In this document: positions 1-35,491 of the stretch, in pieces | Layout of the letters: each line of letters begins with the position of its first letter | Numbering within the stretch: the first letter of the stretch is position 1 | Source of the DNA: a virus | Taxonomy: Duplodnaviria > Heunggongvirae > Uroviricota > Caudoviricetes | DNA: 35,491 nucleotides | Direction: 5' to 3' (one strand) | IMG/VR virus record: IMGVR_UViG_2671180778_000014 | Span: 1 to 35,491 of that record | Notes under the pieces: model-generated | Seen by the model: only the letters and a program-made list of their open reading frames with translations | Databases searched by the model: none | Told to the model about the DNA's origin: nothing | Translations under genes and position numbers: made by a program

Positions 1-387
1 ATGTTCAATATCATGATTCGTAAATTCGGTGAAATGACTTTCGAGAAAGCTGGTGTTGCGCGTACCGAAGAAGAAGCAATGGCCTTAGTTCTGGTAGCAC
101 TGAGATCATCACCTGAGATTATCGACGCTGAATATGTAGCCGCAGAAGGTGAGATTAAAGAGATTAAAGCAGTGGCTAAGGAATTAGGTGTTAAAGGTTT
201 CCGTAAGCTGAAACTATCCCGCGAGACTTATGTCATTGGACAGCAAGGACAATACCTAGATGAGAATAGCGCGATTGTCCTACTGAATAAGATCACCCGC
301 TATGGTTTCCAGATTGAGCAATATAAAACGTGTTTCGAATTATACGAAAAAGGTTTGCTGGATACTCTGACCATCGTTCGCGCTTAA
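1..387 (+). CDS. hypothetical protein (may be 5'-truncated at window edge)
   Basis: 128-codon ORF ending TAA at 385-387, followed by a hairpin plus T-run terminator; no recognisable motif. Confidence 0.45.
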   Translation: MFNIMIRKFGEMTFEKAGVARTEEEAMALVLVALRSSPEIIDAEYVAAEGEIKEIKAVAKELGVKGFRKLKLSRETYVIGQQGQYLDENSAIVLLNKITRYGFQIEQYKTCFELYEKGLLDTLTIVRA

Positions 388-401
388 TTAATTTCTAATT
401 T

Positions 402-427
402 GGTGGGTGCAATTCCCACCGCTTTTT
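402..427 (+). terminator. rho-independent terminator
   Basis: GGTGGG-tgcaatt-CCCACC hairpin followed by GCTTTTT. Confidence 0.5.
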
Positions 428-444
428 AAACTGGAGAATCAAAC

Positions 445-525
445 ATGTTAGCTTTTATCTCATTCGTGGGAGGTAGTCTCACAACCATGATTAGTCTTTC
501 TTATATTGTCGTTAGTATGGGGTGA
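445..525 (+). CDS. small hydrophobic peptide (26 aa), speculative
   Basis: ATG at 445 preceded by GGAG; translation MLAFISFVGGSLTTMISLSYIVVSMG; below ORF-track size cutoff. Confidence 0.2.
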   Translation: MLAFISFVGGSLTTMISLSYIVVSMG

Positions 526-528
526 GCA

Positions 529-654
529 ATGAAACAATTTCATGATGGCATTTCATCCAAGACATTCAAGAAAGAATATAGCGGATTGTGTATTAACTGG
601 ATTGATTTGATTGGTGCGGTTGTGTTTGGTTTGGTAATCAGCATCAACTTTTAA
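529..654 (+). CDS. small membrane peptide (41 aa), speculative
   Basis: ATG at 529 preceded by GGGGTGAG; translation MKQFHDGISSKTFKKEYSGLCINWIDLIGAVVFGLVISINF has a C-terminal hydrophobic helix. Confidence 0.25.
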   Translation: MKQFHDGISSKTFKKEYSGLCINWIDLIGAVVFGLVISINF

Positions 655-699
655 CGATATAAATATATCGTAATTCAAATAACAAGAGGAAATTCTACT

Positions 700-945
700 A
701 TGAAAAAGATTATCGCGGGTGTTGTTCTTGCTCTGGGTTTGGTTGGTGCTGCAAATGCCGAACAATATGTACAGGGTGATAGTGTCAAGCGTGCTGCCGT
801 TGCACCTTCTTTAAATCAACTGTGTACTGAATTAGCACAGGTTGCCGGAGTTGGTGACGATGACGACTTTATTACTGCGTGTGTATGGAGTCATATCGAG
901 GATATTAATAAACGTGATGCAAAACTAACTGGAAAGAAATATTAA
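700..945 (+). CDS. small secreted protein with N-terminal signal peptide
   Basis: RBS GAGGAA upstream; MKKIIAGVVLALGLVGAANA-EQ looks like a Sec signal peptide with AxA cleavage site; two Cys and a DDDD patch in the mature part; terminator follows. Confidence 0.55.
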   Translation: MKKIIAGVVLALGLVGAANAEQYVQGDSVKRAAVAPSLNQLCTELAQVAGVGDDDDFITACVWSHIEDINKRDAKLTGKKY

Positions 946-961
946 TGACTTACTAACCAAT

Positions 962-1001
962 GCCCCTATCGTTATAATACGCGGTAGGGGCGTTTTTGTT
1001 T
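962..1001 (+). terminator. rho-independent terminator
   Basis: GCCCCTATCG / CGGTAGGGGC stem followed by GTTTTTGTTT. Confidence 0.5.
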
Positions 1002-1010
1002 GGAAATGGT

Positions 1011-2690
1011 ATGAAAACTAAACTGTATTCGTATATTCGCTTCTCGTCTATGCGTCAGAATGATGGTTCGAGTTATGAACGACAAATCAGGATGGCGAGA
1101 GAGGTTGCGGCAAAGTATGACCTTGAACTGGTAAATGATTATCAGGATCTGGGTGTATCTGCGTTTAAGGGTGCTAACTCTAAAACAGGGGCGCTATCTC
1201 GTTTCCTTGATGCAATTGGTAGATCCGTTCCTGTTGGTAGCTGGCTATTCATCGAGAACTTGGACCGTTTATCCCGTGCCGATATTGTCAGTGCGCAGGA
1301 GTTATTCCTTTCAATAATCCGTAGGGGGATAACCATTGTTACTGGCATGGATAACAAGATCTACTCGCTGGATACTGTTACCGCTAACCCGATGGACCTG
1401 ATGTTCTCCATCCTTTTATTCATCCGTGGTAATGAGGAAAGCCAGACTAAGCGCAATCGTACTAACTCAAGCGCATTGATTAAGATTAAAGCTCATCAAG
1501 AAAATCCACAAAATCCGGCAGTGGCTATCGAGGAAGTTGGAAAGAATATGTGGTGGACTGATACCACTTCCGGTTATGTGTGTCCCGATCCGGTCTTCTT
1601 CCCTATTGTTCAGGAGGTTGTGGAATTACGCAGGAATGGACGGTCTACCGCCGAGATACTGGATCACCTTAACGCGACATATACACCACCACCAGCCGCA
1701 AGTCACAAGAGGCATTCAAACTGGTCACGAGCAATGATTGAAAGGTTGTTCCATACCCGCGCTTTGATTGGTATCAAGGAAATCTCTGTAGATGGCGTTA
1801 AGTATGAGTTAAAGGATTATTACCCTCGTGTGCTAGATGACGCTGAGTTTTATCACCTTAAGAAAAGCATTGGTGTTAGAGCATGTAACTATGGAGACAA
1901 AGAAGAAGCTAAACCGATCCCCCTGCTTAGTGGTGTTAATCTGCTGAAATGTGAACATTGCGGTTCCGCTATGGTTAAGGTGAAAGGAACTAACAAACGG
2001 CCTAACCAATATCGTTATTCATGCGATGCAATGCGCTCTAGTCGTATTGCATGTGTGCATACAAACTGGAGTTTTCGAGGTGATCAATTAGAGAAAGCTG
2101 TATTGCAATTGCTGGCTGATAAAATCTGGATTGCTGAGGATAAGGCTAATCCTGTTCCGGCTTTGAAAGTACAGATTGATGAGATATCACGCAAGATTGA
2201 TAACCTGATTACCCTTTCTGCTATGACTGGAGCAACGAAGGAGTTAGCCGACCAGATTACTACCCTCAATAGCGAGCGTGAAACACTCTATAATCAGATT
2301 AAGATGGCAGAAGAGGAAATGTATTCTGTGGACTCTCAAGGCTGGGAGAAGCTCGCAGAATTTGATTTAGAAGATGTTTATAACGAGGATCGCATTAAGG
2401 TCCGGTTTAAGATTAAGCAAGCTCTAAAACGGATCGGGTGTAGCAGGATTGACAAATACAAAAACTTGTTTGTATTGGAATACATTGATGGCAAGACCCA
2501 GAGAGTTGTAATAGAAAATTCAAGAGGACCGAGGAAAGGACAAATCTTTGTCGATTTGAAAACTATCAATGATAGGCAGATTCTGGAGAGTAACGGGCTT
2601 GTTCTGCATCCATGTTTAGACATGCTGACAGATAAAGACTGGAAGCCAGAAGAGGAAATACCAGGTCCATTACAGGAATTTGGAATTTAA
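1011..2690 (+). CDS. large serine recombinase (integrase/resolvase family)
   Basis: N-terminal YSYIRFSSMRQ matches the Y-x-R-x-S-x-x-Q catalytic serine motif; about 560 aa with Cys cluster (CEHCGS...YSCDAM...IAC) and coiled-coil region typical of large serine recombinases. ATG at 1011 preferred over the track's TTG at 996, which lies inside the upstream terminator. Confidence 0.75.
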   Translation: MKTKLYSYIRFSSMRQNDGSSYERQIRMAREVAAKYDLELVNDYQDLGVSAFKGANSKTGALSRFLDAIGRSVPVGSWLFIENLDRLSRADIVSAQELFLSIIRRGITIVTGMDNKIYSLDTVTANPMDLMFSILLFIRGNEESQTKRNRTNSSALIKIKAHQENPQNPAVAIEEVGKNMWWTDTTSGYVCPDPVFFPIVQEVVELRRNGRSTAEILDHLNATYTPPPAASHKRHSNWSRAMIERLFHTRALIGIKEISVDGVKYELKDYYPRVLDDAEFYHLKKSIGVRACNYGDKEEAKPIPLLSGVNLLKCEHCGSAMVKVKGTNKRPNQYRYSCDAMRSSRIACVHTNWSFRGDQLEKAVLQLLADKIWIAEDKANPVPALKVQIDEISRKIDNLITLSAMTGATKELADQITTLNSERETLYNQIKMAEEEMYSVDSQGWEKLAEFDLEDVYNEDRIKVRFKIKQALKRIGCSRIDKYKNLFVLEYIDGKTQRVVIENSRGPRKGQIFVDLKTINDRQILESNGLVLHPCLDMLTDKDWKPEEEIPGPLQEFGI

Positions 2691-2728
2691 GCGGCCTAAA
2701 TCGACGTATAACGAGCTAAAACAGTTAA

Positions 2729-2751
2729 GGGGTACATTCGTACCCCTTTTT
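2729..2751 (+). terminator. rho-independent terminator
   Basis: GGGGTAC-attc-GTACCCC hairpin followed by TTTTT. Confidence 0.55.
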
Positions 2752-2763
2752 AATTTAATTGCG

Positions 2764-3762
2764 TTAGAGTGTCTCTAATGGGCTTAAATCGAGTTCTAAG
2801 TCTTCCGGTATTAAATCAGCTAACGGTGCATTCATCCACTGCGATAAATCTCGTTCTATGTCTTCATCACTAATGTAGTTGTTCAGATTGATTGCGTTGG
2901 TATCATCAAAATACATTGGCTTAGATGGGTTGGTGTGGATGTATTCATTGATGAATGATTTAACATCTTTCAGCTTGCTAATCGGTAGCGTTTCTGTGAA
3001 TCCGCTATTCATTACCTTACGTGGGATTTTCTTGCCCTGAATATTCTTTTTAATCCCCATTTCTAAATCACCAGCTTTCCATCCAATGTTAAACAAATGT
3101 GAGCATTCAAAGGTGATTTTCTCGCTGGTGTGCTTCTGGTGTTCTCTTACCCGTTGCATCGGATCTTTGCGAGTGGTAATTCCATATTTGAAAAACTTCT
3201 CGCCAACACGAATTAGATAAAAGTGCATAGGGCGCTGTGCAAACTTGTTTCTGATAACCTGTTTTCTACCATTCTGAATTGATTTAAGTACCCCCCTAAC
3301 CAAAGGGCATGTTAACCCGCCTTGTCTGCGGTTATTGTGTAAATCACCTTTCTTGTGAATCTTTCCGTGGCACTTACAACGAAGAATTAGTTTAGTGTCA
3401 ACACCCTGATAAGGTTCAGCCAGACCTAACACATCCCACCCTATCGGCTTGTAGAACTTGCGAGCGTTTTCTAAGTGTTCTTCTTCGGTAAATCTAAACT
3501 TCTTCTTAGGCGGTGATACTCTATCTTTGCCAGTAAACTGACCAGTTAGAACATGACTAATACATGGCGTTTTAACCTTTCCGTTAACTTCTATGCAAAC
3601 TTTGGTGTTCTGGAATGGTTTCTTTACAGGAAGCACAAAACCACTGTATAACCATCCATGCACTTGACAAACTTTAATGATTCTGGTTTCATATTCGACC
3701 GGAGGGGTCGCACGTTTGCTTTTTGCGGTAAATTCGATATCCTTTGCTAAAGTAGTATTCAT
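2764..3762 (-). CDS. putative GIY-YIG-like endonuclease with N-terminal Cys-rich region
   Basis: 332-aa ORF; central HFYLIRVGEKFFKYGITTRKDPMQRVREH resembles the GIY...YIG...R...H arrangement; N-terminal CxxH/CxxC clusters; family call tentative. Confidence 0.4.
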   Translation of the reverse strand: MNTTLAKDIEFTAKSKRATPPVEYETRIIKVCQVHGWLYSGFVLPVKKPFQNTKVCIEVNGKVKTPCISHVLTGQFTGKDRVSPPKKKFRFTEEEHLENARKFYKPIGWDVLGLAEPYQGVDTKLILRCKCHGKIHKKGDLHNNRRQGGLTCPLVRGVLKSIQNGRKQVIRNKFAQRPMHFYLIRVGEKFFKYGITTRKDPMQRVREHQKHTSEKITFECSHLFNIGWKAGDLEMGIKKNIQGKKIPRKVMNSGFTETLPISKLKDVKSFINEYIHTNPSKPMYFDDTNAINLNNYISDEDIERDLSQWMNAPLADLIPEDLELDLSPLETL

Positions 3763-3797
3763 AGTAGTGAATCCTCAATAAAATAATATTCACTACT
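3763..3797. promoter_or_regulatory. perfect 10-bp inverted repeat in the 5' leader of the endonuclease gene
   Basis: AGTAGTGAAT ... ATTCACTACT separated by 15 nt, directly upstream of the start at 3762. Confidence 0.3.
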
Positions 3798-3804
3798 ATT
3801 TATA
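3798..3804 (-). promoter_or_regulatory. candidate -10 element (TATAAAT) of a recurring promoter motif
   Basis: minus-strand CTTATAAATA upstream of the gene at 3762; the same motif recurs at 29978 and 30966. Confidence 0.3.
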
Positions 3805-3808
3805 AGAA

Positions 3809-4165
3809 TTAATTATTGTAGTTTTGGAAACCAGTAAGATCGCAAAATGTTTCTGTGTCATGTACCGGAGAACGATGTTCTGCCTCGTCAGAGAAAATGT
3901 TGGCTACCGGAGATTCTGCGTTAACTTCCGGTACTTCTTCAACTACTGGCTGAACTTCTTCAATGACTGGTTCCACTACCGGAGTTTCTTCTACTGGTTC
4001 CGGTTCTTTCATTGCTTCAACCAGTGACGGATCTGCCTCATCAAATACCACTTTATCTTCTGCGGTATATTTGTCTATAATGAAAAAATGGTCAGAAATA
4101 TAGCTAACGTCGCCAGCATATTCTAACAAAAAAGCGCCCACCAGAGGCGCTTTTGTTTTATCCAT
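3809..4165 (-). CDS. hypothetical Pro/Glu-rich protein (uncertain start)
   Basis: ORF with EPEPVEETPVVEPVIEEVQPVVEEVPEV low-complexity segment; 5' end overlaps a terminator hairpin, so the true start and reality are uncertain. Confidence 0.3.
   Translation of the reverse strand: MDKTKAPLVGAFLLEYAGDVSYISDHFFIIDKYTAEDKVVFDEADPSLVEAMKEPEPVEETPVVEPVIEEVQPVVEEVPEVNAESPVANIFSDEAEHRSPVHDTETFCDLTGFQNYNN
4130..4157 (-). terminator. rho-independent terminator after the endolysin gene
   Basis: minus-strand AGCGCC-tctggtg-GGCGCT followed by TTTTTTGTT. Confidence 0.5.
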
Positions 4166-4511
4166 TCCACCGTGATTTTTTTGATCTGGAATCAATATGC
4201 GTAAAGGTTTTATATTTTCCTAAGCCGTATTGAGTAGGATATTTCCCATCAAGATAAGCATGAACAATATCAGGCGAGACACCCTTGATAACAATGTCAG
4301 CCGCGCGGCCTCGAACATGATAGCTATTGGTTGCGCCGCCTACATTCTTGTTATGAGTCGGGCAACGGTTCCCACTGTTAATAATCACTGGTTTACCGAA
4401 GTGCTCTCGTACATCCTCAAGAATCACCAGTAATTCAGCGTCGATTGTATCATAATCACATTTTCCGCATTTACATTTAAATTCCTTGCGAGAAAAATGC
4501 TTACTTAACAT
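4158..4511 (-). CDS. endolysin, zinc peptidase M15-like (YcbK/DUF882-type)
   Basis: FSRKEFKCKCGKC ... NSGNRCPTHNKNVGGATNSYHVRGRAADI ... THID matches the His/Asp zinc-binding pattern of M15-type cell-wall peptidases; RBS AAGGGGG. Confidence 0.65.
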   Translation of the reverse strand: MLSKHFSRKEFKCKCGKCDYDTIDAELLVILEDVREHFGKPVIINSGNRCPTHNKNVGGATNSYHVRGRAADIVIKGVSPDIVHAYLDGKYPTQYGLGKYKTFTHIDSRSKKSRWNG

Positions 4512-4520
4512 ATTACCCCC

Positions 4521-4868
4521 TTAGATCATTTCGAAGATATAACCAATAAAGCGCATACCCTTGATATAATAAGGAGCAGTGCCTACACACACCGCGCGTG
4601 CATCACCCAGACAGTTAAAGCTATAAGGATTAACTACATCGACTTCTTGCCCTACACGAAAACGATATTTAGGACGTTTAGCCAATGTAGCGACACAAAA
4701 CACGGTCCCCTTTTCATGGTCACGGATACATTCTTTATATTGTTTATGTTTAACTCTCTTCGCCTCAAAATCATAGGTCATTGATTCTGGGCTAATGCCA
4801 TTAATAAAAATACCGGAAAGCTGATCAACCGGATAAGTAGGAAATTCAGTGAAAATATTTTTAGCCAT
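4521..4868 (-). CDS. hypothetical protein
   Basis: 115-codon ORF with GGGGG RBS; no recognisable motif. Confidence 0.5.
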   Translation of the reverse strand: MAKNIFTEFPTYPVDQLSGIFINGISPESMTYDFEAKRVKHKQYKECIRDHEKGTVFCVATLAKRPKYRFRVGQEVDVVNPYSFNCLGDARAVCVGTAPYYIKGMRFIGYIFEMI

Positions 4869-4906
4869 GTTATACCCCCATAAGATTCTATGAGGGTATT
4901 TATTGA

Positions 4907-5590
4907 TTAAACGTATTTCATGCGCGATTTAATGTGCTTATTGATGTTTTCAAGCATCATTGCTTCGTTGCTTTCCCACGATCCTAGCGTCGAATAACGA
5001 GTAGAAATTTTATCCGACTTAACGGCAACAATTCGCTTACTCTGTTTCTGTATGCGTTTCTCTAAGCGACGTTTTGCCACCGCAGATCCATTCCTAGCGC
5101 GTTTGGTTCGGGATTTCTTAGGCTTGTACTTCTTCATGATAAAAGTCCCTTCCTGGTTCTCTACCTTGATGAAGTTGCCATTTTCGATGTTACGCATCAT
5201 CTTACCGCCTTTGATGGCCTTAATGTTCCCGTGGGAGTCTAAGACCTTACCGTTGGCGATTGGCACTAGCTTATTGATTTTGCCACCATCGAAATAGTGT
5301 TTCAGATAGTCATCCTGACTGCCGATCCTCTTGTCCTTATCCCTTGCGCCCTTGATGAAGATTTGGTGTCTCGTCCCTGATCGGTTCTTGTAGTTGGTAT
5401 TACCTACAGCTTGCTGAGTCCATCGAGTAGGTCTATCAACATTCTTGTTAATCTTCTTCTGGAGTGCTCTGGAAGCAAAGATCGCCCCTTCCCCTAGTGC
5501 CCTTTCGAATGTATCGGTTGCCTTTTCAGACCATTGCCGTAACGCTTTCTTAGTCCTTAGAGCGTTTCGTTTATTGGTACTGGTTGCCAT
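4907..5590 (-). CDS. hypothetical basic protein
   Basis: 227-aa ORF rich in Lys/Arg; start ATG overlaps the stop of the upstream small gene (TAACATG). Confidence 0.5.
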   Translation of the reverse strand: MATSTNKRNALRTKKALRQWSEKATDTFERALGEGAIFASRALQKKINKNVDRPTRWTQQAVGNTNYKNRSGTRHQIFIKGARDKDKRIGSQDDYLKHYFDGGKINKLVPIANGKVLDSHGNIKAIKGGKMMRNIENGNFIKVENQEGTFIMKKYKPKKSRTKRARNGSAVAKRRLEKRIQKQSKRIVAVKSDKISTRYSTLGSWESNEAMMLENINKHIKSRMKYV

Positions 5591-5591
5591 G

Positions 5592-5762
5592 TTAGCCCCC
5601 TAATAACGAAAAGACCCCCGCCAGTGTCCTTAGCAATTGTTCATCCACGGTCATAGCCGGGAGTTCAAGCCCAAAGGACGTTAGCAGAGGTCTAATAGCT
5701 ACGTTATAAGTGAGGGCGACAATCAAGAGATAACCAAAATATTTCTTAAGTTTATTCTTCAT
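5592..5762 (-). CDS. small membrane protein (56 aa), possible holin-like
   Basis: RBS AAAGGGGTG then ATG; MKNKLKKYFGYLLIVALTYNVAIRPLL has a hydrophobic helix; translationally coupled to the downstream gene. Confidence 0.35.
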   Translation of the reverse strand: MKNKLKKYFGYLLIVALTYNVAIRPLLTSFGLELPAMTVDEQLLRTLAGVFSLLGG

Positions 5763-5780
5763 ATATTCACCCCTTTATTA

Positions 5781-6059
5781 TTATTTTTGTTTGAGTATGT
5801 CGAGAACTTGGTCAAATTTGGCGTCCATCGCAACCACTTTCTTCTCTATACCGTGTAGTGTTTGTTCCATTTGGTAAACACGTTCAGCAATCTGAGTATG
5901 GTTATTCTGCATCGTCTCAAACTTCTGGTTTAACAATGCGTCGCTGGATTCCAATTTCGACAATCTATTTTCAGTTGCTAATTGATTTCGGTGAAGTCTC
6001 CAAAGACCACCACAAATTAAGGCGATAACACCGATACCGCCATATATAATTTCAGTCAT
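5781..6059 (-). CDS. membrane-anchored coiled-coil protein (spanin- or holin-like)
   Basis: N-terminal hydrophobic segment IIYGGIGVIALICGGLW followed by a heptad-rich region; GGGGG RBS. Confidence 0.45.
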   Translation of the reverse strand: MTEIIYGGIGVIALICGGLWRLHRNQLATENRLSKLESSDALLNQKFETMQNNHTQIAERVYQMEQTLHGIEKKVVAMDAKFDQVLDILKQK

Positions 6060-6165
6060 TACGCCCCCGATATTTTTATATAGTTTAATGGCAAAATTAT
6101 TTAGATAAAAATAATCCCGCCTAACTCAAAAGAATTAAGCGGGATTAATTATTAAAATTAAATTT

Positions 6166-9100
6166 TTAAGAAACAGTAATACCCGTAGTGGCTTTTTTAG
6201 TTACCATTACAGTTAAATCACTGATCCATGTGCTAGGCGTCCAGTTGTTGATTGCGCTTGATTGCACTTCAAAGGTCAAGGTCACAGCACCTTTACCCGC
6301 TGGCATATCAATAACACCTGAGTAAAGACCAGTATTACCGCCATACGCCCTATTATACAACTCTGACCCATTCTTACGAACAATCAGGCGACATGTGTCG
6401 TAATAGGTATTATTGTTCGACCCTTCACGCGCTCGCAATCCACCAAAACTAATTGCCGGAATAACGATTTGACGATCGAACTTGTGATCATCTTCAACGC
6501 GAACAGTGACCGTACCCTGTGGATAGCCAGCATAACCATTATCAACGTTAACATCACGGTGCGGGAACTTACGACCAATCACCTTAACGAAATCACCCTT
6601 AACCTGAGTAGCTTCAAGCATACCCTTAATAACACAGCTAGAGTTAATCGTGACGTTGTTCAGAGTACCAGAATCAGCCGTGATATTACCTTTAACGGTA
6701 GCGTTCATGAACGTAGCATTACCGTTCTTGTTGATATGCCATCCGGTCGATCCGTTCCAGTTGGAAGACTGGATATAGTTACCGATTTTAGCGTTATCAA
6801 TTGCGCCATTTACAATCTTGGCGTTAGTGATTGCCCCGTCCTGAATCTTCGCGCTGTTAATTGCAGCATTGCCGATCTTAGCGGTAGTAATTGCCGCATC
6901 ATTAATCTGGGCTGTACCAATTGCAGCATTACGAATCATCGCATTATCGAGATAAACCTTGTTACCTTCGATACCAAACGGGCAAACATCGGTCCCATTC
7001 TGCGGAGCTACAGCAATTTTATCAGCCGTAAAGATGATTTTAGTCGGTTGTGCCGGATCGTTGGTTGCGCTCATGTGAATACCAGCCACACGACCATCTG
7101 CATTAACTGCCAGATTGTATTTGCTGTTAATGGTTCCTTTCAAAGCATCGATTTTTACATCTGCTTCCTGATTCACACCAGCAATCTTGCCATCCATTTC
7201 TACCCGAACTTGATCAATCTTACTTGCGCTTGCTGCCTCACTGGTTGCAATTGCTTGTTTCAGGGTTGTAGCGGAGGCGCTAACTTCTTTGGTGATATCG
7301 CCTTTCAGTTCAGCTTTAACCTGATCAATCTTAGTTGAACTTGCCTTATCACCAGAAGCAATCAGACTCTTTAAGGTATCGGCTGAGGCTTGAACAGTTT
7401 TACCCGTCTCGGTAGTGATTTGCTTATGCATTGCATCAATTTTAGCATCGGCATTAGCGCCAGCTTGCTTAATAGCATCCGCGATAGTTTCATCTAAGCG
7501 ATCTTGTAAACCGATCAGGTCTTCCAGTGCTTCTTTGTCCTGATCGTCCCAACTAATCGTAGACTTCATTTGCATGAAATACGGTTCAGACCAAACAGCA
7601 TCATCCATACCGAAAATATCGTAGTGAGCACCACGGATATAATAATCACCGTCAGCAATATCAAAGGAAGTATGGCTAACACTATTCGTGCTTACTGCCC
7701 TTGCATCTGAGAAAGTGTTATCGGTTGCATACTGGATGATTGACCCTGCATAGTCATGTTCTACGTCATCCGCCCAGCTAACAAACGCAGTATTAAAGCC
7801 ACCACGCGCACTAAAACCTTTCATTGGCTTATGCTGTGGGTTGATAGCCACTAAACGCGCTGGGGCGCTCTCTGAGTTGTTATAGCCCTTAGCCGATACT
7901 TCTACCGTAAGTTGTCGCGAAAGGCCGTTAAACTGGTTCATATCAAGTGTATAAGTCCATGATTCAGGATCGCGGGTACGGTACTGAATAGACTTACCAG
8001 CCTTGTTAGTCACCTTGATAATGTATGCTTCAAACAGGTCACTAAACTTGTTAGTTTCACCGTTGATCATCACATCTAATTGTTGCTGATTTTCCCATTC
8101 GATAATCAGATCATTACCTTCGAAAGTTCCTGGCGTGCTACCCTGATTTTTGATTCGAATAACCGGAGTCGGTAATTCATAGGTAACAGTAGGATTCTGG
8201 TTAATCAGTTCTACCCAATCAGATCTCGCGATGATACCGAAAGCACAAACTCGGTAATCATAAGAACGATCTTTTGCCAGTGCACTGACACTGAAAATTT
8301 GCTGTGAAGTCTGTCCCAGCTTAATCCAGTTAGGCGATCCACTAACACGGTAATCAATCTGGAAGCCGTAGCGGTTAAAATCTTCCGGCGCATCCCATGT
8401 TAAAGTAACGTTCTTACCATAGATTGTTTCACCAGTTGCCTTAATTCTGAAATTAGTAGGCTTCTGTACTGTCATTGAATCCGGTAAACCACTTGGTCGG
8501 TTATCTGGGTTAGCCGCATAGTTCAGGTCAGTATAAACCTGAGAATTATATTCTGTGGCGGTGATCGTCATCATCCCAGCAATACCAGAATCAATCGAGC
8601 GGTCAATTGCAGTAATACGCCAAAGTGAATTATTCAGTTTTAATTCATCATAGGTTACGCTGATAACATCCCACACCTCGGCAGTGAATGCGTCAGTAGT
8701 CATAAAGCTGATAACCTGAGTGATACGAGATTTATTTCGTTCAATGCTCGCAAGTTTATCAATCTGGGCTTTAGACTTAACAAAACGATATTCGATATCC
8801 TTAGCGATAATTCGACCATCTTGACGAATAGTAGCATCGTTTTCAGCATCAGCCGGATAACGTAGCATTTGCTCTGAATAGTCAATAGATGGTTCTTGAT
8901 ACATCGCGTTAATGGTATTGAAATAACCGTTAGTGCCACCTGTTTTCAGTGATACCTTACCCATCATGATATTGTCTTCATTGAAGGTATGCTTAACAAT
9001 ATCAGGAGCATCCAGTTTCAGGGTAATTCTTCCGAAGGATTCGAACATCACCCCGCCGAAAGTCTGCATAAGGCTAGTCAAGTTCTCTTTAAAGCTGGCG

Positions 9101-19000: not shown

Positions 19001-19668
19001 TTGTCGGAAACAGTCTTTTCGATCGCTGTCTTGTTAGCTGCAACCGTGCTAGTTAAGCTAGAAATTTTGTTATCTGCATCGGTTTTATTTGCAGTAACAG
19101 TTTTAGTTAAGTTGCTAACGTTGGTGTTAGTGGTATTAACCTTGTTGTTAATCGCGGTGTTATTGTCAGTGACCGTTTTCGTTAAAGCTGCATGTTTGCT
19201 ATCTGCATCAGATTTGTTTGCGGCAACGGTTCTTTCAATTGCGGTCTTATTCGCAGATACGGTCCCCGTAAGGTTATTGATCTTAGTGTCGGCATCGGTT
19301 TTATTTTCCGTAACTGTCTGGGTTAAGTTACTAACAGTGGTGTTGGTAGCATCAATGCGCTTATTGGTTGCGGTGTCTTTAGTGGTAATAGTCTGATTCA
19401 GTTCAGCTTTAGCACTAGCCAGATTATTAGCGGCCTCTTGTTTGTTGGAAGCAATAACACGGTCAGTGCTAGTTTTATTCTGGTCTACTTTCGTGTTAAG
19501 TTCAGCGTGTTTTTCTGGAGAAACAGAGATTTGAACTACTGCGTTATTTTTATCTTTGGTATACAGAACGTGATCAGCAAGGTTAATAGCCAATTCACCC
19601 TGTGATAATTGTTCCGGCGTTGGTTTTTTACCAGCCGTTTGTGTGCGTTTAAATTGGATTGATCGCAT
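16045..19668 (-). CDS. L-shaped / side tail fibre with C-terminal intramolecular chaperone (peptidase S74-like) domain
   Basis: 1207 aa; N-terminal repetitive TxNKTDADxKIxxLTxTVxANKTAIE segments; C-terminal SDSRLKINKEEL ... GIIAQDLEEVLPEAV matches the auto-cleaving chaperone domain of endosialidases and T5-type L-shaped fibres; KPTPGEIGAYTKAEVD fibre repeat. Confidence 0.8.
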   Translation of the reverse strand: MRSIQFKRTQTAGKKPTPEQLSQGELAINLADHVLYTKDKNNAVVQISVSPEKHAELNTKVDQNKTSTDRVIASNKQEAANNLASAKAELNQTITTKDTATNKRIDATNTTVSNLTQTVTENKTDADTKINNLTGTVSANKTAIERTVAANKSDADSKHAALTKTVTDNNTAINNKVNTTNTNVSNLTKTVTANKTDADNKISSLTSTVAANKTAIEKTVSDNKKDADTKITNLTGTVNSNHTAINNKVDQNKSSTDAAIAAANKRIDGIEGSNDALYIKKNTNTKHGGYLLSKTANYLEDQTSRDLNYFGAFRTNGQDGLLDLTLNVPHSAGKAHGRGFTFRYASGGSRVETYGFDREGQKNFSYKMYHEGDKPTPGEIGAYTKAEVDKMFVKNVVMSVPNSSENVSAYFKLATATIPQNGRSVFFRIHGGNGYNVTAYDQVDVVEILLRSGNDRPKGLNVIAYRRNTNKDFEVFAVNTSGDNYDIYVKYQRYTDNVIVEYGKSVYVSLTVYDTPEATLIKPSVGVIGGRNVTLFNTENKRGVLSFDDNTQNSYDIVHLSNDRGTGRKYIRKFRSNYNEMIWHETVQGSTYRLATGSTDAQEILTVESSSSIAGTHKGNILSGRMLLNGGSNVITLRRPAGQSNHIAFQDNRTGNITRQGWFGYGNADTNVFEWYSDVGGTSIRHHIDGQIELATGNTKRVYTNAQFISMNSDAYRMIYGKYGAFWRNDGVKVYLLSTAEDDKLGGWNGNRPFIYDMNTGKVTLGGDGNEGALILERDSRAARFSNNVFLEKGLLTFSAGGNQSMDSFTINHWGNSNANRYNVLQFQDTSGTHFTTERNGSGGLLAHFRGDLTAEGKITWGKNTSASSFNIRAWGAGPGNEGRQQVFECADESGWHWYTQRAGGPGTELIEFAVNGTLRPKAIHAGGNITLNGADIEFKRTGNKHIWFRDPNGLELGLMYSDDAGVIRFRGQKQAQTWKLADKMIHLESGSVGGSDKGLIRGNVSGGSWSSWRDRASGLQVDCPQSKDSAHNIWKATHWGQYHIAAMGVHVPSGTIGNALVRLHVHDTNFDFNAAGDFTAGRNGSFNDVYIRSDSRLKINKEELQDGALEKVNSLKVYTYDKVKSLSDDTVIKREVGIIAQDLEEVLPEAVGIQSTEDPENPEAIKTISNSAVNALIIKAIQEMDAKYQAKIEALTKEIAELKATK

Positions 19669-19744
19669 CTAGAATCACCTCACTATAAAACAGGAATAAG
19701 GGAGGCGTTAACCTCCCCGCGTCATGTTTTATTTAGGAAGTGAA

Positions 19745-20578
19745 TCAATACTCCCCGAAATCGATCCGGTCAGTCTTAGCTACTGCGCCAATTTCGCTAG
19801 GTGTCGGTTTCTCATTGGTGGAATATACCTTGATCCATTCAGAGCGACCGTTTTCCTGAATATTTCGGACGCGTAAACGTGGTGCGCCGGAAGTATTACA
19901 GGTTAATTGCCATGCGCCATGCTCATTGGCTTGAAGGTGAATTAATGCTGTGTCGGTTGAATATGGATTACCGCTAGCAGTTCCCTTGTAAGTTACGAAA
20001 CGGTTTCCGGCTAATGCCTCGCTATCAATTGGACCCGTGAATGGATTTACACCAGCACCCAAACCAAAATCACCCTGACGTAAGATCCGGCCTTCGGTAG
20101 CAATACCCCTTGCCAAAATCCCGCCATCTGGTTCAAGTTTAAATTCCAGTGTTACAGCTTTGTTATCTGCGCCACGGGTTTTATGTGATGTGACGTAAGC
20201 ATCGAATATACAAAAGTACCCTGTGTTAGCAGCACTATAGCCAGAGTTCACAACATAGAACATACGGAAGCGTAAAGGTGTTTTATCCTCTACCGCTTTC
20301 ATCAACATTGCTTGATGTTCATCGTCAAGAACACGGTTTAATGTGAGTGTTGTCGGTTCCAGTCTACGATAACCAGCAAGTTTCCCCGTAGCGTCCTGAT
20401 CGTACTCTTCCAGAGTTTCTATCTCTGTGGATTCGGTTAGCGTAGGGAATGCTGCGATGTTCTCCATAGAACTAAAGCTAGGATCGAAAAAGTCGACCTG
20501 ATTGTCTATCTGGTTAGAGATCGACACTTCAACATGTGATCCAGTGAAAATATCTAAGTTATCTTGTGTAATATTCAT
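19745..20578 (-). CDS. tail/neck structural protein with C-terminal fibre-type repeat
   Basis: 277 aa; C-terminal NEKPTPSEIGAVAKTD shares the KPTPxEIGA motif with the adjacent fibre; RBS TAAGGGGT. Confidence 0.4.
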   Translation of the reverse strand: MNITQDNLDIFTGSHVEVSISNQIDNQVDFFDPSFSSMENIAAFPTLTESTEIETLEEYDQDATGKLAGYRRLEPTTLTLNRVLDDEHQAMLMKAVEDKTPLRFRMFYVVNSGYSAANTGYFCIFDAYVTSHKTRGADNKAVTLEFKLEPDGGILARGIATEGRILRQGDFGLGAGVNPFTGPIDSEALAGNRFVTYKGTASGNPYSTDTALIHLQANEHGAWQLTCNTSGAPRLRVRNIQENGRSEWIKVYSTNEKPTPSEIGAVAKTDRIDFGEY

Positions 20579-20587
20579 TATTACCCC

Positions 20588-20989
20588 TTAAAAACGCGCT
20601 AGATAAGAAAATTTAAGGCTAAGTGTCCCAACGATACCCCCATCACTAGAATCATCGTCATAATCGGTATTAGAGGCTACTGGAGTGATATCTGAAATAG
20701 AGAAGCCCAAATCTTTAAAACGTGGGTTATCCGGCTGAATCTGGATTATCTGGCAAATACCCTCATGAATTTTGGTTTCATGATTCTGAGAATACAACTG
20801 CATTTCGATAACGCATTCAGCTTGCATTGCATTACCACCACGGACCCTACAGTAAGTCTCATTCATTCCGGTAATCCAACAAACCACATCATCACTAAAG
20901 CCTTGCTGAGTTTGTTCTACGTTTAAAGCCAGACCTAAATCTTGTTCGATAATATCCTGCAAGGCGCGTTTGATTTTCAGTCTAGGCAT
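20588..20989 (-). CDS. head-tail joining / neck protein (hypothetical)
   Basis: ATG at 20989 immediately after the upstream TAATAA stop; position between capsid and tail genes. Confidence 0.4.
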   Translation of the reverse strand: MPRLKIKRALQDIIEQDLGLALNVEQTQQGFSDDVVCWITGMNETYCRVRGGNAMQAECVIEMQLYSQNHETKIHEGICQIIQIQPDNPRFKDLGFSISDITPVASNTDYDDDSSDGGIVGTLSLKFSYLARF

Positions 20990-20993
20990 ATTA

Positions 20994-21284
20994 TTAACGG
21001 TAGCGAGCATGTGTACCCCCTGCACGAGCAATAAAGCAATCAGAAGTATTATCACCATTGCGCTTAACGTATTGAACTTTGAAGCGTTCACCGTCTACAA
21101 TGACAACATCACCCTGATTTAAGTCTCCCTCACGACAGAATAGAAATTCTGATTCTGTAATTACCCCTTGTTCGTCGGTAGTAGTAAATTCATGGTAAGC
21201 ACGAATTGATTTACCACCTTCCACCGAAAATACAGGAGCACTTTTAAACATTCGATTTAATTGTGATTCTGATAATTTGAACAT
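20994..21284 (-). CDS. head completion / connector protein (hypothetical)
   Basis: 96-aa ORF directly downstream of the capsid gene terminator. Confidence 0.4.
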   Translation of the reverse strand: MFKLSESQLNRMFKSAPVFSVEGGKSIRAYHEFTTTDEQGVITESEFLFCREGDLNQGDVVIVDGERFKVQYVKRNGDNTSDCFIARAGGTHARYR

Positions 21285-21314
21285 AGTTACCCCCTTTATG
21301 GAGTATTTACATAC

Positions 21315-21341
21315 AAAAAAGCCCCACCGTTAGGCAGGGCT
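21315..21341 (-). terminator. rho-independent terminator (conserved family)
   Basis: minus-strand AGCCCTGCC-taac-GGTGGGGCT followed by TTTTTTG; near-identical to the 15362 copy. Confidence 0.6.
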
Positions 21342-21349
21342 AATTATTA

Positions 21350-21475
21350 TTCTTTAGTTTTACGCTGTTTTTTAGCTGTGGCTTTCGCCTTAACCGTCTG
21401 GGATTCTTCTTCCGGTTCAGGAATCAGATTTTCTTCCCCCAAATCGGGGGAAGGTTCAGATGGTTCTACAGGAGT
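21350..21475 (-). other. in-frame post-TGA extension of the capsid gene (putative readthrough segment)
   Basis: 42 sense codons after the TGA at 21476-21478, no ATG; translates TPVEPSEPSPDLGEENLIPEPEEESQTVKAKATAKKQRKTKE; stop TAA at 21347-21349. Confidence 0.45.
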
Positions 21476-23479
21476 TCATTCAGCGGAGATGTGAAGAACT
21501 TTCAGCGCTTCCGGCTGGGTTACAACGTAATCCAGATCTACCCAGATACGCGGAACGATAGCAGACTGTGCGCGGTAGGTAGTGTCATCAATGTCAAGTT
21601 CCAGACCACCCCATTCACCGATGGTAATAGCGTCGAACGATCCCAGAACGATGTGGTCTACCGGAATAACACCAGAAGTAACTACGTCGTAACCAGCCAG
21701 TTTACCGTTTTCGATGATATAACCGGAAACACCGTTATCTTTCAGGGTAGATTCCAGTTCAGCAGCAGTTGCACCGCTCATTGCAAACTTGATCGCCTGA
21801 GCAGGAACGCCAGCGTCGGTCAGTTTAGCAATTTCTTTCAGGAAGTCTTTATAAGAGAAAGCAGCTTTCTTCTCTACGCGACCAGCATCTACCAGTTGTT
21901 TAATCACACCAGCCGGACCACGAGCATTTTCTTTGTCGGACAGAATCAGTTGTTCCAGTTTGATGCGAACAGCCTGGTTAATGTGATCAGTGATCAGGGT
22001 AGCGATGCCGGGTACGGTTTTGAGGCTAGCTCTGCTGATCGGATTCCCACCAGCAAACGTCTTAGGAGCCATTTTCACGTTTGCAAATTCAGCTTTACCT
22101 TCCGGCGCAGCACCGTTTTCATCAACGAAGCCGAAAGATTCAACGCTGGAAGCGGTCATTTTAGGAATAGCGGTCGGCGAAGTCAGACCAGACAGGACTT
22201 TCACACCAAGACGACCCAGAACGGATTCCGGCAACAGCATCGCTACATAGGAATCATTCAGCAGTTTTTCGTCGGTTACAGCGGTCAGAGTAGCTTTGGT
22301 GTTACCATCAGCAGCAGCACGCATAGCAGCAGTCGGAACGAATACAGAGCCACCGCGAGCAGCACGACCACGCTGCATAGTTGCAGTAGCAGCCATTGCA
22401 GAAAACTCGGCTTCGTGAGCACCCAGAGCTTCACCATCTACCAGAGAGCGAATTACGTTGTTCAGGTCAAAAGTTTTTTCCATTTTAGAGTCCTTAATTT
22501 GTTGTTCGTTATTACGTTGAGCATTGGTAATGTTATTTAGTGCCTTAGTGCGGAATGCTTCCGGCGTCATGTCTTTAACTGCCAATGCGCGTTTTAATTC
22601 TTCGTCGTCAATATTTAGTTCCCGCGCGATCTCGCGAATTTCTAATTCGTCTTCTTCGGAACGTTCAGCCACTTCTTCGATTTTTTCTTCTTCAATCGGA
22701 GCGGCTTCACGTTCTTCTTTTACTTCTTCTGTTTCCCGAACAGTTGAACTATCATCATCAACACTTTCAGGATGTTCAGCGTCTTTTCCGTCTTCGAGAT
22801 TTTCATTTTCTTCATTCTCTTCAACTTGGCGCTCTTGAGTTTCTTCTACTTCCGATTCTTTATTTTCTTCTACCGGAGTTTCTTCAACCTGAGCGGCTTC
22901 TTGTTCTTTGATTTCTTCGATTTGTTCTTTAGTCATATCGCGTTTAGCCTCCAAATTAACTGTGATAGTATTTAGAGAGCGATTTAAACCGACCGTATCG
23001 TCAGCAGGAACGGTAACGAAACTTAATTCGTATGGTGCCCACTTAGTAACAATCAATTGTCCTTTGGTGTAGTCGATGTGATATTCTTTAATGTCATAAC
23101 CGACAGAAATTTTTTCCATCGTACCTTCAATGACTTTATTGCGAATATCATTAGCCAAAGTGCCATGCTTAGAGAATTTAACCAGAGCACGACCTACGTT
23201 ATCCGCATCGATTCGAGCGTTACAAACGACACCAATATGATTATCGAAATTATGATTGAACAGCAACGGAGCGTTATTATTCAGACGAGACAGATCAACC
23301 GCTTCCGGTGTATGTACCAGAATTTCATCTAGTACCACCATCTCTTGATTTTGCTCATCCCAGAATTGGCGCTGATACGGCTGTTCACTGGAGAAAGCAA
23401 TTTCAAATTCGTATTGATCGTTATGCCCTTCGTTAATAACTCCACCGTAACCGTTAAGATCGCGGCGAAATTTAAGCAT
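21476..23479 (-). CDS. prohead protease - scaffold - major capsid protein fusion (HK97-fold)
   Basis: N-terminal PLLFNHNFDNHIGVV is prohead protease-like; central highly acidic coiled-coil region (scaffold/delta-like); C-terminal ~300 aa resemble an HK97-fold capsid protein; candidate internal RBS plus ATG at 22483. Confidence 0.8.
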   Translation of the reverse strand: MLKFRRDLNGYGGVINEGHNDQYEFEIAFSSEQPYQRQFWDEQNQEMVVLDEILVHTPEAVDLSRLNNNAPLLFNHNFDNHIGVVCNARIDADNVGRALVKFSKHGTLANDIRNKVIEGTMEKISVGYDIKEYHIDYTKGQLIVTKWAPYELSFVTVPADDTVGLNRSLNTITVNLEAKRDMTKEQIEEIKEQEAAQVEETPVEENKESEVEETQERQVEENEENENLEDGKDAEHPESVDDDSSTVRETEEVKEEREAAPIEEEKIEEVAERSEEDELEIREIARELNIDDEELKRALAVKDMTPEAFRTKALNNITNAQRNNEQQIKDSKMEKTFDLNNVIRSLVDGEALGAHEAEFSAMAATATMQRGRAARGGSVFVPTAAMRAAADGNTKATLTAVTDEKLLNDSYVAMLLPESVLGRLGVKVLSGLTSPTAIPKMTASSVESFGFVDENGAAPEGKAEFANVKMAPKTFAGGNPISRASLKTVPGIATLITDHINQAVRIKLEQLILSDKENARGPAGVIKQLVDAGRVEKKAAFSYKDFLKEIAKLTDAGVPAQAIKFAMSGATAAELESTLKDNGVSGYIIENGKLAGYDVVTSGVIPVDHIVLGSFDAITIGEWGGLELDIDDTTYRAQSAIVPRIWVDLDYVVTQPEALKVLHISAE

Positions 23480-23524
23480 TTAATCACCTTTAATTAATTG
23501 GGGGCATTGCGCCCCCGTTGGTTA

Positions 23525-25036
23525 TTAGGGATCGGCTGGGGAATTTTTTTCTTCACCCTCGCCATTAACGATAATATTTAGTGCGCTCTTTTCGGCTTGA
23601 ATCTCTGAGAATACTTTTTCAGGATCATCACCACGTTCAAGAATAACGGCAGTACGTGATTTAAGTCCGTTATCAATTAAAGCAATATCAGCGTTCACAT
23701 CTTTAATAACATCGACGGACTCAAAACGTGGCCTGATAATAGTAGTGTTATCGATAATATGTGGAATTGCAGTAATACGAATCGGAACAATACCACGCGC
23801 GGAATAATGGCGTAGATACGCTTCGAAAATTGGCAATACCACTGTTTCAATCAATTTGTTTTGTAGTGCTTTAACGCGGTTACGTTGAAGTAGTTCACCG
23901 AAGCGGGCTGCGCTGTAATTTATTTGGCTAGTATCACCAGTCAAGCCCTGTTTAAACACGCCAAGACCCATCGAGACACTCGTGAACATTCCATCATTGA
24001 ACGAATTGAAGTCGTCGCCACTTTGCGATGATTGAATGCTCTTGATCGTTGCCCCTTCCGGCAATTCCTGAATAGTACCAGGCGCGAAATCGTGAATTAC
24101 TTCCGGCGCTTGATATTGTTCATCCTCTTCACCAGTATCAAAATCGTCACCAGAATCTTTAGGACGCTCGATGAACGCCATGCTACTAGCTGAAATTCGT
24201 TTCTGGATCAGGACCGCTTCGCGGAATGCGTCTTGATGTGCGATATCCTTAATCACTGGCAGGAAGTCAGTCACGCCACGCAGAGATTCAGCCGCAAGTG
24301 GTTGATAATAATGGCATACTTGCGAAGCATCTACGCGATAGTTATCACCTGTGTAAGTCTGAGTCAGTAGGTTGATTTTACGAAACCAAAATGCAACAGG
24401 GCGCATTGTTTCTACGTCATACTCAATACCCTGATAGATAGCACGTTCTTTGCTTACTTCACGGTTGAGCGTCCAGTCGCACTTATCAGCAGACAGGATG
24501 GAAACATTTAACTCATTGTTTTCTTTGGTTAAAACGATGAAGCACTCACCACCCATAACGCGCTCACGTTCAGCCATCACCAGCAGTTCACGGAAGTTAA
24601 AACGACCATTGCGGGAGAAGCGTTTAGCATTCTGCGCCCACTTCCAGAAAGCATTCTCGATCTGCTTATTCAGTGCGGTATCAAGTTTGCCATTTGATTT
24701 AACGATTGATGGCTTCGGATCTAGGCCAGTGCCGACCACCATATCGGTGATGTATTGCGTGTAGCGACTGCCTACGGAAGTGTTTAAGGCCAGAGTACGA
24801 CCCTGATCATAAAGGCGCTTACCATTCGATTTGAGAGCCTTATTGAAGGTTCCTGTAATGGTATCTTGTTGAAGCGATCCATCAATGCGATCACCAACCA
24901 GTCCTAAACTACGAGTCGCCAGAGATTTCTGGTATTTTTCTATAGATTTGTCGATAAAGATTTTTTGTTGTTGCTGGCGGTGATTAGTTTTAACTGGAGT
25001 TTCTACCGCCTTATTGCGTCGAAAAAGATTAAACAT
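23525..25036 (-). CDS. portal protein
   Basis: 503 aa located between the large terminase and the capsid gene; size and synteny match lambda-type portals; RBS AAGGGGT. Confidence 0.75.
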   Translation of the reverse strand: MFNLFRRNKAVETPVKTNHRQQQQKIFIDKSIEKYQKSLATRSLGLVGDRIDGSLQQDTITGTFNKALKSNGKRLYDQGRTLALNTSVGSRYTQYITDMVVGTGLDPKPSIVKSNGKLDTALNKQIENAFWKWAQNAKRFSRNGRFNFRELLVMAERERVMGGECFIVLTKENNELNVSILSADKCDWTLNREVSKERAIYQGIEYDVETMRPVAFWFRKINLLTQTYTGDNYRVDASQVCHYYQPLAAESLRGVTDFLPVIKDIAHQDAFREAVLIQKRISASSMAFIERPKDSGDDFDTGEEDEQYQAPEVIHDFAPGTIQELPEGATIKSIQSSQSGDDFNSFNDGMFTSVSMGLGVFKQGLTGDTSQINYSAARFGELLQRNRVKALQNKLIETVVLPIFEAYLRHYSARGIVPIRITAIPHIIDNTTIIRPRFESVDVIKDVNADIALIDNGLKSRTAVILERGDDPEKVFSEIQAEKSALNIIVNGEGEEKNSPADP

Positions 25037-25046
25037 GATTTACCCC

Positions 25047-25541
25047 TTATCGCGTAAGACGTAATTTGATATTTTTAATCGGGCTAATTCCCTGTTTACG
25101 TCGTTCGGCTTGAATTAATTTTGATAACTGACGTTCATAATCGACTTTTAGAGTCTGGAGAACAGCCAATGACTCATAGGCGAAAGTATTCCCTTTCACG
25201 GTCATTTGAGATAATGCGGCTTCGTCCCCAGATAAACGAGAAAAGATGACTTGTTCCAAAATGGCGATAGTTTCCCGCAGATATTCTTTTTTGGATTGTT
25301 TGGCGAATACTGGTAAAACAGTTAATTCCTGCATTGATACCAGTTCTTCTTCCAAAGTGGTTACGATGGTATATTTACCTTCGGCTAAATCTAAGGTTTT
25401 AATCTCGTGATTAGCCGGAGTGTCATCAACCTGATAAATGATACCTTTACTATTTCCTACCTGAATTGTTACACCCTCTTCATTCGCCAGCGTGATTTTT
25501 TCGCCTTTACGAATTACTAAGGGAATTAGTTCTAAACTCAT
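25047..25541 (-). CDS. hypothetical protein (head-tail connector gpW position)
   Basis: 164-aa ORF between terminase and portal genes; RBS AAGGGGT. Confidence 0.45.
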   Translation of the reverse strand: MSLELIPLVIRKGEKITLANEEGVTIQVGNSKGIIYQVDDTPANHEIKTLDLAEGKYTIVTTLEEELVSMQELTVLPVFAKQSKKEYLRETIAILEQVIFSRLSGDEAALSQMTVKGNTFAYESLAVLQTLKVDYERQLSKLIQAERRKQGISPIKNIKLRLTR

Positions 25542-25613
25542 AATTACCCCTTATTTAATTGTTATTGGATTAACAATATTTAGGAGTAAGCCGCCCCGAA
25601 GGACGGCGAGTTA

Positions 25614-27518
25614 TTAGAACGATGTTACCCAGCTACGGCCTCTATTTGGGCGTCTGGCGATGTTTTTACGTTGTGGTCGTGTGATTGGCTTATTTTCTTC
25701 GATTTGCTCGTCAGATTGCGTTTCAGGAGCTTTTACGGGTTCTTCTGGTTCACGGTTCAAACTATCTTTGATGGCTTCGAGTTTTTCCCATGACATTTTA
25801 TTGAGTACATGGCGAGAAGCAGCATAGGAATAAGCCAGGCAGTCGAGAGCCTCGTTTCGTTGCTGACCAACTTTTACCCAACGTGTGGTATTACCCTGCC
25901 GTTTCAACTGTTCAGAAAGCAATTGCTCGCAATAGTCATCAGGAACGTCACCAATCTGGAAGACAGTGTGAGGATCTCCATCTCTCAAGTTCCGGTTAAT
26001 CATTTCGCGGATCATCGTCTTAAGGTTGTTTACGCCCAGAATTTTAAGGGTAAAACCACCTGTTCTTGTGTCTTTTACCGGAAGGATTGGAGCATCAACA
26101 TTGCTTGCGCCCTTAATGGCTGATAGGTTTTGCCACCGACTACAAAAGCGGTAGATCACTTGCGTAGCACGTCCGTTTGATGAGTCCACGAAAGCGGATA
26201 GCATCGGGATTCGTTGACCGGATCGGGTATAGAATTTAGCTTTCAGGAAGTTGTAAAGCTGGTCATATGCTGGTGATTCGTGGCGTTCGCAGTTCACATC
26301 ATAGAATGATCGGTGATCAACTACGCATATCCCTTTACGCGAGATACCCAGCAAGGTAGATTCCAGACGGTCTTTTTGCTGGTCAACTCCACCTACCAGA
26401 GCCAGAACATCATCAGGGATATTGTCTAAGCTAATATCAGTTTTCAGCGTTTCCAGTTCGTCGGCTGTGCGGTCTTCGTTAAGATCATCGAAGGTTTCAC
26501 CTAAGACAGTGTTATAGAACGTTGCCAGTGACATATTCGCGTAGCTATCAGCAAAATCCACCACACACGCACGGATAGAACTAAACGGAGACATAAGGCG
26601 GTTAGCATGAAAACCGATTACTTCCGCATTAGGTTCGGTGGCGATCCATTCTCCCTTAGCAACAGCACGTAGGCGATCCCCTTCGGTCCAGTCGGTTTCA
26701 CATTCAGGGCAACGATAAACGGCTGTGTCGGGCGAAGGCAGTGATTTACCATTAACTTGATGCCAATCAAAATGGACGTTACTCCATTCCATTACGTGTC
26801 TGTGTCCGCAATGCTGGCATGGAACATAGTATTTTCGTTTATCTGATAGCTCGAATTGTTGGTTGATCGCCCCATCTCGCGACGTTGGAGTAGAAGCAAT
26901 TACGATCCGTGCATCTTCCCCGAAAGTGGTTGCTCGTTGTTCCGCTAGCTGGATCGGGTTCCCTTCATCTGATTCATCAGCCGCATCAACTTCATCAAGA
27001 ATAATCAAAGGCAGTGTCTTACCGCGCAAGTGTGATGGACTGTTCAGCGACATGAAATACATGAATGATCCGTTACGAAGCTGAATAATCGATGAGTTGT
27101 TAACAGCATTACGGTCTGATTTGTCGGTGATCATCGCTTTTAATTCTGGCGTAGCCTCTAATACTGGCTTCACCTTACCAGCGATCCAAGAATTTAGTTC
27201 TCTAACGTTTGATTGCAACACCCCTATATTCGTAGGGTTACTGGCGATCCTGTGGAAGATAATTCCGTTAAGAATCATAGTCTTACCCAACTGCGCCGAA
27301 CATTTAAACACAATTTTTCTACGGTCTTCGGTGATCGCGTCCATCATTCCACGTTGGAAGGGATGCAATTTAATTAGAGATCCGGCTTTAACGCCATCGG
27401 TAGCCACTACGTTAGCCTCTACCCATTCGCTAGGTTTCATGGCTTTAGGCGGTCGAATTGCAGCAGAGATATTTTTAAGAATCTTTTTTAATTTAGCCTT
27501 ATTAGAAATCAGTTTCAT
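25614..27518 (-). CDS. terminase large subunit (lambda gpA family)
   Basis: 634 aa; N-terminal PSEWVEANVV ... LHPFQRGMMDA and C-terminal RNEALDCLAYSYAA match the recalled lambda gpA pattern (AVEWADANYY ... LPFQRAIMNA ... RRNEALDCFVYALAA); Walker A-like QLGKT. Confidence 0.85.
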   Translation of the reverse strand: MKLISNKAKLKKILKNISAAIRPPKAMKPSEWVEANVVATDGVKAGSLIKLHPFQRGMMDAITEDRRKIVFKCSAQLGKTMILNGIIFHRIASNPTNIGVLQSNVRELNSWIAGKVKPVLEATPELKAMITDKSDRNAVNNSSIIQLRNGSFMYFMSLNSPSHLRGKTLPLIILDEVDAADESDEGNPIQLAEQRATTFGEDARIVIASTPTSRDGAINQQFELSDKRKYYVPCQHCGHRHVMEWSNVHFDWHQVNGKSLPSPDTAVYRCPECETDWTEGDRLRAVAKGEWIATEPNAEVIGFHANRLMSPFSSIRACVVDFADSYANMSLATFYNTVLGETFDDLNEDRTADELETLKTDISLDNIPDDVLALVGGVDQQKDRLESTLLGISRKGICVVDHRSFYDVNCERHESPAYDQLYNFLKAKFYTRSGQRIPMLSAFVDSSNGRATQVIYRFCSRWQNLSAIKGASNVDAPILPVKDTRTGGFTLKILGVNNLKTMIREMINRNLRDGDPHTVFQIGDVPDDYCEQLLSEQLKRQGNTTRWVKVGQQRNEALDCLAYSYAASRHVLNKMSWEKLEAIKDSLNREPEEPVKAPETQSDEQIEENKPITRPQRKNIARRPNRGRSWVTSF

Positions 27519-27605
27519 GTAATTACCCTCATTACGAAATATGAAGGTATTTATTAAGTTGTTGATTTTTTGATAAATACGGGTATTAAGATTTAAGGGG
27601 GTTGT

Positions 27606-28211
27606 ATGCTAATTAATCAGCAACAAAGAGATGTATTAGAATTAGCCTTTTCTTGTTGTACCGATCATGAATATCGTTTGCCAGTTAAGCACCATCACAA
27701 GAAGACTGATTACACAACATCCGGCTTTAGTCGCGAGGAAGCTAAACAGATTTTAATCGAGTTGTATCGTGATCATGGGTATACCGATATTCATAACTTC
27801 TTTAAGAAGCACCGAACATCACAGACAGAGTTTAATAGAGTCCGTGAATGGTTTGATTTTGACATTAAGCGATTCTATCGAGTGGATGACGGTCCAATCT
27901 ATCGGTTGCAGTGGACACCGATTAGGGAAGTGCTTAAACAGAAGAGATTGAATCATGCCATTACACGCTATCGTAACGTGGCTTTTAAGAAAGGCTATGG
28001 TGATACAAGGGAACTATTCGTTGAACTCGCTAACGTGCGATATAGCCACTATTACAGGAATCCTAAAGAGTTCTTCGAAGTGCTGCGCAAGGTTGATATA
28101 AGTCGGGGTACATACTATTCACGGTTGAAGAAGTACGGGATTAAGGCAGAGTTCTTTATGTCGGTTGACGATGGAGAACTTTTTCCGATAAAATGTAAGT
28201 CCTCTAAATAA
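27606..28211 (+). CDS. hypothetical DNA-binding protein with C-terminal HTH
   Basis: 201 aa; C-terminal FEVLRKVDISRGTYYSRLKKYGI is HTH-like; RBS AAGGGGG; divergent from the terminase gene. Confidence 0.5.
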   Translation: MLINQQQRDVLELAFSCCTDHEYRLPVKHHHKKTDYTTSGFSREEAKQILIELYRDHGYTDIHNFFKKHRTSQTEFNRVREWFDFDIKRFYRVDDGPIYRLQWTPIREVLKQKRLNHAITRYRNVAFKKGYGDTRELFVELANVRYSHYYRNPKEFFEVLRKVDISRGTYYSRLKKYGIKAEFFMSVDDGELFPIKCKSSK

Positions 28212-28239
28212 AGGTGAACATTCACTTTAATTTGGAGAA

Positions 28240-28473
28240 ATGACTATGACTACTAAAGCTACTCGCGGTCGCCCTGCCCGTTTTAACGCTGAACAGATGG
28301 CTGATATTGCCTACGCTTACTATACAGCGGATCGCGGGAAGGAAGCGAAAGAACAGATTCTTAGTGAACATGGGATCTCAATCGCCCAATTCTATAAGAA
28401 TATGAAGAAGTTAGACATTAAATTCTATGTTCAGATCGGTGATGGTCAGATCGTAGAAGCAACAGGTTTTTGA
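28240..28473 (+). CDS. small HTH protein resembling a terminase small-subunit N-terminal DNA-binding domain
   Basis: 77 aa; TRGRPARFNAEQMADIAYAYY ... GISIAQFYKNMKK fits the GRPxK(F/Y) + HTH pattern of some small terminase N-termini (Sf6 gp1-like as recalled). Confidence 0.5.
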   Translation: MTMTTKATRGRPARFNAEQMADIAYAYYTADRGKEAKEQILSEHGISIAQFYKNMKKLDIKFYVQIGDGQIVEATGF

Positions 28474-28488
28474 GTTTTGATTCTCTTT

Positions 28489-28513
28489 GCCACTCTTCGG
28501 AGTGGCTTTTTTT
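28489..28513 (+). terminator. rho-independent terminator
   Basis: GCCACTC-ttcg-GAGTGGC hairpin followed by TTTTTTT. Confidence 0.6.
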
Positions 28514-28516
28514 ATG

Positions 28517-28544
28517 CCTATAGAAAACAAAAAAGCCCCGCACT
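28517..28544 (-). terminator. rho-independent terminator (conserved family)
   Basis: minus-strand AGCCTCGC-ctagt-GCGGGGCT followed by TTTTTTG; third copy of the AAAAAAGCCCC...GGCT module. Confidence 0.5.
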
Positions 28545-28558
28545 AGGCGAGGCTAAAA

Positions 28559-29029
28559 TCATACTTTGATTCGGACAAACTTGCATCCTAACTCATTTTC
28601 AATTCTTCGTTGACGGATCTCGTCTTGCTCTTTCTTGTACTGGTGTTCTGGTTCATCAATTTCATAAGCTATATTATTAACCGGATCATAACCATCAATT
28701 CGATAGTTTAACACCCGACACTGGCGAATCAGGTTGATACCTAAAACTTGTTCTATAGTGTTAAGAGCAATCTTTTCGGCAGTAGATAAACCAAAACGTA
28801 AGCCGTTATAGCGTTTATACATCGCATCTGCTAATTGTCCACACAGCATATAGTGACACTTTTTTCGATTTTGGGAATCTACATACACAGATTCAACAAA
28901 AGCAATTCCTGTATTTTTAGAAACTAACCTAACGTCACGCAAAACATCTTGATGTCTCTTTCCAAATTCTTTAGCCAAATCCAGAGAGCTAATCTGTTCT
29001 TTTTCTAATTGTAATGCAGCATTTCCCAT
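28559..29029 (-). CDS. Rha-type N-terminal domain protein with small C-terminal nuclease-like domain
   Basis: LAKEFGKRHQDVLRDVRLV matches the Rha regulatory domain signature; C-terminal YDPVNNIAYEIDEPEH ... KFVRIK has acidic residues compatible with an endonuclease-like fold (tentative). Confidence 0.5.
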   Translation of the reverse strand: MGNAALQLEKEQISSLDLAKEFGKRHQDVLRDVRLVSKNTGIAFVESVYVDSQNRKKCHYMLCGQLADAMYKRYNGLRFGLSTAEKIALNTIEQVLGINLIRQCRVLNYRIDGYDPVNNIAYEIDEPEHQYKKEQDEIRQRRIENELGCKFVRIKV

Positions 29030-29072
29030 AAAGTACCCCTTAAAAGCCCCTGAAATTCAGGGGCAAAAATTA

Positions 29073-29906
29073 TTACAGTCCGAAGACTTCCAGAGAGCCA
29101 GCATTCTGACGAATCAGCAAAGCAGTGTTATTAATGATTGCTCGTGAGTTATTCGGCTGTGGCAATTTCAAAGTTGCGGCCTTTTCTTCTTCAAGCAATC
29201 CGAGTTTTACGAGATGCGGGATAGCATCAGCAGTGAACTCGATCTGACCGTGTGCCGACATACGAGCGAACATATAGCCAGGAGGAAGCAGATCATAGCC
29301 TTTAGGCTTACCAGAAGCATCCAGACGACGCTCAAGAACACCAGCAGCACATAAACCTTTCAGAATCATTTGTACCTTCGTAGAGCCTCGTTTTTCGCCT
29401 AATAAGCGGCTAAGACTGTGTGCATCAATAGCTTTACGGATATGAAGATCAACTAATTGTTCTTTTTCTTGAATCAGTTGTTCGTTTGCGGCTTCTAATT
29501 CCATTGCCTCACGAATCCAATCGAGCTTAGTCATGTTTGCGTATGGGTTGACTTGCTGAGAACGCAGTTTTTCATTTTCTTCTTTCAGTCGTTTCCATTC
29601 CTGAATAACAACCATTCGACGCTTAACATCGTAACCAGTGACAAGAGTCAGAGTCATTTCTTCGTCTAGTTGATATTCGTTTTGTTCGCGTCCGTATTGG
29701 TCAAAATAGATGACGCGAAACTTCGCGTGATCTTCATAACCTAGAGCATTCAACATCTTAGTTATATCAACTTTAACTTTGTGGTGTTCTTTTCCGGTAA
29801 ATTCAGCGATCTGACGAGAAGACATGGTCAGTGGTTTGGTGTTATCAACAACCAGAGACACGGAAGCAGTTTTAACAGCAGTATTCATAGTAGTAACAGT
29901 ATTCAT
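29073..29906 (-). CDS. antirepressor-type regulator (Rha N-terminal domain + KilAC-like C-terminal domain)
   Basis: SSRQIAEFTGKEHHKVKVDITKMLNAL ... VIYFDQYGREQNEYQL is Rha-like; C-terminal LSRLLGEKRGSTKVQMILKGLCAAGVLERR ... GYMF is KilAC/Ant-like. Confidence 0.7.
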   Translation of the reverse strand: MNTVTTMNTAVKTASVSLVVDNTKPLTMSSRQIAEFTGKEHHKVKVDITKMLNALGYEDHAKFRVIYFDQYGREQNEYQLDEEMTLTLVTGYDVKRRMVVIQEWKRLKEENEKLRSQQVNPYANMTKLDWIREAMELEAANEQLIQEKEQLVDLHIRKAIDAHSLSRLLGEKRGSTKVQMILKGLCAAGVLERRLDASGKPKGYDLLPPGYMFARMSAHGQIEFTADAIPHLVKLGLLEEEKAATLKLPQPNNSRAIINNTALLIRQNAGSLEVFGL

Positions 29907-29977
29907 AGTAAAAATTCCCCTTAAACGGTTTAGTGATTTGGTCCTCCTAGTTCCGGCATCACTACCGGAACAATTTT

Positions 29978-29984
29978 ATTTATA
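29978..29984 (-). promoter_or_regulatory. candidate -10 element (TATAAAT) of recurring promoter motif
   Basis: minus-strand CTCTTATAAATAAA about 70 nt upstream of the start at 29906. Confidence 0.3.
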
Positions 29985-29998
29985 AGAGCTATTTCTTA

Positions 29999-30331
29999 TT
30001 ACCAATCGATTTCTACCTGATCTTCTTCGTAGTAAGGAATCGCATACTCATAACGCCAGTTTTCGATGATTTCACGTTCTTCATTGGTAAGAAGGTGATT
30101 GCTAACTGGAGTCGCATTATGATTACCAGCTTCGAATTGCTCGCGAACTTCCAGCATTGCATGAATACCAGTTAAAGACATAAGGTCAAACGGGATATGC
30201 ATACTACGTGAGATAGGTTCACGGGAAACGCCCCAATCATTTTCTACATGGCGAGCTTTAACCAAAACGGTTTTACCAATGATTTCTACAGTCCAGTCAT
30301 ACAAGGATTTAGTGATGGTAAATTCTTTCAT
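29999..30331 (-). CDS. hypothetical protein (early-type, downstream of a strong promoter)
   Basis: 110-aa ORF; strong sigma70-like promoter about 50 nt upstream. Confidence 0.5.
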   Translation of the reverse strand: MKEFTITKSLYDWTVEIIGKTVLVKARHVENDWGVSREPISRSMHIPFDLMSLTGIHAMLEVREQFEAGNHNATPVSNHLLTNEEREIIENWRYEYAIPYYEEDQVEIDW

Positions 30332-30387
30332 GTTACATCCTCTTTACAAATCTAGGTCAAATAGGTTCAAAATTGTCAAGTGCGATA

Positions 30388-30416
30388 ATCATAAAAAAGT
30401 CAAAAAATTTTGTCAA
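30388..30416 (-). promoter_or_regulatory. sigma70-type promoter (TTGACA - 17 nt - TATGAT)
   Basis: minus-strand TTGACA at 30416-30411, 17-nt AT-rich spacer, TATGAT at 30393-30388; further TTGACA boxes nearby. Confidence 0.5.
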
Positions 30417-30451
30417 TACCCCTTGACAAGATGCCAAAGGGTTGACCTAAC

Positions 30452-30919
30452 TTACAGCATATCTAAGCCTTCATCGTAACCGTAGAAGCTATTGTGAGAA
30501 GAAAAACAGATTGGTGCGTAGTCTTCGTCTTCCTCGTCTTCTTCATCTTGTTCTGGGGCTTCCTGAGCGGTTTCTTTGCCGTAGTTAAACATTGCTTCAT
30601 CCAGTTCATAGACAGTAACGAAGCTACCTAAATCAATGTCACCTGACCGGACTTCGAAAGGCAGATCATCACGAACAATAATTGCTGGTAGATTCTGGTA
30701 TTTCAGGCGATCTTCATCGGTGAAGCAGTTAACAACGATGGTAGGACGTTTATTTCTTCCGAAAACATACCATGCACTAGAGAAATGGGATTCATCGGTA
30801 TTGTAAAGGATGTTATAACCACGTTCACGGAACATCTTCATTAACTTGTCATTGTGAAAGCTATCTGCATCCAGACCCAGAAGGATAAAAGGAGTAGTGG
30901 TAGTCATTTTGTGGTTCAT
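30452..30919 (-). CDS. hypothetical acidic protein
   Basis: ATG at 30919 preceded by GAGGA with 8-nt spacer; C-terminal EQDEEDEEDEDY acidic tail. Confidence 0.5.
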   Translation of the reverse strand: MNHKMTTTTPFILLGLDADSFHNDKLMKMFRERGYNILYNTDESHFSSAWYVFGRNKRPTIVVNCFTDEDRLKYQNLPAIIVRDDLPFEVRSGDIDLGSFVTVYELDEAMFNYGKETAQEAPEQDEEDEEDEDYAPICFSSHNSFYGYDEGLDML

Positions 30920-30965
30920 AGTGGTAATCCTCAAAAAGAAAGTTAATCAAAGTAATTCTGATATT

Positions 30966-30972
30966 ATTTATA
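30966..30972 (-). promoter_or_regulatory. candidate -10 element (TATAAAT) of recurring promoter motif
   Basis: minus-strand CTCTTATAAATAATA about 50 nt upstream of the start at 30919. Confidence 0.3.
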
Positions 30973-31224
30973 AGAGAAAATTCTTGATGATTTTGGAAGG
31001 GATGGATTCAGTCGGGCTAAAGCCCTCCTTCATAGATTTGATTAAAAGACCAGCAAACGTAACTCGGATCTTATAGTTAATATAGTTATCTTTGAAGAAA
31101 TAATAATCAGGAAGCAATTTCAGCAACCGCAGGTTGCGATCCCGAAGGGATAACCAATACCTTTCTAGAAAGTGATTGTTACTCACTTCGTTCGTTTACT
31201 AGAATCAGTTATCATCTAGTATTA

Positions 31225-31595
31225 AATCCCTTTCTAAGAAAATCCTTTCAAAAGTGAGTGAACGCCGTAGGCGTGAACGTGAGCGAAGCGAACTATCCAA
31301 TCCCTTTCGAATCCTGCTTGCAGGTCTTAGAAGGTGTTGGTGGGCGCTACGCGCACGGCTACGCCGTATTCTTTTTGCGAGATCTTTCTTGAACGTAGTG
31401 AGAGAAAGCGAGCAAAAAGGAGAACGTTAGTTCGAATTTTATATTCTATGGTCTGTTGGGTATAATCCCTTTCAAGATCATACACTTACGTGATTGAAGT
31501 GTAGGGTTAGTGTAGGTGTGTAGGTTTCATAGTGTAGGTTTGAGAGTGTTATAGTGTAGGTTTACTGGCTAGTGTAGTGTAGGCCAATCCCTTTA
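31225..31595 (+). repeat. dispersed direct repeats of the 10-mer AATCCCTTT(C/A)
   Basis: copies at 31225, 31299, 31464 and 31586, a degenerate copy at 31241, and an inverted copy at 35108-35117. Confidence 0.6.
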
Positions 31596-31617
31596 AAGTG
31601 TAGGTGTGTAGTGTAGG
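31499..31617 (+). repeat. iteron array of the heptamer GTGTAGG (about 10 copies, mostly GTGTAGGTT)
   Basis: copies at 31499, 31510, 31518, 31532, 31554, 31577, 31598, 31611 plus GTGTAGT variants at 31572 and 31606, followed by an AT-rich stretch. Confidence 0.7.
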
Positions 31618-31813
31618 TTTTCTATCAAAAATTTTGACAAAAATTATTGTATATTATTTAACCAAAAAATCACCAAAAAGCGGCGTAAATTCATGATTTA
31701 AAAGAAATTTTCAAAAGATCTCCGTGCCATAATAGGTTATAAAGGTTGATAATCATTATTTGCCATTTTCAAACAAAAATTTTGATACACTTTTCTCGCT
31801 TAGATCATTGGTA

Positions 31814-31842
31814 TTGACAAGTGTCAAGAACTATTTTATACT
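31814..31842 (+). promoter_or_regulatory. consensus sigma70 promoter (TTGACA - 17 nt - TATACT)
   Basis: TTGACA at 31814-31819, 17-nt spacer, TATACT at 31837-31842. Confidence 0.6.
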
Positions 31843-31849
31843 TTTTCTC

Positions 31850-32007
31850 ACTGGTAGGGGTTGAAATTTTCCAAACAATCCACATATAGATGATAAGCAT
31901 GATTTTTTCGTGTATAAATACATGCATGAAAAATGATTGTTCACTTCTGAAAACCTCCTGACTCACTGTTAACTCATACAGCACTGGTTAGATACACAGT
32001 GCTTTTT
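31850..32007 (+). ncRNA. candidate small non-coding RNA (promoter-to-terminator unit)
   Basis: about 160 nt between the consensus promoter and an intrinsic terminator (AGCACTG ... CAGTGCT + TTTTT at 31980-32007); no RBS-supported ORF. Confidence 0.3.
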
Positions 32008-32131
32008 CGGTTGAATATTGTACGGATTGATTAATTATTAATCTTCTCTTTAGCAATTCGTGCTCCCTCTGATCGGATATACAGTGGTTTTACAGAGTTT
32101 TTGAAAATCATTTTTATAAATAGAATTGTTC

Positions 32132-32150
32132 AGAGCGAAAAGCTCTTTTT
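32132..32150 (+). terminator. terminator/attenuator hairpin
   Basis: AGAGC-gaaa-GCTCT followed by TTTTT, 35 nt upstream of the 60-aa gene. Confidence 0.4.
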
Positions 32151-32186
32151 AAAAAAATCATTATTCCAGATTTAGGAGGATTCAAG

Positions 32187-32369
32187 ATGGCACGACCTGT
32201 TAAGTTCACTCGTGAAATCGTTTTAGAAATGGCAAAGCGTTATTTTGAACTGACACCTGATGTAGTGATGGGTGATTGGTTTAAAGGTGAAGGCATTGAT
32301 CAATCAACCTTCCATAAACTTTTAAAGAAGTATGAAATTCGCGTAAAGATTACCGCCGAGGTGTGGTAA
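32187..32369 (+). CDS. small HTH protein (paralog of the 77-aa protein)
   Basis: 60 aa; ARPVKFTREIVLEMAKRY ... GIDQSTFHKLLKKY parallels RGRPARFNAEQMADIAYAYY ... GISIAQFYKNMKK; RBS AGGAGG. Confidence 0.5.
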   Translation: MARPVKFTREIVLEMAKRYFELTPDVVMGDWFKGEGIDQSTFHKLLKKYEIRVKITAEVW

Positions 32370-32413
32370 TAACCTTTGACTGAGAATTATATGATGGCTT
32401 TAAAAATAAAAAA

Positions 32414-32441
32414 GCCTCCCTGTTGGCGCAAGGAGGCTTTT
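32414..32441 (+). terminator. rho-independent terminator
   Basis: GCCTCC-ctgttggcgcaa-GGAGGC followed by TTTT. Confidence 0.5.
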
Positions 32442-32486
32442 GATATGAACAATTAAAACTAACACAGCATTCAGGAGTATTTATAA

Positions 32487-33488
32487 ATGAAAAATTCTAA
32501 GCGCATCACCTTCAACCTGTTCATTAAATCCAACGGCAAACTGAACATTACCGTTATGGAAGGTAAAGCAAGCAAACAAGACAAATCCTTTGAAGTAGTA
32601 TCCGGTAAGACTCTGACCGAAATGCGTCAGAATGCTGGCATCAAAGACGGTGCTGAATGGCAGATCACTAACCGTTTCGACAAACGTCACGTTAAACCTA
32701 CACTGGTAGAAGGTGAATCCGTTTATTGCTTCGCTCGTGCTGTTAAAGCCGATGAAACTTACTATCTCGCTGTTATTAAAACTGCTTCCGGTTTCCGTGC
32801 TGTAATGCATCACAAGAGCAAGCGTAACGAATACGGCGTAGAGACCCAGGAAGTTGCAAAACGCTTCCGTACTGTTGCTACTGAATCCACTGTAAAAGAT
32901 GTTTCTGGTACTGTTAACACCGCTAAAGGCGGTTCCTTCTACAACCACGCATTACAGGTTACTTCCTCCTTCTTCTGCAAAAAAGAAGCACAGAAAGAAG
33001 TTGCTCCGGTAGTAGTTGAAGAAGTTAAAGAAGAAGTAGCAGTGGTTGAATCTTCCGAAGTTGAAGCACTGAAAGCACGCATCGCTGAACTGGAAGCTGA
33101 AAACGCATCTCTGAAAGCTGAACTGGCAGCACAGGAAACCACTTTCGAAGTAGCAGCGGTTGAAGTTGAAGCAGTTGAAGAAAAATCCATTGATGAAGAA
33201 CTGGAAGAACTCCTTAACTATCGCTGGGGTAACGGTGAAGAAGTAGAACAGGAAGAACAGAAAGAAGCTGATCCGGTAGTAGTTCCGGTTGAAGCAGAAT
33301 CCGCACCAGTTACTAACTTTGAATCCCTGCGCAATAACTTTATGGCTAAATTCAAAACCACTTGGGAAGATACCGAAGAAGAACAAGAAGAGATTGATGT
33401 AAACGAAGACGAGATCCGCGAAGCACAGATGGCACTGCATGACGCTATCTATGACACCAACTACAGCGCCTACGCATACGCAGCTTAA
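32487..33488 (+). CDS. acidic coiled-coil protein with host-optimal codon usage (function unknown)
   Basis: 333 aa; N-terminal ~170-aa Lys/Thr-rich domain, then EALKARIAELEAENASLKAELAAQ coiled coil and acidic tail; codons are almost exclusively E. coli high-expression choices (CTG, CGT, GGT, GCT, TCC, AAC, GAA), unlike the rest of the window. Confidence 0.6.
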   Translation: MKNSKRITFNLFIKSNGKLNITVMEGKASKQDKSFEVVSGKTLTEMRQNAGIKDGAEWQITNRFDKRHVKPTLVEGESVYCFARAVKADETYYLAVIKTASGFRAVMHHKSKRNEYGVETQEVAKRFRTVATESTVKDVSGTVNTAKGGSFYNHALQVTSSFFCKKEAQKEVAPVVVEEVKEEVAVVESSEVEALKARIAELEAENASLKAELAAQETTFEVAAVEVEAVEEKSIDEELEELLNYRWGNGEEVEQEEQKEADPVVVPVEAESAPVTNFESLRNNFMAKFKTTWEDTEEEQEEIDVNEDEIREAQMALHDAIYDTNYSAYAYAA

Positions 33489-33503
33489 TAGAGGGGTGAA
33501 TCT

Positions 33504-33746
33504 ATGATGAATCAAAACAAAGAATTTCTGGGTAACTTGATGTTAGAAATTACCAAAATGAAAGAAAGAATGGTAGCGATGGAATCAGAGATTAAAACTC
33601 TTAAAGCTGATAATAAGGCGTTGAGAAAGTCCTTAAAGCTGATTGATGAGACTAATGCTGTTATGATGGATCATGTATTCCCTGAGTGGCGAAATGAAAC
33701 TAAACCTACACAACATAAGAAACCTACACTTCGAATTGTTGCATAA
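33504..33746 (+). CDS. small coiled-coil protein
   Basis: 80 aa; RBS GAGGGGTG; heptad-like KERMVAMESEIKTLKADNKALRKSLKLI. Confidence 0.5.
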   Translation: MMNQNKEFLGNLMLEITKMKERMVAMESEIKTLKADNKALRKSLKLIDETNAVMMDHVFPEWRNETKPTQHKKPTLRIVA

Positions 33747-33768
33747 AAAAGGGACTCCGAAGAGTCCC
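33745..33768 (-). terminator. terminator hairpin (minus-strand orientation, possibly bidirectional)
   Basis: GGGACTC-cgaa-GAGTCCC preceded by AAAAAA on the plus strand, which gives a T-run on the minus strand. Confidence 0.4.
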
Positions 33769-33845
33769 TAGTAAGTTTAGGTTAGGTTTGCACAACAAAG
33801 ATGAGGTTATAATGAACATAATGCTACATTATTCTTTAAAGCCAG

Positions 33846-33871
33846 AAAAATAACCGCCCCCGAAGGGGCGG
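33846..33871 (-). terminator. rho-independent terminator
   Basis: minus-strand CCGCCCC-ttcg-GGGGCGG followed by TTATTTTT. Confidence 0.4.
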
Positions 33872-34028
33872 GAGGATTAATACTCAATCTATACTTGTTA
33901 TGTTTTTATGTTGTATAGATCACTGACTATGAAAACACTGTACTGGATGTGTTTTATGGCTTTTAATCGGGAATCCTCAAAGAAGATCCCCTGTTAATAA
34001 CCATAAGGAGAAAAGGCAGATTACACTA

Positions 34029-34202
34029 TTATTTAGTATCCTTTTTACAGCAACTAAAAAGAATAAACAGGATTAAGCATACCCAGCCGTAAGGCGTACC
34101 GATTAGAAATTTGAAAAATACCACCAGCGATATAAAAATCAATTTAATGCCAGCGACGATAGTCAAAAACAGCAGAGTAGCAAAGTAGACAAAAAGATCC
34201 AT
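34029..34202 (-). CDS. small membrane protein (57 aa)
   Basis: RBS AGAGGA 7 nt upstream of ATG; MDLFVYFATLLFLTIVAGIKLIFISLVVFFKFLIGTPYGWVCLILFILFSCCKKDTK is strongly hydrophobic with two predicted helices. Confidence 0.35.
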   Translation of the reverse strand: MDLFVYFATLLFLTIVAGIKLIFISLVVFFKFLIGTPYGWVCLILFILFSCCKKDTK

Positions 34203-34255
34203 AGATAATCCTCTTTGAAAACGACCATCATCTATAGTTCAATTCATCGATTTAA

Positions 34256-34357
34256 TTAATGATACTTGAAAGCGTTACACACAGCAGAAATGCCAATATG
34301 TGCCAGTGAATATACGATAGTTAATCCTACAGCCAGATAAATTAAAAATTCAACCAT
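34256..34357 (-). CDS. small hydrophobic peptide (33 aa)
   Basis: RBS GAGGA then ATG; MVEFLIYLAVGLTIVYSLAHIGISAVCNAFKYH. Confidence 0.3.
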   Translation of the reverse strand: MVEFLIYLAVGLTIVYSLAHIGISAVCNAFKYH

Positions 34358-34454
34358 AGGTAAATCCTCAAATAAGAAAAAGGTTAGCGGGGGGTGATTC
34401 CCCCCGTAGACGTTGACCATCAACATCTTTCATACATTTATTTATAACGAGTTT

Positions 34455-35006
34455 TTACGACACATCAAATTCATCGTCTTCTTCTGGTTCTTGTTCCGGT
34501 TCATCCATTAATGGTAATTCTTCTTCCTCGTCTTCTCCCAAATCTGCATTTTCGAACAAGTCCCCTACTTCATTTAAACGACGCTCGATGATCTCCCTTA
34601 GCTTATTCTTCAATGTTTTCTGGTCAGTGGCAGATTCGAGAATTTCTAAAGCGTCGATTGTGGCGATCTGCAAAATAGTCTGCTTCACTTTTCCGCAATA
34701 TTCCGCTAGTTGCTGTTCTACATACCCGACCGGAATCAGGAGATTCATTGCTTCCTGGTTCTCTCGTTCGGCTGCGTCCGCTAATGCTCTCTCGCGGCGT
34801 AATTTCTCTACGTCAATTTGTTCCTTGACAGTAGTTTCCTTGAGCGGGTTGATGATATTTTTTAATACCCACTCGGTCCCCTCTTTGGCTGGTACGCGTC
34901 GTGTATTGGTATTAAATGGCATTCCTCGTTCTTGCCATTTCTTAGCGGCGTTAATTGTATAGCCGTATAAGCGGGAAATTTCTGTAAGGGTTAATTCTTC
35001 TTTCAT
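34455..35006 (-). CDS. terminase small subunit candidate (lambda Nu1-like winged HTH)
   Basis: ATG at 35006 preceded by GGAGG; LTLTEISRLYGYTINAAKKWQERGMPF parallels the recalled Nu1 N-terminus (QLADIFGASIRTIQNWQEQGMPV); about 180 aa with acidic C-terminus. Confidence 0.45.
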   Translation of the reverse strand: MKEELTLTEISRLYGYTINAAKKWQERGMPFNTNTRRVPAKEGTEWVLKNIINPLKETTVKEQIDVEKLRRERALADAAERENQEAMNLLIPVGYVEQQLAEYCGKVKQTILQIATIDALEILESATDQKTLKNKLREIIERRLNEVGDLFENADLGEDEEEELPLMDEPEQEPEEDDEFDVS

Positions 35007-35491
35007 CCGGTTATCCTCCATTAAATTTGCGTAAAATTATTTATCTGATCTGCGCATTCAGGAGAGCGCCTAAAACGCTTTATAACGAAGGGAAAGATCG
35101 AGGCGGGGAAAGGGATTGGCTGGTGTTAATAGTCGCGTAGCGACCGCGCTGGTGGGCTGCACTGCACCTGTTTTGAAATCTCACACGCACATCAAAAACC
35201 GGGGTGCCGAAAACTCGCTTTATTTCACCCGTGGAACAGTACCTTTTGATTTTGTCAAGTCTTTTTTATAAATAATCGAAAATATTTTTCACACGAGGGC
35301 AAATCATGAATACTAAAGATATTAAGATTGACTTTGAAACTGTTGATGACGTTCGGGAACATCGCATTGATTCTACTGGCTGAATCTTCCAGCTTACTAA
35401 CCCCCCTATTGGATTGATTATCTATGTAGCAGAAGATGACGTGTACGCTATATGGGATGGACAGGATGAGTTTAAAGGCGGGAATAGCCAT

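What the first reader, a model, noticed from the sequence alone, without database searches (positions are those of the whole stretch)
31814..32150. Promoter-to-terminator unit without a convincing ORF: candidate small RNA
A consensus sigma70 promoter is followed about 140-160 nt downstream by an intrinsic terminator (31980-32007). The only ORF in between (23 codons) lacks an RBS. A second hairpin with T-run (32132-32150) lies just before the next gene, so the region could encode one or two small RNAs or an attenuator leader.
Basis: seen in the sequence. Interest (0 to 1): 0.4.

Follow-up and report, generated by a model that had tools for sequence, protein, structure and literature searches.

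The report
Terminator-studded leader RNA of a prophage
A strong promoter in the control region of an uncharacterised E. coli prophage most likely makes a short, folded, non-coding RNA that mostly stops at built-in terminators before the first gene; it is conserved and unannotated, but it resembles known phage leader and attenuator RNAs.

Summary
A near-consensus sigma-70 promoter (31814-31842) is followed by a hairpin plus U-run at 31980-32007 (T1). A second hairpin plus U-run sits at 32132-32150 (T2), 36 nt before the next gene, here called p60 (60 aa). No conserved ORF lies in between.

The window is an E. coli/Shigella prophage, found in 37 of 5426 complete E. coli genomes, and nothing is annotated in this region. 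About 25 distinct relatives keep the 31625-32160 module at 85-98% nucleotide identity, even where p60 is only 53% identical.

Substitutions in three hairpins (H1, H2, T1) preserve pairing, by G.U-compatible or compensatory changes, on the + strand only. Salmonella and Edwardsiella relatives keep the same layout:
- a palindromic consensus promoter (TTGAC-N4-GTCAA), usually followed by an early terminator that is sometimes non-homologous;
- a T2-type hairpin just before p60, present in all 23 variants.

Best reading: this is the promoter-proximal part of a roughly 340-nt structured leader of the p60 operon with tandem attenuators. The ~155-nt RNA is the main terminated product.

A trans-acting sRNA role is possible. 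However, RNA content is mosaic between relatives and no conserved target was found. There is no Rfam match. I rate it a new member of a known kind, of moderate interest.

The parts
31814..31842 (+). Promoter P. The -35 TTGACA lies inside the palindrome TTGACAAGTGTCAA (31814-31827), followed by a 17-nt spacer and the -10 TATACT (31837-31842). The predicted start is about 31849-31850.
   Evidence: Searches identify it as the best promoter of the intergenic region. Both hexamers and the TTGAC/GTCAA half-sites are kept while the 4 central bases vary, in E. coli and Salmonella relatives. The transcription start is inferred.
31857..31883 (+). H1, the 5' hairpin GGGGUUG / CAAUCC(A/C)C with a 12-nt variable loop.
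   Evidence: One search shows A-to-G (U.G) in 6 sequences and U-to-C (G.U to G-C) in 1, all of which preserve pairing on the + strand only. The same stem occurs with unrelated loops in X-type E. coli leaders (placed just before T2) and in Salmonella L113-L116.
31904..31933 (+). H2, a 12-bp hairpin (UUUUUCGUGUAU / AUGCAUGAAAAA) of -10.7 kcal/mol.
   Evidence: Searches give the fold. Two pairs change on both sides in L017/L018/L070 (G.U to U-A, U-A to C-G). H2 is absent from Salmonella L113-type leaders.
31931..31952 (+). Invariant tract AAAUGAUUGUUCACUUCUGAAA, predicted to be unpaired.
   Evidence: It is identical in all 21 distinct W-type sequences and has one change in Salmonella L109. It is missing from L029/L107 and L113-type leaders. 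Its function is unknown.
31980..32007 (+). T1, an intrinsic-terminator-like hairpin with U5 that would end a ~155-158-nt RNA.
   Evidence: One search gives -11.0 kcal/mol. The base pair A-U changes to G-C in 4 sequences and to G.U in 1, and C.A breaks occur in 2. Strong non-homologous terminators replace it in L029 and L107 (-17.5 and -21 kcal/mol, z about -4). It has decayed, with no U-run, in Salmonella L109.
32006..32091 (+). Conserved interval after T1. It holds hairpin H3 (GUACGGAUUG 32020-32029 / CAAUUCGUGC 32054-32063; optional outer stem 32006-32013 / 32069-32077), the palindrome GATTAATTATTAATC (32029-32043), and the near-invariant CTTTAGCAATTCGTGCTCC (32048-66). An alternative reading is a T1-like hairpin CC(A)CUG/CAGUGG plus U4 at 32066-32091.
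   Evidence: Searches show 97-99% of cells paired against at most 59% when partners are slid. All changes are one-sided and G.U-compatible. The outer stem is not kept in Salmonella. Whether these elements act as RNA or as DNA sites is unresolved.
32132..32150 (+). T2, the hairpin AGAGC-GAAAA-GCUCU plus U-run, 36 nt before the p60 start codon.
   Evidence: One search finds a hairpin plus U-run at this position in all 23 distinct variants. Stems run 5-7 bp, one variant has A-to-G giving G.U on the + strand, one has an inserted G-C pair, and the stem is unrelated in Edwardsiella L105. Energies range from -6.7 to -11.8 kcal/mol.
32174..32369 (+). Shine-Dalgarno AGGAGG (32174-32179) and the p60 gene (32187-32369), the first gene downstream of the leader.
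   Evidence: The family occurs in E. coli, Salmonella and Edwardsiella and is always annotated as hypothetical. The AlphaFold2 model is a three-helix bundle with only weak HTH-like fold matches.
32409..32441 (.). T3, a strong 13-bp hairpin between p60 and the 333-aa gene (p333).
   Evidence: It is kept with different stem sequences in Salmonella L110 and L113. It is absent in L107 and L108, where the gap is 35 nt.

Best explanation
The unit is the promoter-proximal part of a long (about 340 nt), structured, non-coding leader of the prophage's rightward operon. That operon encodes p60, a small three-helix probable DNA-binding protein, then p333 and p80.

Proposed sequence of events:
1. Host sigma-70 RNA polymerase starts at a near-consensus promoter. 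Its -35 element lies inside a conserved TTGAC-N4-GTCAA palindrome, presumably an operator for an unidentified regulator.
2. The nascent RNA folds the 5' hairpin H1 and then H2.
3. Most polymerases stop at the intrinsic terminator T1, releasing a ~155-nt RNA.
4. Polymerases that read through transcribe a further conserved, structured interval and meet T2 just before the p60 ribosome-binding site.
5. Only the remainder make p60 mRNA, and T3 limits expression of the genes after p60.

On this view the short RNA is chiefly the product of attenuation, which sets or gates operon expression. It may also have acquired a trans function.

Shown: the sequence elements, their conservation, strand-specific preservation of pairing, and the absence of a conserved ORF.
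Inferred: the transcription start, actual termination at T1 and T2, their efficiencies, and whether any factor regulates them.
For: Promoter:
- It is the best promoter of the 1.25-kb gene-free region, and no comparable sigma-70 promoter lies between T1 and p60.
- The same palindromic consensus promoter is the best promoter upstream of p60 in Salmonella relatives: 12/12 in L113, and 11/12 in L110, where it lies 99 nt before the ATG with only T2 between.

Terminators:
- A T2-type hairpin plus U-run lies 30-38 nt before p60 in all 23 distinct variants, including a non-homologous stem in Edwardsiella.
- An early terminator follows the promoter within about 65-160 nt in four of five palindromic-promoter leader types: T1 in W and L113; the non-homologous T1'' in L029 and L107, with two compensatory pairs and z about -4; and T2 itself in L110.

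Conservation and structure:
- The module 31625-32160 is 85-98% identical in about 25 distinct sequences, although p60 drops to 53% amino-acid identity.
- For H1/H2/T1, 92% of cells are paired against at most 54% when partners are slid. Compensatory changes occur in H2 and T1, and G.U-type changes in H1.
- Pairing-preserving changes continue after T1, with 99% of cells paired. This fits transcription beyond T1.

Coding:
- The ORF at 31890 is 23, 19, 14 or 8 codons long in relatives.
Against: - No transcript data exist. T1 (10-nt loop, U5) and T2 (5-bp stem, -6.7 kcal/mol) are moderate to weak by sequence and fail the tool's terminator criteria.
- T1 is weakened in some relatives: a C.A mismatch in L021 and L073, an interrupted U-run in L005 and L073, and no U-run in Salmonella L109.
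- Covariation is thin because sequences are 85-98% identical. Most changes are one-sided, and the column-shuffle control is uninformative for the T1-T2 interval.
- Several conserved elements between T1 and T2 could be DNA-level protein sites, or an activator-dependent second promoter for p60. These are the palindrome GATTA-N5-TAATC, CTTTAGCAATTCGTGCTCC, the TACAG-N6-TACAG repeats and TTATAAATA. A second promoter would let T1 be a full stop.
- In X-type E. coli relatives the palindromic promoter is missing, and tandem consensus promoters sit 450 nt upstream.
Confidence: 0.5

Rival explanations
1. The P-to-T1 RNA is an autonomous trans-acting small RNA. It would be an end product that base-pairs with phage or host mRNAs, for example through the invariant unpaired tract 31931-31952. 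p60 would be transcribed separately.
For: - It has the classic sRNA anatomy of strong promoter, hairpins, a predicted single-stranded tract and a terminator.
- A 22-nt tract is invariant in 21 distinct sequences.
- Conserved repeats and a TATAAA-like box between T1 and T2 could form a separate activator-dependent promoter for p60 (inference).
- Precedents exist for promoter-proximal terminated phage RNAs that act as sRNAs: StxS (PMC7547250) and IsrK (PMC4825925).
Against: - No conserved target was found. The CCUCCU:SD(p60) pairing, the AUGAUU:AAUCAU boxes and the 11-nt match of the H1 loop to the integrase ribosome-binding site all fail to be kept in relatives.
- Duplex energies to phage translation-initiation regions are no better than for shuffled RNA.
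- RNA content between promoter and terminator is mosaic. H2 and the invariant tract are absent in Salmonella L113-type leaders, H1 is absent in L107/L109, and the 3' half is replaced in L029.
- The T1 tail has only 5 U.
- Host targets could not be tested.
Confidence: 0.22
2. H1 and H2 form a cis-acting processive-antitermination RNA, analogous to HK022 put. Such an RNA would make polymerase that starts at P resistant to T1, T2 and T3, so the terminators would stop only foreign or unmodified transcription.
For: - Two stem-loops lie directly downstream of an early-type promoter, followed by three terminators in series before and within the operon.
- H1 is kept in three leader types with different loops.
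- No N- or Q-like protein was recognised among the regulatory-region proteins scanned.
Against: - H1 and H2 are separated by 20 nt.
- H2 is absent in L113-type leaders, and both are absent in L107 and L110.
- In X-type leaders H1 lies downstream of the first terminator-like hairpin.
- There is no Rfam hit and no sequence comparison with put was possible.
- If the terminators were always read through, it is hard to see why non-homologous early terminators recur.
Confidence: 0.08
3. The RNA provides RNA-based immunity in the manner of P4 CI, P1 c4 or N15 CA. A leader-derived RNA from a constitutive promoter would pair with its own operon's nascent transcript. That pairing would force termination or block translation and so maintain lysogeny.
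For: - The module recombines as a self-contained cassette, independently of every neighbouring protein allele.
- No CI-like repressor was recognised among the regulatory-region ORFs scanned.
- The phage carries Rha/antirepressor-type genes.
Against: - There is no match to the Rfam C4 family or any other.
- The internal complementary boxes are not conserved.
- No tRNA-like fold was found.
- The -35 palindrome argues for a protein regulator.
Confidence: 0.06
4. There is no functional RNA. On this view conservation reflects DNA-level sites in a replication or regulatory region (operators, iteron-like boxes, IHF sites, origin), and the promoter-like and terminator-like sequences are incidental.
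For: - The region adjoins an iteron array (8 copies of GTGTAGG; 0 of 100 shuffles reach that count).
- It is dense in palindromes.
- The 5' arm of H1 resembles an iteron core.
- Many conserved blocks show no covariation.
Against: - The helices contain G.U pairs, and substitutions are tolerated only on the + strand.
- U-runs follow the hairpins on the + strand only.
- Non-homologous terminators occupy the same positions in relatives.
- The consensus promoter is kept, with hexamers conserved and spacer bases variable.
Confidence: 0.12

Closest known systems
Lambdoid PR'-tR' short transcript (lambda 6S RNA; StxS of Stx phages, PMC7547250)
   Same: A strong promoter is followed within about 200 nt by an intrinsic terminator, giving a short non-coding RNA as a by-product of termination control of a phage operon. 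That by-product can acquire sRNA function.
   Different: - There is no sequence or Rfam similarity.
- No Q-like antiterminator was recognised.
- The downstream genes are a 60-aa probable DNA-binding protein and iteron-linked proteins, not lysis or structural late genes.
- Two or three terminators lie in tandem.
- The promoter carries an operator-like palindrome over its -35, so it may not be constitutive.
IsrK of the Salmonella Gifsy-1 prophage (PMC4825925)
   Same: A prophage promoter with a proximal terminator yields a short RNA and, by read-through, a long mRNA isoform of the same locus.
   Different: In IsrK the short form pairs with the long form to activate translation. Here the candidate short-to-long complementarities are not conserved among relatives. 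There is no homology.
P4 CI / P1-P7 c4 / N15 CA leader-derived immunity RNAs (Rfam C4 family; recalled from knowledge)
   Same: They are non-coding RNAs made from the leader of an early or antirepressor operon of a temperate phage, and they control premature termination or translation of that operon.
   Different: There is no match to the Rfam model, no conserved repeated complementary boxes, no tRNA-like fold, and the target operon differs.
HK022 putL/putR antitermination RNAs (recalled from knowledge)
   Same: Stem-loops are transcribed immediately downstream of an early promoter and upstream of terminators.
   Different: The spacing differs (a 20-nt linker), H2 is not universal, and H1 sits after a terminator-like hairpin in X-type leaders. 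No functional or sequence test was possible.

Membership tests
Any curated RNA family (Rfam 15, including C4 antisense RNA, known enterobacterial/prophage sRNAs and leaders) | Covariance-model score at or above the family's gathering threshold | tested here: not met
   There were 0 hits at gathering thresholds in the whole window and in 7 related loci. In E-value mode over 30900-32500, the only hit inside the unit is snoU13 at 14 bits, E = 5.6, which is noise.
Bacterial intrinsic (Rho-independent) terminator | G+C-containing hairpin immediately followed by a U-run on the transcribed strand | tested here: met
   T1 has a 7-bp stem (4 G-C), U5, and -11.0 kcal/mol. T2 has a 5-bp stem (3 G-C), U5 counting the closing U, and -6.7 kcal/mol. 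Both fail the tool's stricter loop or tail limits. U-runs occur on the + strand only, and hairpin plus U-run is kept in relatives. Termination itself was not tested.
Sigma-70 promoter | -35 and -10 hexamers near consensus at 16-18 bp spacing, conserved in relatives | tested here: met
   It scores 11/12 with a 17-bp spacer. The hexamers are kept while spacer positions vary, and Salmonella relatives score 12/12 and 11/12. Promoter activity was not tested.
Lambdoid PR'-tR' / Q-antitermination unit (6S RNA, StxS) | Q-family antiterminator gene upstream and late (lysis/structural) genes downstream of the terminator | tested here: not met
   The regulatory-region ORFs scanned with Pfam, PHROGs or NCBIfam gave no antiterminator family; most structural-block ORFs were scanned with PHROGs only or not at all. 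The downstream genes are p60, p333 and p80, and the structural genes lie on the opposite strand.
Lambdoid PR'-tR' / Q-antitermination unit (6S RNA, StxS) | Strong promoter followed within about 200 nt by an intrinsic terminator, with no ORF between | tested here: met
IsrK-type dual small/messenger RNA | The short isoform base-pairs with the read-through isoform at a conserved site | tested here: not met
   Complementary boxes exist in the window (31899-31908 with 32152-32161; 31929-31938 with 32106-32115; CCUCCU with the p60 SD). The downstream partners vary freely in relatives without compensation.
P4 CI / P1 c4 / N15 CA immunity RNA | tRNA-like or cloverleaf RNA with boxes complementary to repeated sites in the same operon | tested here: not met
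   There is no Rfam C4 hit, ARAGORN finds nothing, and no conserved complementary repeats exist.
HK022 put-type antitermination RNA | Two adjacent stem-loops just downstream of the promoter that act in cis on RNA polymerase | tested here: inconclusive
   H1 and H2 exist, but they are 20 nt apart and are not both present in all leader types. Action on RNAP is not testable here.
Hfq-dependent sRNA | Terminator hairpin with a long (7 or more) U tail plus an A/U-rich single-stranded Hfq site; Hfq binding | tested here: inconclusive
   The T1 tail has only 5 U. A/U-rich linkers are present. Hfq binding is not testable with these tools.

The most novel reading that the evidence does not exclude
The 31625-32160 cassette could be a self-contained RNA-level switch for a family of E. 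coli, Salmonella and Edwardsiella prophages. No CI/Cro-, N- or Q-like regulator was recognised in this family. Either the terminated leader RNA acts on its own operon (RNA immunity), or H1 reprogrammes RNA polymerase (a put-like, protein-independent antitermination). Interchangeable leader types (W, X, L113, L107, L110) would then define immunity or regulatory specificities.
Probability: 0.12. Interest if true: 0.65.

Novelty: new member of a known kind. Interest (0 to 1): 0.4.

Why it matters
If confirmed, this would be the first regulatory element defined for a widespread but uncharacterised lineage of low-GC (about 41%) enterobacterial prophages. In this lineage the regulatory-region proteins (p60, p160, p110, p333, p80, p201) have no recognisable family.

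The leader, its operator-bearing promoter and its tandem terminators offer a way into how these phages control the p60-p333 operon. p333 co-occurs with the iteron array, so the operon may serve replication or the lysis-lysogeny decision.

Promoter-proximal terminated phage RNAs have repeatedly turned out to modulate host physiology, as StxS and IsrK do, so an abundant ~155-nt prophage RNA in E. coli lysogens would be worth testing. On its own it adds an example rather than a new principle.

Tried and rejected
1. Known RNA family. Rfam gathering and E-value searches of the window and of 7 related loci found nothing, and ARAGORN found nothing.

2. Close cultured or plasmid relatives. blastn of the region against INPHARED phages and PLSDB plasmids found nothing. 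The best TerL match in phages is 43.6%. A DNA-pattern scan of GTDB species representatives gave 0 hits.

3. Coding potential. The 23-codon ORF is frameshifted to 19, 14 or 8 codons in relatives and lacks an SD. No other ORF of 15 or more codons is shared.

4. Anti-SD model. CCUCCU (31955-31960) pairs with the p60 SD in the MFE fold of the full leader. Relatives have UCCCCU or UCCCUU opposite GAGGAA or AGAGGA SDs without compensation. Rejected as a conserved feature.

5. P4/IsrK-like internal complementary boxes (AUGAUUUU with AAAAUCAU). These are present in the window, but the downstream boxes are not conserved.

6. H1 loop pairing with the integrase ribosome-binding site. An 11-nt perfect match exists to 996-1006. 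The target is invariant in 24 loci while the loop's central bases vary (CC, CG, CA, CT, AG), and 11-mer hits are no more frequent than chance (shuffle mean 2.9, maximum 6; 6 observed).

7. Global duplex search against 38 phage translation-initiation regions. The best energy, -30.6 kcal/mol, is weaker than the shuffled-sRNA mean of -33.8, so this is uninformative.

8. Minus-strand RNA. The same helices would carry C.A mismatches at the many G.U positions, and no U-runs follow them.

9. Linkage of the module to a neighbouring protein allele. None was found. p333/p80 track the GTGTAGG iterons instead.

10. p60 function by fold. The model is a three-helix bundle with pLDDT 78 and no significant PDB match (best E = 1.4).

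Full report
**What is there**

The finding lies in a 1.25-kb gene-free region (30935-32186) between a leftward 155-160-aa ORF and a rightward 60-aa ORF, here called p60 (32187-32369).

- The promoter is TTGACA-17-TATACT at 31814-31842, scoring 11 of 12. It is the top hit of the local scan and of my relaxed scan of the whole intergenic region.
- Its -35 element is the left half of a 14-bp palindrome, TTGACAAGTGTCAA.
- T1 (31980-32007) is a 7-bp stem, a 10-nt loop and U5, at -11.0 kcal/mol.
- T2 (32132-32150) is a 5-bp stem, a GAAAA loop and a U-run, at -6.7 kcal/mol. It lies 36 nt before the p60 ATG, which has a strong AGGAGG Shine-Dalgarno.
- The 23-codon ORF (31890-31961) exists and has no SD.

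By sequence statistics alone it is weak. Two promoters of 11/12 or better occur in the window against 1.19 expected from shuffles. Neither hairpin meets the scan tool's terminator limits.

**Context**

The window is a temperate tailed-phage genome, present as a prophage in E. coli.
- It carries a large serine integrase (1011-2690), and structural genes on the minus strand: tape measure, fibres, a fused protease-capsid protein, portal and a gpA-type TerL.
- It also carries two Rha-family genes and a Nu1-like small protein.
- The 601-bp region around the finding occurs in 37 of 5426 complete E. coli genomes, always on the chromosome.
- In strain PRO_A-1412-6M-A_ESBL it is 100% identical, next to a truncated hicB, and PGAP annotates nothing across 30935-32186.
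- No INPHARED phage or PLSDB plasmid matches the region. The best TerL relative among cultured phages is 43.6% identical.
- p60, p333, p80, the 160-, 110- and 201-aa ORFs and others have no Pfam, PHROG or NCBIfam family.

**Conservation**

I collected relatives from three sources: p60 homologues in IMG/VR, a DNA-pattern scan of IMG/VR and metagenomes, and exact-protein look-ups. Together they gave about 25 distinct sequences carrying the same module, which I call W-type. It spans 31625-32160 at 85-98% nucleotide identity.

The module is better conserved than its gene. In L019-L025, p60 is only 53-55% identical in protein while the leader is 86-91% identical in DNA. It also has sharp recombination borders at about 31621 and 32160.

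Other E. coli relatives (X-type; L003, L004, L006-L016) replace it with different sequence. They still keep the T2 hairpin, the ribosome-binding site and a copy of hairpin H1.

**Non-coding**

The ORF starting at 31890 is 23, 19, 14 or 8 codons long in relatives, because of 1-2-nt indels. No other ORF is shared.

**RNA structure and strand**

Three local hairpins are predicted between P and the T1 U-run:
- H1, 31857-31883
- H2, 31904-31933
- T1, 31980-32007

On 21 distinct sequences, 92% of pair cells are standard pairs, against at most 54% when the 3' partners are slid by 1-3 columns.
- H2 has two pairs changed on both sides.
- T1 has A-U changed to G-C in four sequences and to G.U in one.
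- H1 has A-to-G and U-to-C changes that give U.G and G-C.

These wobble-type changes, and the many G.U pairs, work only on the + strand. The U-runs also follow the stems only on that strand. RNAalifold on its own prefers a long-range alternative for the 5' end, so the 5' fold is not settled.

H1 recurs with unrelated loops in X-type E. coli leaders and in Salmonella L113-L116, again with G.U-to-G-C variation.

Downstream of T1, a hairpin (32020-32063, plus an optional outer stem) is 99% paired, with only G.U-compatible one-sided changes. A T1-like hairpin plus U4 at 32066-32091 fits the data equally well. In Salmonella the outer stem is not kept, whereas several sequence blocks are:
- GATTA-N5-TAATC
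- CTTTAGCAATTCGTGCTCC
- the TACAG repeats
- TTATAAATA

Part of this interval may therefore act as DNA sites.

**Deeper comparison**

p60 homologues occur in Salmonella enterica and Edwardsiella tarda. I fetched 12 such loci.
- The Salmonella loci have 1.3-1.6 kb without called genes (one 33-aa call in L107 aside) upstream of p60; in Edwardsiella the gap is about 0.5 kb.
- The palindromic consensus promoter (TTGAC-N4-GTCAA ... TATAAT or TATGAT) is present in all the Salmonella loci. It is the best promoter of the region in the two I scanned: 12/12 in L113, and 11/12 in L110, where it is only 99 nt from the p60 ATG.
- A T2-type hairpin plus U-run lies 30-38 nt before the ATG in all 23 distinct variants. 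Stems are 5-7 bp with varied loops, and the stem is unrelated in Edwardsiella.

Between promoter and T2 the content is mosaic:

| Leader type | Content after the promoter |
|---|---|
| W | H1, H2, invariant tract, T1 |
| L113 | H1-like hairpin, T1 (about 95 nt) |
| L029 / L107 | H2, then a different, strong terminator (-17.5 / -21 kcal/mol, z about -4, two compensatory pairs between the two) |
| L109 | GTGTAGG boxes, H2, invariant tract, and a T1 that has lost its U-run |
| L110 | T2 only |

What recurs, then, is a strong operator-bearing promoter, an early terminator, T2 and p60. A particular RNA sequence does not recur.

**Interpretation**

This pattern fits a leader with tandem attenuators better than a sequence-specific trans-acting sRNA. 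There is no comparable promoter between T1 and p60. T3, a 13-bp hairpin after p60, continues the terminator series.

I therefore read the ~155-nt RNA as the main prematurely terminated product of the p60 operon leader (confidence about 0.5). The steps from sequence to actual initiation and termination are inferred.

A trans role (about 0.2) remains open. A 22-nt tract (31931-31952) is invariant in all W-type sequences, and there are precedents for by-product RNAs acquiring function (StxS, PMC7547250; IsrK, PMC4825925). However, every candidate pairing I tested failed the conservation test.

The put-like antitermination model, the P4/c4-like RNA-immunity model and the DNA-sites-only model are less likely, for the reasons given under the rivals.

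**Classification**

I rate this an unannotated, conserved member of a known kind: a phage promoter-proximal leader or attenuator RNA. It has no homology to any curated family. Interest is moderate. It offers a practical route into the regulation of an unstudied prophage lineage, but as far as the evidence goes it is not a new principle.

Noticed in passing
window 31499-31617: An array of 8 same-strand GTGTAGG boxes (iteron-like) lies just upstream of the module; 0 of 100 shuffles reach the window total of 13. Across 25 relatives, p333 and p80 (32487-33746) co-occur with this iteron type and not with the leader module (L011 has iterons and p333 without the W module; L017 and L018 have the module without either). 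This suggests p333 or p80 is the iteron-binding (replication?) protein. GTGTAGG boxes also occur inside or beside the p60 promoter in X-type, L109 and L113 leaders.
   Followed up: partly
L003 3290-3581 (X-type E. coli relatives): An alternative control region carries about 11 copies of TTCAGGGGCAAAAAT, 3 GTGTAGG boxes and two overlapping perfect consensus promoters (TTGACA-17-TATAAT twice). Further downstream it has five TAACA repeats ahead of TTATAAATA, then H1 and T2. It looks like a second regulatory specificity type of the same phage family.
   Followed up: partly
window 30340-30430 (minus strand): The only other promoter in the window scoring 11/12 or better is TTGACA-17-TATGAT, starting at 30416 on the minus strand, upstream of the 110-aa/Rha/terminase operon. 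It is surrounded by five TTGAC(A) boxes (TTGTCAA, TTGACAA, TTGACTT, TTGACAA, TTGACCT). These share the half-site of the palindrome over the -35 of the finding's promoter, so one regulator may control both.
   Followed up: no
window 31646-31750: This segment upstream of the promoter is conserved at 78-80% even in Salmonella relatives. It includes an extended -10-like box (TGCTATAAT in most relatives, TGCCATAAT in the window at 31726-31734) on the + strand, and a TACAAT box on the minus strand (31651-31646). It may hold divergent promoters of a switch region. Two TCAAAAATTTTGA palindromes flank it at 31625 and 31773.
   Followed up: no
window 32029-32123: Several DNA-level motifs are kept from E. 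coli to Salmonella between T1 and T2: the palindrome GATTA-N5-TAATC with a variable centre, the near-invariant CTTTAGCAATTCGTGCTCC (two copies in X-type), direct repeats TACAG-N6-TACAG, and TTATAAATA. The repeats ahead of a TATAAA box resemble an activator-dependent promoter layout such as CII-type. If that is real, p60 would have a second promoter.
   Followed up: no
window 31156-31598: Five dispersed copies of AATCCCTTTC(T/A)A lie in the left half of the intergenic region, along with a 25-nt near-palindrome at 31143-31190. Their function is unknown.
   Followed up: no
window 960-1010: A hairpin plus T-run (GCCCCTA...TAGGGGC-GTTTTT) sits directly before the ribosome-binding site of the serine integrase gene. 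It is essentially unchanged (at most single-base differences) in 23 of the 24 related loci, and sequence further upstream falls into two main types, so integrase expression also appears to be gated by a terminator.
   Followed up: partly
whole window: At 41% GC, this prophage lineage of E. coli, Shigella, Salmonella and Edwardsiella has no recognisable CI/Cro, N/Q or replication proteins in Pfam, PHROGs or NCBIfam. It has no close relative among 50,697 deposited phage genomes. In one E. coli genome it lies next to a truncated hicB, near yncJ and rlhA.
   Followed up: partly
window 32204-32217: The 5' coding region of p60 contains the 12-bp palindrome TTCACTCGTGAA. It matches 12 of 14 positions of the invariant tract of the leader (GTTCACTTCTGAAA, 31939-31952) in the same orientation. 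This may be chance or a shared protein site.
   Followed up: no

Follow-up and report, generated by a model that had tools for sequence, protein, structure and literature searches.

Codon adaptation of the target gene

This locus raises the question of why one gene of a phage is written in the preferred codons of its host, and what its product might do. We analysed a 35,491-nucleotide stretch of caudoviral DNA (the window), which is a prophage in 64 of 5426 complete E. coli genomes. The codon adaptation index (CAI) was calculated against E. coli ribosomal and elongation-factor genes, with weights from 30 MG1655 genes (ribosomal-protein genes, tufA, fusA and rpoA; locus L003). The gene under study, hereafter the target, reached 0.763, with each half at 0.76; among host controls, fusA and tufA scored 0.794 and 0.838, and gsp genes 0.23–0.40. 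All 33 other open reading frames tested in the window fell below it (0.29–0.64), including those for the tail tube (0.643), the protease–capsid fusion (0.588) and the flanking 60- and 80-residue proteins (0.444 and 0.349). The target also exceeded every T7 and lambda gene tested on the same scale (T7 gp2.5, 0.67; T7 capsid, 0.64; Ocr, 0.60; lambda E, 0.54; lambda O and lambda cI, both 0.35). The T7 ranking was headed by gp2.5, Bet came third in lambda, and capsid, scaffold and decoration genes ranked high in the two phages.

We resampled the target 5000 times with synonymous codons drawn at phage usage and obtained a mean CAI of 0.499 (s.d. 0.025, maximum 0.592), so that the observed value lies about 10 s.d. 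above it. GC3 was 0.38, the same as in the remainder of the phage; the bias therefore resides in specific optimal codons (CTG, CGT, GGT, TCC/TCT, ACC/ACT, AAC, TTC, CAG and GAA) and not in a GC shift. The initial annotation had described the codons as E. coli-optimal, unlike those of the other phage genes, and the comparison with host ribosomal genes that it proposed bears this out, placing the target level with rplB (0.766). Its reading of strong selection for efficient translation, hence probably very high output, also stands, given a CAI above those of T7 gp2.5, T7 capsid, Ocr and lambda E. We consider it likely that the protein is abundant, and its very high codon adaptation predicts a place among the more abundant proteins wherever it is expressed.

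Recent acquisition, offered by the initial annotation as a further explanation of the bias, did not hold up. No host or plasmid homologue was found, and CAI is kept high in five diverged prophage alleles (A, 0.763; A', 0.762; B, 0.72; A'', 0.66; C, 0.65). Synonymous sites of the neighbouring genes are saturated (pS 0.65–0.93) and those of the target have the lowest pS, 0.54; high CAI maintained despite near-saturated synonymous sites argues for long-term selection and not for recent acquisition. That the bias marks a recently transferred host gene or a compositional artefact is extremely improbable: nothing except the bias itself speaks for it, searches of 5.8 billion clusters and 1.84 billion representatives gave homologues within the phage family only, the GC3 does not differ from that of the phage as a whole, and the bias both survives the amino-acid-controlled resampling and persists in the alleles near synonymous saturation. 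The protein itself evolves fast (dN 0.24–0.66, compared with 0.13–0.42 for TerL) and its domains have been swapped; the N-terminal domain of type B is non-homologous to that of type A (hhalign probability 0.8%).

Architecture and relatives of the protein

An acidic, coiled-coil C-terminal half had been noted at the outset, and our analysis agrees: residues 167–333 contain 48 D+E against 12 K+R (pI 4.05, net −36), with one long helix in the AF2 model (Table 1) and low AF2 confidence in the tail. The tail ends ...IYDTNYSAYAYAA, with aromatic residues at the terminus; its end motif is also present in type B and in P0241, and a C-terminal -AA occurs in types A, A'' and C. The N-terminal half, which the initial annotation did not mention, is basic, with a pI of 9.84 and a net charge of +13 in type A and a pI of 9.75 in type B. 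In the full-length AF2 model, which we used because a domain-only model was poorer and was set aside, this domain has nine strands and two helices (pLDDT ~80–90). Its invariant residues are R63, K66, H109, S111 and R113.

Searches of the target against Pfam, PHROGs, NCBIfam, PADLOC and PDB sequence profiles returned coiled-coil noise only, and three fold searches gave no relative of known function, with a faint resemblance of the N-domain to ligand-binding up-and-down barrels. An exhaustive phmmer search with the N-domain against the 1.84 billion representatives yielded three real relatives only, and a profile word-search for further relatives added nothing new. The locus had no near-identical match among 50,697 phage genomes, and tblastn with the target, the helix-turn-helix (HTH) protein and the T4-like homologue described below gave none either; GTDB genome scans and a metagenome scan provided no additional lineages. 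Types A and B had no relative by tblastn among 72,556 plasmids, which argues against plasmids using this family as their Rep. A literature search on the protein, the prophage and similar cassettes found nothing relevant.

A cassette shared by a prophage family and a T4-like phage

The whole prophage is 37.3 kb long, is bounded by a split hicB and integrates by a serine recombinase. Its gene content includes no recognisable initiator, helicase loader, repressor or SSB, and no recombinase except the integrase. The target lies on the integrase strand, with the lytic genes opposite, and is divergent from Rha and the early-left operon; the capsid gene, which carries a fused protease region, is 9 kb away on the other strand. 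In 63 of the 64 prophage-bearing genomes the target slot is apparently filled, so that the loci differ by alternative alleles and not by presence or absence.

Table 1. Features of the target gene and its cassette (window positions)
Feature	Position	Strand	Remarks
Iteron array	31498..31617	+	7 exact AGTGTAGG (8 GTGTAGG); single orientation; spacings mostly multiples of ~11 bp
AT-rich spacer, iterons to promoter	31618..31810	.	Inverted repeat TATCAAAAATTTTG / CAAAAATTTTGATA; candidate unwinding region
Sigma-70-type promoter TTGACA-17-TATACT	31814..31842	+	11/12 positions
Leader hairpin then T run (terminator-like)	31980..32008	+	−11 kcal/mol, z −3.4; ~140 nt past promoter
Leader motif CTCTTTAGCAATTCGTGCT, palindrome TAGCA-N5-TGCT	32046..32064	+	Conserved
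Second leader hairpin and T run	32132..32151	+	−6.7 kcal/mol; immediately before HTH ribosome-binding site
60-aa Hin/Psq-like HTH protein (MARPVKFTRE...), first cassette gene	32187..32369	+	
Stable stem-loop between HTH gene and target	32410..32441	+	−17.8 kcal/mol, z −4.6
Target gene	32487..33488	+	ATG start, 333 aa; AGGAG at 32473–32477
Target N-terminal basic beta-rich domain, aa 1–166	32487..32984	+	Proposed iteron-specificity domain
Target long helix / coiled coil, aa 189–247	33051..33227	+	AF2 helix; weak coiled-coil-type Pfam matches only
Target acidic low-confidence tail and stop codon	33228..33488	+	End motif LHDxIYxTNYS...YAA conserved
Third gene, 80-aa coiled-coil protein ending PTLRIVA	33504..33746	+	Variable
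Two GC-rich hairpins with T runs	33750..33871 (33750–33769, 33854–33871)	-	Close cassette against convergent TerS operon

The iteron motif matches the window nine times, against 0.62 expected, and seven of these matches cluster in the array. GC content falls to 22% at 31621–31720, the lowest value in the window (tied), within a spacer that is common to type A and type C loci (repeats D6 and I16), with the same motif in L042 (D12); we found no DnaA-box or IHF consensus near the iterons. The initial annotation placed the target among early-type promoters; a near-consensus sigma-70 promoter lies upstream of it, with equivalents in L021, L022, L002 and L004. Of the leader elements, the first hairpin is also present in L022, the conserved motif occurs in the window, L002, L021 and L022 at one to two copies per locus with differing flanks, and the second hairpin recurs in L002, L021 and L022 with its stem sequence changed and its pairing kept. 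An Rfam scan of the leader found nothing. The HTH protein is 47% identical to the protein encoded first in the T4-like cassette, and its alleles (H1, H1b, H2 and H3) reassort with the downstream target types. Four prophage alleles retain the stem-loop before the target, a terminator on the minus strand that might serve on the plus strand as a partial terminator or as a 5' or 3' stabiliser. The third gene is missing in type B and encodes 333 aa in type C.

A T4-like phage (L004) carries a shorter, tail-less homologue of the target with its own iterons and HTH gene. The module sits between gp3 and an RB49p130 homologue adjoining gp2, with the iterons beside an early-type promoter. The only region common to the target and this homologue is the basic N-domain and not the acidic tail; the basic domain is therefore the conserved core. 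An 80-aa gene past the T4-like homologue was considered as a third cassette gene and proved to be the resident RB49p130 homologue. T4 oriE with repEA/repEB, which also has iterons, was likewise rejected as a precedent for the T4-like L004, the rep genes being unrelated 45–50-aa antisense ORFs within gene 5.

Iteron arrays follow the N-terminal domain

Across at least 25 related loci, N-domain types A, B and C are each paired with a matching array (AGTGTAGG, TCAGGGGCAAAAAT and ACGGGGA, respectively) about 0.9 kb upstream of the target, independently of the intervening HTH allele. Type A is found with six to nine copies of GTGTAGG and with HTH H1, H2 (53% identical to H1) or the HTH of L022; type B with five to nine copies of TCAGGGGCAAAAAT and H1 or H1b; and type C with about 12 copies of ACGGGGA and H3 (~90% identical to H1b). 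The A'' domain is paired with TAGTGCAGGG and the T4-like homologue with TAGCGATTAC; five iteron types thus track five N-domain types across HTH alleles. The co-variation could in part be linkage; only four to five independent specificity classes lie behind it. We rejected the HTH protein as the binder of the main array because near-identical HTH alleles accompany A, B and C arrays. The type-B promoter bears one to three GTGTAGG copies, and the inverted iteron copies near the promoters of L022 and L004 suggest autoregulation. The co-variation of N-domain and iterons, together with a slot that is apparently filled nearly family-wide, points towards a sequence-specific DNA-binding core function, and we infer that the N-domain probably binds DNA.

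An iteron-binding origin organiser as the preferred reading

We propose, tentatively and at less than even confidence, that the target is a type-specific, iteron-binding origin organiser with a role in replication initiation. The locus would form a self-contained module of iteron array, AT-rich spacer, strong promoter, small HTH regulator and very highly translated DNA-binding protein. The N-terminal basic domain would read the cognate upstream iterons, and the coiled coil would form dimers or higher oligomers that bind 7–12 sites phased at ~11 bp cooperatively, giving one nucleoprotein complex. The acidic tail and its short aromatic end motif may recruit a partner or mask the DNA-binding domain. 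Such a complex would most likely mark and open the phage replication origin. The 37-kb prophage encodes no part of a replisome, and there the tail would bring in factors from the host; the T4-like phage has its own replisome, and its homologue has no tail.

Several observations favour an origin role. The CAI is 0.763, the bias is kept across alleles and pS is below that of the neighbours. The iterons are unidirectional and roughly helically phased, and next to them lies a spacer of 22% GC, conserved between types. The iterons co-vary with an N-domain that is basic in types A and B, the prophage has no recognisable replication gene, the target slot is apparently filled in nearly every member, and a module found in both temperate and T4-like phages suits a replication element, not a lysogeny repressor. 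Against this role, known initiators such as lambda O are weakly codon-adapted, and initiation alone leaves a ribosomal-level bias unexplained; no DnaA-box or IHF consensus was found near the iterons; tblastn found no relative on the plasmids; and the target is placed on the integrase strand, opposite the lytic genes, and could be expressed in the lysogen.

The proposed logic resembles that of lambda O at ori-lambda, in which a variable N-domain also co-varies with direct-repeat iterons beside an AT-rich stretch, with transcription close by and alternative specificity types of a core function among related phages; target types A and B share a C-terminal end motif. The two proteins differ in other respects. 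The target has no sequence or fold relation to lambda O, no Phage_rep_O match and no winged-helix N-domain; its iterons lie upstream, whereas those of lambda are inside the gene; it has no P-like partner gene; and its CAI is 0.76 against 0.35, with a long coiled coil and a polyacidic tail. In abundance it would stand nearer to phi29 p6, which, like SPO1 TF1, is a very abundant phage protein that forms a multimeric nucleoprotein complex on phage DNA and activates replication or switches transcription. Both of these are small and show modest sequence specificity at most, whereas the target has 333 residues, a coiled coil and cognate iterons, and no homology to them. Iteron-plasmid Rep proteins (pSC101 RepA, R6K pi and pPS10 RepA) similarly have phased direct repeats adjoining the gene and inverted iterons near the promoter, as in L022 and L004. 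The target lacks a Rep_3 or winged-helix signature and DnaA boxes, has no counterpart on the 72,556 plasmids and would be expected to be far more abundant. Plasmid partition centromere binders (ParR–parC, TubR–tubC and pSK1 Par) share an upstream array of about ten phased direct repeats and a small DNA-binding protein, first in the operon, with a coiled-coil partner. Here, however, there is no NTPase partner, the array follows the large protein and not the small HTH, and a prophage that integrates by a serine recombinase needs no partition.

Alternative roles

The target may instead be a type-specific immunity repressor or silencer acting in the lysogen, with its N-domain on the array, its coiled coil providing oligomerisation or looping and its -AA tail governing turnover; types A, B and C would then be heteroimmune groups. 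We regard this as unlikely. In its favour are the strand and divergent position of the target, a prophage with no other recognisable repressor, specificity swaps between otherwise similar prophages (typical of immunity modules), continuous lysogen expression that would make codon selection efficient, and the -AA terminus in three types. The phage Mu repressor has a DNA-binding domain, a leucine zipper and a ClpXP-sensitive tail, and the target would match this order of DNA-binding domain, oligomerisation region and tail possibly governing ClpXP turnover, as well as the many repeated sites between divergent operons. It has no homology to the Mu protein, however, and in types A and C the array does not lie over divergent early promoters: over 240 bp separate it from the conserved stretch in which the leftward early promoter must lie, and the rightward promoter starts about 200 bp downstream of it, which is not an operator layout. 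Repressors are also weakly codon-adapted, as lambda cI illustrates, in contrast to the extreme adaptation of the target, and a lytic T4-like phage has the module.

Quite unlikely, in our view, is an abundant early anti-defence or host-takeover effector, in which the acidic tail would mimic DNA or serve as a decoy, or the N-domain, barrel-like in shape, would be a sponge, and in which the small HTH would restrain a very strong promoter in the manner of an Aca protein. T7 Ocr, ArdA and T7 gp5.9 likewise combine a very acidic helical region with a high-expression signature in a mobile accessory-like unit, and the CAI of the target is above that of Ocr and in the range of stoichiometric phage proteins. 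Its strongly negative tail with a long helix, its portability as a unit with its own promoter and terminators common to a temperate siphophage and a T4-like myophage, its fast evolution and domain swaps, and the weak fold likeness to ligand-binding barrels point the same way. Yet Ocr, ArdA and gp5.9 are acidic throughout and have neither a basic domain nor cis repeats; no Ocr or ArdA Pfam match was found at E<=1 and none in PADLOC or NCBIfam, and no known anti-defence or defence family matches the target. The T4-like homologue, moreover, dispenses with the acidic tail. An effector also leaves the co-variation of iterons and N-domain unexplained, and the slot appears to show allelic replacement of one architecture in nearly all family members. 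Aca-controlled operons join a small HTH gene to variable cargo, with HTH operators in the promoter; here an HTH gene is present and reassorts with its cargo, but the cargo architecture is constant and the array follows the cargo, not the HTH. Of the earlier interpretation, selection on translation is thus retained and recent acquisition is not; nor, so far, is the DNA mimic or sponge, given the lack of database and fold matches, a T4-like homologue that shares only the basic N-domain, N-domain types that co-vary with cis iterons and a slot that is apparently filled in nearly all family members. The tail may nevertheless act as a DNA mimic.

An SSB-like or annealing DNA-coating protein similar to T7 gp2.5 or T4 gp32, in which a basic core is joined to an acidic, aromatic-ended, partner-recruiting tail, is very unlikely. 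The standing of gp2.5 and Bet in their CAI rankings, the similar charge layout with an acidic (net −36), aromatic C-terminus and a prophage without a recombination or SSB gene are consistent with it, but no OB-fold core was found in the target. More improbable still is a part in building the virion, as a scaffold, decoration, internal or other structural protein, although this would account for high output and an acidic coiled coil: scaffolds are acidic and helical, and capsid, scaffold and decoration genes lead the T7 and lambda rankings. The target does not belong to the structural operon: it is on the other strand and follows an HTH gene and a sigma-70 promoter of its own. A protease region is already fused to the capsid gene, the T4-like phage that carries the homologue has its own scaffold, and the co-variation with iterons also speaks against such a role.

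Implications

The origin-organiser reading can be extended to a new class of phage origin or origin-based superinfection-immunity protein, defined by a new beta-rich fold, ribosomal-protein-level output, type-specific iterons and a polyacidic, possibly DNA- or SSB-mimicking, ClpXP-tagged tail that would capture the host replisome. We think this extension improbable, but if it were true, a portable ori module of two genes would pass from temperate to T4-like phages or back and would explain how a 37-kb E. coli prophage family replicates without a known replication gene. The early region of this family, which occurs in about 1% of the complete E. coli genomes, is unannotated throughout, and its most codon-selected gene has no relative of known function among billions of proteins and no fold match. 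If the target is an initiator, it would define a new origin module and account for the replication of the prophage family; a role in immunity or anti-defence would make it exceptional in its abundance.

Codon adaptation of a prophage gene

We scored codon adaptation index (CAI) with weights from 30 MG1655 ribosomal-protein, tufA, fusA and rpoA genes. The ORF encoding the 333-residue protein scored 0.763 (0.76 in each half), against 0.29–0.64 for the other 33 window ORFs, the tail tube gene reaching 0.643, and against 0.444 and 0.349 for the flanking 60-aa and 80-aa genes. Host values were 0.766 for rplB, 0.794 for fusA and 0.23–0.40 for gsp genes. When the ORF's synonymous codons were redrawn 5000 times from the phage's own usage, CAI averaged 0.499 (± 0.025) and never exceeded 0.592. 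Its GC3 (0.38) equals the phage average, so the signal reflects optimal-codon choice rather than a change in base composition. On the same scale, T7 genes scored 0.67 (gp2.5), 0.64 (capsid), 0.60 (Ocr) and 0.56 (scaffold) and lambda genes 0.54 (E), 0.51 (D), 0.49 (Bet) and 0.35 (O and cI), indicating that CAI tracks abundance in E. coli phages; the ORF exceeds every one of them. These results, well outside what chance would give, bear out the initial annotation, which had reported near-exclusive use of E. coli-optimal codons and read it as selection for high expression, and the product is probably very abundant. Two long antisense ORFs overlap the gene; their translations are of low complexity, and we rejected them as by-products of its codon and amino-acid bias.

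Recent acquisition, which the initial annotation had offered as the other cause of the bias, is unlikely, and we reject it. No relatives were found in host genomes or plasmids, and divergent alleles occupying this prophage position (named A, A′, A″, B and C by N-domain type) retain high CAI: 0.762 in the A′ homolog P0241 (N-domain 77% identical), 0.72 in type B, 0.66 in the A″ homolog P0243 (45% identical) and 0.65 in type C. At L021 and L022, the two prophage loci with neighbours scored, the homolog had the top CAI. Comparison of these lineages shows synonymous saturation in neighbouring genes (pS 0.65–0.93), and the ORF has the lowest pS, 0.54. Together, these observations indicate that the bias has been kept up over a long time.

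An orphan protein in a mobile module

Residues 1–166 are basic (29 K+R, 16 D+E, pI 9.84) and modelled by AF2 as nine strands and two helices (pLDDT about 80–90). Residues 167–333 are acidic (48 D+E, 12 K+R, pI 4.05; C terminus ...ALHDAIYDTNYSAYAYAA) and include a single long helix with heptad-like sequence at 189–247. Length varies from 326 to 343 aa through insertions and deletions in the coiled-coil and acidic region, among them a lengthened C-terminal YA repeat; the 341-aa type-A protein of prophage locus L044 (IMGVR_UViG_2648501730_000022) has its Tyr-Ala repeat expanded at the C terminus (...YAYAYAYAYAYAA). Three protein types end in -AA, resembling a ClpXP C-terminal tag. Searches of Pfam, PHROGs, NCBIfam, PADLOC and PDB sequences gave no meaningful match, nor did Foldseek against PDB and BFVD, a weak negative because the model was built on five sequences. 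The fold is unrecognised and the codon adaptation unusually strong, while the probable kind of system, iteron-binding proteins, is already known.

An exhaustive phmmer search of 1.84 billion representatives with the N-domain returned three real relatives. P0241 and P0243 lie in syntenic prophages; the third, P0247 (204 aa, 30% identical, without the acidic tail), is encoded on a 169-kb T4-like contig, in DNA inserted after gp3 and before an RB49p130 homolog, which in turn precedes gp2. This insertion holds a TAGCGATTAC repeat array, a TTGACA promoter, a 64-aa HTH gene, a hairpin and P0247, and its HTH protein shares 47% identity with the window's 60-aa HTH product, the two agreeing at each of their first 12 residues. 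A temperate siphophage and a T4-like myophage thus carry the same set of elements (iterons, promoter, HTH gene and target-type protein), which is therefore mobile between them. The insertion also has GC-rich hairpins in addition to its TAGCGATTAC repeats, an inverted copy of which abuts the promoter's −35 element. P0247 has a CAI of only 0.38 on the E. coli scale.

Features of the window and of related loci
Feature	Coordinates	Strand	Remarks
Large serine recombinase	996–2690	+	
Tail tube	15515–15988	−	structural block
Protease-capsid fusion	21476–23479	−	667 aa; CAI 0.588, third among 34 window ORFs scored
TerL	25614–27518	−	
HTH module	27606–28211	+	C-terminal part
HTH module	28240–28473	+	
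Early ORF	30452–30934	−	160 aa
Iteron array	31498–31617		seven exact AGTGTAGG copies, single orientation
Promoter	31814–31842		TTGACA-17-TATACT
Inverted repeat, leader arm	31901–31921		TATAAATAC
Hairpin	31980–32008		conserved
Leader motif	32046–32064		CTTTAGCAATTCGTGCT; palindrome TAGCA-N5-TGCT
Hairpin	32132–32151		conserved
60-aa HTH gene	32187–32369	+	
Hairpin	32410–32441		conserved
Inverted repeat, start-codon arm	32477–32497		GTATTTATA
Antisense ORF	32481–32948	−	155 aa
333-aa protein gene	32487–33488	+	AGGAG nine bases 5′ of ATG
Inverted iteron copies	32697–32704, 33705–33711, 33723–33730	−	AGTGTAGGTTT-like, full
Antisense ORF	32952–33515	−	187 aa
TerS	34455–35021	−	
T4-like insertion, L004	7188–7745		contig ERZ27275844 k141_85342
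Type-C locus, L042	3785–5815		IMGVR_UViG_2778261515_000019

Iteron arrays track the N-domain

The array upstream of the cassette accounts for seven of nine AGTGTAGG matches in the window (0.62 expected by chance) and is followed by a spacer of 22% GC and the promoter. Searching IMG/VR with the HTH gene yielded 25 loci, which we treated as a natural reassortment experiment. Type A lies downstream of six to nine GTGTAGG copies, with HTH allele H1, H2 (53% identical to H1) or that of L022. Type B, whose N-domain is non-homologous to A (hhalign probability 0.8%), follows five to nine copies of TCAGGGGCAAAAAT, with H1 or H1b. Type C, 25% identical to A, follows about 12 ACGGGGA copies in 11-nt phase, with H3 (about 90% identical to H1b), and A″ follows TAGTGCAGGG, with its own HTH allele. 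Array and N-domain, about 870 bp apart across a shared spacer, promoter, leader and HTH gene, thus remain matched while the intervening HTH gene swaps. For this co-variation, seen in four or five independent classes, the simplest account is that iteron specificity resides in the basic N-domain, and the protein is probably an iteron-binding protein. Type-B promoters retain one to three GTGTAGG copies, one within the spacer, which may be the HTH operator.

The type-C locus L042 represents a third iteron class; its third gene encodes 333 aa ending PTLRLVA, compared with PTLRIVA in the window's 80-aa protein, and type B lacks a third cassette gene. Three inverted iteron copies within cassette coding DNA fall in KPT codons, are not conserved in L022 and may be due to chance.

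Expression of the cassette is clearly regulated. Three hairpins between promoter and target vary in sequence across alleles with pairing kept. The leader motif, kept in all prophage alleles despite differing surroundings, is likely the binding site of a regulator; copies lie at about 3770 and 3841 in L002, 7474 and 7553 in L021, and 7558 in L022. A 21-nt inverted repeat (86% complementary) links leader and start-codon region, with both arms retained in these three prophage loci; it could mediate long-range translational control or merely combine two AT-rich signals. Two minus-strand terminators close the cassette.

A probable core function of the prophage

The window is a 35.5-kb E. coli prophage with chromosomal relatives at 80–95% identity in 64 of 5426 complete E. 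coli genomes; a similarity search among cultured phages found none. In strain PRO_A-1412 the element spans 37.3 kb with hicB halves on both sides; this complete prophage (the window plus L017 and L051; NZ_CM136169.1 176.5–213.9 kb) is inserted in hicB by a large serine recombinase. Other strains carry the prophage in ycdX, and some family members encode a GIY-YIG nuclease near their right-hand terminus. Lysis genes and a complete minus-strand siphovirus structural block are present (TerL, portal, protease-capsid fusion, tail tube, tape measure, tail fibres), the fusion being assigned from matches to major-head and head-plus-protease PHROGs. The remaining genes, at 27.6–34.4 kb, are orphan ORFs of small size, together with two that encode Rha-type proteins. 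Polyacidic tails also end the 160-aa early ORF and TerS (EQDEEDEEDEDY..., EDEEEELPLMDEPEQEPEEDDEFDVS), acidic C termini being recurrent in this phage. Three paralogous small Hin/Psq-like HTH modules, one of them the cassette's 60-aa gene, share the pattern G/A-RP-x-K/R-F ... KKY/KKL, match no known families and may form the phage's regulatory circuit.

Cassette flanks are present in 63 of the 64 genomes. Type A occupies 18; in the remainder the distance between two matching flanks suits a gene of type-B size, which three annotated loci bore out. What is seen is alleles of a single architecture replacing one another, not presence or absence. A temperate phage cannot do without an origin or without immunity. 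Across the whole element no genes for replication, a repressor or recombination were recognisable, and our reading is therefore that the module supplies one of these two core functions.

Possible functions of the module

Our best reading, a tentative one, is that the module is a replication origin and the protein its iteron-binding protein, on the basis of direct repeats that lie beside AT-rich DNA and an active promoter, and of a type-specific N-domain paired with matching iterons, as in lambda O. The module's occurrence in a lytic T4-like phage also fits, and the absence of the acidic tail from that phage's homolog could be understood were the tail to recruit host replication proteins. However, initiators are weakly expressed, and the contrast between lambda O and the ribosomal-level bias seen here is the main objection. 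High flux of an unstable protein, given the tag-like -AA ends, might explain the bias, although this is speculation; a phi29-p6-like architectural role is another possible explanation.

That the protein is instead the immunity repressor is doubtful: it would suit the strand orientation and specificity swapping but not where the array lies, nor the module's presence in a T4-like phage. The initial annotation had suggested a DNA mimic or sponge, which would suit the abundance signature, the acidic helix, and the mobility and fast evolution, but leaves the iteron–N-domain co-variation and the tail-less homolog unexplained and has no demonstrable family membership; we consider it rather improbable and not the best fit. 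An SSB-like or a structural protein is also unlikely. The protein belongs to a portable two-gene module that seems to serve a core function in an uncharacterised family of E. coli prophages.

Follow-up and report, generated by a model that had tools for sequence, protein, structure and literature searches.

Class I holins, such as S105 of phage lambda and Y of phage P2, and class II holins (pinholins), such as S68 of phage 21, are small inner-membrane proteins with three or two transmembrane (TM) helices. They assume an N-out/C-in or an N-in/C-in topology, end in a basic cytoplasmic C-terminus and diverge very fast in sequence. At a given position in the genome, one holin is notoriously often replaced by a non-orthologous one, and a holin gene can be located away from the endolysin gene, as is the case for t and e of phage T4. 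Type I toxins of Escherichia coli (Hok, TisB, Ibs and GhoT/OrtT), which are 19–57 aa in length, consist almost entirely of a TM helix, and structure in their mRNAs occludes the start of translation. Temperate phages also encode small inner-membrane exclusion proteins such as gp15 of HK97, the product of a low-GC, terminator-bounded insert that provides a precedent for morons in the sense of Juhala and Hendrix (see PMC3594210 for both the definition and gp15).

We analyzed a 35,491-nt stretch of viral DNA (IMG/VR record IMGVR_UViG_2671180778_000014, referred to below as the window), in which a first-pass annotation had pointed to two ORFs, of 33 and 57 codons, with good Shine-Dalgarno (SD) sequences. 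Both ORFs, here designated orf33 and orf57, are indeed present where it had placed them. It had missed that they are encoded on the minus strand, that they represent one allele of a polymorphic slot, and that no promoter was detected between them and the upstream gene for the small terminase subunit. These two ORFs constitute an unannotated new family of narrow distribution, which falls within the familiar class of small phage inner-membrane proteins. The functions originally proposed for them, holin, antiholin, exclusion factor and toxin-like peptide, are all plausible candidates, with the toxin-like option being the least supported of the four.

The prophage and the position of the two genes

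The window is a nearly complete ~35-kb serine-integrase prophage of E. coli. According to exact-sequence look-ups, E. coli chromosomes are the home of this element, which is found inserted within three host genes, hicB, ycdX and codB; the region with orf33 and orf57 is present in 63 of 5,426 complete E. coli genomes. The element encodes a large serine integrase (996–2690), an M15 peptidase endolysin (4158–4511), tail genes, a protease-capsid fusion together with a lambda-type portal, a gpA-type large terminase TerL (25614–27518), and a Rha-like antirepressor. Among sequenced phages, the sole relative is Escherichia phage DCP80, whose TerL is 44% identical and whose small terminase subunit (TerS) is 32% identical. 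A search of the literature on this prophage and its integration into hicB and ycdX found nothing relevant.

The two ORFs are located at one end of the prophage, where they directly follow, in the same orientation, the Nu1-like gene for the small terminase subunit, TerS (34455..35021, minus strand, 188 aa), which is the first gene of the unit that contains them. The TerS product belongs to PHROG 57, 'terminase small subunit' (E=1.6e-15, residues 2–173), with a weak match to Pfam Phage_Nu1, and PGAP gives the name 'terminase small subunit' to a 54%-identical allele. A scan of genome contigs for wider TerS relatives returned none, and scans of viral and metagenome data produced only close E. coli relatives and the same 54%-identical allele. 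The TerS-orf33-orf57 unit converges on a plus-strand operon whose products are an HTH protein of 60 aa and proteins of 333 and 80 aa. TerS is found 7 kb from TerL, at the extreme end of the prophage, with an antirepressor-like gene and the convergent operon in between, and the two terminase genes are likewise separated in DCP80. No late-promoter motif common to the upstream regions of TerS and TerL was found. In two genomes, the end comprising TerS, the small ORFs and an LprI-family gene is the sole survivor of an IS-mediated deletion of the prophage.

orf33 (34357..34256, minus strand) encodes the 33-aa peptide MVEFLIYLAVGLTIVYSLAHIGISAVCNAFKYH (GRAVY 1.30) and is preceded by the SD sequence GAGGA (34369–34365), located 7 nt before the ATG. 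orf57 (34202..34029, minus strand) encodes the 57-aa peptide MDLFVYFATLLFLTIVAGIKLIFISLVVFFKFLIGTPYGWVCLILFILFSCCKKDTK (GRAVY 1.61) and has the SD sequence AGAGGA (34214–34209) 6 nt before its ATG. The initial description of these peptides as very hydrophobic was correct; they are the most hydrophobic products of the entire element. A single TM helix (F4–V26) is predicted in orf33, whose C-terminus reads KYH, whereas orf57 comprises ~50 consecutive hydrophobic residues (L3–C52), contains a Gly-Thr-Pro-Tyr-Gly turn and ends in the basic sequence KKDTK. We infer that orf33 crosses the membrane once in the N-out/C-in orientation and that orf57 forms a two-helix hairpin with both termini inside. 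The AlphaFold model of orf57, a single long helix with pLDDT of 78 and pTM of 0.43, is uninformative on topology.

Several other short ORFs and repeats were observed in the window. The first-pass annotation had listed 445–654 and 5592–5762 as similar small membrane ORFs. The former proved to be two ORFs of 26 and 41 codons (445–525 and 529–654, plus strand), another tiny hydrophobic pair at the integrase end, in the same frame with a single stop codon between them, and the latter, a 56-aa ORF that abuts the next gene, is only moderately to weakly hydrophobic. The 41-aa ORF (529–654) is a gene call in 137 index blocks and is always found upstream of the serine integrase. An ORF-poor stretch of ~1.25 kb (30934–32187) contains five to six copies of CCAATCCCTTTC (31154–31595, predominantly in plus-strand orientation), and an exact copy is also present upstream of TerS on the minus strand (35108–35119). 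In total, the window has 11 matches to this sequence against 3.3 expected, and its copies may be iterons, operators or terminase-binding sites.

Evidence for coding

ORFs that combine an SD sequence with a predicted TM segment are common by chance. A scan of the window detected 20 of them in the range of 25–130 codons, most located out of frame inside long genes, so this pattern alone proves nothing and the comparative data have to decide. Outside the long genes, an SD sequence is associated with a strong TM segment only in orf33, orf57, a 26-aa ORF and a signal-peptide protein, and no plus-strand ORF of more than 25 codons overlaps orf33 or orf57.

For the comparison, we aligned 22 related E. 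coli prophage copies, leaving out one truncated remnant (locus L030). Neither frame is interrupted in any of the 22 copies, with 12–14% of the sites within the ORFs segregating; over 23 loci, orf33 is intact in 22 and orf57 in all. There is not a single indel in the 329 nt from the start of orf33 to the stop of orf57, versus ~17 indel events in 377 nt of the flanks (p ~2e-5). Variation in the ORFs is concentrated at third codon positions. In orf33, 9 of the 14 variable sites are synonymous and 5 non-synonymous (expected synonymous fraction 0.24; p=0.0014), and in orf57 the counts are 12 and 10 among 22 sites (expected synonymous fraction 0.23; p=0.0011), which gives 21 synonymous sites out of 36 for the two ORFs together (combined p=5e-6). 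Of the six possible frames of each ORF, it is the proposed one in which synonymous changes are most numerous. Open frames, lack of indels and the frame-specific excess of synonymous changes together identify orf33 and orf57 as protein-coding sequences under purifying selection, and we consider it highly probable that both are real membrane-protein genes. Lack of conservation in related genomes had been named at the outset as the observation that would speak against these ORFs; both turned out to be conserved.

The same data bear on the possibility that orf33 and orf57 are open by chance, in a non-coding, AT-rich region in which only RNA structure is conserved. The frequency of fortuitous SD-plus-TM ORFs in the window is compatible with this explanation, as are the good folding of the region (z=-5.4) and the absence of both ORFs from RefSeq/PGAP annotation of the class-1 genomes inspected. 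Nevertheless, it is extremely unlikely, because it does not account for a synonymous excess specific to one frame, for variation at third positions, or for the absence of indels and stop codons from 22 copies. The two ORFs had originally been reported as absent from the ORF list of the window; this is true and extends to RefSeq/PGAP, but the absence reflects a length threshold together with the PGAP omission, as other public gene calls list both of them (orf57 in 598 index blocks, orf33 in 183). They therefore represent a concrete case of selected small membrane-protein genes that are missing from standard (RefSeq) annotation.

Two alternative gene models were considered and rejected. A 56-codon version of orf33 that starts at 34426 lacks an SD sequence and spans both hairpins located between TerS and orf33; in addition, indels in this flank are not multiples of three and the upstream ATG is missing in 15 loci. 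Fusion of orf33 with orf57 by frameshifting or read-through is incompatible with the closure of the orf57 frame at 34238, 17 nt past the orf33 stop codon.

The remnant excluded from the alignment, L030, has been truncated by an IS element and shows seven private differences, all of them inside orf33 and orf57, of which two are synonymous, four are non-synonymous and one is a frameshift. This apparent decay suggests that the constraint could be tied to the live phage, although another dead remnant, L033, has retained both ORFs intact.

A slot with interchangeable contents

The ~350-nt cassette formed by orf33 and orf57 is only one allele of its slot. In other copies of the prophage, the segment 34377..34038, which extends exactly from the orf33 SD sequence to three codons before the orf57 stop, is replaced by unrelated DNA that encodes, at the same position and on the same strand, a single three-TM-helix protein of either 94 or 92 aa (92–98 aa when all alleles are counted). 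The flanks, including the upstream hairpins and ~290 nt downstream, are 82–95% identical across alleles, and TerS is 97% identical between the window, a two-ORF copy, and locus L031, a 94-aa copy. Common to both alleles are the tandem hairpins, the GAGGA..CUAUGG start region, the '..K(D/Q)TK-stop' end, the 3' stem-loop and the terminator. Our survey of the slot comprised ~70 locus records, with many contigs represented twice, and six records that lacked the downstream anchor were not typed. Each typable record contains either the two-ORF cassette or the 92/94-aa gene, with the exception of L058, in which the three-TM gene is frameshifted, and none of the slots is empty. Distant relatives that encode proteins of 95 and 98 aa have the identical slot architecture. 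Only a handful of further members (93–98 aa, 31–43% identity), which occupy the same slot wherever their context is available, emerged from a full HMMER search of 1.8 billion representative proteins with the three-helix profile; the members of the three-helix family are P0007, P0015, P0020–22 and P0025.

Neither orf33, orf57 nor the three-helix family had a match in Pfam, PHROGs, NCBIfam or PADLOC. The nearest score to a holin family was obtained for the 92-aa allele only, with NCBIfam holin_1 (E=0.063; 13.8 bits versus a cutoff of 150). Homologues of orf57 were found only at identities of at least 93% and only in E. coli. A tblastn search of 50,697 phage records found nothing for orf57 or for a member of the three-helix family, and the same was true of a blastn search of phages with the region.

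Added together, orf33 and orf57 (90 aa in total) have about the length of the three-helix protein (92–98 aa) and an equal number of TM helices. The N-out/C-in orf33 and the N-in/C-in orf57 would jointly reproduce the N-out/C-in topology predicted for the single protein, and this match indicates that the two peptides probably act together in the inner membrane. In contrast, comparisons of the sequences themselves gave no support for common ancestry. The hmmsearch scores of orf33, orf57 and their concatenation against three-helix HMMs were inside the distributions obtained with shuffled sequences; in hhalign, only the last 12–14 residues, which are encoded by the shared C-terminal codons, could be aligned; and BLASTP between the two-ORF and three-helix proteins did not support homology either. 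Five of the six pairwise shuffle tests were null (z <2.3), as compared to z=11–15 for true family members. The remaining one, the concatenated ORFs against the 92-aa allele with BLOSUM62, gave z=4.6 (p ~0.002), which fails correction for multiple testing. As far as can be judged from sequence, the cassette and the three-helix protein appear to be positional and topological equivalents and not demonstrated homologues.

These results also argue against the possibility that a once-continuous three-helix gene was broken by a mutation or an insertion, with orf33 and orf57 as the remaining parts of a recent pseudogene. Such an origin would explain why the start region, the final codons and the total topology coincide with those of the single-gene alleles, and both the z=4.6 score and the frameshifted allele in L058, which splits at the same loop into 33 aa and 63 aa, are in its favor. 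We nonetheless regard it as improbable, given that the profile tests and all other pairwise tests were negative, that the second ORF possesses its own strong SD sequence and ATG, and that both halves have evolved under purifying selection with no indels over 22 diverged copies. The cassette is probably a two-polypeptide functional equivalent of the single-gene allele; with homology unsupported, it is position and topology that this equivalence is based on.

The 92-aa allele in locus L057 is flanked by a 17-nt direct repeat, GATACTAAATAATAGTG (1929–1945 and 2320–2336), and a diverged copy of the repeat is found past the TerS stop in the window (34426–34452; the other window position concerned is 34024–34040) and in other loci. 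These repeats resemble the remains of a tandem cassette that has been lost, or a recombination joint for cassette exchange.

The presence of either the peptide pair or the three-helix protein within identical regulatory flanks of a single prophage backbone amounts to a natural experiment. The locus is suited to testing the interchangeability of unrelated small membrane proteins, as well as lysis timing versus exclusion. Its broader impact is limited by the restriction of the family to a single E. coli prophage lineage and by the familiar kind of gene involved.

Transcript structure and candidate functions

The hairpins that bracket the two ORFs, described as terminator-like in the first-pass annotation, are real, and their stems are maintained through compensatory changes. 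Hairpin 1, with a 9-bp stem in the minimum free energy fold (34408..34428, minus strand), is located just past the TerS stop codon. In relatives, its AGA..UCU pairing is changed to GGG..CCU, an unrelated AGAGCU/AGCUCU stem is present in the distant relative L061, and one U.G pair is compatible with minus-strand RNA only. Hairpin 2 (34388..34406, minus strand) has a G/C-rich 7-bp stem, seen in variants that retain pairing (GGGGGG/CCCCCC, GGGGGA/UCCCCC and GGGGAG/CUCCCC), and is followed by a short, offset U-tract, CUAACCUUUUUCUUAUUU, which leads straight into the orf33 SD sequence. A consensus terminator scan did not call hairpin 2, which is likely to be a leaky terminator or an mRNA stabilizer. 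In loci L006 and L025, IS4-family (IS10-like) elements are inserted at an identical position within hairpin 2; they sever the cassette from TerS, yet both small ORFs are intact.

Between the two ORFs, a predicted hairpin (34188..34248, minus strand; dG -18.9 kcal/mol, z=-2.2) exposes the orf57 SD sequence (34214–34209) in its loop and contains the orf57 AUG in its stem. Only 1 of the 53 positions of the spacer (34203–34255) is variable, whereas the ORFs have 36 variable positions out of 276 (Fisher p=0.016); with so little variation in the spacer, covariation is uninformative for this hairpin. By burying the AUG, it would damp the translation of orf57.

Immediately downstream of orf57, there is a conserved 3'-UTR stem-loop (33954..34006, minus strand; dG -25.3 kcal/mol, z=-3.9) with compensatory CG<->UA exchanges (six versus six sequences), GU/AU switches and no broken pairs; it is also present in L061, where its stems have changed further. 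A second 3'-UTR hairpin, GAUCUAUAC...GUAUAGAUU (33886..33921, minus strand), was seen in the consensus fold and is mostly invariant, so that covariation evidence for it is weak. The TerS-orf33-orf57 unit is closed by an intrinsic terminator detected by the terminator scan (33844..33871, minus strand), in which the hairpin CCGCCCC-UUCG-GGGGCGG (33854–33871) is followed by UUAUUUUUCU and shows a compensatory C-G to U-A change in relatives. Since the G.U pairs fit minus-strand RNA only, these structures act in the minus-strand transcript. Searches of Rfam at permissive and gathering thresholds returned no match in the region. The convergent plus-strand gene for the 80-aa protein has a further hairpin (33750–33769) directly behind its stop codon, with a T-run on the minus strand only; of the two hairpins between the convergent units, neither has a plus-strand T-run.

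A consensus scan detected no minus-strand promoter between TerS and orf33, and relatives do not conserve the single candidate from a relaxed scan, TTGATG-16-TATAAA at 34468–34441. TerS is a packaging gene, and such genes are as a rule expressed late. With no conserved promoter of its own, the cassette would be transcribed together with TerS by reading through the weak hairpin terminator, late in lytic growth.

Late expression would suit a holin-like function (membrane hole formation or lysis timing), which we tentatively regard as the most likely job of the cassette, at somewhat less than an even chance. This assignment is favored because the M15 endolysin (4158–4511) has neither a TM segment nor a signal sequence and its neighbors are devoid of TM segments and lipoboxes, so that no membrane protein adjoins it; because no other product of the element is as hydrophobic as orf33 and orf57; and because their slot is core-like and holins are prone to replacement. 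The apparent decay of both ORFs in the remnant L030 is a further hint in this direction. Both peptides combine TM helices with a charged C-terminus (KKDTK in orf57, KYH in orf33), as is typical of the class, although a cytoplasmic tail of only five residues is short for a holin. A location next to the endolysin gene, as in a typical lysis cassette, was not observed: the cassette (34029–34357) is ~30 kb away on the prophage map, a distance that is reduced to an estimated 6 kb across att in the circular form. Other candidates are located nearer to the endolysin, namely 5781–6059, which encodes a 92-aa protein with an N-terminal TM segment and a coiled coil, and the above-mentioned 5592–5762. Absence of a sequence match to any holin family, the terminator hairpin ahead of the cassette, which argues for low expression, and the unsupported homology of the two ORFs to the three-helix family also weigh against a holin-like role. 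In a more specific version, which appears rather unlikely, orf33 and orf57 would form a bipartite holin, with the one-helix and two-helix peptides assembling into an equivalent of a class I three-helix holin, and the intercistronic hairpin would set their ratio and hence lysis timing. If correct, such a holin would be naturally exchangeable with a single-chain version at one locus.

Exchange of alleles between near-identical flanks is also typical of exclusion and immunity cassettes, and unrelated alleles swapped within a single host species are what diversifying selection would produce. The two peptides could thus be products of a prophage-expressed moron that, in the manner of HK97 gp15 or T4 Imm, insert into the lysogen's inner membrane and prevent superinfecting phages from delivering their DNA, or otherwise protect or modify the host; we see this as possible but doubtful, a close second to the holin-like role. 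The cassette is located at the cargo-rich end of the prophage, beside att and a variable gene for an LprI-family lysozyme inhibitor. Its GC content is 33%, versus 44% in TerS and 42% in the window, and it is followed by a terminator (33854–33871), so that deviating composition and an own terminator, two hallmarks of morons, are both found here. Furthermore, the host genes ycdX and hicAB point towards TerS in the integrated prophage and might feed transcription into the unit. However, no promoter was detected ahead of the cassette, where a terminator hairpin is located instead, and the sole promoter candidate is not conserved among relatives. Typically, a moron is found in only a subset of related phages, whereas every typable locus has an occupied slot and only the allele differs. 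The apparent decay of the ORFs in the dead remnant L030 (though not in L033) and the lack of a PADLOC match also count against a moron. Alternatively, both alleles may represent a new family of small membrane exclusion proteins that are swapped as cassettes between RNA-structured flanks.

Finally, one or both peptides might be type I toxin-like components of an addiction or abortive-infection module that is held off by mRNA structure and a plus-strand antisense RNA. In size and hydrophobicity they resemble type I toxins, a hairpin sequesters the start codon of orf57, the spacer is nearly invariant, the 3' UTR is long and structured, and two promoter-like sites are present on the plus strand, TTGAAA-17-AAAAAT (34111–34139), which came from the consensus scan, and TTGAAA-17-TTCAAT (34215–34243), which was noticed by eye. 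These sites are weak, no plus-strand terminator follows them, and, as they are contained in constrained sequence, their conservation is uninformative. There was no match to Hok/Gef, Ldr, TisB, Ibs, GhoT/OrtT or any Rfam antitoxin RNA. Strong SD sequences on both ORFs and an alternative allele that encodes a 92–98-aa three-helix protein, unlike type I toxins, make this function improbable.

Compared with the described systems, the cassette resembles class I and class II holins in that its products are predicted to be small inner-membrane proteins with a similar number of TM helices, topology and basic C-terminus. It differs from them in having no membership in a holin family, no adjacent endolysin gene, a tail of five residues and no dual-start motif and, from class I holins in particular, in the division of its three helices over two polypeptides. 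Like the exclusion proteins HK97 gp15, T4 Imm and P22 SieA, the cassette proteins are small and predicted to be membrane-bound, have a narrow taxonomic range and lack an enzymatic domain; there is no sequence similarity to any of the three. HK97 gp15 is expressed from a promoter of its own and is missing in related phages, in contrast to the cassette, for which no promoter was found and whose slot is always occupied. With type I toxins, the peptides share size, nearly complete TM character and structure at the start site, but they have no family match and no identified antisense RNA, their SD sequences are strong, and their allelic partner is 92–98 aa long. Unlike the cassette, that partner, the three-helix protein of the slot, is a single polypeptide, itself uncharacterized, and the most notable detail of the locus is this natural alternation of two-peptide and one-protein alleles inside conserved RNA-structured flanks.
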